This document shows positions 1-64,000 of a stretch of 64,000 nt of DNA, in pieces (the first letter of the stretch is position 1; every line of letters starts with the position of its first letter). The position numbers and the translations under genes are program-made. Source of the stretch: Clostridia bacterium (GTDB taxonomy: Bacteria > Bacillota > Clostridia > Oscillospirales > CAG-272); NCBI GenBank assembly GCA_017466685.1, contig JAFTTS010000065.1, forward strand, positions 4,581 through 68,580. The letters are read 5' to 3'. The notes beneath the pieces are model-generated. The model had not been told where the DNA came from, did not search any database, and saw only the letters and a list, made by a program, of their open reading frames with translations.

Positions 1-1026
1 GCGATAAAAAAGGAGCTTCGACGCGGCGGACAGGTCTTCTTCCTGCATAATACCGTTGATGACATTGACGCGGTTGCACTGCGAATACAGCGTGCCGTAC
101 CCGATGCGCGTATAGCTGTGGCTCACGGTCAGATGGACAAGGAGATGCTTTCGGATATCTGGCGCGGAATGGTTACGGGTGAGATCGATATTCTCGTTTC
201 AACGACCATTATTGAATCGGGTGTTGACGTTCCAAATGCAAACACTTTGATCATCGACCATGCTGACAGGCTCGGTCTTTCACAGCTTCATCAGATACGC
301 GGCAGAGTCGGACGTTCAAGCCGTCGTGCCTATGCTTATTTCACATATCCGCCGTTCAAGACTCTCAACGAGATCGCACAGAAGCGTCTTTCCGCGATGC
401 GTGAATATACCGAGTTCGGTTCGGGCTTCAAGATTGCGCTTCGTGACCTTGAAATACGCGGTGCAGGTAATCTTCTCGGTTCGGAACAGCATGGGCAGCT
501 CGATTCGATCGGTTATGATCTTTACGTCAAGATACTGAACGAAGCAGTGCTCGAGGAAAAGGGTATCAAGCCCGAGCCGAAGTTTGAGAGTAAAATTGAC
601 GTTGCGCTCGATGCGTTCCTGCCCGAAAAATATATCAAGAGCGAATCGCAGAGAATGGATATTTACAAAAAGATCGCGCATATTGAGTGTACGGAGGACC
701 TTGATGACCTTGCCGACGAGCTGATGGACCGTTTCGGCGAGATACCGCGTCAAGCAGATACGCTGATGTACGTTTCGCTGGCACGTGCACTCTGTGTTAA
801 GGCGCGTATACCCAAGATCGAACACCACGGCGACACGATAACCATCCTGCCCGAGCAGATTGATCCGATGCGATGGGCGAAGGCGAGTGCTGATACGAAT
901 GTTCAGCTTACGTTCAGAATGTCGGGCAGACCGTCGATCAACTATAAGATCAAAAGCTCACGTCCGCTTTACGACATTTGTGAGGTTTTAAAGCATTACA
1001 TTTTGGCGGATGATACAGCCAAGTGA
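1..1026 (+). CDS. mfd: Transcription-repair coupling factor Mfd, C-terminal part (5' end lies outside the window)
   Basis: Frame 1 is open from base 1 (AIKKELRRGGQVFFLHN...). Helicase C-terminal motifs ILVSTTIIESGVDVPNANT and QLHQIRGRVGRS are followed by a TRCF-type C-terminal region. Confidence 0.9.
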   Translation, partial: AIKKELRRGGQVFFLHNTVDDIDAVALRIQRAVPDARIAVAHGQMDKEMLSDIWRGMVTGEIDILVSTTIIESGVDVPNANTLIIDHADRLGLSQLHQIRGRVGRSSRRAYAYFTYPPFKTLNEIAQKRLSAMREYTEFGSGFKIALRDLEIRGAGNLLGSEQHGQLDSIGYDLYVKILNEAVLEEKGIKPEPKFESKIDVALDAFLPEKYIKSESQRMDIYKKIAHIECTEDLDDLADELMDRFGEIPRQADTLMYVSLARALCVKARIPKIEHHGDTITILPEQIDPMRWAKASADTNVQLTFRMSGRPSINYKIKSSRPLYDICEVLKHYILADDTAK

Positions 1027-1192
1027 TGTGGAAAACTCTGTTGAAAACCCGCAAAAGCTGTGGAAAAAGTCAGGTTTCACCGTGGAATTCGACATGATTT
1101 GGCAGAAAATGGGCATAAAACTCATAAATGGCTCACGTATTGCATAATGAGCGAAAATCTCAAATATATGCGGATTTTGATTAAAAACAGTA

Positions 1193-1221
1193 TTGAAATA
1201 ATATCGGCTGTGTGGTATAAT
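1193..1221 (+). promoter_or_regulatory. Sigma-A-type promoter upstream of the GH13 gene
   Basis: TTGAAA (1193..1198), 17-nt spacer ending in TGG (extended -10), TATAAT (1216..1221). Confidence 0.6.
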
Positions 1222-1272
1222 TGAAGATATACAGTATAGTTTGGTAAGATATCGTTATGTAAGGTGATTATT

Positions 1273-2817
1273 ATGAAAAATTGGCTTAACGATGCTGTGG
1301 TATATGAAATATATCCGCAGTCATTCTATGATACTAACGGTGATGGAATCGGTGATCTGCAAGGAATCATCGAAAAGCTTAATTATATTGAGTCGCTTGG
1401 ATTCACTGCGATCTGGTTGAATCCGATAAACCCCAGCTCTTTTCGCGATGCCGGCTATGATGTGACAGATTTTTACGGCGTTGATCCGCGGTACGGAACG
1501 GTCGATGACTACAAGGCTCTGTGCGATGCGGCACATTCACGCGGAATGAAGGTCATATTTGATTTAGTTGCCGGACACACCTCAATTGATCATCCGTGGT
1601 TTATTGAATCGGCTAAGGACGAAAAGAACGAATATACAAATCGCTATATATGGACTGACGACACCTTCGATAATTCGGAGGGAATTGCAGGATACGGTCA
1701 GCGAAACGGAAATTTTATCAAAAACTTTTTCTGGTCACAGCCGGCACTGAATTACGGCTTTGCAAATCCGGATCCTGATAAGCCGTGGCAATTGCCGGTA
1801 ACTCATCCGGACTGCGTAGCCACGAAAAATGAACTGAAGCGGATTATTGATTTTTGGATCGATCTCGGAACAGATGCTTTCCGTGTGGATATGGCGCAGT
1901 CGCTTATAAAGGGTGATAAGGAAGGAACATATTTAAAAGCCTTCTGGAATGAAATTCGCACCCACATGGAGAATAAAAATCCAAACTGTCTTTTAATTTC
2001 GGAATGGGGACTTCCGACAAAGGCAATAAATTCGGGCTTCCATCTTGATTTTTTGCTTCATAGTATGATATCGGCATATACGTCTCTGTTCAGATATGAA
2101 AAGGGCAGAAACACAACGAGACGGTTTGTCGGTCACAGTTACTTCAATAAAGACGGAAAAGGAAATATAAATGAATACCTTGACCGTTTCCTTTATGACC
2201 TTGAAAATATAAATGGCAAGGGTTATATAGGACACATCACAGGCAATCACGATATGCAGAGACTTGCATACGGAAGAACGCCTGATGAGGTAAAGGTTGC
2301 GATGACATTCCTCTTTACGATGCCGGGTGTACCGGTTGTTTATTACGGTGATGAAATCGGAATGGATTATATAGAGGGTCTGCCGTCGAAAGAGGGCGGC
2401 TATAACCGTACCGGCTCACGAACACCCATGCAGTGGAATGATAAAAAGAACCATGGATTTTCAGAGAGTGACACCCCATATCTGCCAACAGACAATCGCG
2501 AGGGTGCTCCGACGGTTGAGAGTCAGGAAAAAGACAATGAGTCGCTGCTCTCGCTTGTTAAAGAATTGATCAAGCTGCATAGATCAAATCCGGCACTTTG
2601 GGCAGAAGCGGGATTTAAGGTTATTTCGGCGGGATATCCCTTTATATTTGAACGCTTTGACGGAGATAAAAAGCTGCTTATAGCCATTAACCCGTCCGAT
2701 AAGAATTATAAATGTGATGTTCCTGTGTTTGATAAGGTTGTGCTCAGCCAAAATGCAAAGGCAGAAAATGGTCGGCTCGATATGGGCGGAGTCAGCTTTA
2801 TCATAGCAGAAATATAA
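1273..2817 (+). CDS. GH13 alpha-glucosidase / oligo-1,6-glucosidase-like enzyme
   Basis: N-terminus YEIYPQSFYDTNGDGIGDLQG. GH13 catalytic regions DAFRVDMAQ, ISEWG and GNHDMQR. AAGGTG RBS lies 6 nt before ATG 1273 (the ORF opens at GTG 1264). Confidence 0.85.
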   Translation: MKNWLNDAVVYEIYPQSFYDTNGDGIGDLQGIIEKLNYIESLGFTAIWLNPINPSSFRDAGYDVTDFYGVDPRYGTVDDYKALCDAAHSRGMKVIFDLVAGHTSIDHPWFIESAKDEKNEYTNRYIWTDDTFDNSEGIAGYGQRNGNFIKNFFWSQPALNYGFANPDPDKPWQLPVTHPDCVATKNELKRIIDFWIDLGTDAFRVDMAQSLIKGDKEGTYLKAFWNEIRTHMENKNPNCLLISEWGLPTKAINSGFHLDFLLHSMISAYTSLFRYEKGRNTTRRFVGHSYFNKDGKGNINEYLDRFLYDLENINGKGYIGHITGNHDMQRLAYGRTPDEVKVAMTFLFTMPGVPVVYYGDEIGMDYIEGLPSKEGGYNRTGSRTPMQWNDKKNHGFSESDTPYLPTDNREGAPTVESQEKDNESLLSLVKELIKLHRSNPALWAEAGFKVISAGYPFIFERFDGDKKLLIAINPSDKNYKCDVPVFDKVVLSQNAKAENGRLDMGGVSFIIAEI

Positions 2818-2852
2818 AATACAATAAATTTAATATGTAAGGAGAATCTATT

Positions 2853-3884
2853 ATGAAAAACACATTCGTTTCTTTCGGCGAAATTATGCTTCGTCTGAAA
2901 TCCCCGGGTTATGACCGTCTTTTCCAGTCGCCCACTCTTGAGGCAACCTTCGGTGGCGGTGAGGCTAACGTCGCTGTTTCGCTCGCAAATTACGGTCTTG
3001 ACGCGAAGTTCGTAACCGCTCTTCCCGATAACGATGTCGGAACAGCTTGTCTTCGCGAGATCATGAAGTATGGTGTTGACGTTTCCGATATTCAGAGAAC
3101 CAAGGGCAGAATGGGTATCTATTTCCTCGAAACAGGTGCTTGTCAGCGTCCTTCAAAGGTAATTTACGACCGTGCCGATTCGTCCTTTGCAAACATCAAG
3201 GAGGGTGACTTTGACTGGAAGGCTATTCTTGCAGATGCAAAGTGGTTCCATGTAACCGGTATCACTCCCGCTGTTTCGCAGAGCATCGCAGACGAAGCTA
3301 TCCGTGCACTCAAGGTGGCAAAGGAACTGGGCGTTACCACTTCTATCGACCTTAACTACCGCGCAAAGCTCTGGAAGTACGGTAAGCGTGCCGATGAGGT
3401 TATGCCCGAGCTTACAAAGTATATCGACGTTGTTATCGCAAACGAGGAGGACTGCCAGAAGGCTCTCGGTATCTCCTCCGACAACAAGCCCGAGCTCGGC
3501 GAGATCAACCTCGACTGCTACAAGGAAATCACCGAAAAGGTATTTAAGCTTTATCCCAACGTAAAGACTGTTGCGATCACACTTCGTGAATCCAAGAGCG
3601 CAAACCGCAACCTTTGGTCTGCCTGCATCAACGACGGCAAGGAGTTCTATCACAGCCGCACATATGATATCACCGATATCGTTGACCGTGTTGGCGGCGG
3701 AGACTCTTTCGCAGGCGGTCTTATCTACGGTCTTGCAACAAAGCCCGATGCAAAGGCGGCACTTGAATTTGCTGTCGGTGCATCCTGCCTCAAGCATACG
3801 ATCAACGGTGACCTTAACCTCGTCAGTGTTGACGAAGTTGAAAAGCTCATCGGCGGCGACGGTACAGGTCGTATCGCAAGATAA
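2853..3884 (+). CDS. kdgK: 2-dehydro-3-deoxygluconokinase (PfkB family)
   Basis: FGEIMLRLKSPGYDRL...FGGGEANVAVSLANYG N-terminus and a GGGDSFAGGLIYG ATP-site motif. GGAG RBS. Confidence 0.8.
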   Translation: MKNTFVSFGEIMLRLKSPGYDRLFQSPTLEATFGGGEANVAVSLANYGLDAKFVTALPDNDVGTACLREIMKYGVDVSDIQRTKGRMGIYFLETGACQRPSKVIYDRADSSFANIKEGDFDWKAILADAKWFHVTGITPAVSQSIADEAIRALKVAKELGVTTSIDLNYRAKLWKYGKRADEVMPELTKYIDVVIANEEDCQKALGISSDNKPELGEINLDCYKEITEKVFKLYPNVKTVAITLRESKSANRNLWSACINDGKEFYHSRTYDITDIVDRVGGGDSFAGGLIYGLATKPDAKAALEFAVGASCLKHTINGDLNLVSVDEVEKLIGGDGTGRIAR

Positions 3885-3888
3885 CAGC

Positions 3889-3940
3889 AAAATAAAAAAA
3901 TCGGGGCTGCTCACTTTACTGTTGGGCAGTCCCTTTTTTG
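3889..3940. terminator. Bidirectional rho-independent terminator (kdgK / foldase lipoprotein)
   Basis: A-tract, stem GGGGCTGC/GCAGTCCC (one G-U pair), T-tract. Confidence 0.7.
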
Positions 3941-3948
3941 TGCTCTTA

Positions 3949-5055
3949 TCAATAATAGTAAAAATTCGGAGTGCAGGAAGCGAGCGTGTATTTCGACATG
4001 AGCTCTTCATCAATGACAACTTCCTCTGAATATGCGCTGAGCTGCTCCTGCATTCTTTGCGATATCAGAAGCTCGGAAAGACTTCCGCCGAACATTGCCG
4101 CGGCATATTCTTCCTTGTTGTAGCCTTCGTCTATAAGCTCGTAACGCTTGATGAGATACCATCCGTTGGCAGTTTCAAGTCTTGCCGTTTCTCCGATCTC
4201 GAGTCCTGCGACGGTGTCTGTCACGGTGCTTTCGACGAATGTACTTGTTGAGGTGACATAGTAACCGTCCTCAAAGCGCATCATTCCCGTGTCCATTGTA
4301 TATTCAGCCACGAGAGAATCAAAGTCCTCGCCTGCATTGACGCGTTCCTCGAGCTCATCGAAAAACTCCTTCTTTGCGGCGACCTCTTCCTCTGTAAGCT
4401 CATGTGTCTTTATGTTGCCGTCCTCGTTTTTGATATATTCACCGTTTTCATCGCGTTCGTAATCAACCGTTTTGCTGATGAAAATAAACTTTGTACGGCC
4501 GTAATTTGCGTTGTAATATTCGTCAAGCTCTTCCTTGGTTACGGTGTTGATGCCGTTTTCACCGTAAAGATAATCCTGAACCTTTTCAATCTTTAAGTTG
4601 TTCAGTCTGACCTTGCGCAGAGTTTCGACGTTTGCTCCAAATTCCGAAAGTGCGGAATTGAGCTTGGCTTTGTTTCCGACCTTTTCGATAAGCGAATCGA
4701 TTGCATCGTCAACTGCGGCTGTTTCCTCGGCGGTCAGTGAAAGTCCGTATTCATCAAAAAGCTCGACATATATCGCAGTTGACATCATACTGCTGAGCGT
4801 TAATGCCGTGAGATAATCGTTAACGGTTACGCCCTCGGAGATCTCGCTTGTCCAGACAGCCGCGTTATCCTCGGTGAGTCCGTAATAGGAATAGAGATAC
4901 ATACCTTTATAATAGCTCATCAGAAATGAATACTCATACTCGTCAATCACGGTGTCACGGAAGGTTATTGCGCTCTTTGCTTCCTTAGCGCATGAGGTGA
5001 CGCCAAGTATCATTATAAGCGCAAGAAGAAACGCGGCGAATCGCTTTTTCATCAT
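3949..5055 (-). CDS. PrsA/PpiC-like foldase lipoprotein (parvulin-type domain appears degenerate)
   Basis: Lipoprotein signal MMKKRFAAFLLALIMILGVTSC. C-terminal segment NAGEDFDSLVAEYTMDTG...GWYLIKRYE resembles a parvulin PPIase. Confidence 0.55.
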   Translation of the reverse strand: MMKKRFAAFLLALIMILGVTSCAKEAKSAITFRDTVIDEYEYSFLMSYYKGMYLYSYYGLTEDNAAVWTSEISEGVTVNDYLTALTLSSMMSTAIYVELFDEYGLSLTAEETAAVDDAIDSLIEKVGNKAKLNSALSEFGANVETLRKVRLNNLKIEKVQDYLYGENGINTVTKEELDEYYNANYGRTKFIFISKTVDYERDENGEYIKNEDGNIKTHELTEEEVAAKKEFFDELEERVNAGEDFDSLVAEYTMDTGMMRFEDGYYVTSTSTFVESTVTDTVAGLEIGETARLETANGWYLIKRYELIDEGYNKEEYAAAMFGGSLSELLISQRMQEQLSAYSEEVVIDEELMSKYTLASCTPNFYYY

Positions 5056-5076
5056 AAGTAACTCTCCTTAATCAAA

Positions 5077-6171
5077 TTACACGTTGAATCTGAACAGTAC
5101 AACATCACCGTCTGCGATGACGTATTCTTTACCCTCGCTTCGTACAAGTCCCTTTTCCTTTGCTGCCGCCATTGTTCCGCACGCCATGAGGTCGTCATAT
5201 GCGATGATCTCGGCTCTGATAAATCCGCGCTCGAAATCCGAGTGGATCTTACCTGCCGCCTGTGGTGCTTTTGTGCCCTTTGTGATAGTCCATGCGCGGA
5301 CCTCCTTGGGACCTGCTGTCAGATAGGAAATGAGACCGAGCAGGGTATAGCTTGCCTTGATAAGACGGTCAAGTCCGCTTTCCGCGATACCGAGATCGGC
5401 GAGAAATTCTGCACGTTCATCGCCCTCAAGCTGTGCGATCTCTGCTTCGATTCCCGCGCAGATGGGCATGATCTGTGCCTTTTCGCTCTCGGCATACTCG
5501 GCGAGCTTCTGAAAGCCTGCGTTACCGCTCATATCGCTTCCGATCTCATCCTCGGCGATGTTTGCCGCGTAAATGACAGGCTTCATCGAGAGAAGGTGAC
5601 AGTCGTTCATTATAACAAGCTCGTCCTCGTTATAATCGAGGGAACGTGCACATTTTCCGTCGCCGAGAGCCGCGAGTACACGCTCAAGCAGTTCAAGCTC
5701 GGCAGCGAGGGATTTGTCACCCTTCATCGCCTTTTTAACGCGGTCGATACGGCGCTCGATCATCTCGATATCGGAGAAGATAAGCTCCATGTTGATGGTT
5801 TCAAGGTCACGCATGGGATCAATGCTTCCGTCAACGTGGATGATGTTGGAATCCTCAAAGCAGCGTACAACGTGGATTATAGCGTCACATTCGCGGATGT
5901 GCGATAAGAACTTATTACCGAGTCCCTCGCCCTTGGACGCACCCTTTACAAGACCTGCGATGTCAACAAATTCGATGACTGCCGGAGTATATTTTTCGGG
6001 GTTATACATTTCCGCGAGCTTATCGAGACGTGCATCTGGAACTGCGACGACACCGACGTTCGGGTCAATGGTGCAGAAGGGGTAGTTTGCAGACTCCGCA
6101 CCTGCGTTTGTGATAGCATTGAAAAGTGTACTTTTGCCGACGTTCGGCAGACCTACTATACCAAGTTTCAT
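5077..6171 (-). CDS. ychF: Ribosome-binding ATPase YchF
   Basis: MKLGIVGLPNVGKSTLFNAIT...ANYPFCTIDPNVG and the C-terminal TGS-like HSDFERGFIRAE motif. Confidence 0.95.
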   Translation of the reverse strand: MKLGIVGLPNVGKSTLFNAITNAGAESANYPFCTIDPNVGVVAVPDARLDKLAEMYNPEKYTPAVIEFVDIAGLVKGASKGEGLGNKFLSHIRECDAIIHVVRCFEDSNIIHVDGSIDPMRDLETINMELIFSDIEMIERRIDRVKKAMKGDKSLAAELELLERVLAALGDGKCARSLDYNEDELVIMNDCHLLSMKPVIYAANIAEDEIGSDMSGNAGFQKLAEYAESEKAQIMPICAGIEAEIAQLEGDERAEFLADLGIAESGLDRLIKASYTLLGLISYLTAGPKEVRAWTITKGTKAPQAAGKIHSDFERGFIRAEIIAYDDLMACGTMAAAKEKGLVRSEGKEYVIADGDVVLFRFNV

Positions 6172-6517
6172 TTTAATAACAGCGACCGTATTAGCGTTCG
6201 CATCTCCTTGATCTTATTTGATTGTATAAAAATACATCTTATATTATATTACAAAACGGGACAAGAATCAAGGGTGTTTTCGAAAATTCTTTTTATTGTG
6301 AAATTTACGTCATTTACCTTGATAAAAATTGGTATAAAATTCATAAAATATTAAACACTTTTTGTCAGAAACGTGATATAATGAATTTGGTCAGATTTTT
6401 GACGAAATTAACAATTTGACGTCTTTGTGAAAATATGAACAAATAATTGTGCATATTGACACAAAAATGACAATATAACAGTACATGAAAAAATTCAGAG
6501 AAAGGATGTAATAAACT

Positions 6518-7207
6518 ATGGCAACAAAAATTCTTGTAGTTGATGACGACCTTAACATTTGTGACCTGCTTCGTCTCTATTTCGAAAACGAGGGCTATGA
6601 GGTCAAGACCGCCAACGACGGTGCAGAGGGTGTAAGCTTCTTTAAGATGTACGAGCCCGATCTCGTTCTTCTCGACATTATGCTTCCCAAAAAGGACGGC
6701 TGGCAGGTTTGCCGCGAGATCCGTGAGGTTTCCTCAAAGCCGATCATTATGCTCACTGCAAAGGGCGAGGTTTTCGATAAGGTTCTCGGACTTGAGCTCG
6801 GTGCAGACGATTTCATGGTAAAGCCCTTTGAAACCAAGGAGCTTTCCGCACGTGTCAAAGCGGTTCTTCGCCGTTACAGTGCACACGATAATCAGAACGA
6901 TGATGAGACCATCAAGTTTGACAATATCGAGATCAGCCGTCAGAAATATGAGCTCAAGTTAAACGGTAAATCGGTTGACATTCCTCCGAAGGAGCTCGAG
7001 CTTCTTTACTTCCTTGCAAGCAACTATAACCGCGTATTTACCCGCGATCAGCTTCTTGACAAGGTTTGGGGATTTGACTATCTCGGCGACTCGCGTACCG
7101 TTGACGTACACGTTAAGCGTCTGCGTGAGAAGCTTGAGGGCGTTTCCGATAAGTGGATACTCAAGACAGTTTGGGGCGTCGGATACAAGTTCGAGCTGCT
7201 TCAGTAA
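6518..7207 (+). CDS. OmpR/PhoB-family response regulator (no adjacent histidine kinase)
   Basis: Receiver domain ILVVDDD...DLVLLDIMLPKKDGW...LTAKG. Winged-helix C-terminus RTVDVHVKRLREKL...TVWGVGYKF. Confidence 0.9.
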   Translation: MATKILVVDDDLNICDLLRLYFENEGYEVKTANDGAEGVSFFKMYEPDLVLLDIMLPKKDGWQVCREIREVSSKPIIMLTAKGEVFDKVLGLELGADDFMVKPFETKELSARVKAVLRRYSAHDNQNDDETIKFDNIEISRQKYELKLNGKSVDIPPKELELLYFLASNYNRVFTRDQLLDKVWGFDYLGDSRTVDVHVKRLREKLEGVSDKWILKTVWGVGYKFELLQ

Positions 7208-7257
7208 TATCCTCATTCGACGTTGTATTGCCGACACACATTAATCATCGTAAAAAT

Positions 7258-7335
7258 CTGTAGGGGCGTATCACGATGCGCCCGATTCGAGCGGTGATGT
7301 TTGGATAGCGGGCGATTCGTGAATCTCCCCTACAA
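7258..7335. repeat. REP-like palindromic element, family B (inverted pair of TGTAGGGG..CGCCC units)
   Basis: Left unit is CTGTAGGGGCGTATCACGATGCGCCCGA. The reverse complement of the right unit is TTGTAGGGGAGATTCACGAATCGCCCGC. Each unit also folds on itself. Confidence 0.7.
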
Positions 7336-7477
7336 AATCCTGCGCCTGAATTGCGCGCCCGAAATTAGCATAAAAATAAAAGTACAGCAGATACCTCGCC
7401 GATAAAGCGTTGACTTTGCTGTACTTTTTCTGTTTTCCCTTTTGCGGAGAACATACAAATGGGCATATAAATTTTGA

Positions 7478-7864
7478 TCATTCGTTTTGGGACTGCATAT
7501 CCTGCTTGTGTAAGTGCTCTGCAATGGTGAGGATAAATTTTGCGCAGGTTGGATGGTGAGTGGGTGTTATATTGCCGAAATATTCGTATAATGTCCGTGT
7601 GCCGGCATATATGGCGCGTTCAACCGCACGGCGACAATTACGCTCGACACTTCCCACGGATGCGGCATGACAAAGCCTTGTGACCGTGGGATAGAGAGTT
7701 TTTGTGGCGTAAACGGTCAATTCGGGGTCATGATAAGCGAGAATTATTGCACAGCGCAGATATTCATATCCGTATGAGCTGGCACTGATTCCGAGCCGCA
7801 GGAGAATATCGGTGACGCGGATGCCGAGAGGGGTATCGACTGAATAAAATATTTCTTTCTTCAT
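7478..7864 (-). CDS. Stand-alone Spo0A C-terminal (DNA-binding) domain protein, no receiver domain
   Basis: LGISASSYGYEYLRCAIILAYHDPEL...LYPTVTR...VERNCRRAVERA aligns by eye with B. subtilis Spo0A-C (GVPAHIKGYLYLREAI..VY.D...LYPDIAK...VERAIRHAIEVA). ATGA overlap with the upstream gene. Confidence 0.8.
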   Translation of the reverse strand: MKKEIFYSVDTPLGIRVTDILLRLGISASSYGYEYLRCAIILAYHDPELTVYATKTLYPTVTRLCHAASVGSVERNCRRAVERAIYAGTRTLYEYFGNITPTHHPTCAKFILTIAEHLHKQDMQSQNE

Positions 7865-8277
7865 CTGGAATTACCGTTTGAGGCTTGGACGCTTATGAGC
7901 TGACAACGAAGCCGTTCTGACAGTATTGCAATGAATCGACGAGGGGGTATTACGCTTCTGTTCGACAGTGCACAGACAAAATATTCATCAAAAAGAGTCA
8001 GCCTGCCGGAACTTATTGCCATTTTGAGTGCCGTTCGCATATCGCGTTCAACGCAGGAAACGCTTGTTGAATATATGTCGGCGATCCTGCGGTAAAGTCC
8101 TGTTATTACGTTACGTATCGCTCCGGGATCTGCATAGACTATATTGATGGCAAGAGAAAAATATTTAAAGCCCTTGAGATGAGTTGGAATTCCAAGCTCA
8201 CTTATCAGAAGATCGATCAGCTCGTTAAGTCCGTCGTAAGAGGCAGAGGCTTCTGCGGTGTCTGTCTGAAGTGACAT
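7861..8277 (-). CDS. Stand-alone Spo0A C-terminal (DNA-binding) domain protein, no receiver domain
   Basis: ELGIPTHLKGFKYFSLAINIVYADPGAI...LYRRIADIY...VERDMRTALKMA...RRFIAILSERL matches the Spo0A-C pattern. AGGAG RBS before ATG 8277. Confidence 0.8.
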   Translation of the reverse strand: MSLQTDTAEASASYDGLNELIDLLISELGIPTHLKGFKYFSLAINIVYADPGAIRNVITGLYRRIADIYSTSVSCVERDMRTALKMAISSGRLTLFDEYFVCALSNRSVIPPRRFIAILSERLRCQLISVQASNGNSR

Positions 8278-8395
8278 TTATATACTCCTTGTCTTTGTTT
8301 TTGACCATATATATTATATCACAATCGGCATTATGTTTCAATTGGGAGTCCGCATGAATATTAACGGTTTAGTTTGGCGTCAATCGATACAATAA

Positions 8396-8412
8396 TCTCG
8401 AAATTTGTCGAA
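8396..8412 (+). promoter_or_regulatory. Tandem 0A-box-like pair (TCTCGAA / TGTCGAA, 10-bp offset)
   Basis: aTCTCGAAatTTGTCGAAaaa. The second box is a perfect 7-mer 0A core. It sits 15 bp upstream of the cysK -35, in the divergent region shared with the Spo0A-C genes. Confidence 0.45.
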
Positions 8413-8426
8413 AAAGTATTTCCGTA

Positions 8427-8455
8427 TTGACAATTCTTTATCTCGGTGATATAAT
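8427..8455 (+). promoter_or_regulatory. Consensus sigma-A promoter of cysK copy 1
   Basis: TTGACA (8427..8432), 17 nt, TATAAT (8450..8455). Confidence 0.7.
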
Positions 8456-8500
8456 AAAGTTACCATTTTGGAAAGGAAACCGCTTGACGGTATAATAATT

Positions 8501-9427
8501 ATGAAAATTTACAGATCTCTCACCGAGCTTATCGGTAAAACTCCGCTTATGGAGCTTGTTAACTATAATTCTTCCGAGTCACTCGGAGCAGATATACTTG
8601 CAAAGCTTGAATATTTCAATCCGGCAGGAAGCGTTAAGGACAGAGTTGGCGTAAAAATGATCGAGGACGCCGAAAAGAGCGGTAAGCTTAAGCCGGGTGC
8701 GACCATAATCGAGCCGACCAGCGGAAACACAGGTATCGGGCTTGCCGCCGTTGGAACTGCAAAGGGCTACAAGGTGATCTTGACGATGCCCGACACGATG
8801 AGCGTTGAGCGTATCAGCTTACTTCGTGCATACGGAGCAGAGCTTATTCTGACAGACGGAAAGCTCGGAATGACGGGAGCTATTGAAAAAGCGAATGAGC
8901 TTGCAGCATCCATTCCCGGAAGCTTTATTGCGGGACAGTTTGTGAATCCCGCAAATCCTGCCGCACACTATGAAACGACAGGTCCCGAGATATGGGATGA
9001 CACAGACGGCAAGGTTGACATTTTCGTTGCAGGTGTCGGCACGGGCGGCACGCTTTCAGGTACGGGACGTTACCTTAAAGAGAAGAATCCGAATGTGAAG
9101 ATCGTTGCGGTTGAGCCTGCATCATCACCGCTTCTTTCAAAAGGAACTGCCGGAGCACACGGTCTTATGGGAATCGGTGCAAACTTCGTTCCCGACACGC
9201 TTGACACTTCGGTTTACGATGAGATCATCTGCGTTACCGAGGAGGAAGCGTATGCGGCAGGACGTAAGCTTGTCAGCACAGAGGGCATACTTGTCGGCAT
9301 TACGTCGGGTGCGGCACTTCATGCGGCAACACTGCTTGCACTCCGTCCCGAAAACAAGGGAAAGGTTATCGTCGCGCTTTTACCCGACACGGGCGACAGA
9401 TATCTTTCAACGCCCATGTATAAATAA
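8501..9427 (+). CDS. cysK: Cysteine synthase A (O-acetylserine sulfhydrylase), copy 1
   Basis: LIGKTPLMEL...AKLEYFNPAGSVKDR...EPTSGNTGIGLA...GVGTGGTLSG. ATG 8501 is preferred over the TTG that opens the ORF at 8468. Confidence 0.9.
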   Translation: MKIYRSLTELIGKTPLMELVNYNSSESLGADILAKLEYFNPAGSVKDRVGVKMIEDAEKSGKLKPGATIIEPTSGNTGIGLAAVGTAKGYKVILTMPDTMSVERISLLRAYGAELILTDGKLGMTGAIEKANELAASIPGSFIAGQFVNPANPAAHYETTGPEIWDDTDGKVDIFVAGVGTGGTLSGTGRYLKEKNPNVKIVAVEPASSPLLSKGTAGAHGLMGIGANFVPDTLDTSVYDEIICVTEEEAYAAGRKLVSTEGILVGITSGAALHAATLLALRPENKGKVIVALLPDTGDRYLSTPMYK

Positions 9428-9475
9428 AAAAATTCACGTTGGCTTGGTTTTTGTGAAGTCAACGTGATTTTATAT

Positions 9476-10213
9476 TTATTGCATAGGAATCATTGCAAAG
9501 AATGACATGAGCACTACGGTTATAAGTCCGCAGACGGCGATCGACAGTCCGCTCATTGCTTCCTCAATTTCACCGAACTCACGTGCACGGGATGTACCGA
9601 TTGCGTGTGCCGACGTTCCGCAGGCAAGTCCCACGGCAACGGGGTGCTTTATTTTGAAAAGCTTCATCACAAGTGCGGCACAGGTGTTGCCCATAACACC
9701 CGTAAAAGCGATGACAGCGGCCGTTACAGACGGTATACCGCCAAGCTCCTCTGCCATTGCGACGCCGATTGCCGTTGTGATCGATTTGGGCAGAAGCGTT
9801 ATATACTGATCCTGTGTGATGCCAAAAATGAGTCCGATCGCAAGGACGCAGGCAACGCTTGTCAGTGCGCCCGATAAGATTCCGCCGATTATCGCAAGCG
9901 GATATTTTTTTAAGTACGCGATCTTTTCGTAAAGCGGTATCGCAAGGCAAACGGTGGTCGGTGTCAGCATTGTCTGGAAGAATGCCGCGCCGGTTCCGTC
10001 ATATCTGCCACCCTCAAGCGGTTTTCCGTAAATGAAGATTCTGTAGTCGATTTTGGTGATGAGCAGGAAGATGATTATAACTGCGCCGCTGATGATAAGA
10101 GGATTCAGCAGTGCAGATTTCGTTTTCTGTTGCAGCTTCAGTGCACCGAGGTATACGAGAGCCGTTAAGAATATCCCGAAAAAGGGAAGTGAAGCGGCGA
10201 TTTCATTTAACAT
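9476..10213 (-). CDS. lrgB: LrgB/CidB-family membrane protein
   Basis: Polytopic membrane protein with an LrgB-like N-terminus LPFFGIFLTALVY. It overlaps the 3' end of lrgA. The start could be ATG 10213 or GTG 10222. Confidence 0.8.
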   Translation of the reverse strand: MLNEIAASLPFFGIFLTALVYLGALKLQQKTKSALLNPLIISGAVIIIFLLITKIDYRIFIYGKPLEGGRYDGTGAAFFQTMLTPTTVCLAIPLYEKIAYLKKYPLAIIGGILSGALTSVACVLAIGLIFGITQDQYITLLPKSITTAIGVAMAEELGGIPSVTAAVIAFTGVMGNTCAALVMKLFKIKHPVAVGLACGTSAHAIGTSRAREFGEIEEAMSGLSIAVCGLITVVLMSFFAMIPMQ

Positions 10214-10577
10214 CACGATCACCGTCCTTTTTGTCGCGCAGACTTATCAGTGCCTGCGAAACGGTTCCCGTGACTATCATGACTATAAGGGTTGAAACGG
10301 TTGCCGTTATTATAATAGGTATAATAAATTTACTGCATTCCGTGAAGCTGCCCATGATACCGACAATGGGCGCGACGAACATTATCGGCATGAGCGTCAA
10401 AAGCCAGTCGCCAACGTCCTTGACGTGCTTCACCTTAACGATTCCCGAGAGCAGGAGCAAGAACATTATAACAAGTCCGTATATACTGCCCGGGATAGGC
10501 AAGGGTATAAAATAATGCAGAAGCTCGCCGAGGAATGAAACGGCGGCTATTATTGTGATTTGGGAAAGGTGTTTCAT
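10203..10577 (-). CDS. lrgA: LrgA/CidA holin-like protein
   Basis: 124-aa protein with four predicted TM segments (IIAAVSFLGELLHYFIPLPIPGSIYGLVIMFLLL), directly upstream of lrgB. Confidence 0.8.
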   Translation of the reverse strand: MKHLSQITIIAAVSFLGELLHYFIPLPIPGSIYGLVIMFLLLLSGIVKVKHVKDVGDWLLTLMPIMFVAPIVGIMGSFTECSKFIIPIIITATVSTLIVMIVTGTVSQALISLRDKKDGDRDVK

Positions 10578-10771
10578 ATGTACTCCGTTTTTATGGGTTT
10601 ATAACAGTATATATTTTATCATTTTTCGGGTGTCATGTCAAGGCGTTCGCAAAATAAGTGATTTTTTACATACGGATGGTGATTTTTACTGTTTGTCACG
10701 ATAAAAGTGTACCAAAATGGTGATATTTATTTGTACACAACGCCAAAAATCAAATAATATGTATATTCCTA

Positions 10772-10829
10772 TTGACAAACACCACAATATATGGTATCAT
10801 GAAAAGGCAACACCCACTATATATTGTGG
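10772..10829 (+). promoter_or_regulatory. nrdDG promoter with two NrdR boxes
   Basis: TTGACA (10772..10777), 17 nt, TATCAT (10795..10800). Box 1 is CCACAATATATGGTAT (10782..10797) and box 2 is CCCACTATATATTGTGG (10813..10829). Centres are about 32 bp apart, and both match the NrdR palindrome acaCwAtATaTwGtgt. Confidence 0.8.
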
Positions 10830-10881
10830 TTTTCGGTAAAAACATCCCCGATTTGAAATTTTATGATACGGAGAAAAAACT

Positions 10882-13056
10882 ATGAAGATAATCAAAAGAA
10901 ACGGCTCTGAGGCAGAGTTCAATAAAGAAAAAATTGCAATCGCCATAACCAAAGCAAACAATGCAGTCGAGGAGGCTGTACGCATAACACCTCTGCAGAT
11001 CGAGCGTATCGTTGAAAGCGTTGTTATAAGCTGTGAATCGCTCGGACGCTCTCCCGGCGTCGAGGAAGTGCAGGATATGGTCGAGCATCAGCTTATGGCA
11101 CACGGCGCTTTTGAGGTCGCGAAGATATATATTACATACCGTTACACCAGAAGCCTTGTCCGTCAGTCGAACACCACAGACGACCGTATCCTTTCGCTTA
11201 TCGAATGTAACAACGAGGAAGCAAAGCAGGAAAACTCCAATAAGAATCCTGTTATCAATTCTACCCAGCGTGACTATATGGCAGGCGAGGTTTCGCGTGA
11301 TATCACTAACCGTATTCTGCTTCCCGAGGATATCGTAAAAGCGCATAACGAGGGTATCATACATTTCCACGATACCGATTATTTCGCACAGCATATGCAC
11401 AACTGTGACCTCGTTAACCTCGAGGATATGCTGCAGAACGGTACGGTCATCACGGGCACACTCATCGAGCGTCCGCATAGCTTTTCAACAGCCTGCAATA
11501 TAGCAACGCAGATCATCGCGCAGGTCGCATCCAATCAGTACGGCGGACAGTCGATCTCGCTGACACATCTTGCACCGTTCGTTCAGGTCAGCCGCGAGAA
11601 GATCACCTGTGACGTTAAGGCGGAAAATGCCGATATGGGACGTGAGCTTACCGACGAGCAGATAAGTGAGCTTGTTGAGCGCAGACTCAAGGAGGAGATA
11701 CGTCGCGGTGTTCAGACGATACAGTACCAGGTTGTAACGCTGCTGACGACAAATGGACAAGCTCCGTTCGTGACAGTGTTCATGTATCTTAACGAGGCAA
11801 AGAATGAGACGGAAAAGCGTGACCTTGCGATGATAATCGAGGAGGTTCTTGCTCAGCGTTATCAGGGTGTTAAGAATGAAAAGGGCGTTTGGGTAACTCC
11901 TGCCTTCCCGAAGCTGGTTTACGTTTTAGAGGAGGACAATATAAACGAGGATGCGCCTTACTATTATCTCACAAAATTAGCGGCAAAATGTACCGCAAAG
12001 CGCATGGTTCCCGATTATATTTCCGAAAAGAAGATGCTCGAATTAAAGGTTGACAAAAACGGCGAGGGACACTGTTACACCTGCATGGGCTGCCGCAGCT
12101 TCTTAACGCCTTACGTTGACGAAAACGGTCAGCCGAAGTATTACGGACGCTTCAATCAGGGTGTTGTAACGCTTAACCTCGTTGACATTGCGCTTTCGTC
12201 CGAGAGAGATATGGATGCGTTCTGGAGAATATTCGACGAGCGTCTTGAGCTTTGTCACCGTGCGCTGATGTGCCGTCACAACCGTCTTAAGGGTACACTC
12301 TCCGATGCCGCGCCGATCCTTTGGCAGTACGGTGCACTTGCACGCCTTGAAAAGGGAGAGGTTATCGATAAACTCCTTTACGGCGGCTATTCAACGATAT
12401 CTCTCGGTTACGGCGGTCTTTACGAATGTGTACGTTATATGACCGGCAAATCGCACACCGATCCCGAGGCGACACCGTTTGCGCTCAAGGTTATGGAATA
12501 TATGAACGCTGCCTGCAAGAAGTGGAAAGCAGAGCATAACATTGATTTCTCGCTTTACGGAACTCCGCTTGAATCGACGACGTACAAGTTTGCGAAGTGT
12601 CTGCAGCGCCGTTTCGGTATAATCAAGGGCGTTACGGACAAGTCGTATATAACCAACTCGTATCACATTCATGTTACAGAAGATGTAAACGCGTTTGACA
12701 AGCTGATATTCGAGGCACAGTTCCAGGCACTTTCTCCCGGCGGTGCTATCAGTTACGTTGAAGTTCCGAATATGCAGAATAATCTCGAAGCAGTCATGCA
12801 GGTCATTCGCTGTATTTACGACAATATTATGTATGCCGAGCTCAACACCAAGAGTGACTATTGCCAGAAATGCGGTTTCGACGGTGAGATCGAGATTCGT
12901 GAGGAAAACGGAAAGCTTGTCTGGACCTGTCCTCAGTGCGGTAATCAGGATCAGGACAAGATGAACGTTGCGCGTCGCACCTGCGGTTATATCGGTACGC
13001 AGTACTGGAATCAGGGACGTACGCAGGAAATCAAGGAAAGAGTGCTTCATTTATAA
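10882..13056 (+). CDS. nrdD: Anaerobic ribonucleoside-triphosphate reductase
   Basis: ATP-cone N-terminus (IIKRNGSEAEFNKEKI). C-terminal Zn site CQKCG...CPQCG and the glycyl-radical motif RRTCGYIG. Confidence 0.95.
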   Translation: MKIIKRNGSEAEFNKEKIAIAITKANNAVEEAVRITPLQIERIVESVVISCESLGRSPGVEEVQDMVEHQLMAHGAFEVAKIYITYRYTRSLVRQSNTTDDRILSLIECNNEEAKQENSNKNPVINSTQRDYMAGEVSRDITNRILLPEDIVKAHNEGIIHFHDTDYFAQHMHNCDLVNLEDMLQNGTVITGTLIERPHSFSTACNIATQIIAQVASNQYGGQSISLTHLAPFVQVSREKITCDVKAENADMGRELTDEQISELVERRLKEEIRRGVQTIQYQVVTLLTTNGQAPFVTVFMYLNEAKNETEKRDLAMIIEEVLAQRYQGVKNEKGVWVTPAFPKLVYVLEEDNINEDAPYYYLTKLAAKCTAKRMVPDYISEKKMLELKVDKNGEGHCYTCMGCRSFLTPYVDENGQPKYYGRFNQGVVTLNLVDIALSSERDMDAFWRIFDERLELCHRALMCRHNRLKGTLSDAAPILWQYGALARLEKGEVIDKLLYGGYSTISLGYGGLYECVRYMTGKSHTDPEATPFALKVMEYMNAACKKWKAEHNIDFSLYGTPLESTTYKFAKCLQRRFGIIKGVTDKSYITNSYHIHVTEDVNAFDKLIFEAQFQALSPGGAISYVEVPNMQNNLEAVMQVIRCIYDNIMYAELNTKSDYCQKCGFDGEIEIREENGKLVWTCPQCGNQDQDKMNVARRTCGYIGTQYWNQGRTQEIKERVLHL

Positions 13057-13577
13057 TGTATTACGGTAATATTAAAAACTGCGATATTGCCGACGGCGTT
13101 GGCGTTCGTGTGACGCTGTTTGTTTCGGGCTGTACCAATCGGTGTGAGCACTGTTTTCAGCCGGAGACGTGGGATTTTCACTATGGTGAGCCGTTCACGA
13201 GGGAGGTTGAAGACAAGATTTTATCGATGCTTGCACCGGGGTATATAAACGGGTTGACCGTACTCGGTGGTGAGCCGTTCGAGCCGTCGAATCAGCGTGA
13301 GCTTCTGCCGTTTCTAAGGCGTGTACGTGAAGCATATCCCGATAAAACGATATGGGCATTTTCGGGATTTACTTTAGAGGAGCTTCGTTCAGACGGATCA
13401 CATCCCAGGTGTGAGGTTACGGATGAGATACTTTCGCTGCTTGACGTGCTGGTTGACGGGCGTTACGAGCACTCAAAACGCAATCTGATGCTTAAATTCC
13501 GCGGCTCATCGAATCAGCGGCTTATTGATATGAAGGCGACGCTCAAAACAGGCGAGATAGTTTTATGGGATGAATAA
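13056..13577 (+). CDS. nrdG: Anaerobic RNR activating protein (radical SAM)
   Basis: DGVGVRVTLFVSGCTNRCEHCFQPETW carries the CxxxCxxC cluster. TAATG overlap with nrdD. Confidence 0.9.
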   Translation: MYYGNIKNCDIADGVGVRVTLFVSGCTNRCEHCFQPETWDFHYGEPFTREVEDKILSMLAPGYINGLTVLGGEPFEPSNQRELLPFLRRVREAYPDKTIWAFSGFTLEELRSDGSHPRCEVTDEILSLLDVLVDGRYEHSKRNLMLKFRGSSNQRLIDMKATLKTGEIVLWDE

Positions 13578-13587
13578 ATATGAAATC

Positions 13588-13617
13588 GGGCACATCATGA
13601 CGGTGTGCTCGTTTTTT
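13588..13617 (+). terminator. Terminator after nrdG
   Basis: Stem GGGCACA/TGTGCTC followed by GTTTTTT. Confidence 0.7.
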
Positions 13618-13729
13618 GTGCAGGGAATAGAGGGGATTATGATTTATAGCAAAAATCTTATTGAAAATAAAAATCGGTTTGTGCTATAATAAAATCAAGA
13701 TAAAAAACTATCCGAGGAGTAAACACAAA

Positions 13730-14722
13730 ATGAAGAAAGTACCGATAAGCTTACAAATAGATGATCCTGCTCCGATAATATCCGTTTATCACGAGCACGC
13801 CACCGTATCAACCACTACCGACGGCAGACCGATCATTCCGACTTTTCCCAATTCCTTTCTCGACAATTTCTGTGACGTTATCGAAAAGCACGGAATAAAG
13901 GGAAAATTCTCGATCGTTCCCATGCCCGGCAACAAGGGCGATATAGTGAACGGTCTTGAGGGAGTTCCGAGGGAGGAGCTTGATTACTGGATGGATACCG
14001 TTAAAAAACGTGTTGCTCCTCTTTTCACAATCGGCCCTGAAATGCTGACTCATCATAAGCCCATTGACCTTGCGACGGGTAAGCCTATTCTCGAAATGAA
14101 CGAGGAAGAATGGTCATTTCTGCAGGATCGTACCACGCTGACACCCTATATCGGCAAGGCGCTCTCCCTCTTAAAGGAAGCGGGCTTCAATCCCATCGGT
14201 GTCACCTCTCCATGGAAATTCGGAATAAAGGTTGAGGATGAATATCATCACGCAATTTCGCAGGCGGTTTATGACGTTACCGGCAGCAAGAATGCATGGT
14301 TCATGACTCGCGGACTTTACGATATGCCAAATGCACGTCCCTGGGTTGAGCTCGACGAGGACGGACGTACACTTGTTTCGATCCCACCGTCACTGCAGGA
14401 TCGCTTCTGGCGAACAATGAACACTACACGCACCGATGACGAATACGTAAATTCCATCGCCGACATGATCATCTCCGAGGACGGTAAAAGCGGCGAAATG
14501 ATATACATTCTCGAAACGAACGGCTTCCCGATAATCGTAACGCATTGGCAGAGTCTTAATTCAAACGGACTTGAAACGGGACTGCGAGTCCTTGACGTTA
14601 TCGCAAGCCGAGTTAATAAACACCTTTCAGACAGAGTCGAATGGATGAGCTTTGAGGAGATAATGAACCTTGTGCTCGCAAACAAGGAAGCCTTCCCGAA
14701 GCCCGAAAACACAGGTAAATAA
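13730..14722 (+). CDS. Hypothetical protein (no family recognised by eye)
   Basis: Long ORF with an AGGAG RBS before ATG 13730 and a TTGAAA-N18-TATAAT promoter at 13661..13690. The ORF track start at 13661 would fall inside that promoter. Confidence 0.6.
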   Translation: MKKVPISLQIDDPAPIISVYHEHATVSTTTDGRPIIPTFPNSFLDNFCDVIEKHGIKGKFSIVPMPGNKGDIVNGLEGVPREELDYWMDTVKKRVAPLFTIGPEMLTHHKPIDLATGKPILEMNEEEWSFLQDRTTLTPYIGKALSLLKEAGFNPIGVTSPWKFGIKVEDEYHHAISQAVYDVTGSKNAWFMTRGLYDMPNARPWVELDEDGRTLVSIPPSLQDRFWRTMNTTRTDDEYVNSIADMIISEDGKSGEMIYILETNGFPIIVTHWQSLNSNGLETGLRVLDVIASRVNKHLSDRVEWMSFEEIMNLVLANKEAFPKPENTGK

Positions 14723-14783
14723 GCCTCCACTATACCAATTGAACCCCAAGGACAGTCACCAAACGACGCCTCGGGGTTCATTT

Positions 14784-15827
14784 TTATTCAAAATATATTG
14801 TTTTGCCGGTTTTTGCCGATTCGTAAATCGCGTTGACGATACGTACGCTCTTTATAGCCTCCATCGGAAGTATCTGCGGATCTGTGCCGGACAAAACAGC
14901 GTCCACCATATTGCGTACCATCGAAGCGTGTCCGGTTACAAGTGTCGGATCCTCACGCTCGGCGATTCTGTTTCCGCCGCCGTAACGTTCGAGCATGTCC
15001 TCCTCTTCCTCTTCTTCATCCTCAGCGTCACGCAGCTTCCAGCGTTTTAATATGTCCGCGTCAGCCTCGATAGTGCCGCCGGTACCGTAAAGCTGTATGT
15101 CGGTGCTGATTCCGGGATAAGCACAGGTCGTTGAAACAAATGTCGCTGCTGCACCGCTTTTGAATGTGATAACGGAAGCTGTCATATCTTCGGTTTCAAT
15201 ATCGTGATTATAAATACCCATGGTTGAATGAACGCTGACAACGTCACCCATAAGCCACTGCATAAGGTCAACCGTATGTACTGCCTGATTCATGAGCGAA
15301 CCGCCGCCGTCCATACTCCATGTACCGTGCCAGCCCTCGTAATAATGAGCATCACGGTACCACTTAACCGCAAATGTCGCAAGCACCATTTTACCGAGTC
15401 TGCCTGCATCGACCGCCTCTTTGATCGGCTTCATGACAGCGTTATTGCGGTTCTGGTGTATAACGCCTGCCGTCATGCCCGTACGGACACGAGCTTCCTC
15501 GATCTTCATCGCCGCTTCGACCGTGATATCGATCGGCTTTTCAACGAGGACGTGCTTTCCTGCCTCCATAGCGCGTACTGCATATTCAGCGTGCATTGCG
15601 CTTGGCAGACAAATGCTGATAATATCTATTTCGGGATCCTTAAGCATACCGTCAAAGCTTAAATAAGCCTTTGTTCCGGGATATGCCTCGAGGACCTTAT
15701 CGCGTTTTTCTTTAATGAGATCGCACACAGCGACAAGCTCACATTTATCATATTTTGCCGCGGCACTGACATGAGCCATACCAACGCCGAGACCGACTAC
15801 TGCATAGCCGAGCTTTCCATTCTTCAT
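14784..15827 (-). CDS. Gfo/Idh/MocA-family NAD(P)-dependent oxidoreductase
   Basis: KLGYAVVGLGVGMAH Rossmann N-terminus and EKP motif (HVLVEKPI). AAGGAGAA RBS before ATG 15827. Confidence 0.85.
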   Translation of the reverse strand: MKNGKLGYAVVGLGVGMAHVSAAAKYDKCELVAVCDLIKEKRDKVLEAYPGTKAYLSFDGMLKDPEIDIISICLPSAMHAEYAVRAMEAGKHVLVEKPIDITVEAAMKIEEARVRTGMTAGVIHQNRNNAVMKPIKEAVDAGRLGKMVLATFAVKWYRDAHYYEGWHGTWSMDGGGSLMNQAVHTVDLMQWLMGDVVSVHSTMGIYNHDIETEDMTASVITFKSGAAATFVSTTCAYPGISTDIQLYGTGGTIEADADILKRWKLRDAEDEEEEEEDMLERYGGGNRIAEREDPTLVTGHASMVRNMVDAVLSGTDPQILPMEAIKSVRIVNAIYESAKTGKTIYFE

Positions 15828-16147
15828 TCTGAGTTCTCCTTGGGACATTTTTTGCCATAATCAGGGTATCATAATTATACTACCTAATTATAAAAAAGTA
15901 AAGAGTTTTTTCAAATAAAGAGTGAAAAACGACATAAAGCTGCAATTAAAGATGGAAAAGTGGATCTTTTCGTTAAGCTCTCATATTGTTTCACGCTTTA
16001 ATGCTGCGATTCCCGAGTGACACAAAAACTCAAAAAAATCGCAATTCTTTGTTCATTTTAACCATTGACAAAATTGCGATTTCGTACTAATATATTATAG
16101 GTCGCGTAAGTACGCGGCAAATTTATTTTTTCGGGAAGTGTTACATT

Positions 16148-17452
16148 ATGGAAGAATTACTTCTTTCTATCTCTTTTGCAATGCTCGTCGGACTTATCCT
16201 CTCGCGTTTTGCAAAGCTCATTTCATTGCCGGCGGTTACCGCTTATCTTGTGGCGGGAATTATAGTCGGCCCCTTCTGCATCGGCAGACTCGGAATAGAA
16301 GGTCTCGGTTTCGTTTCGGACGAAAGCATCAAAGCTCTTTCTATTATTTCGCAGGCTGCACTTGGCTTTATTGCTTTTTCAATCGGAAACGAATTTCGTC
16401 TCTCACAGCTGAAGAAAACCGGTAAGGCAGCCACCTTTATAGGAGTTTTCCAGGCTCTTGCTGCGGCACTCGTTGTTGATTTGGTGCTGATAATTTTCCA
16501 TCTCGTTGCACCTGACGCAATCTCGCTGCCGGCTGCAATTGTTCTCGGCTCGATCGCGACGGCAACCGCTCCTGCGGCAACACTTATGGTCGTCCGTCAG
16601 TATAAAGCAAAGGGTGAGCTCACTGATCTGCTGCTTCCCATTGTTGCTATCGATGACGCTGTGGGACTGATCGTTTTTGCGGTTTCGCTCGGTATAGGAC
16701 GTGCGTTTGAGCAGGGACACGTTGACATTATTTCGATTGTTGTAAATCCGATTATCGAAATCGTCGGATCGCTGGTTCTCGGCGCAGTCATGGGCGTTAT
16801 ACTCACATTTATTGAGCGTTTCTTCCATTCGCGTTCCAAGCGTATGTCAATGGCGATCGTGTTCGTTTTCCTCACCGTTGCGCTTTCGATGCAAAAATTC
16901 CACTTCGGTAATATTGAAATCGGATTCTCGTCACTGCTTGTCTGCATGATGCTCGGAACTGTATTCTGTAATCTCTGCGACTATTCAGCGGAGCTCATGG
17001 AGCGTGTTGACGGATGGACAACTCCGCTGTTTATAATCTTTTTCGTGCTTTCGGGCGCAGAGCTTGATCTTTCGGTCTTCGGAAGCCTTATGACAGTTTT
17101 GATCGGTGTCACATTCCTTATTGCACGTGCGCTTGGCAAATGGGGCGGTGCAGGTCTGAGTGCGAAATGGATGAAGTGTTCACCAAGTGTTTGCAAATAT
17201 CTCGGCATTACGCTTCTTCCGCAAGCAGGCGTTGCACTCGGTATGTCTCTTCAGCTCGGCGGCTTGAGCGATTATGACCAGGGTCTGATACGAAACATCG
17301 TGCTTTTCTCGGTTCTGATACTTGAGCTTTTCGGCCCGCTTGCAACAAAGATCGCACTCACCAAGGCAGGCGATATCATCCCCGAAAACAAAACAAGTGC
17401 TCGCGGTATTATACCAAGCAAGCACCACGGACCTCATCCGAAGCAGAAGTAA
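16148..17452 (+). CDS. Cation:proton antiporter (Na+/H+ exchanger family), paralog 1
   Basis: Polytopic membrane protein with LPAVTAYLVAGIIVGP, characteristic of CPA-type exchangers. Paralogous to 55097..56485. Confidence 0.8.
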   Translation: MEELLLSISFAMLVGLILSRFAKLISLPAVTAYLVAGIIVGPFCIGRLGIEGLGFVSDESIKALSIISQAALGFIAFSIGNEFRLSQLKKTGKAATFIGVFQALAAALVVDLVLIIFHLVAPDAISLPAAIVLGSIATATAPAATLMVVRQYKAKGELTDLLLPIVAIDDAVGLIVFAVSLGIGRAFEQGHVDIISIVVNPIIEIVGSLVLGAVMGVILTFIERFFHSRSKRMSMAIVFVFLTVALSMQKFHFGNIEIGFSSLLVCMMLGTVFCNLCDYSAELMERVDGWTTPLFIIFFVLSGAELDLSVFGSLMTVLIGVTFLIARALGKWGGAGLSAKWMKCSPSVCKYLGITLLPQAGVALGMSLQLGGLSDYDQGLIRNIVLFSVLILELFGPLATKIALTKAGDIIPENKTSARGIIPSKHHGPHPKQK

Positions 17453-17510
17453 ATATAACAAAAGGGAACTGTTTTTTACGGCAGTCCCCTTTTTTTGTGA
17501 AGCTTATATC

Positions 17511-17765
17511 TTATTTGAAATACAGCACACGAAAATCCTCTCCCAGCATCTCGTCGAACACCTCGAATATAGGTTTTGCACAGTCGCTTGCGTCGGCTGT
17601 GTTTTTTATTATCACCGCCGTGGTGGGCGCAAGCTCTGAGAGACAGTCTGCAAGGGCATCGAGGTTTTTTCCGTAATAAGCAGGGAAGTCAAGGCTTGCT
17701 GCGATATGCTCGTGTGCATCGGGCTTTGAGGTGAATTTTTTTGCGTCGATGATGATTATTTTCAT
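17511..17765 (-). CDS. Barstar-family ribonuclease inhibitor
   Basis: FPAYYGKNLDALADCLSE matches the barstar YGRNLDALWDCL signature. GGAGG RBS before ATG 17765. Lies 11 nt downstream of the barnase-like gene. Confidence 0.85.
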   Translation of the reverse strand: MKIIIIDAKKFTSKPDAHEHIAASLDFPAYYGKNLDALADCLSELAPTTAVIIKNTADASDCAKPIFEVFDEMLGEDFRVLYFK

Positions 17766-17776
17766 TTTGTCCTCCC

Positions 17777-18325
17777 TCATTTCTCGCCGTAAAGCAGTGT
17801 GAACGATTCATAGTGGTCATCGGTGTAATATATGAGTCCGTCATTTGAATAAACGATACGCTTCGCACCGCGGCTGTCTTTACCGTTTGTGTCGATGTCA
17901 CATTCGTAATATGTTCTGCCGTCGGCTCTCGGAAGCAGTCCCTCACGGTTACCGAATACGTCTCCGCCGATTGCCGCACCCTCAAGATAACGCTCGACCG
18001 ATCCGCCTTCCCAACCGAGCTCACGTGCCTCGGATTTGGTTATGAAGTTTGACGGAAGCTTTGCGTAAATGTTTATATAACTTGCAACCTCGTCCCTGCT
18101 GTAGTATGAGCCGTTTTCATCAAGTGCTAACGTGGAATCCGATTCTTTTTCGGTGGTGTCGTCGAGTGATTCTTCGATGAAGCCGGTCGTGTCGCTCGGT
18201 GGGGTGTAATCTGTAATCTCCGTGTCTGCAATGTCGGAGCAGCCAAGCATTGTAAAGAGCATAAACAGGCTGAGTATGATCGCAAGTGCGCGCGGAGCTG
18301 CATTAAGTAATTTTCTTATGTTCAT
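17777..18325 (-). CDS. Barnase-type guanyl-specific ribonuclease with a lipoprotein signal
   Basis: KLPSNFITKSEARELGW...IGGDVFGNREGLLP...GRTYYECDI...RIVYSNDGLIYYTDDHYESF aligns with barnase. N-terminus MNIRK...LFTMLGCS is a lipobox. ATG 18325 has an AAAGGA RBS. Confidence 0.85.
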   Translation of the reverse strand: MNIRKLLNAAPRALAIILSLFMLFTMLGCSDIADTEITDYTPPSDTTGFIEESLDDTTEKESDSTLALDENGSYYSRDEVASYINIYAKLPSNFITKSEARELGWEGGSVERYLEGAAIGGDVFGNREGLLPRADGRTYYECDIDTNGKDSRGAKRIVYSNDGLIYYTDDHYESFTLLYGEK

Positions 18326-18444
18326 TTTTTTGCGTCCTTTCGTTATGTTTATACGATAATTATACAATATTTTTATCCGCGTGTCAATAAGTACGGCTTG
18401 ACAAGCGACGCTTCCGAATGTTACAATAATACCGAGGTGATGAC

Positions 18445-19062
18445 ATGATATTTGAATACGGTGAGTGTGAGCTTGAATATCTTCGCTTACGTGATGCACG
18501 TCTCGGTGAGATCATAGACCGTGTCGGCTTCATTGAACGCGAGGTGGACGGTGACATTTTCGCGGCTATAGTTAAAAATATTGCGGGACAACAGATATCA
18601 AATGCCGCACTTAAAACGGTTCTCGGTCGGCTTATGTGTGCTCTTGGAGAGCTTAATGCGGAAAATGTCTGCAGGCTCGGTGTTGAGGGAATACGCTCGT
18701 GCGGAATGAGCCTTCGCAAGGCGGAAAATATTGTTAATATAGCAGAGCGGGTTTGCAATGGAGAGTTAGGCCTTGAGGCATTGCGTACACTGCCCGATGA
18801 TGAGGTTATCGCGGTTTTGACCTCCTTTCGCGGAATCGGTACGTGGACTGCCGAGATGTTACTCATTTTTTGCCTTTGTCGGGAGAACGTACTCAGCTTC
18901 GGTGACTTTGGTATACGCAGAGGGATAGAGCTGCTTTACGGCGAAGAAAAGCTGACACGGGCAAGGTTTAAGGAATATTATGAGCGCTACAGTCCGTATG
19001 CAACGGTTGCAAGCTTTTATTTATGGGCTGTCGGAAACGGAGATGTTACACTGCTTTCTTAA
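18445..19062 (+). CDS. DNA-3-methyladenine glycosylase II-like (HhH-GPD family)
   Basis: IVKNIAGQQISNAALKTV...SLRKAENIVNIA...FRGIGTWTAEMLLIF shows HhH-GPD hallmarks. Confidence 0.75.
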   Translation: MIFEYGECELEYLRLRDARLGEIIDRVGFIEREVDGDIFAAIVKNIAGQQISNAALKTVLGRLMCALGELNAENVCRLGVEGIRSCGMSLRKAENIVNIAERVCNGELGLEALRTLPDDEVIAVLTSFRGIGTWTAEMLLIFCLCRENVLSFGDFGIRRGIELLYGEEKLTRARFKEYYERYSPYATVASFYLWAVGNGDVTLLS

Positions 19063-19112
19063 ATAAAAAAGGACGCCCGAAATGAAGCGCCCCTTACTTT
19101 TATAAAATAGGC

Positions 19113-19313
19113 TTATTTGCCTGCCTTGAGGTCATTCTCGTACTTTTCGATCATCTTCTTAACCATCTGACCGCCGATAGAACCTGCCTGACGAGAGGTG
19201 AGTTCGCCGTTGTAACCCTGCTTTAAGTTTACGCCGACTTCGCTTGCAGCCTCCATCTTGAACTGTTCGAGAGCTTCCTTTGCCTCGGGAACAACAATCT
19301 TGTTACTGGACAT
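19113..19313 (-). CDS. Alpha/beta-type small acid-soluble spore protein
   Basis: 66 aa with EQFKMEAASEVGV and LTSRQAGSIGGQMVKKMIE, the two conserved SASP blocks. Confidence 0.9.
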   Translation of the reverse strand: MSSNKIVVPEAKEALEQFKMEAASEVGVNLKQGYNGELTSRQAGSIGGQMVKKMIEKYENDLKAGK

Positions 19314-19627
19314 TGTTTTTTTCTCCTTTTAGGAAATATCTATATTATCGACTTGCTCCGCATCTTCCGCGAATCATCACGAAAACCTTACACAACTGTG
19401 TCGGGCGGGCTTGTCTGTTTAATTGAGTCATGACGTTTCCGCCCGACTCTGTTACTATTATCGCCACTATGACGTTTTATATGAATGGGAATTTCATGCG
19501 GCAGTGGTAATTTGGTGTGAAACTGATTTTCGTAAAAAAATGGGAAAAAGAAAATACTAAATGTCATTGCGAAAAAGAATGGAGGAGTATATAATAAGTT
19601 TAGTAAACTCAAAAAGGAGAATGAAAA

Positions 19628-20449
19628 ATGATCAAATCAAGAATTACGGCGGCAATCTGGCCGTGGGGAACAAAAACAAGAGAGCAGATGGAAACTGCGG
19701 CTGCTGCGGTTTCAAAAATAGGCTACGAAAATTTTGAGAGCGTTAAAGCGGCGATATACGCATATGACCTTGACATCAAGGCTTACAAGGAAGTGCTTGA
19801 GCGCAACAACCTTAAAGCGGCAAGCTTCTATTTCCATCTTCTCAAAAAGGAAAACGCGGCGGACATTTTTGCTAATCTCGACAAGGAGCTTGAATTTATT
19901 GCCGAGCTTGGAGTTAAGCGCATCTGTCTGCAGGCAACAGGCGGTCGTCCCGAGGTGATGGACAAGGCAAATCTTGATTATGAGCTTGATCTCATCGCAC
20001 GTTTTGCCGAGAAAACCAAGTCATTCGGAATTATGTCAAATCTCCATCCGCATCAGAACACCTGGGTTCAGTATGAAAACGAGATCGATAATATTCTGCA
20101 GAATCTTGACAGCAGTATAATTCAGTTCGCACCCGATACGGCACATCTTGTTACAGGTCTTTGTGATCCGCTTGCGGTTATAACCAAATATATTGACAGA
20201 GTTAATTTCACTCATCTCAAGGACATAGAGAGTGCGGAAGTCAAATCGGAGGGAATCTCAAGTGCAGGTATGGAGGTATACGCAAACTTCTGTGAGCTCG
20301 GAACGGGCTGTGTTGATTTTAAGAGCATTTTCGCACTTCTCAAGGAACACGGTTACGACGGTCCTCTTTGCGAAGAGCTCGATAAGGCTCCCGTCAGCAA
20401 CGAGGAATCTGCACTTAACAACTATAATTTTATTCTTAACAACTATTGA
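19628..20449 (+). CDS. Sugar phosphate isomerase/epimerase (xylose isomerase-like TIM barrel)
   Basis: Length and motifs (FAPDTAHL, HLKD, ELG.G.VDF) are typical of the AP_endonuc_2 fold. AAGGAG RBS. Confidence 0.65.
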   Translation: MIKSRITAAIWPWGTKTREQMETAAAAVSKIGYENFESVKAAIYAYDLDIKAYKEVLERNNLKAASFYFHLLKKENAADIFANLDKELEFIAELGVKRICLQATGGRPEVMDKANLDYELDLIARFAEKTKSFGIMSNLHPHQNTWVQYENEIDNILQNLDSSIIQFAPDTAHLVTGLCDPLAVITKYIDRVNFTHLKDIESAEVKSEGISSAGMEVYANFCELGTGCVDFKSIFALLKEHGYDGPLCEELDKAPVSNEESALNNYNFILNNY

Positions 20450-20612
20450 TTTTTTATAATTACATATGTGCGAAGGTTTCCCACGGATCGGACGGTCTGT
20501 GGGAGCTTTTTTATGTAAATTTAATTATAAAAATCCTCCCTCACGCCGAAAAGCCCTTGCATTATCTACGGATATGTGATATACTTACCATAGAAATTTG
20601 TGAGGTGATTCT

Positions 20613-22436
20613 ATGGCTGCTGTCTTTCGACGATTTATAACGGCATGGCTTTCGGCTGTGCTTGTTGAATATATTATCCTGCCGCGTGAGATTCGTGATC
20701 TTTCTGGACTTGACGGTCTTGCAGGGATGTCACTTTTACGTGTGGTATTGCTCACCTGTATTTTAATGCTGGTATTATGGGGTATCTCACGCTTTGTGAA
20801 CATCACCACTGCCGAGCGTACAGGTATCTTTGCCGCTTTTCTTGCGCTTTCCGCCGTTGCTGTCCATGCGTCATTTACGTGGGCTTTTTTAACGGTATGT
20901 CTGCTTACCTGCGGTGTGATGCTCGTCTATAATCTTTTCGGTTGGGATTCTTCTCCCGAAACCGTGGAAAAACCTCGATCGGAACGCAAAATCTTTTTAT
21001 GGCTGACAGTCTTGTTGTCAATCGGCTTCTTCCTGTTTCTCTCGATATGTACGGTCTGCCGTATTTACAGCTTTTCAACGCCGACGTATGATTTCGGTAT
21101 CTTCGCTCAGATGTTCCATCATATGAAGGAGTCAGGTCTCCCGATGACCACTGTTGAGCGCGACGGCCTGCTTTCACATCTTTATGTTCATATGTCGCCG
21201 ATATGGTATATCCTGCTTCCTTTTTATGTGATAGCACCGTTTCCGGCAACGCTTCAGGTACTGCAGGCAGCTATTCTTGTTTCGTCTGTGATTCCGCTTT
21301 GGAAGATCGCAAAAATACGCGGACTTTCCGATCTGCAGCGTATGCTTATTTGCGGTGTTCTGCTCGTTTATCCGGCTCTTTCCGGCGGTGCTTCTTATGA
21401 TATTCACGAGAACTGCTTCCTTGTGCCGCTTATATTGTGGCTTTTCTGGGCCCTCGAAAAAAAGAGTATCCCATTTGTTGCCGTTTTCGGATTTCTGACG
21501 CTTACGGTTAAAGAGGATGCGGCGGTTTACGTTGCCGTTATTGCGCTTTATTTCATTGTGAAAACATTACTTCATTATGACCGCTCACGTTTTCGTGAAC
21601 TCTTGACGGGACTTGGACTTTTCGCCGCGGCACTTATATATTTCTTCCTTGCAACAAGCTTTCTTGCCGAGGTCGGTGACGGTGTTATGACTTACCGATA
21701 CAAAAATTTCATGTACGACGGCTCGTCCTCGCTTATAACGGTTATCAAGTCTGTCATCATGAATCCGATGAAGGCGTTATACGAATGTGTGGACGCGGAA
21801 AAGCTGCAGTTTATCGGTCTCACAATGGCTCCGCTTTTCGGTCTGCCGCTTATAACGAGACGGTATGAACGCTACATATTGCTGATTCCGTATCTGCTTT
21901 TAAATCTGATGTCGGACTATGTTTATCAGCATAACATTTTTTATCAGTATACGTTCGGTCCGCTCGCTTTTCTCATTTATTTAATGCTTATAAACGTAAC
22001 CGATCTGAAGCTTGATGTGAAACGTGTTATCGCGCTCGGTATGGCATTTGTGCTCGGTGTCGGCTGTTTCATTCCGACTGCCTATAAGAAGCTTATAAAA
22101 TATCCCGGATACTGCATCAAATATTCCGAGCGTTACGAGAACATCCGCGACACACTTTCGCTCATTCCCGACGATGCTTCTGTTACAGCGACTACGTTCT
22201 ATGTCCCATTTCTTTCGCAGAGAGACGTGCTTTATGATATTTACTACGCTTCAAGGGAGCATCTTCTTGAATCGGAATATGTGGCTTTGAATGTCACTGC
22301 GAAAAATGAGTTCCGTAAATACGCGGATGAAGGGAAAGAGAACGGATTTGACAATATTGTTTCGCTTCTCACCGATAACGGCTACGAGCTTTATGCCGAG
22401 CTTGAAAAGGTGCTTGTAATATACAAAAAGAAATAG
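20613..22436 (+). CDS. DUF2079-like polytopic membrane protein (putative glycosyltransferase-fold)
   Basis: 607 aa with many TM segments. STPTYDFGIFAQMFHHM...HMSPI is the signature I associate with DUF2079. GAGGTGA RBS. Confidence 0.6.
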   Translation: MAAVFRRFITAWLSAVLVEYIILPREIRDLSGLDGLAGMSLLRVVLLTCILMLVLWGISRFVNITTAERTGIFAAFLALSAVAVHASFTWAFLTVCLLTCGVMLVYNLFGWDSSPETVEKPRSERKIFLWLTVLLSIGFFLFLSICTVCRIYSFSTPTYDFGIFAQMFHHMKESGLPMTTVERDGLLSHLYVHMSPIWYILLPFYVIAPFPATLQVLQAAILVSSVIPLWKIAKIRGLSDLQRMLICGVLLVYPALSGGASYDIHENCFLVPLILWLFWALEKKSIPFVAVFGFLTLTVKEDAAVYVAVIALYFIVKTLLHYDRSRFRELLTGLGLFAAALIYFFLATSFLAEVGDGVMTYRYKNFMYDGSSSLITVIKSVIMNPMKALYECVDAEKLQFIGLTMAPLFGLPLITRRYERYILLIPYLLLNLMSDYVYQHNIFYQYTFGPLAFLIYLMLINVTDLKLDVKRVIALGMAFVLGVGCFIPTAYKKLIKYPGYCIKYSERYENIRDTLSLIPDDASVTATTFYVPFLSQRDVLYDIYYASREHLLESEYVALNVTAKNEFRKYADEGKENGFDNIVSLLTDNGYELYAELEKVLVIYKKK

Positions 22437-22449
22437 TTTTCCATAAAAG

Positions 22450-22494
22450 AAAAGGAGCTGTGCGGTTTTGATATCGACAGCTCTTTTGCTTTTG
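22450..22494. terminator. Bidirectional terminator between the DUF2079 gene and the GTPase-NYN gene
   Basis: Stem GAGCTGT/ACAGCTC flanked by an A-run and a T-run. Confidence 0.65.
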
Positions 22495-22503
22495 CGGGAC
22501 TTT

Positions 22504-25071
22504 TTAAGTGTTTTCAATAAAATCGCGTATACAGCGCTCAACCTCCTCAACCTCGGCGCGAAGTCCTCTCGCGGAAACTCGGATCGCACCGTTTCCGAGG
22601 ATGATAAGCTGTTCGTCGGCATCCGAGGTTGCAACGCGGACACGATGATTTTTTGAAAGCTCTTTTGAGGCCTTTTCGATATACGTGTCGGCGGTTTCGG
22701 CTTCCTTGGTGTAAACGACGGTAAGATTATTGATCTGCTCCGTGTCACCGTGATTGCGCTTGACTTTATATGCGTCAAAAACGATGATAACTTCGCATTC
22801 GCGAAATCCGCGATAGTTACATAAACGGTCAATGAGACGGTTTCTCGCGATGTCGAGGCTCTTTTCGGCGAGTGCACGCAGGTCATCCCATGCGTAGATG
22901 ATGTTATATCCGTCAATGAGGAGATATTCAGGTCCGCTGTAACTGCTCTTTTGCGGTGCGGTTGTACGCTTTTTCGGCGTTGGGACTGCATGACGAACCT
23001 TGGGCTCGTTGAATTTTTTCCTTTTGATCGGGCCGTATGTGCGCTCGAAAATTCGCATCAGCTCGTCATCACTTGCAACAGCTTTCAGATAACGTGCGGC
23101 ACGGTCATTTGTTTCCTCCGTATCAGGCAGATCAAGCTCTACGCCGCTGTCAAGGTGCTTGTGTATCCAAACCTCGTCCCATTTAACGACAAAGCCTGCA
23201 CCGTGCTCGCAAAATACGGAGTCGGCAGGATTTTCCGTGTCACGGTCGGCATCATACCCCGATTCGGCGATGATAGCTTCGGGTTCAACTGCTTCTGCGT
23301 AACCGTCAAGGGATGTGAACAGCTTGCCTGTGCCTTTTGTGTAACCGATCAGCTCACGGTGATATCCGCGCATTTTTGAGACGGGAGCTTTACCTGTGAG
23401 CACCATACCGTCAGCCGTCATTTCGGGTTCTGCGAATCTGCCGCCCATCATGGTTATATCGCTCATTGCACGTCCAACGGATTCCTGCGGTAATTCGAGC
23501 CTGAAATCGTACCACGGCTCGAGCAGTACCGATTCGGCACAGCGAAGTCCCTGACGAAGTGCACGCCAGGTTGCCTGACGGAAATCTCCGCCCTCGGTGT
23601 GCTTCAGGTGAGCCCGTCCTGCGATGAGGGTTATTTTCATATCGGTGATCGGTGAGCCTGTCAGTACGCCGATGTGCGTTTTTTCATAAAGATGCGAAAG
23701 CACTAACCGTTTGAAGTTGCCTGCGAGCTCACATTCATCGTCAACGGCGAATTTAAGTCCTTCACCTCGCTCAAGCGGTTCAAGCAGGAGCTGTACCTCG
23801 GCGTAATGGCGAAGCGGTTCATAGTGTCCGACTCCGATGACGGCTGAACGTATCGTTTCCTTATATGATATACTTCCGTCGCTGAACGTAACGTCCATGT
23901 TAAAACGCTCGGAAATGATACGCGTCAGCACCTCGAGCTGTACCTCTCCCATGATTCCGAAATATATCTCGGCACGGCGTTCGTTATAGATGATATGCAG
24001 TGCAGGCTCCTCGGCTTCGAGCTCACGAAATTTTGCGAGGGCTGTATGTGTGTCAACGCCATTTGGAAGTTCGACTCGGTATGAAAGCACCGGCTCAAGA
24101 TATGCCGCGCCCGAATCATTTTCAAATCCGAGTCCCATTCCGGGATAGGCAGATGATAAACCTGTCAGCGCACAGATTGTACCTGCAGGTGCTTCGTTGA
24201 CGGTTTTGTATTTTTCTCCCGAATAGATACGTATCTGGTTGATCTTCTCCGACCATTCACTTCCGTCGGGATGTGTACCCGAGAGGGTATCTTTAACTTT
24301 AAAGACACCGCCCGTGATCTTTACGTGAGCGATCTTATCGGATTTATCCTGCGTGATCTTATAAACCTTTGCACCGAAAACGTCACTGTACTTCGGCGGC
24401 GCAATGTAAGTCGCGATTCCATCAAGCAAGAGGTTTACGCCGTCGCCGCGGAGTGCCGAGCCGAAAAAGCAGGGAAACAACCGTCTTTTTGATATAGCAT
24501 TTTGTATATCCTCGGTGTGAAATTCCTCACCTGCGGCAAAGCTTTCCATCAGTGGCTCATCACACATCGCAAGCTCATCCGAGAAGCTTTCAAGACTTGT
24601 CGCGTTGAAGTCGATACAGCCGTCTCCGAGCTTATATTTCAGCTCCTCCATAAGCTCACGGTGGGACAGAGCGGTGATGTCCATTTTGTTTATGAAGATG
24701 ACCGTCGGGATTTTATAACTCTCAAGCAATCTCCAGAGCGTCATTGTGTGGCTTTGTATGCCGTCTGTACCGCTTATGACTAAAAGTGCACAGTCGATGA
24801 CGCGCAGTACACGCTCGGTTTCGGGTGAGAAATCAACGTGCCCCGGTGTGTCGAGGAGTGTAAATTCAACGTCTTTATGCGTAAACGATGCGCCGCTTGA
24901 AAATATGGTTATTCCGCGGTCACGCTCGATTGCGTTGGTGTCAAGATGTGAACTGCCCTTGTTGACCGAGCCGAGGTTTCGGACGATGCCCGTTTTATAG
25001 AGTATCGCCTCGGAAAGTGTGGTTTTTCCCGAGTCAACGTGAGCGATTATGCCGATCGTAAGTCTTTCCAT
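22504..25071 (-). CDS. Tet(M)/EF-G-like translational GTPase fused to a C-terminal YacP/Rae1-type NYN ribonuclease domain
   Basis: G motifs AHVDSGKT, DTPGH, NKMD and GSVNKGSSHLDTNAIERDRGITI. The last 142 aa (22507..22932: LLIDGYNIIYAW, VIIVFDAYK, YTKEAETADTYIEKA, VATSDADEQ) align by eye with B. subtilis YacP. Confidence 0.8.
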   Translation of the reverse strand: MERLTIGIIAHVDSGKTTLSEAILYKTGIVRNLGSVNKGSSHLDTNAIERDRGITIFSSGASFTHKDVEFTLLDTPGHVDFSPETERVLRVIDCALLVISGTDGIQSHTMTLWRLLESYKIPTVIFINKMDITALSHRELMEELKYKLGDGCIDFNATSLESFSDELAMCDEPLMESFAAGEEFHTEDIQNAISKRRLFPCFFGSALRGDGVNLLLDGIATYIAPPKYSDVFGAKVYKITQDKSDKIAHVKITGGVFKVKDTLSGTHPDGSEWSEKINQIRIYSGEKYKTVNEAPAGTICALTGLSSAYPGMGLGFENDSGAAYLEPVLSYRVELPNGVDTHTALAKFRELEAEEPALHIIYNERRAEIYFGIMGEVQLEVLTRIISERFNMDVTFSDGSISYKETIRSAVIGVGHYEPLRHYAEVQLLLEPLERGEGLKFAVDDECELAGNFKRLVLSHLYEKTHIGVLTGSPITDMKITLIAGRAHLKHTEGGDFRQATWRALRQGLRCAESVLLEPWYDFRLELPQESVGRAMSDITMMGGRFAEPEMTADGMVLTGKAPVSKMRGYHRELIGYTKGTGKLFTSLDGYAEAVEPEAIIAESGYDADRDTENPADSVFCEHGAGFVVKWDEVWIHKHLDSGVELDLPDTEETNDRAARYLKAVASDDELMRIFERTYGPIKRKKFNEPKVRHAVPTPKKRTTAPQKSSYSGPEYLLIDGYNIIYAWDDLRALAEKSLDIARNRLIDRLCNYRGFRECEVIIVFDAYKVKRNHGDTEQINNLTVVYTKEAETADTYIEKASKELSKNHRVRVATSDADEQLIILGNGAIRVSARGLRAEVEEVERCIRDFIENT

Positions 25072-26096
25072 CAGACGATGGTTTTGCCTGCGAGGACGTT
25101 CTTGTAATCCTCGTAATTCTTTTTAAGAAGTTTCGGAATATTAAGCTCATACGGACATTTTTTCATGCACTGTCCGCATTCGATGCAGTTTTCGATCTTT
25201 GCCATCTCATTCTGCCAATGCTCGGTCAGCCAGTCCTTTGACGGTGCGCGGCGAAGCATCAGTGAGATACGTGCACACTGGAAAATGGTGATATCCATCG
25301 GGCAGGGCTGACAGTAACCGCAGCCGCGGCAAAATTCCGTTCCGAGCTGTGTTTTGTCCGCTTCGATGCGTGCTTTTATATTTTCGTCAAGTGTTACCTG
25401 ATCTGTCATAAGCGAAAGCCACTGATCAAGCTCATGCTCACGCTGTACACCCCAGATCGGGACGACATTATCAAACTGCGAAATATATGCGTAAGCGGCA
25501 CGGTAATCTGTAATGAGACCGCCTGCGAGTGCTTTCATTGCGATAAATCCGACGTCATTCTTTCTGCAAAGCTCGACGAGTTTGACCTCACGTGCACCCG
25601 AAAGATAGGAAAGCGGGAACTGCACTGTTTCGTAAAGTCCCGACTCGGCGGCTTCCTCTGCAACGCCGATTTTGTGAGCTGTGATACCGATATGACGTAT
25701 CATGCCCTGACGCTTGAGGTCTTCCATGCATTCATACATACCCGTGCCGTCACCCGGGCGGTAACACTGTCCTGCAAGGTGGAACTGGTATATGTCGATG
25801 TGATCTGTTTTTAATTTTGTGAGCGAGGTCTCGATGTGAGCTTTCATATCATCGGGATTTTTTGCGCCGGTTTTGGTTGCGATTGTGATCTTATCGCGTA
25901 CGTCGGAAAGAGCGATGCCGCATTTCTCTTCGCTGTCAGAATATGCACGTGCGGTATCGAAAAAGGTCATACCGCCCTCATATGCACGGCGGAGAAGTTT
26001 AACTGCGGTGTCAAAATCGTCGCGCTGTATCGGTAATGCACCAAAGGCATTCTGTGGTGTTGTTATGCCGGTTTTGCCGAGTGTTACTGTTCTCAT
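25071..26096 (-). CDS. Aldo/keto reductase with a C-terminal 4Fe-4S ferredoxin-type domain
   Basis: AKR N-terminus GMTFFDTARAYSDSE. C-terminal CRGCGYCQPCP and CIECGQCMKKCP cysteine clusters. The stop overlaps the next gene's ATG (TGATG). Confidence 0.8.
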   Translation of the reverse strand: MRTVTLGKTGITTPQNAFGALPIQRDDFDTAVKLLRRAYEGGMTFFDTARAYSDSEEKCGIALSDVRDKITIATKTGAKNPDDMKAHIETSLTKLKTDHIDIYQFHLAGQCYRPGDGTGMYECMEDLKRQGMIRHIGITAHKIGVAEEAAESGLYETVQFPLSYLSGAREVKLVELCRKNDVGFIAMKALAGGLITDYRAAYAYISQFDNVVPIWGVQREHELDQWLSLMTDQVTLDENIKARIEADKTQLGTEFCRGCGYCQPCPMDITIFQCARISLMLRRAPSKDWLTEHWQNEMAKIENCIECGQCMKKCPYELNIPKLLKKNYEDYKNVLAGKTIV

Positions 26097-26131
26097 TTTT
26101 GGTTCTCCTTGTGTGATAGTTAATTACCATA

Positions 26132-26160
26132 ATTATACCACATTATTATGCTTGTGTCAA
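26132..26160 (-). promoter_or_regulatory. Consensus sigma-A promoter of the AKR / GTPase-NYN operon
   Basis: Minus strand reads TTGACA, 17 nt ending in TGG, then TATAAT. Preceded by the nanA terminator hairpin. Confidence 0.65.
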
Positions 26161-26213
26161 TAATGCAAAAAAGGAGCCGCCTTACTAAAAGACAGCTCCC
26201 GTGTTATTAAAAA

Positions 26214-27140
26214 TTAACCGATATACTTTGCGATTGCCGCATTGATCATCGAAACAGCCTTGTCAACGATGGGCATATCAGCATCAACTACATTTGCAAA
26301 CGGTGCTCTGACGCCGCCGAATTCGAGTCCGACGCGCTTGGTAAGTGCCGCCTTGATGAGTGCGTACATATGTCCCTTACCGCTGCAGAGTGTATAGATG
26401 ATATTATTGATATCATACTGAAGCGCACGTGCAGTTTCGTGTTCGTTTGCGTAGTGGAGATCCCAAAGCTTTAAGAAAAGCTCGGGCATACACGAATATG
26501 TACCGCCGATACCGCCGTCAGCACCGATGAGAAGTCCGCTGATGAACTGCTCGTCGGGACCGTTGAATACTACGAAATCGCGTCCGCCGGCTGTTCCCTT
26601 GTCCTTGAAGATCTGAATGTCCATTGCCGCCATCGAGCTGTTCTTAACGCCGATGAGCTTCGGATTCTTGAGCATTTCATCGAGCAGTGAGCCTGTGAGT
26701 GCTATACCTGCAAGCTGAGGGATGTTATAAATAATGAAGTCGGTGTTCGGAGCAGCAGAGGAGATATCGTTCCAATATTTTGCAACTGCGTGCTCGGGAA
26801 GCTTGAAATAGATCGGCGGAATAGAAGCAATTGCGTCAACCCCGAGGCTTTCTGCGTGTGCAGCGAGCTCCATACTGTCCTTTGTGCTATTGCAGGCGAT
26901 GTGTGCGATGATTGTCAGCTTGCCCTCTGCCGCTTTAACTGCGTGCTCGAGAGTGATCTTACGGTCTTCAACGCTCTGATAAATACATTCGCCGGAAGAA
27001 CCGCCTACATATATACCCTTAACTCCCTGTTTAACGAGCCAACGTGTGTACGCTTCAACTCTTTCGGGAGAAATATTGCCATTATCGTCATAGCAAGCGT
27101 AAAACGCCGGAATGACACCCTGATACTTACGAATATCCAT
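26214..27140 (-). CDS. nanA: N-acetylneuraminate lyase (DapA/NanA family)
   Basis: GVIPAFYACYDDNG...GIYVGGSSGE...IYNIPQLAG pattern of NanA-type class I aldolases. Confidence 0.75.
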   Translation of the reverse strand: MDIRKYQGVIPAFYACYDDNGNISPERVEAYTRWLVKQGVKGIYVGGSSGECIYQSVEDRKITLEHAVKAAEGKLTIIAHIACNSTKDSMELAAHAESLGVDAIASIPPIYFKLPEHAVAKYWNDISSAAPNTDFIIYNIPQLAGIALTGSLLDEMLKNPKLIGVKNSSMAAMDIQIFKDKGTAGGRDFVVFNGPDEQFISGLLIGADGGIGGTYSCMPELFLKLWDLHYANEHETARALQYDINNIIYTLCSGKGHMYALIKAALTKRVGLEFGGVRAPFANVVDADMPIVDKAVSMINAAIAKYIG

Positions 27141-27180
27141 TTTGTTTTCCTCTTTATGTATTATAAAATTTTTACTGAAT

Positions 27181-28383
27181 TTATTCTCCGAGAATTTCGC
27201 CGATCATAACGTCGACCATGCTGAGCATTCTCGGCAGATGGAACGGGCCCTTGAAGGTCGAACCCTTGCAGGGCGGCATTGTCGGCTTTCCGTCGCGGCG
27301 GAGATAACCGTACCATTCGCCGTATTCCTCGTCGCTGAACACTTCACAGCAATAGTCGAAGGTCTTATAGAATTTCTCAAGATATTCTTCCTTGCCGGTG
27401 TCACGGTAGAACATAAGCGACGCGATAAGAATCTCGTTATGAGGCCACCAGAGCTTCATGTCATGCTCGTATGCTTCGGGAGGATTGCCGAGTGCGTCGA
27501 TGAAGTAGAGTAAACCGCCGTACTCATTATCCCAACCGGCTTCAAATGCCTTGTTGAAGATATCCTCTGCCTTTGCTCTCAGCTCCTTGTCACCGGTACG
27601 GTTTGCATATTCCTCGATGAACCATGCGCCCTCGATATCGTGACCGGGGTTAACGATACGTCCCTCGGTAAATTCCATTCTTGCTTCGCCGTTGGGACCT
27701 ACGTTTTCAAGCAGGCATCCGAGCTCGGGATGAACGTGATATGCGAAGATATCGTGTACACATTCCTTGGAGCGTTCGTCATAAACCGCTGCACCCTCGG
27801 GATGAACTCTGACTAAAATCGAGCTCATATTGAGGAAGATCATTGCGTTTGCAAAGCTGCGTCCGGTACGTGTTTCGGTGATCGTTTTTGAGCCGAGTCC
27901 GGTCGGATCGGGTGCACCGTGCCAGAGATCCCAGTACATATTATAAGCCTTGATCGCACGCTCAAGATATACCTTGTCGCCTGTCAGACCGTAATATTCG
28001 GCGTTTGCCATACAGTAGAAGGTTTCGGAGAAAAAGTATCTTCTCTGACGAAGCGGCTTGCCGTCGCCTGTAACGGTGAAGTACATACGATCGCCCTTCT
28101 CGCGATTGATACAATACTTTTCCATAAAGTCAAGACAGCTCCCCGCAGCGTCGAGCCATTCCTGCTTTTTGCCGTAAACATTGCAAAGCCATGCAAATGT
28201 CCACGCACAGCGTCCCTGCATCCACACGCTCTTGTCGGTGGAGTAGACCTTACCCTGACGGTCAAGACAGGTGTAAACGCCGCCGTTTTCCTTGTCGATA
28301 CCGTTGTTAAGCCAGAAGCTTACGCAGGCATCAAGCTGGGAGCGAATTTGCTTCCTTACGTTTTGAAGTTTGGTTTTGTCCAT
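27181..28383 (-). CDS. N-acylglucosamine 2-epimerase (AGE family)
   Basis: About 400 aa of alpha/alpha-barrel type with GGVYTCLDRQG, WMQGRCAW and WWPHNE motifs. Adjacent to nanA. Confidence 0.7.
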   Translation of the reverse strand: MDKTKLQNVRKQIRSQLDACVSFWLNNGIDKENGGVYTCLDRQGKVYSTDKSVWMQGRCAWTFAWLCNVYGKKQEWLDAAGSCLDFMEKYCINREKGDRMYFTVTGDGKPLRQRRYFFSETFYCMANAEYYGLTGDKVYLERAIKAYNMYWDLWHGAPDPTGLGSKTITETRTGRSFANAMIFLNMSSILVRVHPEGAAVYDERSKECVHDIFAYHVHPELGCLLENVGPNGEARMEFTEGRIVNPGHDIEGAWFIEEYANRTGDKELRAKAEDIFNKAFEAGWDNEYGGLLYFIDALGNPPEAYEHDMKLWWPHNEILIASLMFYRDTGKEEYLEKFYKTFDYCCEVFSDEEYGEWYGYLRRDGKPTMPPCKGSTFKGPFHLPRMLSMVDVMIGEILGE

Positions 28384-28704
28384 AATTAATCAGCCCTTGT
28401 TCAAATATATTTATTTGCTTCCTCCATTATATACCACATATTATTGTAACACTTATTTTATGCGTTGTCAAGAGATATTAAAAAAGTGTGCAAAATATTG
28501 ATAGCGGAAGGGCAGGTTATTGATGATATGCGTAAAAGCAGGCTGTTTTGAGTGTACTGAACGAGTTTTCCGGTACTCGTCATTTGGATTGCTTGCAGCT
28601 GTTTGAGAGTTGAGCGTCTTAAATATAAGCTGCGGTAGGGCAGTTTACCTCTCGTGTTTATTCTTAAAATAAAATTTAACAAATAAAATTTAAAAAAATT
28701 CGAT

Positions 28705-28740
28705 TTACCTATTGACAAAGTAGGTAAATAGTGGTATAAT
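28705..28740 (+). promoter_or_regulatory. metY-cysK promoter with an inverted repeat bracketing the -35
   Basis: TTGACA (28712..28717), 17 nt ending in TGG, TATAAT (28735..28740). A perfect inverted repeat TTACCTA-N9-TAGGTAA (28705..28727) encloses the -35. Confidence 0.6.
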
Positions 28741-28896
28741 GTAGTCACCTACCAAAAAGGTATGTAAATGAAAGAAGGCTTAAAATGTCGAGTTACTTTG
28801 AAAATCTTGTCAGAGAGAATTATCGTTTCGGGCGAATGTGACGGTGTGACGGAAATCCCATAACACTATTACATTTTATCGAAAGGAAATAATATT

Positions 28897-30072
28897 ATGT
28901 CAGAATATAAATTTGAAACAAAACAGCTCCATGTCGGACAGGAAACTCCCGATCCTGCAACGGATGCAAGAGCCGTCCCGATTTATGCAACCACATCATA
29001 CGTTTTTCATGATTCAGCTCACGCGGCGGCACGCTTCGGACTTGAGGACGCAGGCAACATATACGGTCGTCTTACCAATACCACGCAAGATGTTTTTGAA
29101 AAACGCATCGCCTCACTTGAGGGCGGTGTTGCGGCTCTTGCGCTTGCATCCGGTGCTGCGGCGATTACATATACCCTGCAGGCACTTGGTCAGAACGGCG
29201 GTCATATAGTTTCGCAGAAAACCATCTACGGCGGAAGCTATAATCTCCTTGCACATACCTTGCCAAGCTTCGGGATTAACGCAACATTTGTACACATTCA
29301 CGATCTTGCGGAGGTTGAAGCGGCAATCCGCGATAACACAAGAGCGATTTATATTGAAACGCTCGGAAATCCAAACAGTGATATTCCCGATATTGACTCA
29401 CTTGCAGAGCTGGCTCACAAGCATGGTTTACCTCTTGTTGTTGACAATACCTTCGGAACACCGTATCTTATCCGTCCGATTGAGCACGGTGCGGATATAG
29501 TCGTTCATTCGGCAACCAAATTCATTGGCGGACACGGTACAACTCTCGGCGGCGTGATAGTCGATTCGGGAAAATTCAACTGGGAGGCTGCCGGCAAATA
29601 TCCGGCAATTTCCGCTCCAAACCCGAGTTATCATGGTGTATCATTTACAAAGGCCGTAGGAGCTGCTGCGTTTGTTACATATATCAGAGCAATTTTGCTT
29701 CGTGACACAGGTGCAACACTTTCACCGTTTGCGGCATTCCTTCTTTTGCAGGGTGTTGAAACACTTTCGCTTCGCTTGGAGCGTCACGCCGAAAACACCA
29801 AAAAGGTCGTGGACTTTCTTATAACTCCTCCGCAGGTTGAACGGGTTAACCATCCGTCACTGCCGGATCATCCCGACAATGCTTTGTATCAGAAGTATTT
29901 CCCAAATGGCGGAGGCTCGATTTTCACCTTTGAAATCAAGGGAGGACAGAAGGAAGCACACAAATTTATCGACAGCCTCAAGATCTTCTCGCTTCTTGCC
30001 AATGTTGCAGACGTTAAAAGTCTTGTGATCCACCCGGCAACGACAACGCACAGTCAGCTTTCAGAGGAATAA
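28897..30072 (+). CDS. metY: O-acetylhomoserine/O-acetylserine sulfhydrylase, C-terminally interrupted by in-frame stops (possible pseudogene)
   Basis: [12 protein letters not shown]...[12 protein letters not shown]...[11 protein letters not shown] (PLP lysine). The ORF stops at TAA 30070, but the same frame continues to encode the conserved C-terminus up to TGA 30184. Confidence 0.75.
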
Positions 30073-30190
30073 CTTAAATAGCAGGGTATCAAGTCAAATA
30101 CGATCCGTCTTTCCATCGGAACAGAGCATATCGACGACATTCTCGCTGATTTGCAGAATGGATTTGACGCAGTAAAGGAGGCGTGATTTT

Positions 30191-31123
30191 ATGAGCAATA
30201 TTTATAGATCGGCTGATGAGCTTATAGGCAAAACCCCACTGCTTGAGCTTACAAACATCGAAAGAAAATATGAATTAAAGGCAAAAATACTTGCAAAGCT
30301 TGAATATTTCAACCCGGCAGGCTCGGTGAAGGATCGTATCGCAAGGGCTATGATTGACGATGCCGAAAAATCGGGAAAACTCAAGAAAGGTTCTGTTATT
30401 ATAGAGCCGACCTCCGGCAACACGGGAATTGGTCTTGCATCGGTTGGTGCGGCGAGAGGGTATCGGGTAATTATCGTAATGCCCGAAACAATGTCTGTGG
30501 AACGCAGGCAGCTTATGAAAGCCTATGGAGCCGAACTTGTCTTAACAGAAGGTGCAAAAGGCATGAAAGGCGCAATTGCGAAGGCTGAGGAATTGAAAGC
30601 AGAAATCCCGGACAGCGTTATTTTAGGTCAATTCACCAATCCGGCAAATCCGGCTGCGCACATAGCTGCTACGGGACCGGAAATCTATAATGATACCGAC
30701 GGCAAGGTTGATATATTCGTTGCGGGCGTCGGTACGGGTGGTACGATAACGGGTGTCGGCGAATACTTGAAATCGAAAAATTGTGACATCAAGGTTGTTG
30801 CGGTCGAGCCCGAATCTTCGGCTGTGCTTTCGACGGGAATACCCGGTGCACACAAAATTCAAGGTATAGGTGCCGGTTTTGTTCCCGAGATACTCAATAC
30901 AAAAATATATGATGAAATTATACCGGTATCCAATGATGACGCTTTTGAAACCGGCAAGTTGATCGGAAAAACAGAGGGTGTTCTTGTCGGTATATCCTCC
31001 GGTGCGGCGGTGTTTGCGGCATTACAGCTTGCAAAACGAAAGGAAAACGAGGGAAAGACAATAGTCGTTTTGCTCCCGGACACCGGCGACAGATATCTTT
31101 CCACAGCACTTTTTGCCGAGTGA
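30191..31123 (+). CDS. cysK: Cysteine synthase A, copy 2
   Basis: LIGKTPLLEL...AKLEYFNPAGSVKDR...EPTSGNTGIGLA...GVGTGGTITG. AAGGAGG RBS. Confidence 0.9.
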   Translation: MSNIYRSADELIGKTPLLELTNIERKYELKAKILAKLEYFNPAGSVKDRIARAMIDDAEKSGKLKKGSVIIEPTSGNTGIGLASVGAARGYRVIIVMPETMSVERRQLMKAYGAELVLTEGAKGMKGAIAKAEELKAEIPDSVILGQFTNPANPAAHIAATGPEIYNDTDGKVDIFVAGVGTGGTITGVGEYLKSKNCDIKVVAVEPESSAVLSTGIPGAHKIQGIGAGFVPEILNTKIYDEIIPVSNDDAFETGKLIGKTEGVLVGISSGAAVFAALQLAKRKENEGKTIVVLLPDTGDRYLSTALFAE

Positions 31124-31258
31124 TAAAAACACCGATTCCGTTTTGTGTGGAGTCGGTGTAATTTTTATTGAAGGTTATTATTTGAAATAACAGTTGATTT
31201 AACCCTAAATATGGTGTATAATAATTATTGACTATAATATATCGGGAGTGACAAAAAG

Positions 31259-31657
31259 ATGATGATATCAACAAGAGGCAGATATGCACTCAGAGTTTTA
31301 CTTGACCTCGCTGAGCATAAAGACGAAGGCTATATTCCAATGAAAGAGGTTGCGAAACGTCAGGAATTGTCTTTAAAATATATCGAAAGAATAATGCCGG
31401 TGCTTTCAAAAAATAAGTTGGTTGAGGGTGTTCACGGAAAAGGCGGCGGTTATCGTCTTTCAAGGCCTGCCGAAGAATATACTGTTGGCGAGATATTGAG
31501 ACTTACTGAGGGAAATCTCGCTCCGGTTTCCTGTCTTGAATGTGATGCAAAGGAATGTAAGCGTGCCGGCTCTTGCAAAACACTCCCGATGTGGAAGAAA
31601 TTTCATGATATAACGAACGATTATTTCGATAGCATAACTCTTGCAGAATTTTTTTAA
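31259..31657 (+). CDS. Rrf2-family transcriptional regulator (CymR/IscR-like, Cys-rich C-terminus)
   Basis: ISTRGRYALRVLLDLA...GGGYRLSRP. Cysteines CLECDAKECKRAGSC. Next to cysteine/methionine genes. Confidence 0.85.
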   Translation: MMISTRGRYALRVLLDLAEHKDEGYIPMKEVAKRQELSLKYIERIMPVLSKNKLVEGVHGKGGGYRLSRPAEEYTVGEILRLTEGNLAPVSCLECDAKECKRAGSCKTLPMWKKFHDITNDYFDSITLAEFF

Positions 31658-31986
31658 GATACAAATGAATATACAGTGCATCGTTTTATTACCTCATACG
31701 TAAAAAACGGTGCATTTTTATTAGGGACTGTGAACTTACAAACCAACAATATTTATTATAACCGAATCGCCAAAATTTGCCGTGTCAGATGTGGCGATTT
31801 TTTTAGAAAAGCCGTTTGCCGCGGTGTATATGCGAGGTACTGCAAGTCACCGATAATGCGTATCCGTAATAATATGATACGGGAGAGATAATCCTTAATT
31901 CAAAATATTTTTTCAGCATGATTAAAACTCCCGCTCCGGGTAAAAAATAATGACGTAAAATAAAAAAGCATGGAGAGTGAATTTTC

Positions 31987-32343
31987 ATGACTGTTAAACG
32001 CGGAGATATTTATTACGCTGATCTGAGTCCTGTAGTCGGCTCAGAGCAAGGGGGACTTCGCCCGGTACTCATCGTACAGAACGATGTCGGAAACAAATAC
32101 AGCCCGACTGTCATTGCAGCTGCCATAACCTCACAGGTCGGCAAAAACCGTCTTCCAACCCATATTGACGTGCTTGCAGATCATTTCGGTCTTGCCAAGG
32201 ATTCGGTTATACTGCTTGAACAGATACGGACTATTGACAAACAGCGGCTTAAAGAAAAAATGGGACACCTTGATGAGAATGTGATGAAGAAGGTGAACGA
32301 CGCCATTGGTGTCAGTTTTGGGCTTGAAACAACCATAATGTGA
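31987..32343 (+). CDS. mazF: MazF/EndoA-type mRNA interferase toxin
   Basis: [41 protein letters not shown]...[13 protein letters not shown] is near-canonical EndoA/NdoA sequence. GGAGAG RBS. Confidence 0.9.
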
Positions 32344-32469
32344 CGACTACATACCCGGGCTGTGAGGTTCGGGTAATTGTTTTGTGAACTTTTGGCGAAG
32401 TGTCTTGCAATTGGATGGACGGTGGTGTTATAATATAATTATGAAATGACACCGAAAGGATCTGTTACT

Positions 32470-33147
32470 ATGTACAGAATACTTACTGTTGACGATGAGG
32501 AAATGATACGCAAGCTCATCCGCAAATATGCAGAGTTTGAATCTCATGAAGTGGTTGAAGCTGCTGACGGTATGGAAGCGGTCAGACTATGCCGCGAGCA
32601 GGATTTTGACATAATCATAATGGATATCATGATGCCTGAACTTGACGGCTTTTCCGCCTGCCGTGAAATACGCAGGATCAAGGACACGCCGATCATCATG
32701 CTTTCCGCACGCTGTGAGGAATATGACAAGATAAACGGCTTTGAGCTGGGTATCGACGATTACGTTGTAAAGCCGTTTTCGCCGAAGGAGCTGATGCTTC
32801 GCATTGAGGCGGTGCTTAAACGTACAAAGGCTAAAGGTGACACTGCACAGCATGATATCATTGAGATAGAGGGACTTCGCGCAGACATTACGGCAAGAAT
32901 CGTCTATGTTGACGGCGAGAGGATTGATATGTCTCCGAAGGAATATGACCTGTTTTTCTATATGCTGAAGAATCGCAACATTGCGCTTTCACGTGAAAAG
33001 CTTATAACCGAGGTGTGGGGTTACGACTTCTACGGCGATGACCGTACACTTGACACGCATATCAAGCTGCTTCGCCGCAGTCTCGGTGACTATGCACGTC
33101 TTGTTGTAACGCTTCGAGGGGTGGGATACCGCTTTGAGTCAAAATAA
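32470..33147 (+). CDS. OmpR-family response regulator
   Basis: ILTVDDEE...IIIMDIMMPELDG...LSAR. Winged helix RTLDTHIKLLRRSL...LRGVGYRF. Overlaps the kinase gene. Confidence 0.9.
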   Translation: MYRILTVDDEEMIRKLIRKYAEFESHEVVEAADGMEAVRLCREQDFDIIIMDIMMPELDGFSACREIRRIKDTPIIMLSARCEEYDKINGFELGIDDYVVKPFSPKELMLRIEAVLKRTKAKGDTAQHDIIEIEGLRADITARIVYVDGERIDMSPKEYDLFFYMLKNRNIALSREKLITEVWGYDFYGDDRTLDTHIKLLRRSLGDYARLVVTLRGVGYRFESK

Positions 33148-34615
33148 AACGAGAAAAACGGGCAGACTTGGTATCAGATGGAAATTCTTCGGTTATCTGA
33201 TGTTATTTTTACTGTTACTGCTCGGACTTTTATGGCTGTTTCAGGTCGTATTTTTCGGCGAGATATATAAATCGGTACGCATAACCGAGATAAAGGACAG
33301 TGCAGACAGTATTTGCAGATATATTGATGACACCGAGTCGCTTGAAGAAATTTCAAAAAGTGTTGCCGAGGATAAAGAGGTTTGTGTTCTCGTTTTTGAT
33401 GAGAGCGGTAAAGTCCTTGCCTCGGAGGAGTCGCTTTCCGATTGTATCATTCACGGAATGTCGGCAAGGAACATATATATGCTCTATACCACCGCAAAGG
33501 ACGAGGGTGGAGAGAGACTTTCACGCTATCAGATAGATAAGCGTCCCGATGTTCCGCTTGCACCGGGTGCTTACCGTCCGCCGCAGCCGACGCAGAGCGA
33601 TGCCGTTATTGAGAGCATCACTTACACAAAGGTCGTTTATTCGGAGCATTACGGTAAGGATGTTGTTGTTATACTGAACACGACGATATCGCCCGTTGCA
33701 TCAACCGTCAGAACACTTCAGACCGAGCTTATTATCATAACTGTTGTCATGACGCTGATTGCCGTGCTGCTTTCGTTCCTGCTTGCAAAGCGCGTTGCAA
33801 AGCCGATCGTTCGTATTAATAAAAGCGCAAAACAGCTTGCCGCAGGTAACTATAATGCCGATTTCCGTGCGGACGGTTACCGTGAGATCGCCGAGCTTTC
33901 GGACACGCTGACTTACGCCGCCGCCGAGCTTTCCAAAACCGAAGCACTCCAGCGCGAGCTTATCGCGAACATTTCACACGATCTTCGTACACCTCTTACA
34001 ATGATAACGGGTTACGCCGAGGTGATGCGTGATCTGCCGGGAGAGAACACGCCAGAAAACGTGCAGATAATCATAGATGAAGCGAACAGACTCACCTCGC
34101 TTGTTAATGACGTTCTTGATATTTCAAGGCTTCAAGCGGGAACGCAGGAGTTATCACTTACGACGTTTGACCTGACGCAGACGGTACGCGAGGTTATCGG
34201 CCGTTTCTCGAAGCTGACCTCACAGGACGGTTGGAAGATAGACTTTGATTATGACTGTGAGGTAATGGTCGAGGCAGACCGCACACGTATATTGCAGGTC
34301 ATATATAATTTTATAAACAATGCTATCACACACTCGGGAGAAGATAAGACGGTTCTCGTTTCACAGCGCGTGATAGACACCGGCACTAAGAAAAAGGTGC
34401 GTATCGAGGTGACGGATCACGGCGAGGGAATCGCGCCCGACGAGCTTGTTAACATCTGGGACAGATATTACAAGGTGGACAAGCTTCACCGTCGTGCACA
34501 GATGGGTTCAGGACTCGGTTTGTCGATTGTAAAGAGTATACTTGAGCTTCACGGCGCAAAGTACGGTGTGAACAGTGAGCCGGACGTTGGTTCGACGTTC
34601 TGGTTTGAGTTATAA
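33134..34615 (+). CDS. Sensor histidine kinase (2 TM, HAMP, HisKA, HATPase_c)
   Basis: H-box ISHDLRTPLT, N-box NFINNAITHS, G-boxes DHGEGI and GSGLGLSIV. Confidence 0.9.
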   Translation: MSQNKTRKTGRLGIRWKFFGYLMLFLLLLLGLLWLFQVVFFGEIYKSVRITEIKDSADSICRYIDDTESLEEISKSVAEDKEVCVLVFDESGKVLASEESLSDCIIHGMSARNIYMLYTTAKDEGGERLSRYQIDKRPDVPLAPGAYRPPQPTQSDAVIESITYTKVVYSEHYGKDVVVILNTTISPVASTVRTLQTELIIITVVMTLIAVLLSFLLAKRVAKPIVRINKSAKQLAAGNYNADFRADGYREIAELSDTLTYAAAELSKTEALQRELIANISHDLRTPLTMITGYAEVMRDLPGENTPENVQIIIDEANRLTSLVNDVLDISRLQAGTQELSLTTFDLTQTVREVIGRFSKLTSQDGWKIDFDYDCEVMVEADRTRILQVIYNFINNAITHSGEDKTVLVSQRVIDTGTKKKVRIEVTDHGEGIAPDELVNIWDRYYKVDKLHRRAQMGSGLGLSIVKSILELHGAKYGVNSEPDVGSTFWFEL

Positions 34616-34621
34616 TATAAA

Positions 34622-34656
34622 AGAGGAGTTGTCATTATGCAGACAGCTCCTTTTTG
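34622..34656 (+). terminator. Terminator after the histidine kinase gene
   Basis: 9-bp stem GGAGTTGTC/GACAGCTCC (one G-U pair), then TTTTT. Confidence 0.7.
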
Positions 34657-34700
34657 TATGACGGTAAATTATGAGTGACACAGCCATTCACTGAATATCA

Positions 34701-35330
34701 TCACGAAAACAGCCCTTCAAAAAATTCAAGCAGGCGAAATTTCACAACGATGTCAGGCGAATCACCTTTGATTATGCGTATCTGGGACGGCGTAAGTCCC
34801 ACTTCTAAAAGCTCGCTGTCGTCGATTACGGCAAGCGTTGACACAGCCTCCGTTTTACCGATGCAGAGCTGTGGGAACAGTACACACCACCAGTTTTGTC
34901 CCTCGGCTTCTCCGATCAGTACGCGAAGGGAGGTATATGTTCCGGCAGGGAGAGTGTAATTTTCATAGTCTCGCGTCGGGTATGCTTCTTTGGTGAGCGT
35001 GACCGAAACGGTATACGTGGATGAATTGTCGTCGAGGACTTTTTTTGCGACAGATTCGATTGCCTGCAGGTTTTCGCTCAGTATATTTTCGGTAATGGTG
35101 CGGTCGGTGACGCCGTCAAGAAGCGTGGCAACGGTGTCGAGTATGCCGTCGCGGACTTTAAGCTTCAGTTCCTGATCCTCTTCCGAATCCGAGTTTGCAA
35201 GGACGTGCAGACGGATGATATTATCGTAAAGCTTTGCGTCCTCGATTGTGGGGAAGAATGCCGAGATGGGCAGCATTAATGCTGTAAGTATGGAAAATGT
35301 AAGTAAAAATACCGTTATATGCTTTTGCAT
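34701..35330 (-). CDS. spoIIR: Stage II sporulation protein R
   Basis: IRLHVLANSDSEEDQELKLKVRD and GQNWWCVLFPQLC are SpoIIR hallmarks. GGAGGT RBS before ATG 35330. Confidence 0.9.
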   Translation of the reverse strand: MQKHITVFLLTFSILTALMLPISAFFPTIEDAKLYDNIIRLHVLANSDSEEDQELKLKVRDGILDTVATLLDGVTDRTITENILSENLQAIESVAKKVLDDNSSTYTVSVTLTKEAYPTRDYENYTLPAGTYTSLRVLIGEAEGQNWWCVLFPQLCIGKTEAVSTLAVIDDSELLEVGLTPSQIRIIKGDSPDIVVKFRLLEFFEGLFS

Positions 35331-35350
35331 GGTTACCTCCAAAATATAAA

Positions 35351-35400
35351 AATCGCTTCCTTTTCCTTTGTCATTGTTGACACAAAATCGGGAAGCGATT
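35351..35400 (-). terminator. Hairpin between the CDF gene and spoIIR
   Basis: Perfect 10-bp stem AATCGCTTCC/GGAAGCGATT with a 30-nt loop. On the minus strand it is followed by TTTATATTTT and then directly by the spoIIR GGAGG RBS. Confidence 0.55.
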
Positions 35401-35406
35401 CATTTT

Positions 35407-36651
35407 TTAAAGATAACTTCTGTCTATTTCGATAACGGTGTTGTATTCGTGTGAGAGTGTGCGGATTTTTTTCGATATGATCTCGCGTACCTCGCGTTCG
35501 TTTTTCGGACATTCGAACGGAACAACGACATCAAAGATCAGATTTGTGTGTGTCACGCCGCGTACGACACGGAAATCGTGCATCGAAAGCGGTGTTGCGA
35601 GTTCCTCCGAAACGATAACGATTATTGCTTCAACCTCGCGGCGAAGCTCATGCAACTCCTCATCTGCCGTGACAACCGGATCAAGATGGATGACAAGCTG
35701 CATACCGCTTTTTTTGAAATCAAATTCGATATTGTCAATAAGGTCATGACTTTCGAGAATGTCACGTTCGGCGGCGACCTCGACGTGTACCGATGCGAAG
35801 ATACGGTCGTGTCCGTAGCTGTGTACAACTAAATCGTGATAACCGAGCACGCCGTCATAGCTCATGATACGCTTACCGATTGACATGACAAATTCCTCGC
35901 TCGGTGCTGTTCCGAGAAGCGGATTCGAGGTTTCAAGAATAAGCTCGATTCCCGATTTTACGATGAAGCAGGCAACCGCAACACCGAGCCATCCGTCAAG
36001 ATTTACGCCGCTGAATCTTGATATCAGTGCGCCGATGAGGACTGCGGCGGTTGTTATCGAATCGTTACGGCTATCGGCGGATGTGGCGATCAGGGCAGAT
36101 GAGTCAATGTGCCGTCCGACGCTACGGTAAAAGAGTCCCTGCCAGAATTTTATAACGATGGAGACACCGAGAATTACAAGAGCGATTACCGAGTAGTCGG
36201 TTTGCGTCGGTGAGATCAGCGTGTTTATCGAATTTATGAAAAACTCAATTCCGAGAACGCAGATGACCATTGACACGATGAGTCCGGTTATGTACTCGAT
36301 TCGTGCGTGACCGTACGGATGCTCCTTGTCCGCAGGCTTTGCGGCGAGCTTGAAGCCGACCAGCGTTATTATCGAGGAAGCGGCGTCTGCGATGTTGTTG
36401 ACGGCATCGGCTGATATTGCGATGCTTCCCGAAATGATACCGATAACGAGCTTCATCAGCGAGAGAAGCAGGTTTGAAACGATACCGACAATACTTGCCG
36501 TCGCGGCACATTTTGCACGTACACGGGAATCATCGGTTTTTTTGTAATCTTTAACGAAAAGCGAAAGAAGCTTTAAATTCAATTTATCCGCCTCACAGTA
36601 CAGTAAGTAATTTTTCAGCCGCGGCGAGTATTCCGAGCTTGCCGCTTTCAT
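35407..36651 (-). CDS. Cation diffusion facilitator (CDF) family transporter
   Basis: SIAISADAVNNIADAASS...HPYGHARIEY plus a C-terminal cytoplasmic domain. The start is uncertain: ATG 36651 overlaps the upstream gene by 59 nt. In-frame TTG 36582 with a GAGG RBS is an alternative. Confidence 0.8.
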   Translation of the reverse strand: MKAASSEYSPRLKNYLLYCEADKLNLKLLSLFVKDYKKTDDSRVRAKCAATASIVGIVSNLLLSLMKLVIGIISGSIAISADAVNNIADAASSIITLVGFKLAAKPADKEHPYGHARIEYITGLIVSMVICVLGIEFFINSINTLISPTQTDYSVIALVILGVSIVIKFWQGLFYRSVGRHIDSSALIATSADSRNDSITTAAVLIGALISRFSGVNLDGWLGVAVACFIVKSGIELILETSNPLLGTAPSEEFVMSIGKRIMSYDGVLGYHDLVVHSYGHDRIFASVHVEVAAERDILESHDLIDNIEFDFKKSGMQLVIHLDPVVTADEELHELRREVEAIIVIVSEELATPLSMHDFRVVRGVTHTNLIFDVVVPFECPKNEREVREIISKKIRTLSHEYNTVIEIDRSYL

Positions 36652-37840
36652 ATGTCAGTCCGCCCTGCATGAATGCTGTATAAGGCTCTCTCATAGGGCC
36701 GTCTGCCGAAAGCTCGATGGATGAGCCCTGTGTGAACGCTCCTGCCGCCATGATGACCTGATCGGTATAACCGGGCATATCCCACGGCTCGGGACTGACG
36801 TATGAATCAATAGGTGAACCGCTTTGGATTCCTTGACAGAATGCGACAAGACGTTCGGGCTTGCCGAGAATTATCGCCTGGATGATATCCGCGCGGCGTT
36901 CGTTCCAGCGAGGGTTTACGTCACAGCCGAGGGCTTCAAAAATATAAGCGGCGAAATGTGCGGTTTTGATTGCCTGTGCAACGATGTGCGGAGCGAAGAA
37001 GAAGCCCTTGAAAAGGCTCTTATTGTTGCCGAGTGACGCACCGCATTCGAGTCCCACGCCGACTGTTGTGAGACGGTAGCTTGCAAGCTCAACAGCCTTT
37101 GCACTTCCTGCGATATATCCGCCCGATTCGGCAATACCGCCGCCGGGGTTTTTGATGAGCGAGCCCATTATAAGATCCGCTCCGACTGCACATGGTTCCT
37201 TCGTTTCAGTGAATTCGCCGTAACAGTTATCAACGACGACGTATGCGCTCGAGCGTGCTTTGACGAATTTCGCAACCTCACCGATCTGATCGACGGTCAG
37301 TGTCGGGCGGTTCATGTAGCCCTTTGATCTCTGTAAAAAGACGATTTTTACGCGCTCGCCGCACTCGGTAAGCTGTTTTTCGATTGCGTCATAATCAATT
37401 TTTCCGTCCGCGAGATCGACCTGGCGGTATTCAACACCGAAATCGGCAAGTGAACCGTTACCGGGCTCTCCCGCGATGCCGATGACTTCCTCGAGTGTGT
37501 CGTAAGGCTTACCCGTCACGGAAAGCATGACATCATTCGGACGGAGCAGACCGTAAAGTGCGATTGCGATTGCCTGTGTGCCGTTAACGATGCTGTGACG
37601 AACGAATGCCGCTTCTGCACCGAACACCTCGGCGTAAATTTTATCAAGCGTGTCACGGCCTTTGTCATCGTAACCGTAACCGCTCGTGCCGGCAAAGCAG
37701 GAGTCGTCAACGCGATTATTCCTGAACGAATCCATAACACGCTTTGTGTTTTCAAATGATATACGGTCAATATCGGCGAAAATTTCTGCGAGGTCACGCT
37801 CTGCCTTTGCTGTAAGGGAAAGAAGATCTATGTTTGACAT
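36593..37840 (-). CDS. YnbB-like PLP-dependent protein (aluminium-resistance / Cys-Met-metabolism family)
   Basis: FAGTSGYGYDDKGRDTLD...RHSIVNGTQAI...GSLIKNPGGG pattern of the YnbB family. Confidence 0.7.
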   Translation of the reverse strand: MSNIDLLSLTAKAERDLAEIFADIDRISFENTKRVMDSFRNNRVDDSCFAGTSGYGYDDKGRDTLDKIYAEVFGAEAAFVRHSIVNGTQAIAIALYGLLRPNDVMLSVTGKPYDTLEEVIGIAGEPGNGSLADFGVEYRQVDLADGKIDYDAIEKQLTECGERVKIVFLQRSKGYMNRPTLTVDQIGEVAKFVKARSSAYVVVDNCYGEFTETKEPCAVGADLIMGSLIKNPGGGIAESGGYIAGSAKAVELASYRLTTVGVGLECGASLGNNKSLFKGFFFAPHIVAQAIKTAHFAAYIFEALGCDVNPRWNERRADIIQAIILGKPERLVAFCQGIQSGSPIDSYVSPEPWDMPGYTDQVIMAAGAFTQGSSIELSADGPMREPYTAFMQGGLTYESGKLGILAAAEKLLTVL

Positions 37841-37862
37841 TTTGTGAATCCTTTCTTTTGGC

Positions 37863-39269
37863 TTAAAAGTCGTTTACAAGTTTTTTGAAATAGTTACCGC
37901 GTTCCTCGAAGTTTTTGAACATATCGAAGCTTGCCGAGGCAGGGGAGAGTACAACGATATCTCCGTTCACTGCAGCGTTACGTGCCGCATTTACGGCGTT
38001 TTCAAACGTGTCCGCTTCGATTATTTCGGGCGTGCCGTTATATTCGGGTGCGCCAAGCAATGTGGCTTTTATTTTCGGTGCGGTTGCTCCGACGAGTATC
38101 ACCTTTTTAGTACATTCGATAAGCGGCAGTGCGAGCGGCTCATACGGGATGTTTTTGTCATAACCGCCGCAGATGACGATCAGCTTCTCTTTGAATGCAC
38201 GAAGTGCCGCCTCGGTTCGTGTCGGGCTTGAGTCTATCGAGCTATTGTAATATTTGACGCCGTTATATTCGCGGACAAATTCACAGCGGTGCTCAACGCC
38301 GCCGAATGTTGTCGCGATCTCGTACACGGTTTCACGGCTGACGTATCCCATGGTCAGTGCGATTGCGGTCATGTAGTTTTCGACGTTATGCCTGCCCGGG
38401 ATTTTTATATCGGCGGTGCGGAGTATTTCACTTATATTACCGTCGGTGTCGCGGTAAACGATACAGCTGTCCTTTTCGTAAACTGCGGCGTGTGTACTGT
38501 CGGGAGTACATTTACCCGAAAAGTATATAACCTCGGAATCGGTCATAGTCGCCATTTCGCGAGTGATGTCACAGCCGTAATTGAGCACGACACGTTTATT
38601 TCCCTCGCCGAGGAAGATGTTTTCCTTTGAAACGGTGTATTCGTCCATATCCGTGTGCCAATTGAGGTGGTTCGGTGACACATTGGTGATCGCGGCGCTA
38701 AACGGTGACTTTTTCATCATGTGAAGCTGGAAGCTTGAAAGCTCGACCACTGCGAGGTCATTTTCACGGAAGCTGTCGATCTCGGGTAAAAGCGGTTTGC
38801 CGATGTTGCCGCCAACCCACACGCGAGCGTCCGAGCCTTGCTTTTTCATTTCAAGCTCGAGCATTTTATACGTGAGTGTGGTGGTTGTTGTTTTGCCGTC
38901 GCTTCCGGTAATGCCGAAAATTTTGCAAGGGCAAAGCTCGAAGAAAACTTCCATTTCGGAGGTGAGTATCTTGCCCTCGGAAACGGCATTTTTGAACTGC
39001 GGCAGGTCACCGCGTATGCCGGGCGCTTTGAAGATGATATCCTCGGTGAAATTTTCAAGATAATCGTTTCCGAGCGTCAACGAAACGCCTTTCTTTTCAA
39101 GCGAATCGGCGAGCTCGGTCATTTTATCGTGAGTTTTGATATCACGAGCGGTCACTTTTGCACCGCACGTGAGCAGAAAATCTATAAGTGGCGTATTCGA
39201 CACGCCAATGCCGACAACTGCGACGTGCTTATCTTTTATATATTTCTTAAATTCGGTGAGTTTTGACAT
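37863..39269 (-). CDS. murD: UDP-N-acetylmuramoylalanine--D-glutamate ligase
   Basis: VAVVGIGVSN Rossmann N-terminus and the GITGSDGKTTTTTL P-loop. Mur ligase length. Confidence 0.9.
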   Translation of the reverse strand: MSKLTEFKKYIKDKHVAVVGIGVSNTPLIDFLLTCGAKVTARDIKTHDKMTELADSLEKKGVSLTLGNDYLENFTEDIIFKAPGIRGDLPQFKNAVSEGKILTSEMEVFFELCPCKIFGITGSDGKTTTTTLTYKMLELEMKKQGSDARVWVGGNIGKPLLPEIDSFRENDLAVVELSSFQLHMMKKSPFSAAITNVSPNHLNWHTDMDEYTVSKENIFLGEGNKRVVLNYGCDITREMATMTDSEVIYFSGKCTPDSTHAAVYEKDSCIVYRDTDGNISEILRTADIKIPGRHNVENYMTAIALTMGYVSRETVYEIATTFGGVEHRCEFVREYNGVKYYNSSIDSSPTRTEAALRAFKEKLIVICGGYDKNIPYEPLALPLIECTKKVILVGATAPKIKATLLGAPEYNGTPEIIEADTFENAVNAARNAAVNGDIVVLSPASASFDMFKNFEERGNYFKKLVNDF

Positions 39270-39359
39270 GATACACCTCGTAAAAATTTACTCATACATT
39301 ATATTATAGCATATTTGGAGAGAATTGTAAACGGAATTTTGAAAAAATCTGCGCAGAGA

Positions 39360-39395
39360 GCCCTCATCCGTCTTGCTTTGAGCACCGAGGAGTTA
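39360..39395. repeat. Solo left end of repeat family A
   Basis: GCCCTCATCCGTCTTGC is identical to the start of the full copy at 39454. Confidence 0.6.
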
Positions 39396-39453
39396 TGTAA
39401 ACGCTTCTGAAATGATGCTATCGCATGATACTAAAAGCTAAATTCACTGCTTT

Positions 39454-39585
39454 GCCCTCATCCGTCTTGCCTTACGGCAATCCACCTTCCCCCCAAGGGA
39501 AGGCTTTGGAGTTGATTTGCGGTGCAGAGTTACCAAAAGGCTTCCCTCGGGGGAAGCTGTCGAGCTTTGCGAGACTGATGAGGGC
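39454..39585. repeat. Repeat family A, full copy (inverted pair of about 55-nt units)
   Basis: Termini GCCCTCATCCGTC ... GACTGATGAGGGC. Internal hairpins CCTTCCCCCCAAGGGAAGG and CTTCCCTCGGGGGAAG. Confidence 0.8.
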
Positions 39586-39644
39586 AAATGCCGAAAAGAA
39601 AGGGAACTGCCTATATTTTTTCGTTAAGACAGTTCCTCATATTA

Positions 39645-39896
39645 TTATTTCGGAAATTTTGAATTTAAAAGATCGCCGGGTTCAACTTCAAGTGCATCTG
39701 CGATATTGTATAAAGCATCAAGCGATATTCCTTTAATCACATTGGGAGCCTCAATTAATGATAAATGTGTTCTGCTTATGTTGGCTTTTTCTGCCAATTG
39801 CTCTTGCGTTAACCCACGAAGCCTGCGAACATAGCCTATGGTTATGCCAAGCTCAATAAAGCGGTCACGATTTTTTATAGTGATTTCTTTTCTCAT
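39645..39896 (-). CDS. XRE-family HTH transcriptional regulator
   Basis: RRLRGLTQEQLAEKANISRTHLSLIE is a classic Cro/C1 HTH. Confidence 0.8.
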   Translation of the reverse strand: MRKEITIKNRDRFIELGITIGYVRRLRGLTQEQLAEKANISRTHLSLIEAPNVIKGISLDALYNIADALEVEPGDLLNSKFPK

Positions 39897-39975
39897 AATA
39901 TCACCCATTTCTTACTGGTATCATGTATATTATAAAAAATTTTTCTAAAAATATCCACGAACTATTAATTAGCTA

Positions 39976-40014
39976 TTGCAAATTAACATGAGCAAATGTA
40001 TAATATAATTTGCA
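39976..40014 (+). promoter_or_regulatory. Promoter of the DUF1273 gene flanked by a 9-bp inverted repeat
   Basis: TTGCAA (39976..39981), 17 nt, TATAAT (39999..40004). TGCAAATTA (39977..39985) pairs with TAATTTGCA (40006..40014). Confidence 0.5.
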
Positions 40015-40051
40015 TATACAAATAATTATTAAGCAAGGAAAGGTGATATTT

Positions 40052-40534
40052 GTGAAAGAAAATAAGAAGCAATATACAGTCTGTTTTACGGGACATCGCC
40101 AGATTCCAAGCGGCGAATATGAAACGCTCGCTGCTCGTCTGCGTGAAGTAGTCGCACGACTCATTGAGCGTGGGTTTTGCTATTTTGGAGTCGGCGGTGC
40201 GCTCGGGTTTGACACGCTCGCCGCAGAGACGGTGCTCGATTTTAAAGAAAAATATCCGTATATAAAGCTGATTCTCGTTTTGCCTTGCCGTGATCAGACG
40301 CGGTATTGGAGTGACCACGACAAGGAAAGATATGAGCATATTTGCAGTCGTGCCGACAAGGTAACGTGCTTTTATGATAAATACAGACGTGGTTGTATGC
40401 ATGAGCGTAACCGTCACCTCGTTGATCATAGCTCCGTTTGTGTTTGCTATCTCACACATTACGGCGGCGGTACTGATTATACCGTTTCTTATGCCGAAAA
40501 GCTCGGTGTTGAGATTATAAATCTCGCGCTTTAA
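40052..40534 (+). CDS. DUF1273 / YpsA-like SLOG-fold protein
   Basis: VCFTGHRQIP...GFCYFGVGGALGFDTLAAE signature. GTG 40052 has an AAGGTGA RBS, whereas the ORF opens upstream without one. Confidence 0.7.
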   Translation: MKENKKQYTVCFTGHRQIPSGEYETLAARLREVVARLIERGFCYFGVGGALGFDTLAAETVLDFKEKYPYIKLILVLPCRDQTRYWSDHDKERYEHICSRADKVTCFYDKYRRGCMHERNRHLVDHSSVCVCYLTHYGGGTDYTVSYAEKLGVEIINLAL

Positions 40535-41202
40535 GTGTTGCTTTTTATCATTTCGTGAAGTGCACCCAGTGCCGCCGCGAGTCCTCCAACCTCGTCAATG
40601 AGTCCGAGCGAAACTGCTTCTTCACCGTCGATTATTGTGCCGACATCGGTGGCGATTTCATCGGTGGTCATCATTAATTTCGTGAATTTTTTCTTCTCGA
40701 TACTGCTGTTTCGGCAGACGAAATCAGTGATGCGATCCTGCATTTTTTTGAGGTTTTCAAAGCTTTGCGGTACGCCGACGACGAGTCCGTTTGTTCGTAC
40801 AGGGTGGATCGTCATTGTTGCGCTTGGGACGATGAATGAGCGTTTTGCCGCGACTGCAAGCGGTACGCCTATCGAATGTCCGCCGCCGAGTACGATTGAA
40901 ACGGTCGGCTTTTTCATGCCCGATATCATCTCGGCAATCGCGAGTCCTGCTTCAACGTCGCCACCGACTGTATTGAGGAGAATCAGCAGTCCGCCGATGT
41001 CTTTGCTTTCCTCTATTTGACAGAGCAGGGGAATGCTCTGCTCGTATTTTGTGGTTTTTGTGGTGTCGCCGAGAACATAGTGTCCCTCAATTTGCCCGAT
41101 GATGGTCAGGCATTGTACGTCCGATTTGTTTGTGAGTACCGTTCCTGCTTTTTCAATTGAGTCGATGGTTTCCTCGGTTACGTTTTGGTTGTCGTTGTTC
41201 AT
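40531..41202 (-). CDS. ClpP-fold peptidase, TepA-like
   Basis: LNTVGGDVEAGLAIAEMI...LGGGHSIGVPLAVA...MTIHPVR resembles the ClpP/TepA S14 family. Confidence 0.7.
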   Translation of the reverse strand: MNNDNQNVTEETIDSIEKAGTVLTNKSDVQCLTIIGQIEGHYVLGDTTKTTKYEQSIPLLCQIEESKDIGGLLILLNTVGGDVEAGLAIAEMISGMKKPTVSIVLGGGHSIGVPLAVAAKRSFIVPSATMTIHPVRTNGLVVGVPQSFENLKKMQDRITDFVCRNSSIEKKKFTKLMMTTDEIATDVGTIIDGEEAVSLGLIDEVGGLAAALGALHEMIKSNT

Positions 41203-41273
41203 AATTTTGCTTCCTTTCGCCGTTTTTCATATAAATACGCCTTTAGTTTTCTCAAAAATCCACATTTTTATTA

Positions 41274-41302
41274 TTTACATTTGAAGAAATTTGTGGTACA
41301 AT
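41274..41302 (+). promoter_or_regulatory. Promoter of the pduL / NifU-like / GGGtGRT operon
   Basis: TTTACA (41274..41279), 17 nt ending in TGG, TACAAT (41297..41302). Confidence 0.55.
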
Positions 41303-41356
41303 ATTTATATATGGCAATTTGCAAATATAAATTTAATTTTGAAAGGAAATATTATC

Positions 41357-41932
41357 ATGGCAAATCAGGTACTTGTTGAAACATCCGCAAGACACGTTCA
41401 CCTTTCTGCAGAGCACATCGAAGTTCTCTTCGGCAAGGGTGCAACCCTCACTCACAAAAAGGATCTCTCTCAGCCCGGTCAGTTCGCGTGCGAAGAGCGC
41501 GTAACTCTCGTTGGCCCGAAGAAGCAGATCGCTAATGTTATCATTCTCGGTCCGGCTCGTCCCGCAACTCAGGTTGAGGTTTCCTTCACCGATGCAAGAA
41601 CTCTTGGCGTAAACGCTCCTGTTCGTGAGAGCGGCGACGTTGCAGGTTCGGCAGGCTGCAAGCTCGTAGGCCCTGCAGGTGAGGTTGACATTACAGAGGG
41701 TGTTATCGTTGCAAAGCGTCACATCCATCTCACTCCCGACGATGCTGCAAAGTTCGGCGTTGAGGACAAGCAGGTCGTTTCCGTTAAGATCGACAGCGCA
41801 GACCGCACCACCGTTTTCGGTGACGTTGTTTGCCGCGTAAGCCCCAAGTTCGCTGCTGCTATGCACATCGATACCGATGAAGCTAACGCTGCTTGCGCTT
41901 TCGGCGAAGTTTACGGCGAGATCGTTAAGTAA
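41357..41932 (+). CDS. pduL: Phosphate propanoyl/acetyl-transferase PduL
   Basis: Duplicated PduL motifs: ETSARHVHLS...GPARPATQVE and AKRHIHLTPDDA...RVSPKFAAAMHIDTDEANA. AAAGGAAA RBS before ATG 41357. Confidence 0.9.
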   Translation: MANQVLVETSARHVHLSAEHIEVLFGKGATLTHKKDLSQPGQFACEERVTLVGPKKQIANVIILGPARPATQVEVSFTDARTLGVNAPVRESGDVAGSAGCKLVGPAGEVDITEGVIVAKRHIHLTPDDAAKFGVEDKQVVSVKIDSADRTTVFGDVVCRVSPKFAAAMHIDTDEANAACAFGEVYGEIVK

Positions 41933-41996
41933 TTTTTACATATTTAGTCCGTTATATGGCAATAATATGAAATATTAAAATAAAGGAGATATAAAC

Positions 41997-42689
41997 ATGA
42001 ACTATACTCACGAAGTTGAACAGATGTGTTGTGTAGCCAAGGGTCCGAAGCACGGCCCCGCACCTATTCCCGAAGAGGGCAGATGGGTTAAGGCTTACGA
42101 AATCAAAGACATTTCCGGTCTTTCTCACGGTATCGGCTGGTGTGCACCTCAGCAGGGTATGTGCAAGCTGACACTTAACGTTAAAGAGGGTATCATCGAG
42201 GAAGCTCTCGTTGAAACCTGCGGATGCTCCGGTATGACTCACTCCGCTGCTATGGCAGGTGAGATCCTCCAGGGTAAGACTCTCCTCGAAGCACTCAACA
42301 CTGACCTCGTTTGCGATGCTATCAACGTAGCAATGCGCGAGATCTTCAAGCAGCTCGCTTACGGTCGTTCACAGACTGCATTCTCCGAGAACGGTCTTCC
42401 CGTTGGTGCATCTCTTGAAGACCTCGGTAAGGGTCTCCGTTCCCAGATCGGTACTATCTTCGCAACCAAGGAAAAGGGCGTACGTTACCTCGAAATGGCA
42501 GAGGGTTATATCCTCGAGCTCGGTCTTGACAAGGACAATGAGGTTATCGGTTACAAGTTCGTAAACCTCGGTAAGATGATGGATGCCATCAAGGCTGGTA
42601 CTGATCCCAAGGAAGCATACGAATCCAACATCAAGACTTACGGCCGTTATGATGACGCTGTTAAGTACATTGATCCGAGAAAGAACTAA
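41997..42689 (+). CDS. NifU/IscU-N-like Fe-S scaffold domain protein with an extra C-terminal domain
   Basis: GWCAPQQGMCKLTLNVKEGIIEEALVETCGCSGMTHSAAMAGEILQGKTLLEA follows the IscU pattern (three Cys). AAGGAG RBS. Confidence 0.6.
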   Translation: MNYTHEVEQMCCVAKGPKHGPAPIPEEGRWVKAYEIKDISGLSHGIGWCAPQQGMCKLTLNVKEGIIEEALVETCGCSGMTHSAAMAGEILQGKTLLEALNTDLVCDAINVAMREIFKQLAYGRSQTAFSENGLPVGASLEDLGKGLRSQIGTIFATKEKGVRYLEMAEGYILELGLDKDNEVIGYKFVNLGKMMDAIKAGTDPKEAYESNIKTYGRYDDAVKYIDPRKN

Positions 42690-42707
42690 GAGAGGAGGAG
42701 CACGAAT

Positions 42708-43718
42708 ATGTCTAACAATGTAAAATTTGAGGGTAAGGAAAGACGCCTTGCCGGTATTGAAGCTTGCCTCGCAGAGTACGGTATCAAGGATCTCGAGGAA
42801 GCAAGAGAAATCTGCCTTGCAAAGGGCGTTGACGCTGACGCTATTGTTAAGGGTATTCAGCCTATCGCGTTTGAGAACGCTGCATGGGCATACACTCTCG
42901 GTTGCGCTATCGCAATAAAGAAGGGATGCAAGAACGCCGCTGATGCTGCTGAAGCAATCGGTATCGGTCTTCAGGCATTCTGTGTACCCGGTTCTGTTGC
43001 ATCCACCCGTAAGGTTGGTCTCGGCCACGGTAACCTCGGCGCAATGCTTCTCCGTGAAGAGACAAAGTGCTTCTGCTTCTTGGCAGGTCACGAGTCCTTC
43101 GCAGCAGCAGAGGGCGCTATCGGTATCGCAAGAACCGCTAACAAGGTAAGAAAAGATCCTCTCCGTGTTATCCTTTGCGGTCTCGGTAAGGACGCTGCAT
43201 TCATCATTTCGAGAATCAACGGCTTCACCTATGTTTGCACCGATTATGACTTCTACACTGACGAGCTCAAGGTCGTTTACGAGAAGGCATACTCCGACGG
43301 TGACAAGGCGAAGGTTAAGTGCTACGGCGCTAACGACGTTCTCGAGGGTGTTGCAATCATGCGTCACGAGGGTGTTGACGTTTCCATCACCGGTAACTCG
43401 ACCAACCCGACCAGATTCCAGCATCCCGTTGCAGGCACTTACAAGAAGTGGGCACTTGAGAACGGCAAGAAGTACTTCTCCGTTGCATCGGGCGGTGGTA
43501 CAGGTCGTACACTCCATCCCGACAACATGGCAGCAGGCCCTGCTTCCTACGGCTTAACCGATACTATGGGACGTATGCACGGCGACGCACAGTTCGCAGG
43601 TTCGTCCTCTGTTCCGGCTCACGTTGAGATGATGGGACTTATCGGTGCAGGTAACAACCCCATGGTTGGTATGACCGTTGCTTGTGCTGTTGCAGTTCAG
43701 GAAGGTATGAATAAGTAA
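42708..43718 (+). CDS. GGGtGRT-motif family protein (function unknown)
   Basis: Contains SVASGGGTGRTLHPDN, the motif after which the uncharacterised GGGtGRT family is named. Starts 18 nt after the NifU-like gene. GAGGAGG RBS. Confidence 0.7.
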   Translation: MSNNVKFEGKERRLAGIEACLAEYGIKDLEEAREICLAKGVDADAIVKGIQPIAFENAAWAYTLGCAIAIKKGCKNAADAAEAIGIGLQAFCVPGSVASTRKVGLGHGNLGAMLLREETKCFCFLAGHESFAAAEGAIGIARTANKVRKDPLRVILCGLGKDAAFIISRINGFTYVCTDYDFYTDELKVVYEKAYSDGDKAKVKCYGANDVLEGVAIMRHEGVDVSITGNSTNPTRFQHPVAGTYKKWALENGKKYFSVASGGGTGRTLHPDNMAAGPASYGLTDTMGRMHGDAQFAGSSSVPAHVEMMGLIGAGNNPMVGMTVACAVAVQEGMNK

Positions 43719-43741
43719 GATTTGGCTTTGCCGATAAATAG
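43668..43741 (+). repeat. Direct repeat DR1 (last 17 codons of the GGGtGRT gene plus 23 nt downstream)
   Basis: GAAGGTATGAATAAGTAAGATTTGGCTTTGCCGATAAATAG recurs at 45327 and, from TAAGTAAG onward, at 47052. Confidence 0.85.
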
Positions 43742-43743
43742 CG

Positions 43744-43779
43744 AAACTCCGCTTCTGTTATGTGAGGCGGAGTTTTTGT
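43744..43779 (+). terminator. Terminator after the GGGtGRT gene
   Basis: 9-bp stem AAACTCCGC/GCGGAGTTT followed by a T-run. Confidence 0.75.
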
Positions 43780-43781
43780 AT

Positions 43782-44114
43782 TTATTCACCCAGTGATTCA
43801 AGATAAATCGAAAGTAGCGAGAGTGCGGTTTCTTGGTCCTTTGGGGAACAAGCGTTGAGCCGTGTCCATAATTCTTCGGAGCGCGCCGAAAGTAGTGGCG
43901 CATCCTCGGTTAATATTTCGTCCGGTGTAATATGCAATACCTCACATATTTTTAATACTGTATCTATACGCATATTTACTGTGCCGCGTTCAATATCTGC
44001 GTATGTTCGGTCGGCGATATCGGCAGCTTCTGCAACCTCTGCTTGTGTCATTCCCATGCGTTTACGCAAGGCAAACAGTTTATTACCAATCTTGTGTGAA
44101 TCAAAAATAAGCAT
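43782..44114 (-). CDS. XRE-family HTH transcriptional regulator
   Basis: LRKRMGMTQAEVAEAADIADRTYADIERG HTH. Divergent from the zinc-ribbon gene. Confidence 0.8.
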   Translation of the reverse strand: MLIFDSHKIGNKLFALRKRMGMTQAEVAEAADIADRTYADIERGTVNMRIDTVLKICEVLHITPDEILTEDAPLLSARSEELWTRLNACSPKDQETALSLLSIYLESLGE

Positions 44115-44163
44115 AATACCACCTCAAAATATTACTTTATAGGAAGTATACCACATATTTCGC

Positions 44164-44218
44164 TTGACAAATAGGAACTAATATGATATAATTATATGCA
44201 GAATAGTTCTTGCTATTC
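44164..44218 (+). promoter_or_regulatory. Consensus promoter of the zinc-ribbon/DUF2085 genes plus a downstream palindrome
   Basis: TTGACA (44164..44169), 17 nt, TATAAT (44187..44192). GAATAG-N6-CTATTC (44201..44218) lies just downstream of the -10. Confidence 0.55.
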
Positions 44219-44245
44219 GAAGTATTGATTTTTTGAGGTGAAAAA

Positions 44246-44893
44246 ATGTTTTGCAGAAAATGCGGAAAAGAAATTTTTGACAACAGCGAGTATTGCGAAG
44301 AGTGCAGAAGCTCATCTCAATCGGTCGCGCAAATGGATAACAATGCCACGTCACACAAGAAGTGCTGTCCAAAATGTAAATCTCGGAATTTACAGATAGT
44401 CACAAACACAGAATTTTCCAGCCAAACCAAAGGCGGCGGATATTCCACGGGTAAAGGATGTTGCGGATATATTTTGCTTGGACCGCTTGGTCTGCTGTGC
44501 GGCGGTTTAGGAAGCAAATCAAAAACCACAGTAACATCAAAATCAACAACAACTTGGACTTGTCTTGACTGCGGAAATAAATTCAGAGATATTGCGGATA
44601 TTGAAAAAGATATAGAATCCACATTAAGAACAGCAAAAATTTTTCCAATACTGCTTTATATTTTAGGAGCACTTACGCTTATTTCTGTACCAATGGAAAT
44701 ATTTAGTCTTATACAGTCGTTAGCCTTATGGGGGGGCATCGATTCGCGTGCTATCGCTGGAATACTTCTTTCTGCTATTCCTGCTGCTATTTGTATTGTA
44801 GGTGCTATAGTAGTGAAGCGTAATCTTAACAATCGCCTCTACGCCTTGTACGAGGAGAAAAAAGATATAGAGAAGAATGGATACACCGACTAA
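44246..44893 (+). CDS. Double zinc-ribbon membrane protein (function unknown)
   Basis: CRKCG..x..CEEC, then CPKC...CLDCG. Gly/Cys-rich segment GKGCCGYILLGPLGLLCGGLG and two C-terminal TM helices. GAGGTGA RBS. Confidence 0.6.
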   Translation: MFCRKCGKEIFDNSEYCEECRSSSQSVAQMDNNATSHKKCCPKCKSRNLQIVTNTEFSSQTKGGGYSTGKGCCGYILLGPLGLLCGGLGSKSKTTVTSKSTTTWTCLDCGNKFRDIADIEKDIESTLRTAKIFPILLYILGALTLISVPMEIFSLIQSLALWGGIDSRAIAGILLSAIPAAICIVGAIVVKRNLNNRLYALYEEKKDIEKNGYTD

Positions 44894-45236
44894 TAATAAG
44901 ATATGGCGATTATTTTTTAATATTGGTACAATCATAGGTTGTCACCAAATGCCTGAAAGAAGTTTTTTCATTAAGAACTATCAATTTCCCGTATGTGCGA
45001 GATGCACAGGGGTTCTTATAGGGTATTTATTAGGAATATTGCTTCATTTTGTAATAGGTACAAGAATACTATGGTGTTTAGCTGCTTGCTCTGTAATGTT
45101 TATTGATTGGTTTTTGCAATATATCGATGTGAAACCATCAACAAATTTGCGAAGAATCATCACCGGAATCATCGGGGGCTATGGAACGATTGGTATATAT
45201 ATTCTTGGTATAAAGTATGTAGCAAAATTCCTTTGA
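44877..45236 (+). CDS. DUF2085-like membrane protein
   Basis: GCHQMPERSFFIKNYQFPVCARCTGVLIGY is the signature I associate with DUF2085. Overlaps the previous gene by 17 nt. Confidence 0.65.
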   Translation: MDTPTNNKIWRLFFNIGTIIGCHQMPERSFFIKNYQFPVCARCTGVLIGYLLGILLHFVIGTRILWCLAACSVMFIDWFLQYIDVKPSTNLRRIITGIIGGYGTIGIYILGIKYVAKFL

Positions 45237-45293
45237 TGGTGAGTGCATAAGAAATAAAAATTTTTGTCATCACTAACTTAATAATCCGATTAC

Positions 45294-45368
45294 GGTATGG
45301 TTCTTATCTCCGCTGTTGCGCTCGAAGAAGGTATGAATAAGTAAGATTCGGTTTTGCCGATAAAAAAG
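45294..45368 (+). repeat. Direct repeat DR2 (decayed copy of the GGGtGRT gene 3' end)
   Basis: GGTATGGTTCTTATCTCCGCTGTTGCGCTCGAAGAAGGTATGAATAAGTAA reads GMVLISAVALEEGMNK*, against GMTVACAVAVQEGMNK* in the intact gene. It is followed by GATTCGGTTTTGCCGATAAA. Confidence 0.85.
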
Positions 45369-45404
45369 TTGTGCTGCATTTGAGTGGTACAACTTTTTCT
45401 TTTA
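45364..45404 (+). terminator. Terminator after cassette A (DUF2085 gene)
   Basis: 9-bp stem AAAAGTTGT/ACAACTTTT followed by a T-run. Confidence 0.65.
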
Positions 45405-45563
45405 TATGCAATAAATTTCATAATTTTAGCCAAACCACTTTATTTTTAGAAGTGATTGTGATATAATATCCTTGTCAGCCAATATCTATATAACATCATG
45501 GTTTTTGGATGCGTTAATTCCCATTGGAACACTTTTATTCAAAATAAGAAAAGAGGCAAAATA

Positions 45564-46241
45564 ATGAAAAAGATCAATAGTGTAATTTGGGGTATCATTC
45601 TTATCGCGGCAGGTGTGTTGTTTGCACTGAATGCCTTGAACATAACTAACATCGACATCTTTTTTGACGGTTGGTGGACGTTGTTTATCATCGTGCCCTG
45701 CGCGGTTGGGTTAGTTACCGAGCGCGAAAAAACCGGTAATATAATCGGAGTTGCCGTTGGTGTGTTTCTCCTGCTTTGCTGTCAGGAGATTTTGAGCTTT
45801 TCTTTGCTCTGGAAGCTCCTTGTTCCTGCCATTATCGTAATTATTGGACTTAAGATGGTGTTTACGGGCTTGTTTAACAATAGGGCAAACGAAATCATGG
45901 AGAAGATGAAACAAAACGGTGATGAACCGAAGTTCGGCTGTGCTACGTTCTCCGGCTGTGATCTTAATTATGACGGTGAAATTTTTGAAGGTGCAGAGCT
46001 TACTGCCACCTTCGGAGGTGTGAAATGCGACCTGCGGAATGCCATTATCGAAAAAGATTGCGCTATTCAAGTGTCTGCTATATTTGGCGGAATTGATATT
46101 TTGGTTTCGGATAATGTTAATGTAAAGGTCAATTCAAATTGCATATTCGGCGGAATCTCTAATAAAACCGTTGCTCATAAAGATGCTCCCACTATTTACA
46201 TAAACGGCACGTGTATGTTCGGAGGAGTTGAGATTAAATGA
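45564..46241 (+). CDS. LiaF-like (cell-wall-active antibiotic response) membrane protein
   Basis: N-terminal TM helices, then ATFGGVKCDL...SAIFGGIDILV...CIFGGIS...CMFGGVEI repeats typical of the LiaF C-terminal domain. AAGAGG RBS before ATG 45564. Confidence 0.65.
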   Translation: MKKINSVIWGIILIAAGVLFALNALNITNIDIFFDGWWTLFIIVPCAVGLVTEREKTGNIIGVAVGVFLLLCCQEILSFSLLWKLLVPAIIVIIGLKMVFTGLFNNRANEIMEKMKQNGDEPKFGCATFSGCDLNYDGEIFEGAELTATFGGVKCDLRNAIIEKDCAIQVSAIFGGIDILVSDNVNVKVNSNCIFGGISNKTVAHKDAPTIYINGTCMFGGVEIK

Positions 46242-47047
46242 CAACATTTCAGAAAGTAATCAAATATTTGTCGATAGCGTTTGCACTTTTTCTTACCGTA
46301 AGTATCATCGGAGGAGCTTTAGGTCTTATCGGTCGGCTCGGCGGTTTGCTTGACGGTGATAATGTTATGGAAGATGCCGAGGTATATGCAGTATCCGATA
46401 ATATTACTGCGCTTAATATAAAAATAAACGCTGCCGATTTCACTATCAAGCAGTCGGATAAATTTTCAGTTGAGAGCAATTTAAAGCATCTTACCGTGAA
46501 AGAAGACGATGGCGTTCTTATTATTAAGGAAGCAAAGACGTTTGGGATCACATACACCGATGCCGTGCTTATACTTAACATTCCCGAAGGAATGAAATTT
46601 GAAAAGGTCGATATAACGACAGGCGCAGGCGTAGTGGCTGTTGATGCACTGTCCGCAGACTCATTGACGCTTGAGCTTGGTGCCGGTGAAGTTAAAATCA
46701 ATTCGCTGACGGCAGACAGAAATGTCAATATAGACGGAGGCGCAGGAAAGATCACGATTGCAGGCGGTTCACTTCGCAATCTTGACCTTGGCATGGGCGT
46801 CGGACAGCTTAATCTGATGGCGGCTGTTCTTGGAAACAGTGATTTTGATTTAGGTATTGGCGAAACGAACATCACTTTGATCGGCACAAAAGATGATTAT
46901 TCCATTGACGTTGAAAAAGGTATCGGAAATGTAAGCGTAGACGGCAAAAGCGTGTCTGATAGTGCAGACATTGGCAACGGCGAAAACAATATTGAAATAA
47001 GCGGCGGTATCGGTGCGATAAATTTAGTTTTCGCAGATGAGGAATAA
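46238..47047 (+). CDS. DUF4097 / LiaG-like beta-helical protein with an N-terminal TM anchor
   Basis: Repetitive G.G.v.i strands (TTGAGVVAVD, LGAGEVKIN, GGAGKITIA, GIGETNITL, GIGNVSVDG). ATGA overlap with the LiaF-like gene. Confidence 0.65.
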   Translation: MTTFQKVIKYLSIAFALFLTVSIIGGALGLIGRLGGLLDGDNVMEDAEVYAVSDNITALNIKINAADFTIKQSDKFSVESNLKHLTVKEDDGVLIIKEAKTFGITYTDAVLILNIPEGMKFEKVDITTGAGVVAVDALSADSLTLELGAGEVKINSLTADRNVNIDGGAGKITIAGGSLRNLDLGMGVGQLNLMAAVLGNSDFDLGIGETNITLIGTKDDYSIDVEKGIGNVSVDGKSVSDSADIGNGENNIEISGGIGAINLVFADEE

Positions 47048-47051
47048 AATT

Positions 47052-47081
47052 TAAGTAAGATTCGGCTTTGCCGATAAATAG
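47052..47081 (+). repeat. Direct repeat DR3
   Basis: TAAGTAAGATTCGGCTTTGCCGATAAATAG differs from DR1 by one base (29 of 30 match). Confidence 0.85.
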
Positions 47082-47117
47082 AGCACATCACATTTACTCT
47101 ATGTGGTGTGCTTTTTA
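47082..47117. terminator. Terminator after cassette B (bidirectional with the small minus-strand gene)
   Basis: 11-bp stem AGCACATCACA/TGTGGTGTGCT (one G-U pair), then TTTTT. Confidence 0.7.
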
Positions 47118-47384
47118 TATGTCATGGTGTAAAATTTCAAGCATTGTTTGTGCGCCGAGGCGAAAGGCTTTGATGAATAAATCCTCGGCGGCAACGCCCT
47201 CACGGCTGATTAGAAGCGAAACGCACGCATCATACTCGAGTTGCTTTTCCTCTGAAAGATTGCGGAAAAAGTTTTCCTCGGCTTCTTGTATTTGCTTGGT
47301 TAGGTTTTTATATTCGTCGGTTTTGCAGGGGATGCGGTCGAGTGGTGTGACGTCTCCGGTGTAAAGGTCTTTTAGTATGCTCAT
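47115..47384 (-). CDS. Small hypothetical protein (89 aa)
   Basis: AAGGAG RBS, helical acidic sequence. No family assigned with confidence. Confidence 0.5.
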   Translation of the reverse strand: MSILKDLYTGDVTPLDRIPCKTDEYKNLTKQIQEAEENFFRNLSEEKQLEYDACVSLLISREGVAAEDLFIKAFRLGAQTMLEILHHDI

Positions 47385-47518
47385 GGGAGGATCTCCTTTT
47401 TATTTATTGTTAAGGATAGTATATCATAAATTTTGTTTGAATGTTGACTCTATGGAGTTGGATTTGTTACAAAAGTGTAAATTATGGTTTGATGCTCCGA
47501 TTGTCGTGAGCCGTTCTC

Positions 47519-47701
47519 GCCCTCATCCGTCACGCCGTATAGCGTGACACCTTCCCCCAAGGGAAGGCTTTGGGTAACTCTGAGCAATAAAACGGAATAT
47601 GGTGATATCTCAAAAAGTTTCCGATTCATTTTTTATTCGCGTAACCAACTTTAAAGGCTTCCCTTGGGGGAAGCTGTCGAGCTTGCGAGACTGATGAGGG
47701 C
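47519..47701. repeat. Repeat family A, full copy with a longer central region
   Basis: Same termini and the hairpins CCTTCCCCCAAGGGAAGG and CTTCCCTTGGGGGAAG. The right-end 34 nt match copy 39454..39585 except for a single-nt indel. Confidence 0.8.
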
Positions 47702-47711
47702 TATTCCACAC

Positions 47712-47750
47712 AAAAAATCCGCCTCTTTTTTGAGAGACGGATTCGTTTTT
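47712..47750. terminator. Bidirectional terminator at the end of the aldolase operon
   Basis: Stem AATCCGCCTC/GAGACGGATT (one mismatch) with an A-run and a T-run. Confidence 0.65.
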
Positions 47751-47763
47751 ATATGGAAAAGAA

Positions 47764-48546
47764 TTATAAGCTGCTTCTGAACTTGTCAACCTCTTTCATA
47801 ACAGCGCAGAAGGTATCGCCGATAGCGCATACGTCTGCAGTGAGGTTGATAAGACGGTAACCCATATCGTAAAGATCACGCATATTGCCTGTGCCGCCGA
47901 CTGTACCTGCGAGCTTGCCGTATTTGCGTGCGATCTCTGCAACACGACGCTTTGCTTCAATAGTCTTGTCGTTACCGATGTTGCAGGGCTGACCGAGAGA
48001 ATGAGAGAAGTCTGCAGGACCGAAGAACAGCATATCAATGCCGGGAACCTGTGCGATCTCTTCAACCTGCTCGTAAGCTTCGATATCCTCGATCTGGATG
48101 ATGGTGAGCTTCTGCTCGTTAGAATATTTGATGTAATCTTCAACGCCCATCATGCAGTACATACCGTCACCGTTACCACCGTCGATCGGGCGGCGTCCGA
48201 TGGGATGGAACTTGGTGTAATATGCAACCTGCTTTGCATCCTCAACGCCCATAACGTGAGGAACCATGATTGCTGTTGCGTCCATCTCGAGAGGACGGGT
48301 GAGGTTGGAGTATGCGCCGCGTGTTGTACGGACGATCGTTTCTGCACCGCGTGCCTTTGCTGCATAGAATGCGTGCATTACCTCGTTATAATCGGAGGGA
48401 ACGTGCTCCATGTCAAGCCAGATCGCGTCGAAGCCTGCATAAGCGGCGATCTCTGCACAGAAGGGATGTGTGATGTTGAGCTTTGCTGATACGACAAGCT
48501 CGTCGCGGCGAAGCTTTTCGATCATGGGACTGTTTTTCTGAACCAT
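47764..48546 (-). CDS. HpcH/HpaI-family 2-keto-3-deoxy-sugar-acid aldolase
   Basis: GFDAIWLDMEH...VRTT...MVPHV...IQIEDIEA...DMLFFGPADFS pattern. ATG 48546 is preferred over the TTG at 48567. Confidence 0.8.
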   Translation of the reverse strand: MVQKNSPMIEKLRRDELVVSAKLNITHPFCAEIAAYAGFDAIWLDMEHVPSDYNEVMHAFYAAKARGAETIVRTTRGAYSNLTRPLEMDATAIMVPHVMGVEDAKQVAYYTKFHPIGRRPIDGGNGDGMYCMMGVEDYIKYSNEQKLTIIQIEDIEAYEQVEEIAQVPGIDMLFFGPADFSHSLGQPCNIGNDKTIEAKRRVAEIARKYGKLAGTVGGTGNMRDLYDMGYRLINLTADVCAIGDTFCAVMKEVDKFRSSL

Positions 48547-48578
48547 TGTATTTATAATTCCTTTCAAAAATTGATTAC

Positions 48579-49385
48579 TTATATACAGGTGTATCCGCCG
48601 TCAACGGGAATACTTAAACCGGTAAGGTAAGCCGAAGCGTCAGATGCGAGAAGCAGGATCGGACCCTTGATGTCGTCGCCGTTTGCGAGACGTCCAACCT
48701 GGGTGTGAAGCGAATACTTCTCTGCGAAAAGGGGATTTGTACGGTCAGACTGCAGACCACCGGGGCAGACTGCGTTTATGCGGACACCGTACTGTCCGTA
48801 ATAGCTTGCCGCATGACGTACCCACGCGGAAAGTCCCGATTTGTCAACCGAGTAAGCGTGACCGTATGCGCCGGGAACCATCTGAGGATTGCCGTCATAG
48901 TTATGTTTTTCAATGCCGATAAGTCCCATCATGGAACCGAAAACGACGATCGAACCGCTCTTCTGCTTTATCATCTGCTCACCAACAAGCTGGAGAAGAT
49001 AAAGCGAGCTTGCGGAGTTAACGCGAACATTCTGCTCAAGCTTTATCGGATCCTCATCCCAACCGATACCGTCACCGCCCTGCGGAATGATACGGCTGCA
49101 ATGGATGAACGAATCGATACGTCCGCAGTCGTCGATAACCTCTTTAACGAGATTTTCAACGCTTGCAACGTCATCGAGGTCGAAAGCGATAGCCTTTGCC
49201 TGTACACCCTTGGTCTCACGAAGCTCCTCGATAAAGGGCTGTGCGGATTCGATGGTGTGGCTTGCAAGGTAGATATTCGCGCCTGCATCGGCAAGAGCGA
49301 GAGTTGCGCCGAGACCGTACATTGCACGGCCGCCGGTGATAAGGACATTTTTGCCCTTCATGCTTAAAAGATCGAATGTATTCAT
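48579..49385 (-). CDS. SDR-family oxidoreductase
   Basis: NVLITGGRAMYGLG cofactor loop, YSVDKSG catalytic motif, and a VNAVCPGG block. AGGTGGG RBS before ATG 49385. Confidence 0.8.
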   Translation of the reverse strand: MNTFDLLSMKGKNVLITGGRAMYGLGATLALADAGANIYLASHTIESAQPFIEELRETKGVQAKAIAFDLDDVASVENLVKEVIDDCGRIDSFIHCSRIIPQGGDGIGWDEDPIKLEQNVRVNSASSLYLLQLVGEQMIKQKSGSIVVFGSMMGLIGIEKHNYDGNPQMVPGAYGHAYSVDKSGLSAWVRHAASYYGQYGVRINAVCPGGLQSDRTNPLFAEKYSLHTQVGRLANGDDIKGPILLLASDASAYLTGLSIPVDGGYTCI

Positions 49386-49395
49386 CTCGCCCACC

Positions 49396-50160
49396 TCATT
49401 TCGCGATATATCCGCCATCAACGGGCATTGTTATACCTGTGATGAACTCGGATGCGTCGGATGCCAAAAATACTACTGCCGCGGCGATATCGTCTGCCTT
49501 TGCAAGACGCTTTGCCTGATTGTGACGAGTGAATGCTGTTCTAAATTCCTCGGAGCAGCTTCCTTCAACGGGAGCGAATGCAACTGCGTTACAACGGCAG
49601 CCGTTTTCTGCGAGGTAGTTGGACGCCTGTCTTGCATAGTTGACAGCGCCGCCGGAGATGAAGCCCTTGACGAATGAGAAGTCTGTATCCTTCTCGCCGG
49701 GGCAGTTCTGATAGTTAACGGGATCGTAACCGACGAGCGCACCGTAATCGGCAACAAGGATAACGCTTCCGTGTCCCTGCTCGGCAAGAATACGTCCGAG
49801 ACTCTGTACGGTCAGCATAAGACCGAGCTCGGTTTTCGAGAGCTGATCGTAAATTTCGTTATAGGTCTGCTTCCAGCCCTTGACGGGTGTATAGAGACCG
49901 TTTTCTATAACGATATCGAGTGTACCCATCTTTGCGCGAACTTCATTTGCGAGGTTCGCCGCAGATTCGGTGTCGCCGTGTGTATATGTAAGCTTGCCTG
50001 CAACGGTAACGCCAAGATCAGCGTCGGCATTGCCTGCTGTCCATATTTCTGCACCTGCGGCGGCAAGACCTTGTGCGATCTCGCGGCTGTAAGGATTCTC
50101 GGGGCAGACGATTAACGCCTTTTTGCCCGCGAGAGAAAAGCGGTCAAGGATATTAGTCAT
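49396..50160 (-). CDS. SDR-family oxidoreductase (divergent cofactor loop)
   Basis: About 250 aa, KALIVCPEN...VNYARQ...CNAVAF...ITGITMPVDGGY. SDR length and C-terminus. Confidence 0.65.
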   Translation of the reverse strand: MTNILDRFSLAGKKALIVCPENPYSREIAQGLAAAGAEIWTAGNADADLGVTVAGKLTYTHGDTESAANLANEVRAKMGTLDIVIENGLYTPVKGWKQTYNEIYDQLSKTELGLMLTVQSLGRILAEQGHGSVILVADYGALVGYDPVNYQNCPGEKDTDFSFVKGFISGGAVNYARQASNYLAENGCRCNAVAFAPVEGSCSEEFRTAFTRHNQAKRLAKADDIAAAVVFLASDASEFITGITMPVDGGYIAK

Positions 50161-50163
50161 TTC

Positions 50164-51138
50164 TTATACCCTCTCTTTGATCTCGTCGAGGTATACGCGG
50201 CGTCCGCCCTCTTCACGGCTTCTGAGACCTGCGATGAGGATCTTTGCCATTTCGATCGTATCGGAGAAAGGATGATCGTCCTCGCCTGTACGCAGATAGT
50301 GTGCGAATACGTCGAGCTGCTTCTTGAACGCATGGTAGGAGTCGCCGTCGGTAAGTACGCATGAGCCGTACTCTGCCATAACGGTCATACCGTTGGAAGC
50401 GAAGCCGTAACCCATAGGGATGCTTACGTCACAGCCGTTCTTATGGTGAACGTGTACCATTGCCTTGTCGTGATCGCCGAGGTTCTGAACCCACTCGAAG
50501 CCTGCGCCGAGGAGCGGATACATATACTCGATTGCGTGCATACCGTAGGTTTCCCAGTATTTAGCCATCGGGCTTACGATATAGCGGATCTTACCGAGCT
50601 CATAGTGGTTCTTATAGAAGGGCTCGGCGGATTTGATGTAACGCATGGAGGAAGAAGACTGGATGTGTGCACCCTCGTCATACCACTTTACGATGGTACG
50701 GAGGTCTTCTTCGTTGTCAGTAAGGGGCTTATCAATGAAGATCGGCAGACCTGCCTCAATAAACGGACGGCAGCGTTCGACGTGCTCTGCGCCTATGTCA
50801 GTTGCACAGATAATAGCGTCAACCTGACCGATCATTTCGGTGGGATCGGTTACAACGTTCGGGATGTGAGCAGCCCTTGCACAGTTTTCAGCCATTGCAC
50901 GGTCCTCGTAACCGGTGAAGCAAACGTGTGTTATTTTAACGCCGGGGATGCCGATGGTGCTTTCGGGCTGTTTGTTAAGGTACTGCGGAATGGTGGGATA
51001 AAGCTCATGTGTCCACTTGTACATTTCGTCCTTGTCGTAGCCGTTGATCATGGCACTCCAGGAGAAGGGATGAGCGTTACCCTCGGTCATGCCGAGAATA
51101 CCGATGCGGATTTCTTTGTCTTTAAGCGGGAAATTCAT
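50164..51138 (-). CDS. Gfo/Idh/MocA-like oxidoreductase
   Basis: IRIGILGM...AIICATDIGAEHVERCRPFIEAGLPIFIDKP shows the NAD-binding domain organisation of the family. Confidence 0.6.
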   Translation of the reverse strand: MNFPLKDKEIRIGILGMTEGNAHPFSWSAMINGYDKDEMYKWTHELYPTIPQYLNKQPESTIGIPGVKITHVCFTGYEDRAMAENCARAAHIPNVVTDPTEMIGQVDAIICATDIGAEHVERCRPFIEAGLPIFIDKPLTDNEEDLRTIVKWYDEGAHIQSSSSMRYIKSAEPFYKNHYELGKIRYIVSPMAKYWETYGMHAIEYMYPLLGAGFEWVQNLGDHDKAMVHVHHKNGCDVSIPMGYGFASNGMTVMAEYGSCVLTDGDSYHAFKKQLDVFAHYLRTGEDDHPFSDTIEMAKILIAGLRSREEGGRRVYLDEIKERV

Positions 51139-51182
51139 TGTGGTGTCCTCCTAAATTCTTTCTTTAAAAATTTTTTCTTTAT

Positions 51183-52115
51183 TTATGCTTTCGGCCATAA
51201 GCCGGGATCAAGAAGCTCTCTGGGACTATCCCCGAATGCTTCATGGATCTCATTCATTTGCTCCGCAGAGAGCTCTACTGTCTGACCGATCAGTTCAACG
51301 TTTGATTTGACCTGGTCTGTGTTTTCGCAGCCGAGCACGAGACTTGTGAAGCCCTTGATGCTCGAAACGTACGAAATCGCAAGAGCTGCGGGAGAGAGGT
51401 TATATTTTTCGCAGAACGAACGGAATTTAACGAGCGTCGGACGGCAGAACTGCATACGATCCTCAAGCTTATCGGGATCGCGGAACACAAGTCCCTGCAG
51501 GTATACACTGCGTACGAAGATCATCATTCCTGCCTTGCGAATCTTTTCGATACCGCCGTTTATAACCTGTCCGCAGTCGAAAAGGTTAAGGGGTATCTGA
51601 ACTGCATCGAAGCCGGACTCGGCAACGTCACCGTAATCGTGATTTGAATAAACGGAAACGCCCGAATAGAGTATATCGCCCGATGCCTTAAGCTCGTTAA
51701 ATACGGTTCTCATGTTTTCCTTGTCGTTAAGATAATCATCAAAGCGATGGAGCATTAAGAGCGGTATCTTTTTAAGACCGAGGCGTTTTTTTGATTCTTC
51801 GACCTTGGTGCGTACACATTCTCTCAGCGCATCGAGAGAAGAATGGTCAAGCTCGAATATTTTGGTGACGATGAACGGATGCTCGGATTCGGGCTTGGTT
51901 TTAAGCCATTTACCGATAACCTCCTCGGAGTCACCGTAGCCTGCGGCAGTGTCGAGCGTGTTGATACCGTTTGTCATTGCCGTATTAAGAATGTCAAAAG
52001 CGGTTTCAAGCGAGGGTTTGCCGCCGGTGTTGTTGATGCCGTAATTAAGACCGAGCTGTACTGTACCGAGTGACAGCGCGGAAACGGTTACACCTTTGAT
52101 GGTTGTTGCTTTCAT
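51183..52115 (-). CDS. Aldo/keto reductase
   Basis: LSLGTVQLG...INTLDTAAGYGDSEEVIG. AAGGAAAGGAAG RBS before ATG 52115. Confidence 0.8.
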   Translation of the reverse strand: MKATTIKGVTVSALSLGTVQLGLNYGINNTGGKPSLETAFDILNTAMTNGINTLDTAAGYGDSEEVIGKWLKTKPESEHPFIVTKIFELDHSSLDALRECVRTKVEESKKRLGLKKIPLLMLHRFDDYLNDKENMRTVFNELKASGDILYSGVSVYSNHDYGDVAESGFDAVQIPLNLFDCGQVINGGIEKIRKAGMMIFVRSVYLQGLVFRDPDKLEDRMQFCRPTLVKFRSFCEKYNLSPAALAISYVSSIKGFTSLVLGCENTDQVKSNVELIGQTVELSAEQMNEIHEAFGDSPRELLDPGLWPKA

Positions 52116-52316
52116 TGGGTTGCTTCCTTTCCTTTGCAAGATTATGAAATTTTCAAATCTTTCTTTCTTCGGCAGAACGCATATTATAAATGCTATAAAC
52201 TACCATCTTTAATTATACACAACATATATCTAAAAGTCAAGGGGGATGGGAAAATTAACAATCTGTTTGAGATTTTTATTGGTAGAGGACAAACAAGTCG
52301 AAATTATGTCCGAAAC

Positions 52317-53231
52317 TCAAAAATTTATCTTCTCGATTCTGACGTTCGAGTATATCTTTTCGATGTCGGCACCAAGCGGCGGATTTGTACCCTCACGCAG
52401 ACAAGCGGCAGAACCGTATGAGACTGCGGTTTTAAGACGTGTTTCGGAGTCACCGTCAGCACAAATGAAGCCGGCAATCGAGCTGTCGCCAGCCCCAATG
52501 GTTGAGCGCACGTCGATTTTCGGAACATAAGCGCGGTATATTTCGCCACCGTTTGCAAGTATAGCACCGTCGCCGCCGAGCGAGATCATGACGTTTTCGA
52601 TGCCGTCATTACCAAGTTCAAGCGCTTTTTTGTAAAGCTCGTCCTCGCTCATTTTGCCGCCGAAATAGGCTTCGATCTCCTCGCTGTTAGGCTTGATGAG
52701 CCATGGCTTTATACGGCGGAGCATTTCGAGCGTCACCGATTTTGAATCAATGACGAGCTTTACTCCCCGTTCCTTCAAGCGCACGAGAAACACCTCGGCA
52801 TCCTCAGCGGTGATACCCTCGGGCAGACTTCCCGTAAAGGTAACGATGCCGCCGTCCGGGATGAGCTTTTCAACGTCACAAAGCAGGGAAGCGTCACACG
52901 AGAAGCCCTTGAATGAAAGACGTGTTTCCTTGCCGTCTGACGGGTGTACGGTGATGTTTTCGCGGATGCGTCCGTCACATTCGATTATTTTGCAGTCAAG
53001 TCCCTCTTTTTTGACACCACTCTTGAAATCGCCCGAATTATCGTTGCCGAGTATCAGAATGGCGGTGTTTGCGATTTTATTTTCGTTCAGTGCACGGGAT
53101 ATATTTATGCCTTTTCCTCCGATGTCGCGACTTACCGAATCTGCGGTGTTTTCGCGATGGATGGTGAAGGTATCGATATTCACGTGTACGTCATATGCCG
53201 GATTTAATGTGAGTGTGGTTATTTCGGGCAT
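52317..53231 (-). CDS. 1-phosphofructokinase-family hexose-phosphate kinase (PfkB; FruK/LacC-like)
   Basis: ITTLTLNPAYD...GGKGINISR...GAGDSSIAGF motifs. Confidence 0.8.
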   Translation of the reverse strand: MPEITTLTLNPAYDVHVNIDTFTIHRENTADSVSRDIGGKGINISRALNENKIANTAILILGNDNSGDFKSGVKKEGLDCKIIECDGRIRENITVHPSDGKETRLSFKGFSCDASLLCDVEKLIPDGGIVTFTGSLPEGITAEDAEVFLVRLKERGVKLVIDSKSVTLEMLRRIKPWLIKPNSEEIEAYFGGKMSEDELYKKALELGNDGIENVMISLGGDGAILANGGEIYRAYVPKIDVRSTIGAGDSSIAGFICADGDSETRLKTAVSYGSAACLREGTNPPLGADIEKIYSNVRIEKINF

Positions 53232-53384
53232 TATGTTATTCTCCTTAATTGTAATTATATTATAATTTTAACATATCTGCATGAAAACGTCAAGTGAAAT
53301 TATCGCTGAATAATCGGGAGTGTGTGCATGGTTTTTTGCCATATCGGGAATACTGCTTTCATACACAAAATCAGGAGGAACAAC

Positions 53385-54383
53385 ATGAAATACGCATTTT
53401 TTGACGGCAAGCCCTACGATAAGCCGTCATTCAATTTTTATGGTGAGCAGGCAGGGATAAAGTTCAAATATTATGATGCCAAGCTCGATATTGACACGGT
53501 GAATCTTGCCAAGGGGTGTGACGGTGTTTGTATTTTTGTAAACGACACTGCCGATGCCGCCGTGATCGATGAGCTGTATTCGCTCGGTATACGAAGCATT
53601 GCACTGCGCTGTGCCGGTTTTAACAATGTTGACCTGCGTCATGCCGAGGGAAAGGTGACGGTTTTCCGTGTGCCTGCATATTCGCCGTACGCAGTCGCCG
53701 AGCACGCTATGGCAATGATACTGACGCTCATCAGACGTACACACAAGGCATATATCAGAACGAGGGATTTTAACTTCAGTCTTAACGGTCTGACGGGATT
53801 TGACCTGCATGGCAGAACTGTCGGTGTTATCGGCACGGGACGAATCGGACGGGTGTTCATTGACATCTGCCGTGGGTTTGGTATGCGTGTGCTCGCTTAC
53901 GACAAATATCCTGCCGAGGGTGTCGATTTTGAATACACAACTCTTGAGCGTTTACTCAGGGAATCGGATATAGTATCGCTCCACTGTCCGCTGACGGATG
54001 ATACGTATCACATTATAGATACCGAGCGTATCATAATGATGAAAAAGGGGGCGTATATAGTCAACACCTCGCGTGGTGCACTGATCGACTCGGAGGCACT
54101 TCTTGAGGGAATAAAATCACGTCATATCGGCGGTGCGTGTCTTGATGTTTACGAGGAAGAATCGGATATTTTCTTCGAGGACAGATCGGGACATATCGTT
54201 GACGACGAAATACTTGCACGTCTCATATTCATGCCGAACGTGCTGATAACCTCACATCAGGCGTTTCTGACCGAGGATGCACTTGACGCAATTGCCGCGA
54301 CGACGGTGAAAAATATTGTTGAGTTTCACGAGAACGGTAAATGTGAGAATGAGGTTCGGCGCAGTCGTTCTGCTGTAGTGTGA
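53385..54383 (+). CDS. D-isomer-specific 2-hydroxyacid dehydrogenase (D-lactate dehydrogenase-like)
   Basis: VGVIGTGRIGRVF NAD loop, NTSRGALID, LDVYEEE and ITSHQAF motifs. AGGAGG RBS before ATG 53385. Confidence 0.85.
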   Translation: MKYAFFDGKPYDKPSFNFYGEQAGIKFKYYDAKLDIDTVNLAKGCDGVCIFVNDTADAAVIDELYSLGIRSIALRCAGFNNVDLRHAEGKVTVFRVPAYSPYAVAEHAMAMILTLIRRTHKAYIRTRDFNFSLNGLTGFDLHGRTVGVIGTGRIGRVFIDICRGFGMRVLAYDKYPAEGVDFEYTTLERLLRESDIVSLHCPLTDDTYHIIDTERIIMMKKGAYIVNTSRGALIDSEALLEGIKSRHIGGACLDVYEEESDIFFEDRSGHIVDDEILARLIFMPNVLITSHQAFLTEDALDAIAATTVKNIVEFHENGKCENEVRRSRSAVV

Positions 54384-54411
54384 GTGTGGTGTTTTGGTGC
54401 CTTTTTTTGAG

Positions 54412-54474
54412 GCCCTCATCCGACAAAGTTGCGAAGCAATCTTTTCCACCTCTCCCCCGAGGGAAGGCTTTTGG
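54412..54474. repeat. Repeat family A, single left-type unit
   Basis: GCCCTCATCCGAC...CACCTCTCCCCCGAGGGAAGGCTTTTGG. Confidence 0.65.
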
Positions 54475-54751
54475 TTAGTTGGAGCAGCAGGACGAAGCTT
54501 GACTGCACAAACTAATTTTTTTGTAGTGAAAGAAACAAGGGAGTGAAGCCGCCCTCGTAAGGTGGCGGCTCGATGGGTACAGGTGTCAAAGCGAATTGTG
54601 AGCGAAGCGAACTGAGCGCGAGTCGTGCGAGGCAAAGGAAAGAGGGAGAGCTCGAGAGGGAAGAAAAACATCGCGCAGCGTTGGTTGTCGTCCCTCTCGA
54701 ACTTACGCGAAGTTCGAAGCGGCACACTTCGAATTCCCCTCTCCGTCTCGC

Positions 54752-54939
54752 TACGCTCGCCACCTCTCCCAAAGGGCGAGGCAAAGTTAGTATATTGCCA
54801 CGCTCGCCACCTCTCCCAAAGGGCGAGGCAAAGTTAGTATATTGCCACGCTCGCCACCTCTCCCAAAGGGCGAGGCAAAGTTAGTATATTGCTACGCTCG
54901 TCACCTTTCTCCCCAAAGGGCGAGGCAAAGTTAGATGCG
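54752..54939. repeat. 47-bp tandem repeat, four copies (last one degenerate)
   Basis: The unit CACGCTCGCCACCTCTCCCAAAGGGCGAGGCAAAGTTAGTATATTGC starts at 54752, 54799, 54846 and 54893. It contains a CCTCTCCC-AAA-GGGCGAGG hairpin related to the family A core. Confidence 0.85.
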
Positions 54940-54998
54940 CCTCGAACTTTAATATTAAACCGCATGTAGCGTCTTTTTATAATATTTTCAAAAAACTA

Positions 54999-55069
54999 TT
55001 GACAAACACCCACTTAATGAATATAATATTGTTATTAGACTTTACAAGCATTTTACAAAGGCTTTACAA
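54999..55069 (+). promoter_or_regulatory. Consensus promoter of the antiporter-mgtC operon followed by three TTTACAA direct repeats
   Basis: TTGACA (54999..55004), 17 nt, TATAAT (55022..55027). TTTACAA occurs at 55041, 55052 and 55063, an exact 11-bp period. Confidence 0.6.
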
Positions 55070-55096
55070 AACTACAACATGAAAGGAGCAGACGAA

Positions 55097-56485
55097 ATGA
55101 CGGAAATTTCGGCAGCAACGATAATTATTTCGGTTTCACTCATACTGATGGGCGGTTTCGCTATGACTCGTATAACTAAGCTGCTCCATCTGCCGAATGT
55201 TACGGCATACATAACCGTCGGCGTTCTGCTCGGTCCTGCTTGCTTTAATGCGATACCGCAGCCGATTATCGACGGTACGGAGTTCATTTCCGATATTTCG
55301 CTTGCATTTATCGCATTCGGTGTCGGTGAATTTTTTAAGATTCCCGCACTCAAACGTTGTGGTGCCGCCGCGGCAGGTGTCACACTTATCGAAGCGTGTA
55401 TCGTCTCGGCAGTGATGTTCAGCGTCATGTATTTCCTATTGGGACTTGATTTTTCGCTTTCCATAGTCCTTGCCGCACTCGCCGGCGCAACAGCTCCTGC
55501 TTCAACCATGATGACCATCCGTCAAACCCGTGCAAGAGGTGCGTTTGTCGATACGCTTCTGCAGGTTATGGCGTTTGATAATGTCGTCGGACTTATCGCT
55601 TACAGCGTCGCTATATCTGTGGCACTTTCGGCATCGTCTGTCGGATTTGACGGTGCTGCGGTGATCGTTCCGATCTTAAAAAACCTCGGCGCAGTGGTGC
55701 TCGGCGGTGCGTTTGGCGTTCTCTTGAAGCTTTTCCTCGGCACAAAACGTTCAACCGATAATCGCCTTATAATTTCCGTCGGAGTCTTGTTCGCTTTCTG
55801 CGGCGTTTGTGCTCTGATTGACGTTTCGCCGTTGCTTGGCTGTATGGCGATCGGTACAGTTTACATAAACCTTACCGGGGACGGAAAGCTCTTTTTACAG
55901 CTTGCATATTTCAGTCCGCCGCTTACTCTTATATATTTCGTCAGATCGGGACTTAATTTCAATTTCGATGCGCTGACGCATGGCGGTACGTTCAGCGGCG
56001 TTCCGCTTATTGTTATCGGACTTGTTTATTTCGGTGTACGCCTTGTTACAAAATACGGCGGTGCATTTATCGGAAGCGTGATCTTACGCCGTCCGCGTGA
56101 GGTTCGTAACTTCCTCGGTCTCGCTCTGATTCCGCAGGCAGGTGTTGCAATCGGTCTTGCCGCACTCGGTGCACGTTCCCTTGGCGGTGAGGTCGGTATG
56201 GTGCTTGAAACGGTCATCATTCTCGCAAGTATACTTTATGAATTTGTCGGACCGCCGCTTGCCAAGCTGTCGCTTTCACTTTCAAATTCGATCGGTGGAG
56301 AGGAAGTTCCCGAAGCACCGCCTCCGGATGCCGCAGAGCTTATTGAACGAATCAAAAGGATACGCGAAGAAAACGCAAACATACTGCCTCCGATAGGTGC
56401 GGAGGAGCAGGCGTTCACCGAGGCTGCAGAGGAGCAGATAAATTCCGCTCGCCCGGGGCTTTACAGAGATAAATTTCGCCGATAG
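55097..56485 (+). CDS. Cation:proton antiporter (Na+/H+ exchanger family), paralog 2, with an acidic C-terminal tail
   Basis: LPNVTAYITVGVLLGP and an overall TM pattern parallel to 16148..17452. AAAGGAG RBS before ATG 55097. Confidence 0.8.
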   Translation: MTEISAATIIISVSLILMGGFAMTRITKLLHLPNVTAYITVGVLLGPACFNAIPQPIIDGTEFISDISLAFIAFGVGEFFKIPALKRCGAAAAGVTLIEACIVSAVMFSVMYFLLGLDFSLSIVLAALAGATAPASTMMTIRQTRARGAFVDTLLQVMAFDNVVGLIAYSVAISVALSASSVGFDGAAVIVPILKNLGAVVLGGAFGVLLKLFLGTKRSTDNRLIISVGVLFAFCGVCALIDVSPLLGCMAIGTVYINLTGDGKLFLQLAYFSPPLTLIYFVRSGLNFNFDALTHGGTFSGVPLIVIGLVYFGVRLVTKYGGAFIGSVILRRPREVRNFLGLALIPQAGVAIGLAALGARSLGGEVGMVLETVIILASILYEFVGPPLAKLSLSLSNSIGGEEVPEAPPPDAAELIERIKRIREENANILPPIGAEEQAFTEAAEEQINSARPGLYRDKFRR

Positions 56486-56517
56486 AACGGTATTGCTATT
56501 ATGAATGGAGGATTATT

Positions 56518-57249
56518 ATGATAATATTTGAAATGGCTGATCCTGTTGTCAGCTTTCTTGGAGAATGGTCGGGCAAGCTGACTCTCGGATCGATACTTCT
56601 GCGAATTGCGCTGACGGTGCTTCTTGCGGCGTTCATTGGTTGTGAGCGCTCGAGCAAGAGACATTCCGCAGGTCTGCGCACGTTTATGCTGGTGTCGCTT
56701 TCGGGGTGCTTTGCGATGCTCACGGATACATATCTGATACAAAATCATGGCATTGCGTTCCCGATTGTCAGCACTGCCGCTGTGATCGGTTCGGCGATAA
56801 TCAGCTCAAATTCGATACTTTACAGCTCCAAAAACCAGATCAAGGGACTTACAACCTCGGTCGGTTTATGGACGTGCGGAGTTATCGGCGTGACTGCAGG
56901 CGCCGGAATGTACAGTGTAACGATAATTGGATTTTTCGCACTGCTTTGCTGCCTGTCGCTTTTTCCTGCATTCGAGGTTTTTCTCAAAAACAGATCTGAC
57001 CATTTTGAGATACACCTTGAATTATCAAGCCGCCATGACCTGCCCGATTTTACGGCGACTGTCCGTGCGCTCGGACTTCGTATTGACGACATCGAGCCGA
57101 ACCCGGCATATCACAATTCAGGTATATCGGTTTACACAGTTTCGCTGACGGTTGTTGGCAAGGAACTGAAAAAATACAAGACGCACCGCGAGATTATTAA
57201 AGCACTTGGCTCACCCGAGTATGTTCGTTATATTGAGGAGCTTATGTAA
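56518..57249 (+). CDS. mgtC: MgtC/SapB-family membrane protein
   Basis: LRIALTVLLAAFIGCERSSKRHSAGLRTFMLVSLSG is the MgtC N-terminal signature. C-terminal ACT-like domain. Confidence 0.85.
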   Translation: MIIFEMADPVVSFLGEWSGKLTLGSILLRIALTVLLAAFIGCERSSKRHSAGLRTFMLVSLSGCFAMLTDTYLIQNHGIAFPIVSTAAVIGSAIISSNSILYSSKNQIKGLTTSVGLWTCGVIGVTAGAGMYSVTIIGFFALLCCLSLFPAFEVFLKNRSDHFEIHLELSSRHDLPDFTATVRALGLRIDDIEPNPAYHNSGISVYTVSLTVVGKELKKYKTHREIIKALGSPEYVRYIEELM

Positions 57250-57479
57250 ACCGAAGCCGCTTACCTGTATGATTGGTGAGCGGTTTTTTTCTGTAAATTA
57301 TAGATATTTACCCGAAAAATCATAGAAATTTAAGTTGACATCCTTTTAAAGTTTAATTATAATTAAATCAGTGTCAATTCTGTATCAAAATTGCTAAAAA
57401 CAGCAGATTTGATATTTACTTTTATTTTTTTGATATGGTATAATATCTATAATTTTTATGATGGCGGAGGAAATATGCG

Positions 57480-59432
57480 ATGAATAAAATACCTTCAATA
57501 ACAATTGCGCGGATCGGCGCTCACCGCACAGTGAAATTTGCCGCGGATGAGCTGCGCAGATATTTAAAGCTCATGGACAGCAATATTATAGTCGATGTGC
57601 GCCTTTATGAGGAATATGATGCGAGTCAGAGTGATCTTCTTTGGGTTGGTATGTCTGAAAAATTCGCCGAAAAACTGCCGATTGTTGAGGATGTAACGCT
57701 CGATGATGCTATATCCCTTGATGTACACGATTTTTGCGGTGTCATCACGGGAAACAATAATCGCTCGGTGCTTATTGCGGTTTACCGATTCTTACGTGAG
57801 CTTGGTATTGCGTTCGTTCATCAAGGCGAGGCCGGCGAGATAATACCGAAGCGTATACTCGACACCTGTGAGATACATATCACCGAGACTGCAAGCTGTC
57901 GTTATCGCGTTGTCTGCATTGAGGGAGCAGTGAACTATGAGCATATCTACAATATGATAGACTGGATACCTAAGGCAGGCATGAACGGTTATCTGATGCA
58001 GTTTTTCACTCCGATGGTATTCCTTAACCGTTGGCATGAGCATTCGTATAATGCAAGCCTTGGCGTTGATCCCGTTTCCCGTGAGGAAGCTTATTCCATC
58101 CTCAAAAAATGTGAGGAGGATATTGCCGAGCGTTCACTTATCTATCAGGCGGTCGGTCACGGATGGACGAGCGAGGCATTCGGTGTTCCCTCGAACGGCT
58201 GGGCGCCTGTTGATCCCGAAACAGTGCCCGAGGAGGCACTGGAGCTCTTTGCAGAGATTAACGGTAAACGCGGACTTTTCAAAAATGTTCCGGCAAGCAC
58301 ACAGCTTTGCTATTCTGACCCGAGGGCAGTTGAGATCATGAGCCGCACTATCGCCGATTACTGTAAGGCGCATCCCGAGGTTGATCAGATTATTGCATCG
58401 CTTGCAGACGGCTCGAATAATCACTGCGAATGCGAGAGATGCAGAAAGCTTCGTCCGTCGGATTGGTACGTTGGAATATTGAACCGTCTTGATGAGCTGC
58501 TCACCGAATACGGTCTTAATACAAAGGTGCTTCTTGCCGCATATAATGAAAATATGTGGGCGCCGCTCGAGACCAAGTTTAACAACCCCGGCAGATTTAT
58601 ACTTCAGTACTGTCCGATAACCCGTCCCTATAACGAGGCTTACGATGAGCTTGATCTTGACGACCTTGGTGAGGAGCCTCCTTTTGAGCTTAACAAGATG
58701 GTGAGACCGCGCAAGATGCGTCCGCTGATGAAGCTTTACCGCAAGTGGCAGGAGAAAAATCCGGGACTTGGCTTCTGCCTTTTCGACTACCATCTCTGGT
58801 TCTCGACCATTGGCTGTGATCCGGGACGGTTTGCCATTTCAAAGATAATTCTCCGCGATATGAAAGCATTGCCGGGGCTTGACATAAACGGTAACTTAAG
58901 CTGCCAGGTACAGCGAGAGGGCTTCCCGACGAACCTTCCGATGCAGGCTATGGCGCAGTCGCTTTGGGACAGTAGTGTTGACTTTGATGATGTTGCAAAC
59001 GAGCAACTTGCATATGAGTTCGGTGATCAGTATAAAATTGCAAGAGAATATCTCGAGGGACTTTCGGATATGATTGCGTATTGGCCTGACCGTCTTGCTG
59101 AACCGGAGATTATTGTTGACGATGAAAAGCGCAAAAATGCCGAGCGTGCAATCGAGCACGTTGCAAAATACAAGCCGATCATTGAGAAGATTGCCGAGGG
59201 GGAATTTGAATACGAGCTGCAGAAGCGCTCTTGGAATAATCTTCTTACGCATACAGAGGTTGGCGACATCTGTGCAAGACTTGCCGCACTCAAGTTTGCA
59301 GGTAAAACACCCGATGAACGCAAGGATGTACAGCTTGAATATCACAATTTCTTCAGGCGTACCGAGCCCGAGCTTCACCGCATTACAGACCTTGCCCGTC
59401 AGCTTATGAACACAGGAGCCGGCGCAGAATAA
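57480..59432 (+). CDS. Conserved hypothetical 650-aa cytoplasmic protein, paralog 1 (possibly DUF4838-like glycoside-hydrolase fold)
   Basis: No signal peptide. NNHCECERC motif. Paralogous to 59640..61613. The family assignment is from memory only. Confidence 0.5.
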   Translation: MNKIPSITIARIGAHRTVKFAADELRRYLKLMDSNIIVDVRLYEEYDASQSDLLWVGMSEKFAEKLPIVEDVTLDDAISLDVHDFCGVITGNNNRSVLIAVYRFLRELGIAFVHQGEAGEIIPKRILDTCEIHITETASCRYRVVCIEGAVNYEHIYNMIDWIPKAGMNGYLMQFFTPMVFLNRWHEHSYNASLGVDPVSREEAYSILKKCEEDIAERSLIYQAVGHGWTSEAFGVPSNGWAPVDPETVPEEALELFAEINGKRGLFKNVPASTQLCYSDPRAVEIMSRTIADYCKAHPEVDQIIASLADGSNNHCECERCRKLRPSDWYVGILNRLDELLTEYGLNTKVLLAAYNENMWAPLETKFNNPGRFILQYCPITRPYNEAYDELDLDDLGEEPPFELNKMVRPRKMRPLMKLYRKWQEKNPGLGFCLFDYHLWFSTIGCDPGRFAISKIILRDMKALPGLDINGNLSCQVQREGFPTNLPMQAMAQSLWDSSVDFDDVANEQLAYEFGDQYKIAREYLEGLSDMIAYWPDRLAEPEIIVDDEKRKNAERAIEHVAKYKPIIEKIAEGEFEYELQKRSWNNLLTHTEVGDICARLAALKFAGKTPDERKDVQLEYHNFFRRTEPELHRITDLARQLMNTGAGAE

Positions 59433-59440
59433 AAAATAAA

Positions 59441-59497
59441 ACGGATATATCTATGACCGAAAAACGTACTTTTGGCATAGATATGTTCGTTTTTTTG
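59441..59497 (+). terminator. Terminator between the two 650-aa paralogs
   Basis: Long imperfect stem ACGGATATATCTATG/CATAGATATGTTCGT followed by TTTTTTT. Confidence 0.65.
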
Positions 59498-59639
59498 CCA
59501 TCTTTTTGGAATTGTATTGACAAAAAATAAGGAAAAGGATATAATGAATTGAAATATTATAATATATTTTTATAAAGGGTTATAGTGGAGAGAAAATAAA
59601 TATTTCGGGCAAGCTGCCCGGGTTGTTCAGGAGGCTTTT

Positions 59640-61613
59640 ATGAACAAAATCACAAGCATCACAATTGCAAGAATCGGTGATCACAAAACCGTGAAATTCG
59701 CCGCAGAGGAGCTTCGTAAGTATTTTAAGATGATGGACGGCGAGGGTATTGTCGATATCCGTATTTACGATGAATATGACGCACAAAAGACGAACTTCCT
59801 TTGGCTCGGTCTTTCCGATAAATTTGAGGATAAGCTGCCCACGGTTAAGGATAAGTCGTTTGATGACGGTATATACGTTGATGTCACCGATTTCGGCGGC
59901 GTTATAACGGGTACAAACGAGCGCTCGGTACTTATTGCGGCGTACCGTTTCTTAAAGGAGCTTGGTGCCACATGGCTTTGTCCCGGTGAGTGCGGCGAGA
60001 ATGTACCGAAGCGTGTACTTGATAAGTGTGAGGTAAAGGTTTGCGAAGCGGCGACATCACGTCACAGAGTTATCTGTATTGAGGGTGCCTGCAGCTATGA
60101 GCATCTTTACAACATGATCGATTGGATTCCCAAGGCAGGCATGAACGGTTATTTCAGCCAGTTCCATACGCCGCTCGGATTCCTTCGCCGTTGGTATGCT
60201 CATGAACGCAATCCGTATGTACAGGGTGAATCCTTCACAGCAGAGGATTCGGACTGTATTCGTGCAAAGGTTTCCGAAGATGTTGCAGACCGTTCGCTTA
60301 TGTATCACATGGTCGGTCACGGTTGGACCGCTGAACCTCTTGGAGTGCCTTCAGGCGGTTGGGACAAGGTTGATGAGTCGCAAACTCCTCCCGAAGTGCT
60401 TGAGCTTCTTGCAATGCGTGACGGTAAGCGCGCATGGAACGATGGTTCTCCTGCGAACACCAATCTCTGCTTCTCAAATCCCAAGGTTATTGAAATTCTC
60501 GCAGATGCGGTTGCCAAGTACAGTGCGGCTCACCCCGAGATTTCACACGTTGCGGTGTGGCTTGCCGACATGAGAAACAATCACTGTGAATGTGAGGAAT
60601 GTGCAAAATCAACTCCGTCTGACCTTTACATAAACGTGCTTAACCGCATCGACGAGGTTATGACCGAGCGCGGACTTCCCGGTAAGATCATTTTCATCTC
60701 CTATAACGAAACCTGCTGGGCACCTCAAAAGGAGAGATTCAAGAATCCCGACAGATTTGTGCTTCAGTTTGCGCCGATAAACCGCCGTTTCGAGCCGGGA
60801 GAGGGATACTTTAATGTTCCCGATGTGAAGAACCTTGATCCTGTGCCGATGTTTGAGCTTAACAAGGTGCTCATGCCGAGAACTATAAAGCCGATTGTCA
60901 GACTTATGCAGGATTGGCTCGGTGGATATAACGGCGACACCTGCGTGTTTGACTACCACCTTTGGGCGACAACACTCGACTGTGATCCCGGAGGAATGTC
61001 CATTGCCGAGATGACCTTCTGTGATATGTGTGATCTTGAACGCGTCGGTATTCACGGTATGGTAAGCTGTCAGGTGATGCGTGCTTGCTATCCGAACGGT
61101 CTTGCGCAGAATCTTATGGCGGTTGGTCTTTGGAACAACAAGGCTGACTATGAAACCGAGGTTGTGAAGTACCTTTCCGACTGTTACGGAAGCGAATGGA
61201 AAACAGCAAGAGCATATCTTGAAAAGCTTTCCGAGCTTACAATTTATTGGCCTCATTGGGACGAAAAGGATGTTGTCATCGACGAAAACAAGGTTGCCGA
61301 TTACAGGGCGGCGCTTGCACACATCGCGGAATATAAGCCGATAATTGAGAAGATCTATGCAGACGGTAAATACGAAACCGAGGCGCAAGGATATTTCTGG
61401 GGTGCGCTTGTGAAGCATTTTGAAGCTGCACGTCTTATCTGTGAAATGCAGATAGAGAAATTCTCGGGCAAATCGCGTGCAGAGCGTGCCGGTGCAGAGG
61501 CGACACTTGCGGCGTATTACTGCAAGATTGAGCCCGAACTCCATGTTACATTTGATGCATGGCGTCAGCTCGCAGGTCTTGCTTCTCCCGAGGACGTTGA
61601 AAACAATCACTAA
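59640..61613 (+). CDS. Conserved hypothetical 657-aa cytoplasmic protein, paralog 2
   Basis: 39 of the first 60 residues are identical to 57480..59432 (hand count). Shares WIPKAGMNGY, VGHGWT and NNHCECEEC blocks. AGGAGG RBS. Confidence 0.5.
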   Translation: MNKITSITIARIGDHKTVKFAAEELRKYFKMMDGEGIVDIRIYDEYDAQKTNFLWLGLSDKFEDKLPTVKDKSFDDGIYVDVTDFGGVITGTNERSVLIAAYRFLKELGATWLCPGECGENVPKRVLDKCEVKVCEAATSRHRVICIEGACSYEHLYNMIDWIPKAGMNGYFSQFHTPLGFLRRWYAHERNPYVQGESFTAEDSDCIRAKVSEDVADRSLMYHMVGHGWTAEPLGVPSGGWDKVDESQTPPEVLELLAMRDGKRAWNDGSPANTNLCFSNPKVIEILADAVAKYSAAHPEISHVAVWLADMRNNHCECEECAKSTPSDLYINVLNRIDEVMTERGLPGKIIFISYNETCWAPQKERFKNPDRFVLQFAPINRRFEPGEGYFNVPDVKNLDPVPMFELNKVLMPRTIKPIVRLMQDWLGGYNGDTCVFDYHLWATTLDCDPGGMSIAEMTFCDMCDLERVGIHGMVSCQVMRACYPNGLAQNLMAVGLWNNKADYETEVVKYLSDCYGSEWKTARAYLEKLSELTIYWPHWDEKDVVIDENKVADYRAALAHIAEYKPIIEKIYADGKYETEAQGYFWGALVKHFEAARLICEMQIEKFSGKSRAERAGAEATLAAYYCKIEPELHVTFDAWRQLAGLASPEDVENNH

Positions 61614-61626
61614 TCGATTAACAGAA

Positions 61627-61669
61627 AATCACCGCTATTACTTCAAACGGTAACGGCGGTGACTTTTTA
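61627..61669 (+). terminator. Terminator after paralog 2
   Basis: Stem TCACCGC/GCGGTGA followed by CTTTTT. Confidence 0.65.
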
Positions 61670-61705
61670 TATTCATAATAAACAGAGGCATTAAGTCGAA
61701 GGCAT

Positions 61706-61912
61706 TCATTCATCCTTTACGTATTCTATAATGTCGCAAAGATTACATTCCAAGGCCACACATATGCGGTCTAAAATGTAACTGTCATAACGAACAACAC
61801 GGTTTTTATAGTAACGGTCTATCGTTTGAAATTTAACCTCAGTTCGTTTTGCTAACTCATACCGAGTAATACCACGCTTGGTCAAATATTTATCTATAGT
61901 TAATCTTACCAT
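61706..61912 (-). CDS. Small XRE-family HTH protein
   Basis: KRGITRYELAKRTEVKFQTIDRY HTH. GGAGGG RBS before ATG 61912. Confidence 0.75.
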   Translation of the reverse strand: MVRLTIDKYLTKRGITRYELAKRTEVKFQTIDRYYKNRVVRYDSYILDRICVALECNLCDIIEYVKDE

Positions 61913-61938
61913 AATATCCCTCCATGTAACGGGTAATA

Positions 61939-62175
61939 TCAATCTTCTACGGGATCATTAAAATAATCTTTGTCAAAAAACTCGGATAAAGTTATGCCTG
62001 CACCCTCGCAAAAACGCTTTATCGTAATAACCTTTGAGCATTTCGTTCTGCCTTTGATAAGGTCATAAATTGCAGAAGGTGACATACCGCCATTCAAAGC
62101 GATGTCACATATATTACTGCCGCGTTCCTTACATATTTCATCTATGCGCTTGATAATTGCATCATTTAAGTTCAT
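61939..62175 (-). CDS. Small XRE-family HTH protein
   Basis: ICDIALNGGMSPSAIYDLIKGR HTH-like. First gene of a two-gene HTH operon. Confidence 0.7.
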   Translation of the reverse strand: MNLNDAIIKRIDEICKERGSNICDIALNGGMSPSAIYDLIKGRTKCSKVITIKRFCEGAGITLSEFFDKDYFNDPVED

Positions 62176-62196
62176 AACTATATCCTACCTGTAATT

Positions 62197-62257
62197 TTGT
62201 GGAGTTCCACAATTATTATAGATAAATATGAAATTTTTATCTCGTGGAGTTCCACGA
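62197..62257. promoter_or_regulatory. Two 16-bp palindromic operator candidates sharing the core GTGGAGTTCCAC
   Basis: TTGTGGAGTTCCACAA (62197..62212) and TCGTGGAGTTCCACGA (62242..62257), 45 bp centre to centre, immediately upstream of the two-gene HTH operon. Confidence 0.55.
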
Positions 62258-62323
62258 AAGCGAGAGGGATAATATGAAAAGAAATGAGCCCGATACAATT
62301 ACCGAACTCATTCTTAATCAATA

Positions 62324-64000
62324 TTATATATTCATAATAACGGGCAATACCATCGGCTTGCGCTTGGTTTTCTGATAAAGGAACTTCGAAAGATTATCCT
62401 TTACGCAAACCTTAAGCTCTGCCCAGTCGGTGATGTTATCCTCAAGGCAATCGAGCAGGGTGTCACGCGCAATGGCACGAGCCTCATCAAGAAGCTCCTC
62501 TGCTTCACGAACGTATACAAATCCACGCGATATGATATCTGGTCCCGAAAGCAAGAGCCGTTCGTTTATATCAACGCTCGCAACAACGACGATGATACCG
62601 TCCTGCGAGAGGTGACGGCGGTCACGAAGTACGATGTTTCCAACGTCTCCAACGCCGTATCCGTCAACGAGTATCTTTCCGCTCGGAACAGTACCGCCCC
62701 AGCGTGCGCCGTCACGGTCGATTTCGAGCACCTTACCGATCTCGGGGATGAAGATGTGATTTTCCTGCATACCCATTTCAACGGCGAGGTTTTTGTGCGT
62801 TATAAGATGACGGTGTTCGCCGTGCACGGGCATGAAGTATTTCGGCTTTGTCAGTGCGTGCATAAGCTTTAATTCTTCCTGGCAGGCGTGTCCCGAAACG
62901 TGTACGTCGGCGAGTGCGTCATAGAGGACGTTAACGCCTTTACGGAAGAGCTCATTTATGATATTTCCGACGAATTTTTCGTTTCCGGGGATCGGGTTTG
63001 CGCTGATTACAACCAGGTCATTCGGGCCGAGCTGTACCTTATCGTGATCGGAGAACGCCATTCTGTGGAGTGCGCTCATCGGCTCACCCTGGCTTCCCGT
63101 TGTGATGATGGTAAGCTGGTTATCGCGGAAACGCTTGATCTCGTTTATGTCAATAAGTGTTCCGTCGGGCACGTTCATATATCCGAGCTCAATTGCGGTG
63201 TTTACGATATTTATCATGCTTCGTCCCGTAACGGCGACCTTGCGTCCGTGTGCGGCACTTGCGTTTATGATCTGCTGTACGCGGTGTACATTTGACGAGA
63301 AGGTTGCGATGATGACGCGCTTATCTGCGTGCTGAACAAGGATTCCGTCGAGTGAGCGTCCGACCTTTTTTTCAGACGGTGTGTAACCGGGACGTTCGAC
63401 GTTGGTTGATTCGCAGAGCAGCATGGTTACGCCTTGTTTACCGATCTCGGCAATTCTCGGGATATCCATGATCTTTCCCTCGACGGGAGTTAAATCGAGC
63501 TTGAAGTCGCCCGAGAAGAAGATGATACCGTGAGGCGTTTTGATTGAAAGCGCACACGCATCTGCGATCGAATGGTTGACACGTACAAACTCGACCGAAA
63601 ATACGCCGAGCTTTACGACGTCACCTGCTTCGACTGCGTTTAACTGAGGCTTTTCGTTAAATGTATGCTCGGTCAGCTTGTTTGCGACGATGCCGACGGC
63701 AAGACGTGTACCGAACACGGGTGCATTGACCGTTTTAAGTACGTAGGGCAGGGCACCGATGTGATCCTCATGACCGTGAGTCAAAACAAAGCCGCGAACC
63801 TTTTCGATATTCTTTTCGAGATACGAAACGTCGGGAATAACGAGATCAACTCCGAGCATATCGTCATCGGGAAAGCCAAGTCCGCAGTCAACAACGATGA
63901 TATCGTTTTCATATTCAAGAGCGGTAATGTTCTTTCCAATCTCACCAAGACCGCCCAGGGGTATTATTTTAAGTTTTGCATTATTTTTGCTTTTTGCCAT
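62324..64000 (-). CDS. rnj: Ribonuclease J
   Basis: IIPLGGLGEIGKNITALEY...VLTHGHEDHIGALPY (metallo-beta-lactamase HxHxDH) plus beta-CASP and C-terminal domains. The ATG is the last 3 bases of the window. Confidence 0.9.
   Translation of the reverse strand: MAKSKNNAKLKIIPLGGLGEIGKNITALEYENDIIVVDCGLGFPDDDMLGVDLVIPDVSYLEKNIEKVRGFVLTHGHEDHIGALPYVLKTVNAPVFGTRLAVGIVANKLTEHTFNEKPQLNAVEAGDVVKLGVFSVEFVRVNHSIADACALSIKTPHGIIFFSGDFKLDLTPVEGKIMDIPRIAEIGKQGVTMLLCESTNVERPGYTPSEKKVGRSLDGILVQHADKRVIIATFSSNVHRVQQIINASAAHGRKVAVTGRSMINIVNTAIELGYMNVPDGTLIDINEIKRFRDNQLTIITTGSQGEPMSALHRMAFSDHDKVQLGPNDLVVISANPIPGNEKFVGNIINELFRKGVNVLYDALADVHVSGHACQEELKLMHALTKPKYFMPVHGEHRHLITHKNLAVEMGMQENHIFIPEIGKVLEIDRDGARWGGTVPSGKILVDGYGVGDVGNIVLRDRRHLSQDGIIVVVASVDINERLLLSGPDIISRGFVYVREAEELLDEARAIARDTLLDCLEDNITDWAELKVCVKDNLSKFLYQKTKRKPMVLPVIMNI

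Follow-up and report, generated by a model that had tools for sequence, protein, structure and literature searches.

A Tet-like translational GTPase fused to a Rae1/YacP-type NYN nuclease in Clostridia: a candidate ribosome-targeted endoribonuclease

The locus and the integrity of the fusion gene

The window, by which we mean the whole 64,000-nucleotide stretch of DNA analyzed, carries on its reverse strand an operon in which a gene for an Fe-S aldo/keto reductase precedes a long gene encoding a GTPase joined to a nuclease. The features of the locus are as follows.

22504..25071 (-): whole fusion ORF (ORF listing and translation; its Pfam domain set is common to its relatives)
25071..26096 (-): Fe-S aldo/keto reductase gene, first of the operon (ORF; Pfam Aldo_ket_red plus Fer4 on a near-identical contig)
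26132..26160 (-): sigma-70-type promoter, TTGACA, 17 nt, TG-extended TATAAT (12 of 12 consensus positions; match only)
26200..26172 (-): terminator-like hairpin closing the preceding gene, directly upstream of the operon promoter
22441..22497 (-): likely bidirectional intrinsic terminator, with A-tract, hairpin, and U-tract after the fusion stop (RNA fold)

The fusion gene is a single ORF of 855 codons plus stop, and both this and the promoter ahead of the two genes (26160..26132, a consensus match) agree with an earlier interpretation of the letters alone (hereafter, the sequence-only reading). The downstream terminator (-19 kcal/mol; z = -4.5 versus shuffles) is shared with a convergent DUF2079 gene that ends at position 22436, and it escaped a consensus scan because its loop is long. 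The reductase stop does overlap the fusion ATG (TGATG, 25073..25069), as had been read, but this coupling is lineage specific and the reductase is not part of the system: in a 79%-identical relative it lies ~4 kb upstream rather than adjoining, and in more distant relatives unrelated genes stand next to the fusion. Across 87 loci, none of the flanking gene families is present more than 5 times, suggesting that the fusion protein acts alone, and the window holds no second copy of either the GTPase or the NYN domain.

The 855-aa protein is identical on six contigs, four of which come from four separate assemblies. Of the 80 best matches among species-level genomes, 72 have the G1 and NYN motifs within one ORF; among the other eight, six have an ORF that begins right at base 1 of the locus, and the remaining two have no ORF fitting the motif patterns used. 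These observations dispose of the concern that two genes had been run together: the fusion is a real, intact gene and no assembly artifact.

Domain architecture of the GTPase half

All of the motifs quoted in the sequence-only reading (AHVDSGKT, DTPGH, NKMD, LGSVNKGSSHLDTNAIERDRGITI, LLIDGYN, VIIVFDA, TKEAETADTYIE, and VATSDADEQ), as well as the Lys/Pro-rich linker (KRKKFNEPKVRHAVPTPKKRTTAPQK), are present in the translation, and Pfam searches recovered GTP_EFTU, the EF-G domains, and NYN_YacP, with EFG_III slightly below threshold. The protein is organized as follows.

24400..25062 (-): residues 4 to 224, G domain (Pfam GTP_EFTU, 2.8e-51)
23884..24366 (-): residues 236 to 396, EF-G-like domains II and III (Pfam, AlphaFold2, Foldseek)
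23536..23874 (-): residues 400 to 512, EF-G-like domain IV (Pfam EFG_IV, 1.2e-14)
23794..23835 (-): residues 413 to 426, domain-IV tip loop GVGHYEPLRHYAEV, family specific and invariant in 43 relatives
23578..23619 (-): residues 485 to 498, domain-IV tip loop GRAHLKHTEGGDFR, family specific and invariant in 43 relatives
23290..23529 (-): residues 515 to 594, EF-G-like domain V (Pfam EFG_C, 5e-17)
23152..23283 (-): residues 597 to 640, subfamily-specific C-terminal module (model, conservation)
23026..23121 (-): residues 651 to 682, fusion-specific helical segment, motif DDELMRIFERTYGPIK (model, conservation)
22927..23025 (-): residues 683 to 715, Lys/Pro/Arg-rich disordered spacer (pLDDT, composition)
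22507..22926 (-): residues 716 to 855, YacP/Rae1-type NYN endoribonuclease domain (Pfam, PDB match)

Pfam and PDB matches identify residues 1 to 596 as a five-domain EF-G/Tet-like translational GTPase. Its G1 (AHVDSGKT), G2 (Thr55), G3 (DTPGH, with the catalytic His78), G4 (NKMD), and G5 (GSA) motifs are invariant among 43 close relatives, and His78 is kept in all 59 divergent members (36 to 51% identity). EF-G_D2 (residues 236 to 307; 27.0 bits) lies at its threshold and EFG_III (residues 326 to 396; 25.9 bits) slightly under its 27-bit gathering score; the secondary structure of these two domains agrees in the AlphaFold2 model, and the best Foldseek matches are EF-G chains bound to the ribosome (E = 1.5e-48). 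The most conserved feature outside the catalytic residues is the pair of domain-IV tip loops, in which His416, His422, Tyr423, His488, Lys490, and His491 are each retained in 54 to 59 of the 59 members. Such conservation, common also to unfused relatives, would be expected if the module reads a site that is itself conserved on the ribosome.

The module at residues 597 to 640, which has no match in Pfam and no counterpart in the aligned region of Tet(O), is predicted to form a helix, a beta-hairpin, and a second helix with the motif GYDxxRDxENxADSVFCxHGAGFxVxW...H (mean pLDDT of the 10-residue blocks from 591 to 640: 89, 83, 81, 74, and 84). Among the 43 relatives, Y606, D611, N614, D617, S618, F620, C621, G624, G626, W631, and H639 of this module are invariant.

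A Tet-like subfamily distinct from Tet and EF-G

PDB sequence and fold searches match residues 1 to 596 to Tet(O), Tet(M), and EF-G, with Tet(O) the best sequence match (1.3e-68), and the protein resembles Tet(M)/Tet(O) in its five EF-G-like domains, its shortened G' region, and its intact GTPase motifs. Yet it falls well short of the curated family cutoffs, scoring 385.8 bits against 775 on the NCBIfam Tet equivalog NF012153, 263.3 against 1100 on the TetM/W/O/S model NF033148, and 210 against 1420 on the Tet(M) model NF012155; five relatives, fused or unfused, are likewise subthreshold on the NCBIfam Tet model (365 to 422 bits). It also differs from Tet(M)/Tet(O) in domain-IV loops I and III, in its C-terminal extension, and in being chromosomal, apparently vertically distributed, and nuclease bearing. 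Loop III is the functionally key element of domain IV in Tet(M), where residues L505 to V510 (YYSPVS) displace tetracycline (PMC4750697). In the alignment, YGLYYSPVSTPADFR of Tet(O) stands opposite AGRAHLKHTEGGDFR of the window protein, so that an invariant AHxKHTEGG occupies the loop III position. The EF-G models are missed as well (TIGR00484, 285.3 against 659.4; NF009381, 311.2 against 583); unlike EF-G, the protein has neither the Gly-rich loop I nor the SYHDVDSS loop, and the 10 kb flanking its gene in each direction are free of ribosomal-protein and tuf genes.

GTPases of this subfamily also occur without a nuclease, in proteins named "translation factor GTPase family":

Ligilactobacillus salivarius pMP118, WP_164920261.1: unfused GTPase, 644 aa
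Paenibacillus cellulosilyticus: unfused GTPase, 655 aa
Subdoligranulum variabile: unfused GTPase, 658 aa

These unfused relatives are 41 to 46% identical to the window protein across residues 1 to 640, share its domain-IV loops (those of Tet(O) and EF-G differ), and end in a DSVFCxHGAGY C-terminal module, stopping near residue 640 to 658 with helix, spacer, and NYN domain all absent; no NYN gene lies within 6 kb of their genes. By its profile scores and loop sequences, then, the GTPase half belongs to a distinct subfamily that is neither true Tet nor EF-G and that exists unfused too. The earlier description of it as Tet(M)-type holds insofar as it is Tet-like and fails on the cutoffs, on loop III, and on this separate membership.

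The nuclease domain and its junction to the GTPase

The assignment of the C terminus to the NYN/YacP family, made by eye in the sequence-only reading, is borne out by Pfam (NYN_YacP, PF05991, residues 717 to 852; 3.7e-48; 164.1 bits against a 24.6-bit cutoff) and by a match to the crystal chains of Bacillus subtilis YacP/Rae1 (PDB codes 5mq8 and 5mq9; E = 1.4e-25), which in PDB sequence and fold searches spans residues 716 to 849 and covers residues 3 to 136 of 5mq8. Asp720 (LLIDGYN), Asp766 (VFDA), Asp795 (ETAD), and Asp817 (TSD) align with the acidic motifs of Rae1, of which Leroy et al. reportedly mutated residues experimentally in 2017, and all four are kept in 59 of 59 divergent members. 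Both catalytic centers therefore look intact, and the invariance of the GTPase motifs, His78, and the four Asp residues across 43 close and 59 divergent members suggests that both activities, which homology predicts, are under selection.

The stand-alone YacP of Clostridioides difficile shares 50% identity with the fused domain. Rae1 itself is a free protein of ~170 residues whose gene adjoins rlmB and sigH, whereas the fused domain is tethered to a GTPase, is encoded outside the canonical cysS-mrnC-rlmB-yacP-sigH neighborhood (present in C. difficile), and is without the ~35 C-terminal residues that form the basic tail of stand-alone YacP. Monoglobus pectinilyticus, which has the fusion, is missing yacP at both its rlmB and sigH loci, and P. 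cellulosilyticus, with its unfused GTPase, has a stand-alone yacP-type NYN match adjoining rlmB and near sigH; these patterns are consistent with the fusion having taken over from a stand-alone rae1.

Between the two halves lies a helical segment (helices at 651 to 664 and 668 to 679, of low to moderate confidence in the AlphaFold2 model) in which E670, L671, I674, F675, E676, Y679, and G680 are invariant among the 43 relatives and which is absent from both the unfused relatives and the stand-alone C. difficile YacP. The spacer that follows has a pLDDT of <50 across residues 680 to 710, and in 125 members neither its sequence nor its length is constant (median, 31 aa; range, 8 to 77; K, 15%; P, 15%; R, 9%). 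Its variability, its K/P/R-rich composition, and its predicted disorder fit the role of a tether.

Distribution and relationship to described fusions

We found more than 120 full-length relatives of the fusion at 58 to 91% identity with an unchanged Pfam set, at least 457 clusters (50% identity) at E <= 1e-30 to the C-terminal 259 aa, and at least 599 confirmed genome stretches with the fusion. The nearest database cluster to the window protein is 91% identical, and the closest species-level genome among the matches listed is that of a Candidatus Flemingiibacterium sp. of the class Clostridia (72% identity). The fusion occurs in Oscillospirales, Lachnospirales, Monoglobales, and Desulfitobacterium, at identities down to 36%; its distribution is wide and mostly vertical-looking across Clostridia, including those of the gut, where it is widespread. 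The gene is not mobile, phage borne, or defense linked.

TetM-like/NYN_YacP fusions of Clostridia have been described in silico by Atkinson in 2015 (BMC Genomics, Additional file 8) and by Matelska et al. in 2017 (NAR), with cultured hosts in Ruminococcus, Eubacterium, Butyrivibrio, Lachnoclostridium, Desulfitobacterium, and Clostridium sensu lato, including C. thermocellum and C. cellulolyticum. The window protein, which joins a Tet-like GTPase and NYN_YacP in one clostridial polypeptide, is another member of this family. Its architecture is identical to that of the published fusions (R. albus, E. rectale, C. thermocellum, D. hafniense, and others), with which it has in common the domain-IV loops (GHFEPLRHYAEV and GRAHxKHTEGGDFR), the C-terminal module, and the NYN motifs; it differs in being without the basic C-terminal tail that many of them keep and in having Ala rather than the usual Cys at position 594. 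The architecture was already known, and our literature search, in agreement with the sequence-only reading, found no experimental work on any member.

Proposed function and alternatives

The comparison with Rae1 bears directly on function. Rae1 cleaves mRNA upstream of stalled ribosomes in a translation-dependent manner. A 2026 preprint (PMC13622287) ties it to collided ribosomes and tmRNA rescue, finds it necessary for collision-induced tmRNA tagging, and makes it central to CART, a collision-rescue pathway of Gram-positive bacteria; its authors put the lack of a structure of Rae1 on the ribosome down to the transience of its binding. The cut falls on the side where the mRNA leaves the stalled ribosome, distant from that ribosome's factor-binding site. 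The premise of the sequence-only reading that Rae1 cuts at the A site is out of date in light of Deves et al. and of this preprint, and the simple logic of one site for Rae1, EF-G, and Tet(M) fails with it; a nuclease fused to a factor-site GTPase would need a trailing ribosome or another cut site.

We consider it about an even chance that the gene encodes a ribosome-targeted endoribonuclease, a tethered, GTP-gated Rae1 for translation surveillance, whose likeliest job would be to cut mRNA on stalled or collided ribosomes. The N-terminal 640 residues would act as a GTP-hydrolyzing translational GTPase docking in the ribosomal factor-binding site, as do EF-G and Tet(M), with the domain-IV tip extending towards the decoding center; the conserved helix and a basic, proline-rich, flexible tether of ~33 residues would hold a catalytically intact Rae1/YacP NYN nuclease. 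As proposed for B. subtilis Rae1, cleavage would enable tmRNA rescue and destroy the message, with recruitment built into the protein and controlled by its GTPase cycle in place of Rae1's transient binding. One attractive geometry would put the fusion on the trailing ribosome of a collision, cleaving the inter-ribosomal mRNA. The ribosome binding, the mRNA substrate, the ribosome state recognized, and the cut position are what we infer for the fusion, whose AlphaFold2 model reaches a pTM of only 0.56. SmrB and MutS2 of bacteria and Cue2 and NONU-1 of eukaryotes, which act at stalled or collided ribosomes, offer a functional analogy only, a ribosome-state sensor combined with an endonuclease-type domain. 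In MutS2, too, an NTPase carries a tethered nuclease-fold domain, but there is no relationship between the folds (SMR versus NYN; MutS ATPase versus EF-G-like GTPase), and the fusion would recognize the factor-binding site instead of the disome interface.

Four other explanations were weighed against a tethered Rae1. Nuclease action on rRNA, in its maturation or in ribosome inactivation or turnover during starvation, sporulation, or dormancy with the GTPase as the delivery device, seems unlikely. It would accord with the position of yacP beside the rRNA/tRNA processing genes mrnC and rlmB in Firmicutes (PMC5499597), with an early prediction of rRNA or tRNA maturation for YacP (PMC4342817), with the placement of a tethered nuclease beside rRNA by a factor-site GTPase, and with the sporulation proteins SpoIIR and SASP encoded by the window host. 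However, all Rae1 experiments show translation-dependent mRNA cleavage, and at 50% identity to stand-alone YacP it would be uneconomical to assume a switch to another class of substrate. The fusion is also found in Ruminococcus and Faecalibacterium, which are not known to sporulate. That the halves are functionally independent, a neutral accident in which the nuclease behaves as free Rae1, would explain why each half exists separately in other Firmicutes and why the tether is long and unconserved; we regard it as improbable, since a neutral fusion is expected to decay or resplit, whereas this one persists across the clostridial lineages listed above and has evolved a conserved helix (ELMRIFERTYGPIK) at its junction.

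The chance that the protein is a tetracycline ribosomal-protection protein with the nuclease as a resistance accessory, as Atkinson suggested in 2015, appears slight. Tet models and Tet(O) are the best NCBIfam and PDB sequence matches of the fusion, the G' region has the shortened form seen in Tet proteins, and several relatives are named "TetM/TetW/TetO/TetS family" by NCBI; set against these are the scores of the fusion and its relatives, the replacement of loop III, a chromosomal gene among housekeeping neighbors and not on mobilizable elements, and a distribution that tracks clostridial lineages. An indirect point comes from L. salivarius, in which 38 records (those listed, 138 to 530 kb) match the unfused homolog, although among sequenced genomes of that species the tetM of Tn6224 was reported as the first tetracycline-resistance element (PMC4165912). 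Slighter still is the prospect of a toxin-like or antiphage abortive-infection effector that shuts down translation once triggered. Anchored to a ribosome-binding module, a nuclease could halt translation, and the preprint speculates on collision-triggered Rae1 cleavage against phage mRNAs (PMC13622287), but PADLOC reported 0 families, the 87 loci have no conserved partner gene, antitoxin, or defense island, and the operon promoter, as a consensus match, looks strong and constitutive. The "phage" database matches are bacterial contigs, unverified as phage (one was inspected and carries a prolyl-tRNA synthetase), and only 7 marginal matches were found among 2.9 million viral contigs, leaving the phage-triggered shut-off once suggested for this gene without support.

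Implications

A more ambitious form of the tethered-Rae1 proposal, which we advance tentatively and with less confidence than the proposal itself, is that the GTPase half founds its own decoding-center-sensing family, marked by the GHYEPLRHY and AHxKHTEGGDF loops and the Cys/His-containing C-terminal module, which may have captured and replaced stand-alone Rae1 in many Clostridia to yield a GTP-gated no-go-decay enzyme that senses the stalled or collided state via the factor-binding site. If so, the fusion would serve as a "Rosetta stone," predicting that free Bacillus Rae1 acts beside the trailing ribosome's factor-binding site. A fusion protein of this kind, with Rae1 covalently attached to a translational GTPase, could also be trapped on the ribosome by GDPNP or by mutation of His78, which would allow direct tests of the mode of action of the Rae1 nuclease family and of the ribosome state that it acts on. 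Among abundant gut commensals, including Agathobacter rectalis, Ruminococcus, and Ligilactobacillus salivarius, the fusion gene, several genes closely related to it, and the unfused homologs of L. salivarius are widely annotated as TetM-family tetracycline-resistance determinants; this label is almost certainly wrong, and it inflates resistome counts.

Integrity and domain composition of the fusion

The gene at 22504..25071 (minus strand) is a single ORF of 855 codons, uninterrupted as the sequence-only reading had it, in both the ORF listing and the translation, and the translated protein contains all the motifs quoted in that reading. Pfam profile searches recovered GTP_EFTU, EF-G domains, and NYN_YacP, in the following order.

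Pfam domains of the 855-aa fusion protein
Residues 4-224, GTP_EFTU (E 2.8e-51)
Residues 236-307, EF-G domain II (at its threshold)
Residues 326-396, EF-G domain III (25.9 bits, slightly below the 27-bit gathering score)
Residues 400-512, EF-G domain IV (E 1.2e-14)
Residues 515-594, EF-G domain V (E 5e-17)
Residues 717-852, NYN_YacP (E 3.7e-48; 164 bits versus a 24.6-bit cutoff)

The crystal chains of Bacillus subtilis YacP/Rae1 (PDB codes 5mq8 and 5mq9) also matched the C terminus of the fusion (E 1.4e-25, Rae1 residues 3-136). Gene calls on six contigs give the identical protein, four of these contigs being shown to come from four separate assemblies, and scanning one genome per species gave at least 599 confirmed matches, among the best 80 of which 72 loci carry the P-loop and DGYN motifs within one ORF. 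Of the remaining eight loci, six have an ORF that runs from their very first base, and two have no ORF fitting the motif patterns. These identical proteins and single-ORF loci rule out an assembly artifact; the fusion is real, and its earlier sequence-level description is correct.

Operon and neighborhood

The elements around the fusion gene are as follows.

26200..26172 (minus strand), terminator-like hairpin closing the preceding DHDPS-family gene
26160..26132 (minus strand), putative promoter downstream of the hairpin, a perfect consensus match (TTGACA, 17 nt, TG-extended TATAAT)
26096..25071 (minus strand), Fe-S aldo/keto reductase gene, with a Shine-Dalgarno sequence between the promoter and the gene

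The TGA of the reductase and the ATG of the fusion have one base in common; the overlap and the consensus promoter originally described can both be read in the sequence. Beyond the fusion stop, an A-tract, a hairpin, and a U-tract (-19 kcal/mol, z = -4.5) separate it from a convergent DUF2079 gene. Given this promoter, the flanking hairpins, and the stop/ATG overlap, the reductase and the fusion constitute a two-gene operon in the source organism; as a conserved operon partner the reductase was rejected, the coupling being only local. The 64-kb window returned no Rfam or tRNA matches and, in tblastn searches, no second NYN or translational GTPase gene. A 67-kb metagenome scaffold matches the window with 99.9% identity over 22.5 kb, and since its genes include SpoIIR and SASP, the host is probably a spore-forming member of Clostridia.

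Several other genes of the window were recorded. Upstream of the operon lie sialic-acid-type catabolic genes of the GlcNAc 2-epimerase and DHDPS/N-acetylneuraminate-lyase families (26214..28383, minus strand). Genes for N-acetylneuraminate lyase and ManNAc-6-P epimerase also occur about 4 kb upstream of an unfused GTPase homolog in Ligilactobacillus salivarius (locus L013, 1..979), which may be coincidence. A barnase-type secreted RNase gene (PF00545, 182 aa; 17511..18325, minus strand) is directly followed by a barstar inhibitor gene (84 aa), and a PemK/MazF-family toxin gene (118 aa; 31987..32343, plus strand) has no antitoxin annotated alongside in the gene calls of a near-identical contig.

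The GTPase belongs to a separate, Tet-like subfamily

The best NCBIfam model for the GTPase half is the Tet ribosomal-protection equivalog, with 385.8 bits versus a cutoff of 775, followed from afar by the EF-G models (285 to 311 bits versus cutoffs of 583 to 659) and the TetM/W/O/S model (263 bits versus 1100). In the alignment, the loop III position of Tet(O) (YGLYYSPVSTPADFR) is replaced by AGRAHLKHTEGGDFR in the fusion; loop I of Tet(O) is also unlike that of the fusion, and the Gly-rich loop of EF-G is absent from it. These subthreshold scores and differing loops do not sustain the Tet(M)-type label initially given to this half.

Searches by tblastn with domains IV and V and the C-terminal segment to residue 682 recovered much closer homologs, which lack the nuclease.

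Unfused relatives of the GTPase half
644 aa, 38 L. salivarius records, including megaplasmid pMP118 of strain UCC118
655 aa, Paenibacillus cellulosilyticus
658 aa, Subdoligranulum variabile

Over residues 1-640 these proteins are 41 to 46% identical to the fusion; they have both of its domain IV loops, end with the same C-terminal module, and score equally below threshold on the Tet model (365 to 422 bits). Their shared loops and module indicate that the nuclease, a junction helix, and a tether were added to a preexisting GTPase subfamily. By its sequence, then, the GTPase is Tet-like without being a Tet protein, and its subfamily appears older than the fusion and is uncharacterized. On pMP118 (L013, 4238..6756), the unfused homolog adjoins, divergently, a second rpsN gene (ribosomal protein S14) and a tiny gene for a "putative metal homeostasis protein," an arrangement suggestive of a connection with alternative ribosome composition or with zinc limitation.

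Internal anatomy and conservation

An AlphaFold2 model built from 43 relatives (mean pLDDT 77.8, pTM 0.56) shows five EF-G-like domains, and its best Foldseek matches in the PDB are ribosome-bound EF-G chains (E 1.5e-48). The Lys/Pro-rich stretch that had been described as a linker after the GTPase is real; what separates domain V from the nuclease is actually three elements, of which only the third behaves as a tether.

Elements between domain V and the nuclease
Residues 597-640, C-terminal module: helix, beta-hairpin, helix, with many invariant positions (GYDxxRDxENxADSVFCxHGAGFxVxW...H)
Residues 651-682, junction helical segment with the invariant core ELxxIFExTYG
Residues 683-715, Lys/Pro/Arg-rich tether (pLDDT < 50)

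Across 125 family members the tether has a median length of 31 residues (range, 8 to 77), with Lys and Pro each making up 15% of it and Arg 9%.

Conservation was assessed in alignments of 43 relatives (58 to 91% identity) and of 58 cluster representatives (36 to 51% identity). The aligned relatives show no variation in the G1-G5 motifs, in His78 (the catalytic His of DTPGH), or in the NYN aspartates Asp720, Asp766, Asp795, and Asp817 (59/59), a pattern that points to both active centers being intact, conserved, and under selection. The most conserved noncatalytic features are the two tip loops of domain IV, GxGH(Y/F)EPLRHYAEV (413-426) and G(R/K)AHxKHTEGGDFR (485-498). Separately, Cys594, Cys621, His623, and His639 of the C-terminal module, each kept in 43 to 55 of 59 divergent members, could form a metal site; codon 594 (23290..23292) encodes Ala in the window protein, as do its counterparts in the relatives P0001 and P0024, and codons 621, 623, and 639 fall within 23152..23211.

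The nuclease half and stand-alone Rae1

The fused NYN domain is 50% identical to Clostridioides difficile YacP (175 aa), whose gene sits in the canonical cysS-mrnC-thyX-rlmB-yacP-sigH-tuf locus, identifying this half as a close relative of stand-alone Rae1. Stand-alone YacP proteins bear a basic C-terminal tail (RNWLEERLDKETLSKLENIRRKR in C. difficile), and a similar one (RNYLxDxLxxxxxxxxEE) persists in many of the fusions, among them the C. thermocellum, C. cellulolyticum, and D. hafniense proteins and the relatives P0142, P0165, P0166, and P0255. In the window protein and its closest relatives the chain stops six residues past the NYN core; such Oscillospirales-type fused proteins have lost the YacP-like tail.

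Short sequences among the top C-terminal matches, considered as possible stand-alone YacP proteins, proved to be pieces of fused genes. In Monoglobus pectinilyticus the fusion is the sole NYN match in the records searched, yacP being absent from its rlmB and sigH loci; Vescimonas and Subdoligranulum likewise have no yacP at their rlmB loci. P. cellulosilyticus displays a "split" state, with the unfused GTPase and a stand-alone yacP-type NYN match directly beside rlmB and near sigH. This pattern, seen in very few genomes, is compatible with the fusion replacing stand-alone rae1.

Distribution and genomic context

The C-terminal 259 residues matched at least 457 clusters (50% identity) at E <= 1e-30; among the best 150 of these, 64 are of at least 800 aa, 60 have both P-loop and DGYN, and the remainder are mostly fragment-like. 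Surveyed across species genomes, the best 80 of the at least 599 confirmed matches include Ruminococcus flavefaciens, Gemmiger formicilis, Faecalispora, Faecalibacterium, Oscillibacter, Dysosmobacter, Monoglobus, Ruminiclostridium, and Eubacterium, and among the matches listed the closest species-level genome, a Candidatus Flemingiibacterium MAG, is 72% identical across the C-terminal part.

Neighbors of the fusion change between lineages, and with all flanking ORFs clustered, no family recurred beyond 5 of the 87 loci. In Agathobacter rectalis (933 aa) and M. pectinilyticus (862 aa) the fusion is set among housekeeping genes. AraC-family regulator genes lie beside or near it in three of five individually inspected contexts of relatives, one overlapping the fusion start by 4 nt.

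AraC-family regulator genes near fusions in relatives' loci
L005, 9186..10004
L010, 2799..3647
L008, 14307..15095

HTH/AraC-type regulators near fusions were also remarked on by Matelska et al. (PMC5499597); the association is inconsistent and lacks significance in the 87-locus clustering.

A phage origin was rejected. The two full-coverage INPHARED matches are unannotated "Bacteriophage sp." gut contigs, of which the inspected one (MT835563.1, "UNVERIFIED: Bacteriophage sp.") encodes, besides the GTPase-NYN fusion, a prolyl-tRNA synthetase and a large peptidoglycan-binding protein, has Pfam phage families in none of 10 ORFs scanned, and looks bacterial. The 2.9 million contigs of IMG/VR gave seven weak matches, five spanning only query residues 2-45; the fusion has no credible phage association. 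A plasmid or mobile origin was likewise rejected, the Monoglobus and Agathobacter "plasmid" records being nonmobilizable and rich in housekeeping genes. Several PLSDB "plasmid" records (among loci L011, L012, L014, L015, and L017-L020) are evident chromosome pieces with such core genes as secA, rlmB, sigH, tuf, and groL, so matches in PLSDB do not imply mobility.

Examples of PLSDB chromosome pieces
OY725736 and OY725739, Monoglobus
CP143948, Agathobacter
CP149721, C. difficile
CP054613, Paenibacillus

The architecture has been known in silico since 2015, when Atkinson published a list of the fusions and proposed that they be tested for RNase activity (PMC4342817); Matelska et al. (NAR 2017) mentioned "TetM-NYN_YacP fusion proteins" among certain Clostridia, describing the role of these as unclear (PMC5499597). 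The window fusion is thus another member of this architecture and not new as an observation. Full-text literature searching found no experimental study of it, in agreement with the sequence-only reading.

Proposed mechanism and alternatives

In their GTP form, GTPases of the EF-G family occupy the ribosomal factor site; they are released after hydrolysis, which the sarcin-ricin loop triggers via a conserved His. Rae1 cleaves mRNA on ribosomes that have stalled or collided. In the fusion, the domain IV tip is the subfamily signature, a flexible basic tether carries the nuclease, and no partner gene is required. We predict, with roughly even confidence for and against, GTPase-selected, ribosome-tethered mRNA cleavage of the Rae1 type. 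The GTPase module would select a ribosome state, which, with short, Tet-like loops, probably has an accessible A site, and the tethered nuclease would then cut mRNA, feeding tmRNA rescue and mRNA decay. The initial argument that both halves act at the same A site needs correction, as Rae1 cuts on the side where mRNA exits the stalled ribosome; in the simplest geometry the fusion would therefore sit on the trailing ribosome of a collision and cut the mRNA between the two ribosomes. Alternatively, the bound ribosome would have its mRNA cut at the entry channel. A preprint by Tetreault et al. (bioRxiv, September 2026) reports that collision-induced tmRNA tagging depends on Rae1 and that there is no ribosome-bound Rae1 structure, binding being transient (PMC13622287).

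Among other readings, a nuclease aimed at rRNA, in maturation or ribosome turnover, is unlikely, and functional independence of the two halves is more doubtful still. Tetracycline resistance we hold to be very improbable: the best-scoring model is indeed a Tet one, but the domain IV loop III judged the most important part of Tet(M) in tetracycline displacement (PMC4750697) differs in the fusion. Least probable is a toxin or defense role; as a defense system the fusion was rejected, PADLOC giving no match for the whole protein or its C-terminal 259 aa.

The fusion is a widespread and probably misannotated gene of major gut commensals. It is now tied to a freshly defined ribosome-rescue pathway, and it could help show how Rae1 engages ribosomes.

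What the first reader, a model, noticed from the sequence alone, without database searches (positions are those of the whole stretch)
41357..43718. Conserved-looking operon of PduL, a NifU-like scaffold protein and a GGGtGRT protein, outside any microcompartment context
**Seen in sequence.**
- Three co-directional genes sit behind one promoter (41274..41302).
- The gaps are 64 nt and 18 nt, with no internal terminator. A strong terminator follows the last gene.
- Codon usage looks strongly biased (ctc, ggt, gtt, aag), which suggests high expression.
- The middle protein has an IscU-like three-cysteine pattern and an extra C-terminal domain.
- The last protein carries the GGGTGRT motif of an uncharacterised family.
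- No BMC shell genes and no acetate or propionate kinase are nearby.

**Established.** PduL interconverts acyl-CoA and acyl-phosphate.

**Inference.** The GGGtGRT protein may be an Fe-S-dependent enzyme acting on an acyl-CoA or acyl-phosphate intermediate, matured or partnered by the NifU-like protein. The pathway is unassigned.
Basis: partly seen in the sequence, partly recalled or inferred. Interest (0 to 1): 0.6.

Follow-up and report, generated by a model that had tools for sequence, protein, structure and literature searches.

The report
Candidate iron-sulfur enolase replacement operon
A very highly expressed three-gene operon joins an ordinary acetate-pathway enzyme (PduL) to an extremely conserved, uncharacterised two-protein module (NifU-like + GGGtGRT) which, in a gut-bacterial genus with no detectable enolase gene, is the best available candidate for the long-sought substitute for that near-universal glycolytic enzyme.

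Summary
pduL (41357-41932), a remodelled NifU/IscU-like gene (41997-42689) and a GGGtGRT gene (42708-43718) form one compact operon with top-1% expression-type codon usage.

The conserved core is the NifU-like/GGGtGRT pair. It is adjacent in every informative locus (78 of 80, and 25 of 26) and is 63-100% identical to the window's copies across the loci sampled from the phylum. pduL is attached only in about half the genera of this family. Here it is the genome's only phosphotransacylase, so it is probably housekeeping.

Four lines point instead to the enolase step (2-phosphoglycerate to PEP):
- This genome and 31 of 32 species of its genus show no normal enolase, yet the genome keeps GAPDH, PGK, TPI, iPGM and pyruvate kinase.
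- In 401 high-quality genomes of the order, 133 of 142 enolase-less genomes carry the pair.
- In seven other genomes the pair sits in gap-pgk-tpi-pgm-[pair](-pyk), where eno normally lies.
- In four genomes a fluoride riboswitch heads the pair's operon; enolase is a classic fluoride target.

Counter-evidence: nine enolase-less genomes lack the pair, there is no biochemistry, and GGGtGRT has no fold relatives. This scan has noted the pair before in at least 360 other genomes, and earlier notes gave the enolase lead, which I tested here. Function remains inferred (about 50%).

The parts
41274..41302 (+). Sigma-70-type promoter-like site with extended -10 (TTTACA-17-TGgTACAAT)
   Evidence: 10 of 12 matches, TG present; sequence read. 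This is a consensus match only.
41357..41932 (+). pduL: phosphotransacylase without an encapsulation peptide, probably the cell's housekeeping phosphotransacetylase
   Evidence: PF06130 at 8.8e-83. NCBIfam PRK15070 scores 269 bits, above its cut-off of 209. The BMC_EutD model scores 263.7, below its cut-off of 315, and alignment starts at model position 18. It is the only PF06130 hit in the genome; no PF01515 Pta and no BMC shell were found. Codon-usage percentile 99.0. The ATG at 41357 fits the homologues (MANxVLVE) and the RBS.
41997..42689 (+). NifU/IscU-like protein (230 aa): remodelled three-Cys N-terminal domain plus a novel C-terminal domain; obligate partner of GGGtGRT
   Evidence: NifU_N scores 22.2 bits over residues 57-103 only and lies far below the IscU, NifU and SufU equivalog cut-offs. 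C49, C77 and C106 are invariant. Foldseek matches IscU and SufU with probability about 1 and target TM about 0.5. IscU's Asp and His ligand positions are not kept. The gene is directly upstream of GGGtGRT in 78 of 80 and 25 of 26 loci. Codon percentile 99.6.
42708..43718 (+). GGGtGRT protein (336 aa, PF14057): orphan fold, proposed substrate-binding/catalytic subunit
   Evidence: PF14057 at 3.6e-193; motif S261-GGGTGRT-L269. No invariant Cys, but many invariant His, Asp, Glu, Ser, Arg and Lys. The family collapses to about two full-length clusters at 50% identity. AF2 gives pLDDT 80.8 and pTM 0.82, with the most conserved stretch (263-304) unmodelled. No PDB fold or sequence relative was found. 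Single copy in the genome. Codon percentile 98.8.
43743..43776 (+). Intrinsic-terminator-like hairpin (13-bp stem, T-run) ending the operon

Best explanation
The operon encodes two functions of the sugar-to-acetate trunk, both expressed at the level of the most abundant proteins.

1. **PduL** is the cell's ordinary phosphotransacetylase (acetyl-CoA + Pi to acetyl-phosphate), feeding acetate kinase encoded elsewhere. It is not a microcompartment enzyme.

2. **The NifU-like and GGGtGRT proteins** together form a two-subunit, iron-dependent enzyme. It most likely carries out the enolase step, dehydration of 2-phosphoglycerate to phosphoenolpyruvate, in an organism that has no enolase.

**Proposed mechanism (inferred):** the NifU-like subunit holds an Fe-S cluster on three invariant cysteines (C49, C77, C106). 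It has no fourth protein ligand at the IscU Asp and His positions. That would leave one iron free to act as a Lewis acid on the C3 hydroxyl and carboxylate, as in aconitase, IlvD/Edd and serine-dehydratase type enzymes. GGGtGRT supplies the substrate pocket: the glycine-rich S-GGGTGRT-LHPDN loop with invariant Arg, Lys and His for the phosphate, and an invariant His, Glu or Ser as the base. Such an enzyme would not form the Mg-fluoride-phosphate complex that poisons enolase. This would explain why other bacteria put the pair under fluoride riboswitches. It would also need iron, which would explain the published repression at low iron.

**Shown:** gene content, synteny, conservation, codon bias, absence of enolase, and co-occurrence statistics.

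**Inferred:** complex formation, the cluster, the reaction and the mechanism.
For: **(a) The gap is exactly at enolase.**
- No PF00113 hit in this genome, and no tblastn hit with three enolases from the same family (best E 0.16).
- GAPDH, PGK, TPI, iPGM and PK are all present.
- In the genus, 31 of 32 species genomes have no enolase hit and 28 of 32 have GGGtGRT. The one divergent enolase-like gene is in a genome without the pair.

**(b) Co-occurrence.**
- Order sample (401 genomes, at least 95% complete): GGG+eno- 133, GGG+eno+ 155, GGG-eno+ 104, GGG-eno- 9. So 94% of enolase-less genomes carry the pair (OR 9.9).
- Families that largely lack the pair keep enolase in 76 of 77 genomes.
- Phylum sample: 9 of 27 carriers lack enolase against 7 of 374 non-carriers. 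All four 100%-complete enolase-less genomes are carriers.
- Enolase pseudogenes with in-frame stops occur in carriers.

**(c) Gene order.**
- Seven genomes have gap-pgk-tpi-iPGM-NifU-like-GGGtGRT.
- Pyruvate kinase follows directly in one of them. One of the seven (G030, 100% complete) has no enolase.
- Fumia xinanensis has gap directly upstream of the pair.

**(d) Fluoride.** In 4 of 20 unbiased loci (four families) an RF01734 riboswitch heads the operon: riboswitch-pair-crcB-crcB-DUF190 (three loci) and riboswitch-pyrophosphatase-pair (one).

**(e) Features of a central enzyme.**
- Top-1% codon usage and extreme conservation.
- Published high abundance in gut anaerobes (PMC11204068).
- 11-13-fold repression at low iron in B. 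thetaiotaomicron (PMC10434189), and induction with iron in C. pasteurianum (PMC5395762).
- Transposon hits in BT0173-4 came from the same glucose-signalling screen as pfkA, with no growth defect in a species that also has enolase (bioRxiv 10.64898/2026.04.10.717545; control).

**(f) The question is open.** The missing enolase is unresolved in the literature (PMC2914790, PMC6118326, PMC11026938, PMC11187502). No paper in the searched library links it to GGGtGRT.

**(g) PduL as housekeeping enzyme.** It is the sole PF06130 hit, with no Pta and no BMC shell found, and AckA is present.
Against: - **No biochemistry exists.** The only published assay on an enolase-less rumen bacterium found 'only a very low level' of enolase activity in extracts (Kelly 2010, PMC2914790). 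The method section does not say whether air was excluded, and I could not verify that the strain carries the pair.
- **Exceptions.** Nine high-quality genomes of the order lack both enolase and the pair. Three of them (G412, G417, G425; 97-99% complete) keep PGK and iPGM but also lack PK and PduL. So another way of living without enolase must exist.
- **Redundancy.** 60% of enolase-positive genomes in the order also carry the pair. It is therefore not simply an alternative to enolase and may do something else that only permits enolase loss.
- **Phylogeny.** The co-occurrence statistics are not corrected for phylogeny, and both traits are typical of gut and rumen anaerobes.
- **No homology.** GGGtGRT has no sequence or fold similarity to any dehydratase.
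- **Weak structural basis.** The cysteine geometry is only inferred: the NifU-like model is weak (pLDDT 66.6) and the motif region of GGGtGRT is unmodelled.
- **No fusion.** No natural fusion of the two proteins was found.
- **Window-specific gaps.** In this window there is no glycolytic neighbour and no riboswitch.
Confidence: 0.5

Rival explanations
1. The pair is an abundant iron or Fe-S handling or protective module. It could be cluster storage, delivery or repair for oxygen- or fluoride-sensitive central enzymes such as PFOR, or a redox-stress protein like rubrerythrin. Under this reading its association with enolase loss only reflects shared ecology and ancestry among gut and rumen anaerobes.
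For: - IscU-like fold and three invariant Cys.
- Strong iron-dependent expression in the literature (PMC10434189, PMC5395762).
- Expressed alongside rubrerythrins in vivo (PMC11204068).
- A flavodiiron-type gene lies upstream in five Ruminiclostridium-like loci (assigned by eye, not scanned).
- 60% of enolase-positive genomes also carry the pair.
- B. thetaiotaomicron mutants grow normally (bioRxiv 10.64898/2026.04.10.717545).
Against: - It does not explain the insertion between iPGM and pyruvate kinase in gap operons.
- It does not explain fluoride riboswitch control together with crcB or pyrophosphatase.
- It does not explain the near-restriction of enolase loss to carriers within single families.
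- A canonical IscU, with a NifS-like neighbour (assigned by eye, not scanned), already exists in this genome.
- The IscU ligand positions that make the scaffold cluster labile are not kept.
Confidence: 0.2
2. The pair is a metabolic enzyme of lower glycolysis or its surroundings but not an enolase analogue. Examples: a route from 2- or 3-phosphoglycerate to pyruvate that bypasses both enolase and pyruvate kinase, a phosphoglycerate or PEP phosphatase or mutase-type activity, or another fluoride-sensitive phosphoryl-transfer step.
For: - The same context evidence applies: gap operon, fluoride riboswitch, codon bias.
- The glycine-rich motif and invariant Arg, Lys and His suggest a phosphate-binding site.
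- Weak Rossmann-like and PFK-like fold hits.
- Very low enolase activity in extracts of an enolase-less bacterium (PMC2914790) would fit a route that never makes free PEP.
Against: - Pyruvate kinase is retained in this genome and lies directly after the pair in L119. This argues that PEP is still the product.
- The simplest reading of the position iPGM-[pair]-PK is the single missing step.
- The fold hits are not significant (best E 0.1, TM about 0.24).
Confidence: 0.15
3. One reading: GGGtGRT is an Fe-S enzyme acting on the acyl-CoA or acyl-phosphate handled by PduL, and the NifU-like protein matures or partners it. The three genes would form one dedicated pathway.
For: - Tight three-gene operon with matched codon bias.
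- pduL lies directly upstream of the pair in about 26 of 53 carrier genera of this family.
Against: - pduL is absent from the neighbourhood in 90 of 101 loci, and in all 20 loci from other families of the phylum.
- Many carriers, B. thetaiotaomicron among them, use Pta and show no PF06130 hit (control lists).
- PduL is the only phosphotransacylase here, so it must serve general acetate formation.
- No acyl-CoA enzyme recurs next to the pair.
Confidence: 0.05
4. The pair is a sensor or regulator of glycolytic flux or iron status rather than a catalyst.
For: Transposon insertions in BT0173-4 raise Roc two-fold, which suggests altered glucose-dependent signalling (bioRxiv 10.64898/2026.04.10.717545).
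Against: - Top-1% codon usage and very high protein abundance are atypical for regulators (PMC11204068).
- No DNA-binding or signalling domain was found.
- The signalling phenotype is equally explained by altered flux, as for pfkA in the same screen.
Confidence: 0.05

Closest known systems
BT0173 (GGGtGRT) and BT0174 ('NifU') of Bacteroides thetaiotaomicron; F502_05012 of Clostridium pasteurianum (Pfam PF14057 family)
   Same: The same two-gene module. B. thetaiotaomicron is the only one of 14 control genomes that matches PF14057. It is abundant, iron-responsive and has no assigned function (PMC10434189, PMC5395762, PMC11204068, bioRxiv 10.64898/2026.04.10.717545).
   Different: Those organisms also have a normal enolase and no pduL next to the pair. 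In this genome the pair is fused into an operon with pduL, and no enolase is detectable in the genome or its genus.
Enolase (phosphopyruvate hydratase, PF00113/PF03952, TIGR01060)
   Same: The proposed reaction, the place in the gap-pgk-tpi-pgm operon, membership of fluoride-riboswitch regulons, and very high expression.
   Different: There is no sequence or fold similarity. The module has two subunits and is probably iron or Fe-S dependent rather than Mg-dependent. It works like enolase at most; it is not a member of the family.
Fe-S (de)hydratases with a three-Cys [4Fe-4S] cluster and one free iron (aconitase, class I fumarase, L-serine dehydratase, IlvD/Edd), and iron-dependent versus iron-free isozyme pairs such as FumA/FumC (from established biochemistry, not tested here)
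   Same: Exactly three invariant Cys. The reaction is the same type of alpha,beta-elimination of water from a 2-substituted 3-hydroxy acid. Expression falls when iron is scarce. The module coexists with an iron-free isozyme in many genomes.
   Different: There is no homology. The cysteines sit on a separate IscU-like subunit, which is unprecedented for this enzyme class. The cluster type and its role are unproven.
IscU/NifU/SufU Fe-S scaffold proteins (PF01592; TIGR01999, TIGR03419, TIGR01994)
   Same: The fold of the N-terminal half and the central GC(S/G) cysteine motif.
   Different: It fails all equivalog cut-offs. The Asp and His ligand positions are not kept and the third Cys is displaced. 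It has an extra 100-residue C-terminal domain. There is no cysteine desulfurase next to it, and a canonical IscU exists elsewhere in the genome.
PduL-type phosphotransacylase used outside microcompartments as the housekeeping phosphotransacetylase (for example reported for Moorella thermoacetica; from my own knowledge, not checked here)
   Same: A PF06130 enzyme with no encapsulation peptide, no BMC genes and no Pta in the genome.
   Different: Here it is co-transcribed with the NifU-like/GGGtGRT pair, an arrangement limited to this family.

Membership tests
PduL / PTAC phosphotransacylase (PF06130) | Full-length match to the family model above the curated cut-off | tested here: met
   PF06130 scores 276.8 bits (cut-off 25) over profile positions 2-174 of 176. 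NCBIfam PRK15070 scores 269.2 bits, above its cut-off of 209.
Microcompartment-associated PduL/EutD | N-terminal encapsulation peptide and BMC shell genes in the locus or genome | tested here: not met
   The BMC_EutD_Gpos model scores 263.7, below its cut-off of 315, and alignment begins at model position 18. No PF00936 hit in the whole genome, which is 89% complete.
GGGtGRT protein family (PF14057) | Full-length model match and the GGGTGRT motif | tested here: met
   641.2 bits over profile positions 1-326 of 327. The motif at residues 262-268 is invariant in 30 sequences.
GGGtGRT / NifU-like two-gene module | NifU-like gene immediately upstream on the same strand | tested here: met
   18-nt gap in the window. 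The same order holds in 78 of 80 and 25 of 26 other loci; the remaining loci lack upstream DNA.
IscU/NifU/SufU scaffold (PF01592; TIGR01999, TIGR03419, TIGR01994) | Whole-domain match above the equivalog cut-off | tested here: not met
   It scores 25.5, 22.2 and 18 bits against cut-offs of 187.9, 192.4 and 92.5. Only about 47 residues align.
IscU/NifU/SufU scaffold | Three Cys plus Asp/His ligands at the canonical positions | tested here: not met
   Only C77 aligns with an IscU Cys. C-G-D is C-A-P here, and the His-Cys position is not matched; C106 lies about 14 residues earlier. Three other-position Cys are invariant.
IscU/NifU/SufU scaffold | IscU fold | tested here: met
   Foldseek probability 0.96-1.00 to IscU chains, target TM about 0.5, for the N-terminal half. 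The model is of modest quality (pLDDT 66.6).
Enolase superfamily (PF00113/PF03952) | Sequence or fold homology to enolase | tested here: not met
   No Pfam, PDB-sequence or Foldseek similarity. Any relation is functional analogy only.
Enolase (function) | Catalyses 2-phosphoglycerate to PEP | not testable with these tools
   Only indirect evidence exists: the gene-order slot between iPGM and PK, co-occurrence with enolase loss, and fluoride riboswitches.
Fe-S dehydratases (aconitase / IlvD-Edd / serine dehydratase type) | Cluster held by three Cys with an open iron site; homology to a known family | tested here: inconclusive
   Three invariant Cys lie on the partner subunit, and GGGtGRT has no invariant Cys. 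No homology to any such family was found. The presence of a cluster is untested.
Fluoride-riboswitch (RF01734) regulon | crcB-motif riboswitch upstream of the operon | tested here: not met
   No Rfam hit anywhere in the window. The feature is met in relatives: L130, L131, L132 and L118, which is 4 of 20 sampled loci.

The most novel reading that the evidence does not exclude
The NifU-like/GGGtGRT pair is a non-homologous, iron-sulfur-dependent, fluoride-insensitive enolase. It would be a second, independently evolved enzyme for a near-universal step of glycolysis. Its presence would have allowed about a third of the species in a major order of gut bacteria, and the rumen bacteria that have puzzled microbiologists since 2010, to discard the classical enzyme.
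Probability: 0.45. Interest if true: 0.95.

Novelty: categorically new. Interest (0 to 1): 0.8.

Why it matters
Enolase is treated as a universal, essential enzyme. Its absence from rumen and gut bacteria has been an explicit open problem since 2010 (PMC2914790) and was restated in 2018, 2023 and 2024 (PMC6118326, PMC11026938, PMC11187502).

This window gives a clean natural test case. The genus has GAPDH, PGK, TPI, iPGM and pyruvate kinase but no enolase. It also has an orphan two-protein module expressed like a glycolytic enzyme. The module has no relatives of known function, and it occupies the enolase slot or the fluoride regulon in other genomes.

If the reading is right:
- It adds a new enzyme class for a textbook reaction.
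- It changes metabolic reconstruction for a large share of gut and rumen species. Here 35% of high-quality genomes of the order lack enolase.
- It explains an abundant 'unknown' protein in gut metaproteomes.
- It links iron supply and fluoride tolerance to glycolysis.

If the reading is wrong, one of the most conserved and abundant protein pairs of anaerobes still has no function. The nine genomes lacking both systems would then point to yet another unknown route.

Tried and rejected
- **Remote homology of GGGtGRT.** phmmer and profile searches against PDB sequences, Pfam at E up to 10 and Foldseek against the PDB gave nothing significant. The weak PFK and Rossmann-like hits (E at least 0.1, TM about 0.24) were rejected as generic alpha/beta similarity.
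- **C-terminal domain of the NifU-like protein.** No family or fold match.
- **Natural fusions as evidence of a complex.** All long 'variants' turned out to be chimeric assemblies or internal duplications.
- **Homologue searches for diversity.** The two word-indexed searches returned only near-identical proteins. Diversity came instead from genome sampling.
- **Microcompartment context.** Rejected, because there are no shell genes.
- **Recurrent neighbours across 74 Oscillospirales loci.** Apart from pduL none recurs.
- **Riboswitch or other RNA element in the window.** None found.
- **MAG incompleteness as the cause of the missing enolase.** Rejected by the genus-wide result and by tblastn with family-specific queries.
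- **Prefilter miss of divergent enolase in the genomes lacking both.** A family-specific protein query recovered only an N-terminal fragment in G452 and nothing in G410, G412, G417 or G425.


Full report
**1. What is in the window.**

The plus strand carries three close-packed ORFs:
- 41357-41932 (191 aa),
- 41997-42689 (230 aa),
- 42708-43718 (336 aa).

They are separated by 64 and 18 nt. Pfam assigns them to PTAC/PduL (PF06130, 8.8e-83), weakly to NifU_N (22.2 bits, residues 57-103 only) and to GGGtGRT (PF14057, 3.6e-193). Each gene has a strong RBS. An extended -10 promoter-like site lies at 41274-41302, and a 13-bp hairpin with a T-run lies at 43743-43776.

The window comes from a Candidatus Flemingiibacterium MAG of the Oscillospirales. 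The closest public loci bear that name, and the assembly is 89% complete.

**2.

- *Codon bias holds.* The first axis of codon usage across 1,616 long ORFs of the genome has EF-Tu, GAPDH, PFOR, AckA and EF-Ts at its top. The three genes project at percentiles 99.0, 99.6 and 98.8.
- *No microcompartment.* No BMC shell gene exists anywhere in the genome. PduL lacks the N-terminal extension of the BMC-type EutD model.
- *PduL looks housekeeping.* It is the only phosphotransacylase found: one PF06130 hit and no PF01515 Pta. Acetate kinase is present on another contig. PduL is therefore best read as the housekeeping phosphotransacetylase.
- *The NifU-like protein is not the housekeeping scaffold.* A canonical 144-aa IscU lies on contig C38 (178 bits) beside a 388-aa ORF that looks like NifS by eye (not scanned).

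**3. What is conserved.**

- In 80 loci fetched with GGGtGRT from one-genome-per-species contigs, the NifU-like gene is directly upstream in 78. The other two have no upstream DNA.
- In an even sample of 401 genomes of the phylum, 27 carry GGGtGRT, one copy each. The pair is adjacent in 25 of 26 loci; the remaining one is a contig-end fragment.
- Both proteins are 63-81% identical to the window's copies across that sample. Mean column identity is 78-79%.
- Against 1.84 billion cluster representatives at 50% identity, the family collapses to about two full-length clusters. Most other listed hits match only part of the query; the four inspected were an assembly duplication, two frameshifted sequences and the one genuinely divergent member.
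- pduL is a lineage-specific addition. It lies directly upstream in 10 of the 80 loci, all near relatives. By coordinates it lies upstream in about 26 of 53 carrier genera of the window's family. It is upstream in none of 20 loci from other families.
- Apart from pduL, no neighbour recurs among 74 Oscillospirales loci.

**4. The two proteins.**

*GGGtGRT*
- It has no invariant cysteine. C92 and C121 are Thr or Val in some members and in the 51%-identical P0272.
- It has many invariant polar residues: H107, H128-E129-S130, H239, S261-GGGTGRT-LHPDN, R289, H291, D293 and H305.
- AlphaFold gives a confident model (pLDDT 80.8, pTM 0.82) of an N-terminal helical bundle plus a Rossmann-like alpha/beta domain.
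- The most conserved stretch, residues 263-304, is the least confident part. That is what one expects of a loop which is ordered only with a partner or cofactor. This is an inference.
- Nothing in the PDB resembles it by fold (best E 0.1) or by sequence profile.

*NifU-like protein*
- C49 (GWCAPQQG), C77 (GCSGMTHS) and C106 (LVCDAIN) are invariant.
- Its N-terminal half matches IscU and SufU folds.
- Aligned with the genome's own IscU, only C77 is positionally equivalent. IscU's Asp (C-G-D) is C-A-P here, and the His-Cys position is not matched.
- So this is a remodelled three-Cys site without the usual fourth ligands, joined to a novel C-terminal domain.

**5. What the literature says.**

- The orthologous B. 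thetaiotaomicron pair BT0173-4 falls 11-13-fold at low iron (PMC10434189).
- The C. pasteurianum protein rises with iron (PMC5395762).
- Transposon insertions in BT0173-4 were recovered, together with pfkA, in a screen for loss of glucose-dependent silencing. They caused no growth defect (bioRxiv 10.64898/2026.04.10.717545).
- No function is assigned anywhere in the searched library.

**6. The lead from earlier notes, and my tests of it.**

This scan has noted the pair before in at least 360 other genomes. Several follow-ups proposed that it stands in for enolase, and one described the same pduL operon in another genome. I treated this as a lead and tested it on this genome and on fresh samples.

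*(a) This genome.* There is no Enolase_C hit, although all 14 control genomes have one. tblastn with three enolases from the same family finds nothing (best E 0.16). GAPDH, PGK, TPI, iPGM and pyruvate kinase are all present. The gap is therefore exactly the enolase step.

*(b) Genus.* 31 of 32 species genomes have no hit, which cannot be incompleteness. 28 of 32 have GGGtGRT. The one hit is a divergent enolase-like protein, below the NCBIfam equivalog cut-off (282 against 300), in a genome without the pair.

*(c) Family (61 genera).*
- Enolase is found in 31, four of them with in-frame stops and most with unusually low scores.
- GGGtGRT is found in 53 and PGK in 60.

*(d) Order (401 genomes, at least 95% complete).*

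| | enolase found | enolase not found |
|---|---|---|
| pair found | 155 | 133 |
| pair not found | 104 | 9 |

- So 94% of enolase-less genomes carry the pair, against 60% of enolase-positive ones (odds ratio 9.9).
- By family, lineages that mostly lack the pair keep enolase in 76 of 77 genomes.
- Lineages where the pair is near-universal have lost enolase in most members.

*(e) Phylum.* 9 of 27 carriers lack enolase, against 7 of 374 non-carriers. Those seven are 85-97% complete. All four 100%-complete enolase-less genomes are carriers. These statistics are not phylogenetically corrected.

*(f) Gene order.* I fetched 19-kb regions around the pair in 20 phylum-sample genomes.
- Seven genomes of one family have gap-pgk-tpi-iPGM-NifU-like-GGGtGRT on one strand, confirmed by Pfam.
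- In L119 pyruvate kinase follows directly; in L123 it lies 2.7 kb further on.
- The L123 genome (G030, 100% complete) has no enolase.
- In Fumia xinanensis gap lies directly upstream of the pair.

*(g) Fluoride.*
- In L130 and L132 an RF01734 riboswitch lies 50-60 nt upstream of the NifU-like gene. The operon continues with two crcB genes and DUF190.
- In L131 the same array is preceded by a riboswitch and a TauE gene.
- In L118 the riboswitch precedes a family-I pyrophosphatase gene followed by the pair.
- Enolase and pyrophosphatase are the classic fluoride-inhibited enzymes; this is established knowledge.
- No paper in the library connects fluoride riboswitches with NifU-like genes.

**7. 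Interpretation.**

The simplest account of all this has two parts. PduL is the ordinary phosphotransacetylase. The pair is a two-subunit, iron-dependent enzyme that makes PEP from 2-phosphoglycerate.

The reaction removes the C2 proton and the C3 hydroxyl of a 2-substituted 3-hydroxy acid. It is of the type that Fe-S dehydratases catalyse with a three-Cys cluster and a free iron. The NifU-like subunit offers exactly three invariant cysteines and no obvious fourth ligand. GGGtGRT offers a glycine-rich, Arg/Lys/His-rich conserved loop suited to bind a phosphate.

Such an enzyme would be:
- insensitive to fluoride, which fits the riboswitch control;
- costly in iron, which fits repression at low iron and coexistence with Mg-enolase in many genomes, as with FumA and FumC;
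- oxygen-labile, which fits its restriction to anaerobes and could explain why extracts showed little activity in 2010.

In this genus, which has dropped enolase, joining the pair to pduL would simply co-express two highly used enzymes of the ATP-yielding route from sugar to acetate.

All mechanistic steps are inferred. I put the functional claim at about 0.5.

**8. What speaks against it.**

- There is no biochemical evidence.
- Extracts of B. proteoclasticus B316 showed only very low enolase activity (PMC2914790). I could not check whether the assay was anoxic or whether that strain carries the pair.
- Nine high-quality genomes of the order lack both systems. G412, G417 and G425 keep PGK and iPGM but also lack pyruvate kinase and PduL. 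At least one further solution must exist.
- Most carriers still have enolase.
- The NifU-like model is weak, and the cysteine geometry is unverified.
- No fusion protein supports a physical complex.

Rival readings remain open: an iron or Fe-S handling or protective module, another lower-glycolytic or fluoride-sensitive reaction, or a regulator.

**9. Novelty and verdict.**

The genes are catalogued (Pfam PF14057; 'iron-sulfur cluster assembly scaffold protein' in RefSeq-style names). The pair has been seen by others and, many times, by this scan. It has no known function and no fold relatives, and its architecture (an IscU-like subunit with an orphan partner) has no precedent.

The missing-enolase problem is explicitly open (PMC6118326, PMC11026938, PMC11187502). 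A 2026 preprint on enolase-negative Segatella still argues from PEP-synthesis bypasses.

This window adds:
- a clean enolase-less genus;
- a family-wide pduL fusion;
- the largest co-occurrence table I could build.

I rate the interest high because a long-standing question becomes directly testable with two genes and an anaerobic enzyme assay.

Noticed in passing
window 43686-43738, 45312-45364, 47026-47078: The last ~30 nt of the GGGtGRT gene plus ~20 nt downstream occur three times as direct repeats (100%, 87%, 60% identity), 1626 and 1714 nt apart, and they bracket two small gene cassettes. Other genomes of the family likewise carry isolated matches to only the last 30-70 residues of GGGtGRT, 1-3 kb downstream of the intact gene (for example G445, G419, G408, G436). 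The 3' end of this ultra-conserved gene therefore looks like a recurrent integration site.
   Followed up: partly
Genomes G437, G414, G424, G431 (family) and G278, G519, G687 (order); Enolase genes in this family and order often score low (350-400 bits against about 450 elsewhere), and several carry in-frame stop codons. This suggests ongoing decay of enolase in lineages that have the pair.
   Followed up: partly
Order-level sample: Enolase was not found in 142 of 401 (35%) genomes of this order that are at least 95% complete. That is far above the <0.5% reported for cultured isolates in 2018 (PMC6118326).
   Followed up: partly
Genomes G412, G417, G425 (97-99% complete), also G410; A subgroup of the family lacks enolase, GGGtGRT and PduL, and (in the three high-quality genomes) pyruvate kinase as well, yet keeps PGK and iPGM. 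How these organisms get from phosphoglycerate to pyruvate is unexplained.
   Followed up: partly
window 42369-43517, minus strand: A 382-aa antisense ORF spans the NifU-like/GGGtGRT junction and is longer than either real gene. Its codon usage is at the 6.8th percentile, so it is spurious, but it could mislead longest-ORF gene callers (it misled my own first pass).
   Followed up: yes
Proteins P0241, P0249, P0263, P0319, P0038, P0001 (public protein collections): Many long 'GGGtGRT' entries are assembly chimeras (an ABC ATPase, Tex-like or SusD-like N-terminus joined to GGGtGRT) or internal duplications. The likely cause is that near-identical DNA is shared by many co-occurring species.
   Followed up: yes
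window 40531-41202 (minus strand); L006-L009, L035: A ClpP/SppA-like serine protease gene (PF00574, 3e-22) lies divergently upstream of the operon and is kept in that place in the nearest relatives.
   Followed up: no
L061, L067, L082 and related Ruminiclostridium-like loci: In five loci a 395-aa protein that looks like a flavodiiron (FprA-type) protein lies about 0.5 kb upstream of the pair on the same strand. The assignment is by eye and was not scanned.
   Followed up: no
L138 (G485:C161), 760-2088 minus strand: The only enolase-like gene in the genus is a full-length but divergent enolase (TIGR01060 282 bits, below its cut-off of 300). It is found in one of the four genus genomes with no GGGtGRT match (the other three are 67-82% complete).
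   Followed up: partly

Follow-up and report, generated by a model that had tools for sequence, protein, structure and literature searches.

The window, that is, the complete 64-kb stretch of DNA analysed here, stems from an organism designated species A. It contains a PTAC / NifU-like / GGGtGRT operon, which is kept in all relatives examined. Behind the last gene of this operon, GGGtGRT, which is a conserved gene of gut bacteria, three direct repeats (DR1 to DR3) delimit two compact modules of 1.6-1.7 kb, C1 and C2 (Table 1). The gene identities proposed in an earlier note on this DNA (XRE regulator, zinc-ribbon protein, DUF2085, LiaF-like and LiaG-like proteins) were borne out by Pfam, the double zinc ribbon (DZR) match being weak and under the Pfam cutoff. 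The candidate promoter of C1 agrees with the consensus in 12 of 12 positions, which is a consensus match only. The G+C content is 38.1% between DR1 and DR2 and 40.9% between DR2 and DR3, compared to 50.2% and 49.4% in the flanks. Both segments are AT-richer than the flanking operon, as had been noted before, and both modules are compositionally foreign. Three probe proteins revealed neither a tyrosine nor a serine recombinase in the 64-kb window, in agreement with the earlier note.

Table 1. Features at the 3' end of the GGGtGRT gene; positions are counted from the first nucleotide of the window.
Feature	Position	Strand	Description
GGGtGRT gene	42708..43718	+	last gene of PTAC / NifU-like / GGGtGRT operon; Pfam PF14057, E = 3.6e-193
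DR1	43668..43741	+	genuine gene end (16 codons + stop) + 23 nt; core 43712-43741; attL-like junction
Terminator T1	43743..43776	+	left end of module 1; terminates GGGtGRT operon
XRE-family regulator, 110 aa	43782..44114	-	module 1 (C1); Pfam HTH_3, E = 2.8e-13
Sigma-70-like promoter (candidate)	44164..44192	+	module 1 operon; TTGACA, 17 nt, TATAAT, with TG
Zinc-ribbon membrane protein, 215 aa	44246..44893	+	module 1; weak Pfam DZR; PHROG zinc-finger matches
DUF2085 membrane protein, 119 aa	44877..45236	+	module 1; Pfam PF09858, E = 1.8e-29
DR2	45294..45368	+	diverged 5'-truncated gene-end copy + core 45338-45367; C1/C2 junction
Terminator T2	45363..45398	+	after DR2
LiaF-like membrane protein, 225 aa	45564..46241	+	module 2 (C2); Pfam LiaF-TM E = 7.6e-15, LiaF-like_C E = 6.3e-9
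DUF4097 (LiaG-like) protein, 269 aa	46238..47047	+	module 2; Pfam PF13349, E = 3.5e-7
DR3	47052..47081	+	core alone; identical to single core of empty site; attR-like junction
Terminator T3	47080..47114	+	original host terminator of operon
DUF6809 gene	47115..47384	-	conserved right flank, outside insert; Pfam PF20648, E = 9e-17

All three repeats lie where the earlier note had placed them. Their common 30-nt core, TAAGTAAGATTCGGCTTTGCCGATAAATAG, is present with one mismatch in DR1, with three in DR2 and as an exact copy in DR3. A fourth copy does not exist in the 64 kb, and 100 shuffles gave no match. In viral and JGI metagenome contigs, the core was not found in a relevant context. DR1 comprises the gene end and 23 nt after the stop, but the coding part amounts to 16 codons plus stop rather than the 17 codons reported before. 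The description of DR2 as a decayed gene-end copy was confirmed. With the core excluded, its upstream sequence gives an in-register local alignment with the gene end (score 30, the best of 500 shuffles reaching 23), and the frame of DR2, GMVLISAVALEEGMNK up to the stop, is closed by another stop four codons upstream. At DR3, the gene-end extension upstream of the core is absent. The mismatches between DR1 and DR2 are clustered, with 13 in the first 32 nt and 3 in the following 39 (p = 0.0014). This is the pattern expected on either side of a crossover or of an identity segment, and not that of uniform decay. The DR2 peptide has no match among about 80 GGGtGRT C-termini and is therefore not a natural gene end; it carries non-conservative changes at positions that are invariant in about 80 homologues.

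The earlier note had proposed to look for empty sites in relatives, and such a site was found in the sister species B, whose GGGtGRT protein is identical and whose flanks share about 93% nucleotide identity with those of species A. Species B possesses the GGGtGRT gene, one core, the terminator T3 and the DUF6809 gene, in this order. The alignment of the two species stops exactly at 43741 and restarts exactly at 47052, the core of species B being aligned to both repeats, and the difference in length is exactly 3,340 nt, which corresponds to the insert plus one core. Species C is empty as well: DUF6809 follows directly behind GGGtGRT, and the hairpin and T3 are diverged but homologous, which indicates that the empty state itself is old. 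T3 is orthologous to the terminator directly behind the core in species B and behind the variant hairpin in species C. All contigs of species A, including one that is 2% diverged, have the same layout, and neither excision nor within-species polymorphism was seen among them.

As the earlier note had stated and folding bore out, every repeat forms a 5-bp hairpin (TCGGC-TTT-GCCGA), followed by a distinct, strong terminator. The G-U wobbles said to keep the hairpin paired are correct; they result from two C-to-T changes and are weak evidence. One might thus regard the repeat as a 3'-UTR regulatory RNA or protein-binding motif at three operon ends rather than as an insertion boundary, since each copy is found where a plus-strand transcription unit ends, right before a terminator, the two changes preserve pairing, and in species C the corresponding place is taken by another 5-bp hairpin. 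This is highly improbable, because DR2 contains GGGtGRT coding sequence and the boundaries of the repeats match the indel against species B exactly. Moreover, neither the window nor the searched public collections contain the motif anywhere else, it has no Rfam match, and the hairpin is missing in species D, F and H.

The three-gene unit of C1 recurs in compact form in five species (A, E, F, G and H). In species E, F and H it stands behind GGGtGRT without C2; the downstream gene differs in each case, and no right-hand repeat follows C1. Species E, F, G and H all have a homologue of the zinc-ribbon protein (60-72% identity) behind GGGtGRT, the XRE regulator is 85% identical to the copy of species E, and a terminator homologous to T1 is located behind the core in species E (L102). 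In species D, the slot of C1 is filled by an XRE-YpsA cassette, which answers the call for a check on alternative cargo. The homology of species D and E amounts to 97% up to 5 nt beyond the stop and restarts before an ABC transporter gene. The gene order therefore varies between relatives, empty sites and other cargo both being found; an unvarying order in all of them would, according to the earlier note, have spoken against insertion. Species G harbours an array that consists of a YpsA-like gene, a gene-end copy, a terminator, C1, an intact gene-end copy of 80 nt, a terminator and a second cassette of the type XRE/zinc-ribbon/DUF2085. Gene-end copies were seen only at DR2 and between the cassettes of this array. 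The closest homologues of the DUF4097 protein of C2, with 71-75% identity, are found in other contexts and never beside GGGtGRT; two of the three loci inspected are LiaF-DUF4097-ABC operons. No locus with C2 only was found, nor one with C1 and a right-hand repeat in flanks of the species A type.

C1 has diverged between species to 71-77% nucleotide identity, which is similar to the 74-75% of the ordinary neighbour ClpP. C1 could thus be an old unit passed on vertically and not one that moved recently. In line with this divergence, the filled locus might be ancestral; species B and C would then have been emptied by recombination of DR1 with DR3, and nothing would have been inserted in the lineage of the window. 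Direct repeats promote precise deletion, and the stable layout in the strain that is 2% diverged fits this idea too. It concerns direction only and is compatible with a recombinase as well as with a homology mechanism. We consider it unlikely, as the empty state of species C, with its diverged homologous hairpin and T3, is old, the origin of DR2 and DR3 is left unexplained, and both modules are foreign in composition.

In other taxa, the end of the GGGtGRT gene is likewise a site of repeats and integrative elements. One locus (L010) contains a single-gene insert of 1.4 kb between gene-end repeats of 24 nt, and repeats at the gene end occur in three more (L031, L027 and L060). Direct repeats are more common at gene ends than in random segments (5/75 versus 7/431, p = 0.02). 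How far the repeats extend differs from species to species, the limits being 90 nt ahead of the stop and at least 40 nt beyond it, which fits several recombinases or homology-driven events. L078 encodes a tyrosine integrase (PF00589, E = 4e-31) 150 nt past the stop; 10 kb downstream there is a gene-end copy that measures at least 71 nt. A related integrase follows about 100 nt past the stop in L083, and another type of integrase stands immediately after the GGGtGRT gene in L115 and L116. The latter type is also encoded on two circular, circularly permuted contigs of 7.75 kb (L119 and L120), which carry a gene-end copy of 170 nt; this copy is as would be expected of an attP. These elements all belong to other taxa and differ in sequence; none contains the 30-nt core or comes from the genus of species A, and the cargo of the window is unrelated to the elements of L078 or L119. 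In the loci scanned, serine recombinase matches were restricted to a small resolvase in the L078 element and a weaker match in L047, each 5 kb downstream, and none occurred directly beside GGGtGRT. A recombinase linked to the 30-nt core was not found. Because the site is empty in some relatives and is otherwise filled with other cargo or occupied by integrase-bearing elements, it constitutes an integration hot spot which is previously undescribed, albeit of a familiar kind, and whose target is the 3' end of the GGGtGRT gene. Of the serial insertion postulated in the earlier note, an indel unit at a gene-end hot spot with duplication of the target is thus substantiated by species B, by C1 standing alone, by the other cargo, by the array of species G and by the integrase-bearing and circular elements at the same gene end.

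For the way in which the modules came to this site, homology-driven capture without a dedicated recombinase is a serious, though not the favoured, explanation, the extremely conserved GGGtGRT gene serving as an interspecies homology anchor. Fragments from relatives would start in the donor's gene end and carry its downstream neighbours, and they would be taken up by a Campbell-type single crossover of a circularised fragment or by homology-facilitated illegitimate recombination. The duplicated gene end would be a by-product, and later RecA recombination between the repeats would yield precise deletions such as the state of species B. C1 stands natively beside GGGtGRT, without a right-hand repeat, in species E, F and H, so that a donor fragment reaching from the gene end through C1 would be a natural source of both C1 and the gene-end copy. 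The confinement of such copies to DR2 and the array of species G, the variable lengths and positions of repeats among species and the lack of a recombinase in the window are also in line with capture. Furthermore, C1 is mosaic, the XRE regulators of species F and G being 97% identical and their zinc-ribbon proteins 68%, and the GGGtGRT DNA of species D and E is 97% identical, compared to 81% in the right flank; both observations suggest frequent homologous exchange anchored in the GGGtGRT gene. On the other hand, the DR2 copy, with its changes at invariant positions, is implausible as a functional donor end, the 30 nt of DR3 are short for RecA-dependent integration, and no GGGtGRT-linked relatives of C2 exist as donor. 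In addition, this gene end is used by genuine integrase elements that carry attP-like copies of it.

We therefore favour, with a probability of roughly 0.55, recombinase-less islets flanked by att sites, which are arranged in tandem at an attB-like hot spot and are akin to CIMEs and pseudo-SCC composite islands. The hot spot would consist of the last GGGtGRT codons and about 23 nt beyond the stop. In species A, which is a relative of Candidatus Flemingiibacterium, two compact modules without a recombinase occupy it in tandem: C1, composed of T1 and the genes for XRE, the zinc-ribbon membrane protein and DUF2085, and C2, composed of T2 and the genes for the LiaF-like and DUF4097 proteins. A copy of the target bounds each module, DR2 being a hybrid junction between the attL-like DR1 and the attR-like DR3. 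Every module would supply its own terminator beside the junction, so that the operon remains intact and properly terminated, and the original terminator T3 would have been displaced downstream. The most likely origin would be conservative recombination inside an identity block of about 30-42 nt. As with CIMEs and pseudo-SCC elements, the recombinase would act in trans, its gene lying outside the modules. C1, which is nearest to GGGtGRT, would be the latest arrival, and its decayed gene-end copy would then be found in DR2. We infer that a recombinase made the junctions, that the events took place in this order, and that the window locus may still be mobile at present.

Going further, the stop-codon region of GGGtGRT could, very tentatively, be seen as a dedicated cassette platform in gut Clostridia. 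Compact self-regulated cassettes without recombinase (XRE + membrane proteins, XRE + YpsA, LiaF-like + DUF4097), each with a terminator and a short att, would be inserted, stacked and swapped by a recombinase from another part of the genome or from a helper element. In function, this would be analogous to SCC or integron arrays, but with another target and another enzyme. This idea is in keeping with the uniform design of cassettes in five species, with the array of species G and with the exchange of cassettes between species D and E, but not with the old age of C1 and the fact that no recombinase was identified.

Among known systems, CIMEs lack integration and transfer genes but retain attL and attR (PMC5704250). 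As in CIMEs formed by tandem accretion, such as the ICESt1-related islands at fda in Streptococcus thermophilus, the modules are lined up in tandem behind a target gene whose 3' end is repeated at each junction, and the boundaries DR1, DR2 and DR3 agree with the position of the empty site in species B. Domain searches found no recombinase or transfer domain in the five cargo genes. Integrase-bearing elements use the end of the same gene, though in other taxa and without the 30-nt core. In contrast to CIMEs, which are decayed ICEs or IMEs, neither module shows traces of a larger element; an integrase-bearing cognate that has the core of the window is not known. With integrative elements and prophages at the 3' ends of tRNA or protein genes, which bring a replacement gene end in attP, the locus shares the intact target and the 5'-truncated copy at the distal junction, and circular forms with a gene-end copy are represented by L119 and L120. 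The modules of the window differ from these elements in the absence of integrase, excisionase, replication and transfer genes.

The comparisons of the earlier note with IMEX-type elements and with integron cassettes did not hold. An IMEX-type element, integrated into a dif-like site with the help of the Xer recombinases of the host, would resemble the locus only in its formal layout of tandem integrase-less elements that each regenerate the site. However, cumulative GC skew increases steadily from one end of the window to the other without a switch, so that the window is not at the terminus. The core has only a 5-bp dyad with a spacer of 3 nt; compared to dif consensus sequences, it lacks the conserved XerD arm as well as the 11-6-11 arrangement, and the site is a protein-coding gene end that differs between species. 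This reading is disfavoured and very improbable. Like integron cassettes, the modules are small units of cargo that follow one another at a single site in the same orientation. An integron array was nevertheless rejected: there is no attC (57-141 nt, RYYYAAC / GTTRRRY ends), the repeat of 30 nt lacking such ends, and neither intI nor attI nor Pc is adjacent. The cassettes are equipped with a regulator, terminators and promoters of their own, including the consensus one of C1, whereas integron cassettes are mostly promoterless. A transposon or IS with target-site duplication was also rejected, as no inverted repeats bound the modules, no transposase-like ORF is present and the duplication spans 30-75 nt.

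Some SCC cassettes, termed pseudo-SCC, have no recombinase genes and rely on one in trans (PMC7029136). Staphylococcal SCC elements at rlmH (orfX) likewise sit right at the 3' end of a conserved housekeeping gene, several of them in tandem, and direct repeats of the last codons and the stop bound each cassette. The layout is analogous only, as SCC elements use the large serine recombinases Ccr at rlmH, whereas the target here is GGGtGRT, no Ccr-like gene was seen in the window or directly beside GGGtGRT, and the integrases at the GGGtGRT end in other taxa are tyrosine recombinases. As a post hoc observation, GAAGGTATGAATAAGTAA has a similarity of 13/18 to the SCC repeats.

Among genome records, the window is closest to MAGs of Candidatus Flemingiibacterium from the class Clostridia. 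Contigs encoding an exactly identical GGGtGRT protein fall into two classes, namely a filled one (species A, which includes the window) and an empty one (species B). Samples containing species A include those behind ERZ28653980, ERZ27256821, SRR12529363 and SRR12529336. In species B, the GGGtGRT gene is followed by a single core with the same sequence as DR3, then by a homologue of T3 (the original host terminator of the GGGtGRT operon behind DR3), and by DUF6809. The alignment of the window with this locus stops at 43741 and restarts at 47052; the only core of species B, 30 nt long, can be aligned to DR1 as well as to DR3. A and B thus differ by exactly 3,340 nt, which corresponds to an insert of 3,310 nt plus one core. 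With ~93% nucleotide identity in the flanks, B is a sister species of A and not a strain. The empty layout is shared by species C with a diverged hairpin and terminator; thus, the empty state is also not recent. The relatives with empty sites that the earlier note had asked for consequently exist in two species. The difference is an insertion in A or a deletion in B, and the data are compatible with either direction. Recognition of the gene end as a recurrent attachment site accounts for an AT-rich insert of 3.3 kb in the window that left the operon intact.

Coordinates and content of the features in the window and in compared loci. A to H are species labels for the states found behind GGGtGRT; L001 etc. 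are handles of the loci.
Feature	Locus	Position	Description
Core in DR1	window	43712-43741	1 mismatch
Core in DR2	window	45338-45367	3 mismatches
Core in DR3	window	47052-47081	0 mismatches
GAAGGTATGAATAAGTAA	window	43700-43717 and 45326-45343	left border of the block of identity shared by DR1 and DR2
17-nt inverted match ATGATGGGACTTATCGG	window	43629-43645 and 48916-48932	perfect; between GGGtGRT and a gene for a short-chain dehydrogenase, 5 kb apart
GC-rich spacer	window	47440-47760	between DUF6809 and HpcH aldolase gene; many inverted repeats
Arms of 31 nt in this spacer	window	47541-47571 and 47653-47683	right of DUF6809
GC-rich block, species B	L005	4500-4990	beside variable slot
GC-rich block, species E	L102	3640-3990	beside variable slot
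GC-rich block, species D	L007	4713-5100	beside variable slot
XRE + YpsA/SLOG pair	window	~39650-40534	upstream of operon
XRE + YpsA/SLOG pair, species D	L007	3817-4713	directly after GGGtGRT stop
YpsA-like gene end, species G	L125	1-219	before first gene-end copy
Distant XRE/zinc-ribbon module	L111	5657-10022	47% identity; beside aldehyde dehydrogenase, BMC, PTAC cluster
Species A	window, L001-L004		module 1, DR2, module 2, DR3, DUF6809; 99.9-100% identity over 12 kb
Species B	L005, L006		empty site, then DUF6809
Species C	L008		empty site, variant hairpin, then DUF6809
Species D	L007		XRE-YpsA cassette, then ABC transporter
Species E	L102, L103		only module 1, then ABC transporter
Species F	L106		only module 1, then Impact_N gene
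Species G	L125-L127		cassette array, gene-end copies in between
Species H	L128		only module 1
G array 1			YpsA-like gene end
G array 2			gene-end copy with internal deletion, then terminator
G array 3			module 1
G array 4			80-nt gene-end copy, still reading LIGAGNNPMVGMTVACAVAIEEAMK and stop, then terminator
G array 5			second cassette: XRE/zinc-ribbon/DUF2085
Gene-end repeat	L010		24 nt, on both sides of 1.4 kb; one gene, no integrase
Gene-end repeat	L027	10990-11260	at least 55 nt, 200 nt downstream; runs into N stretch
Gene-end repeat	L031	10940-11070	tandem duplicate of ~50 nt, 15 nt after stop; nothing between the copies
Gene-end repeat	L060		duplicated terminator
Gene-end repeat	L078		copy, 71 nt or longer, 10 kb downstream

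The architecture described in the earlier note was recovered with one small correction. All three repeats are at the positions assigned to them, and DR1 comprises 16 codons plus the stop codon rather than 17. No further copy of the core, TAAGTAAGATTCGGCTTTGCCGATAAATAG, was found in the 64-kb window, and 100 shuffles gave no match. Upstream of the DR2 core, and with the core itself excluded, an in-register alignment to the GGGtGRT gene end scored 30, compared to a maximum of 23 in 500 shuffles; DR2 is indeed a decayed gene-end copy. It translates as GMVLISAVALEEGMNK followed by a stop codon and, as proposed, lacks an upstream reading frame, which is closed by a stop four codons before it. In DR3, the gene-end extension beyond the core is absent. 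Folding agrees with a small hairpin in each repeat, followed by a strong terminator that differs from repeat to repeat. Pfam searches supported all gene calls, i.e. GGGtGRT, XRE, double zinc ribbon (a weak match) and DUF2085 in module 1 (DR1 to DR2), LiaF-like and DUF4097 in module 2 (DR2 to DR3), and DUF6809 on the right. The two segments are also more AT-rich, with a G+C content of 38.1% and 40.9% compared to ~50% in both flanks. Probe searches of the window yielded neither a tyrosine nor a serine recombinase, as had been stated.

DR1 and DR2 differ at 13 positions in the first 32 nt and at 3 in the next 39 (p = 0.0014); their identity block of 42 nt is GAAGGTATGAATAAGTAAGATTCGGCTTTGCCGATAAATAG. 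An edge of divergence as sharp as this is what an identity segment or a crossover would leave, and is the strongest internal argument for what we regard as the best reading of the locus, namely recombinase-less, att-flanked islets stacked at an attB-like site. Two islets with att-like flanking repeats would have been added in tandem, and a recombinase provided in trans would have catalysed the junctions. The DR2 peptide is unlike a natural GGGtGRT C-terminus and violates invariant positions, for which reason a natural donor for DR2 was rejected. Judged from its sequence, DR2 looks like a drifting arm of the element's att site and not like a recent duplicate of the host gene end. The left edge of the identity block matches the staphylococcal SCC direct repeats at rlmH (e.g. 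GAAGCGTATAATAAGTAA) in 13 of 18 positions; this post hoc likeness is probably a coincidence of two gene ends finishing with K-stop.

Insertion at a gene-end hot spot, the core of the earlier inference, largely stands, whereas its comparison with IMEX-type and cassette-type (integron) elements does not. The cumulative GC skew rises monotonically across the window, so that the site is not at the terminus, and compared with the dif consensus the core has no dif-like arms but only a 5-bp dyad. An integron is rejected by the lack of an attC-type site and of intI, and the cassettes bring their own promoters and a regulator. For a transposon, both terminal inverted repeats and a transposase are absent. 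Rfam gave nothing relevant. The core had six matches in JGI metagenomes, all by chance in unrelated coding sequence or a terminator, and one chance match in IMG/VR, where the gene-end/core junction had none. As the motif is also absent from the rest of the window, it is unlikely to be a general RNA motif.

In species E, F, G and H, the gene directly after GGGtGRT belongs to module 1: its zinc-ribbon protein has homologues there of 60-72% identity, with DUF2085 next in line, and module 2 is absent from these loci. The gene after module 1 differs between E and F. Species E has retained a core-like sequence and a terminator like T1, the one behind DR1, at the left junction, and no right-hand repeat follows module 1 in E, F and H. 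Alternative cargo, which was to be looked for at this locus, is present in species D, whose XRE-YpsA pair occupies the slot that module 1 fills in E. Up to 5 nt past the stop, D shares 97% identity with E; the cassettes are unrelated, and homology returns before the ABC transporter gene. Species G has an array of cassettes. An XRE of 110 aa is common to A and E (85% identity); F, G and H have an unrelated XRE of 63-79 aa. The XRE proteins of F and G are 97% identical and the zinc-ribbon proteins only 68%, which points to a recent exchange of the gene-proximal cassette end.

The main rival is a homology-driven capture anchored in the highly conserved GGGtGRT gene, and it has the following support. 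The cassettes are clearly mosaic, the extent of the repeats differs among species, module 1 looks native in E, F and H, where the right-hand repeat is missing, and no recombinase was found. Moreover, the divergence of module 1 among species is similar to that of ClpP, and the module is thus old; these data contain no sign of its present-day mobility. A more novel reading, a dedicated cassette platform at the GGGtGRT stop codon served by a trans-acting recombinase, has a low probability.

Module 2 was not found beside GGGtGRT anywhere outside the window's species. Its closest relatives (71-75% identity) lie elsewhere and have no core in their vicinity; three such loci were inspected, two of which have them at the head of a LiaF-DUF4097-ABC operon, and hence no donor was identified. 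Distant zinc-ribbon homologues (45-47% identity) have unrelated contexts; the one in L111 has a PTAC gene beside it, reminiscent of the window, where the GGGtGRT operon begins with a PTAC gene. Exact-protein look-ups of the cargo returned the same filled locus only, and matches in IMG/VR were restricted to zinc-ribbon N-termini. Because PHROG and PADLOC gave only generic HTH and zinc-finger matches, no defence system can be assigned.

Among ~75 species-level loci with a complete GGGtGRT gene end, five have their own gene end repeated in direct orientation further downstream, compared to 7 of 431 random 130-nt segments of the same loci (Fisher p = 0.02). The repeats of L031 and L027 may be what lost elements left behind, or may stem from the assembly. 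The insert in L078, on contig JAFYOI010000050.1, begins with a tyrosine integrase 150 nt past the stop (PF00589, E = 4e-31) and also contains WYL and resolvase genes; a related integrase is located ~100 nt past the stop in L083. An integrase of a different kind lies right after GGGtGRT in the IMG/VR loci L115 and L116. The same type is carried by L119 and L120, circular and circularly permuted contigs of 7.75 kb with terminal overlaps of 99 nt, along with a 170-nt 5'-truncated gene-end copy that resembles an attP. On the evidence of these integrase elements, all from other taxa, at least two integrase families have a genuine attachment site in the GGGtGRT 3' end. GenBank entry MT836003 ("Bacteriophage sp.") starts with a gene-end fragment but resembles a host chromosome fragment and was dropped; plasmid matches were full-length GGGtGRT genes on large replicons and uninformative.

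The layout of the locus matches the published definition of cis-mobilizable elements (CIMEs) and tandem accretion (PMC5704250), but strictly it is not a CIME, as remnants of a decayed ICE or IME are absent. Composite islands of the SCC and pseudo-SCC type at rlmH have the same layout as well (PMC7029136), but here a gene other than rlmH is targeted, and no Ccr recombinase turned up in the window or directly beside GGGtGRT. GGGtGRT, a highly conserved gut-anaerobe protein of unknown function with loci in more than 586 species, appears in gut and rumen metaproteome papers; the titles and abstracts of the 13 papers found to mention it name neither the gene nor its 3' end as an integration site. 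By this measure, the locus shows a familiar genome architecture, and it is the target that had not been described. Because it is a recurrent attachment site, the gene end is a simple landmark by which metagenome assemblies of Oscillospirales and Bacteroidota can be searched for prophages, integrative elements and small accessory islets, and the filled, empty and swapped states form a natural set for studying the movement of recombinase-less cassettes.

The inverted match between GGGtGRT and the dehydrogenase gene is likely a coincidence, because both encode MMGLIG; these bases are also the first ones of the repeated gene end in the integrase element of L078. The GC-rich spacer right of DUF6809, which has similar-looking counterparts in B, D and E, gave a weak serC-leader match in Rfam (E = 0.16) that is probably noise. 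The XRE and YpsA/SLOG pair, which recurs in or near the GGGtGRT loci of the window and species D, with a YpsA-like gene end in species G, behaves as a further cassette of this system would.
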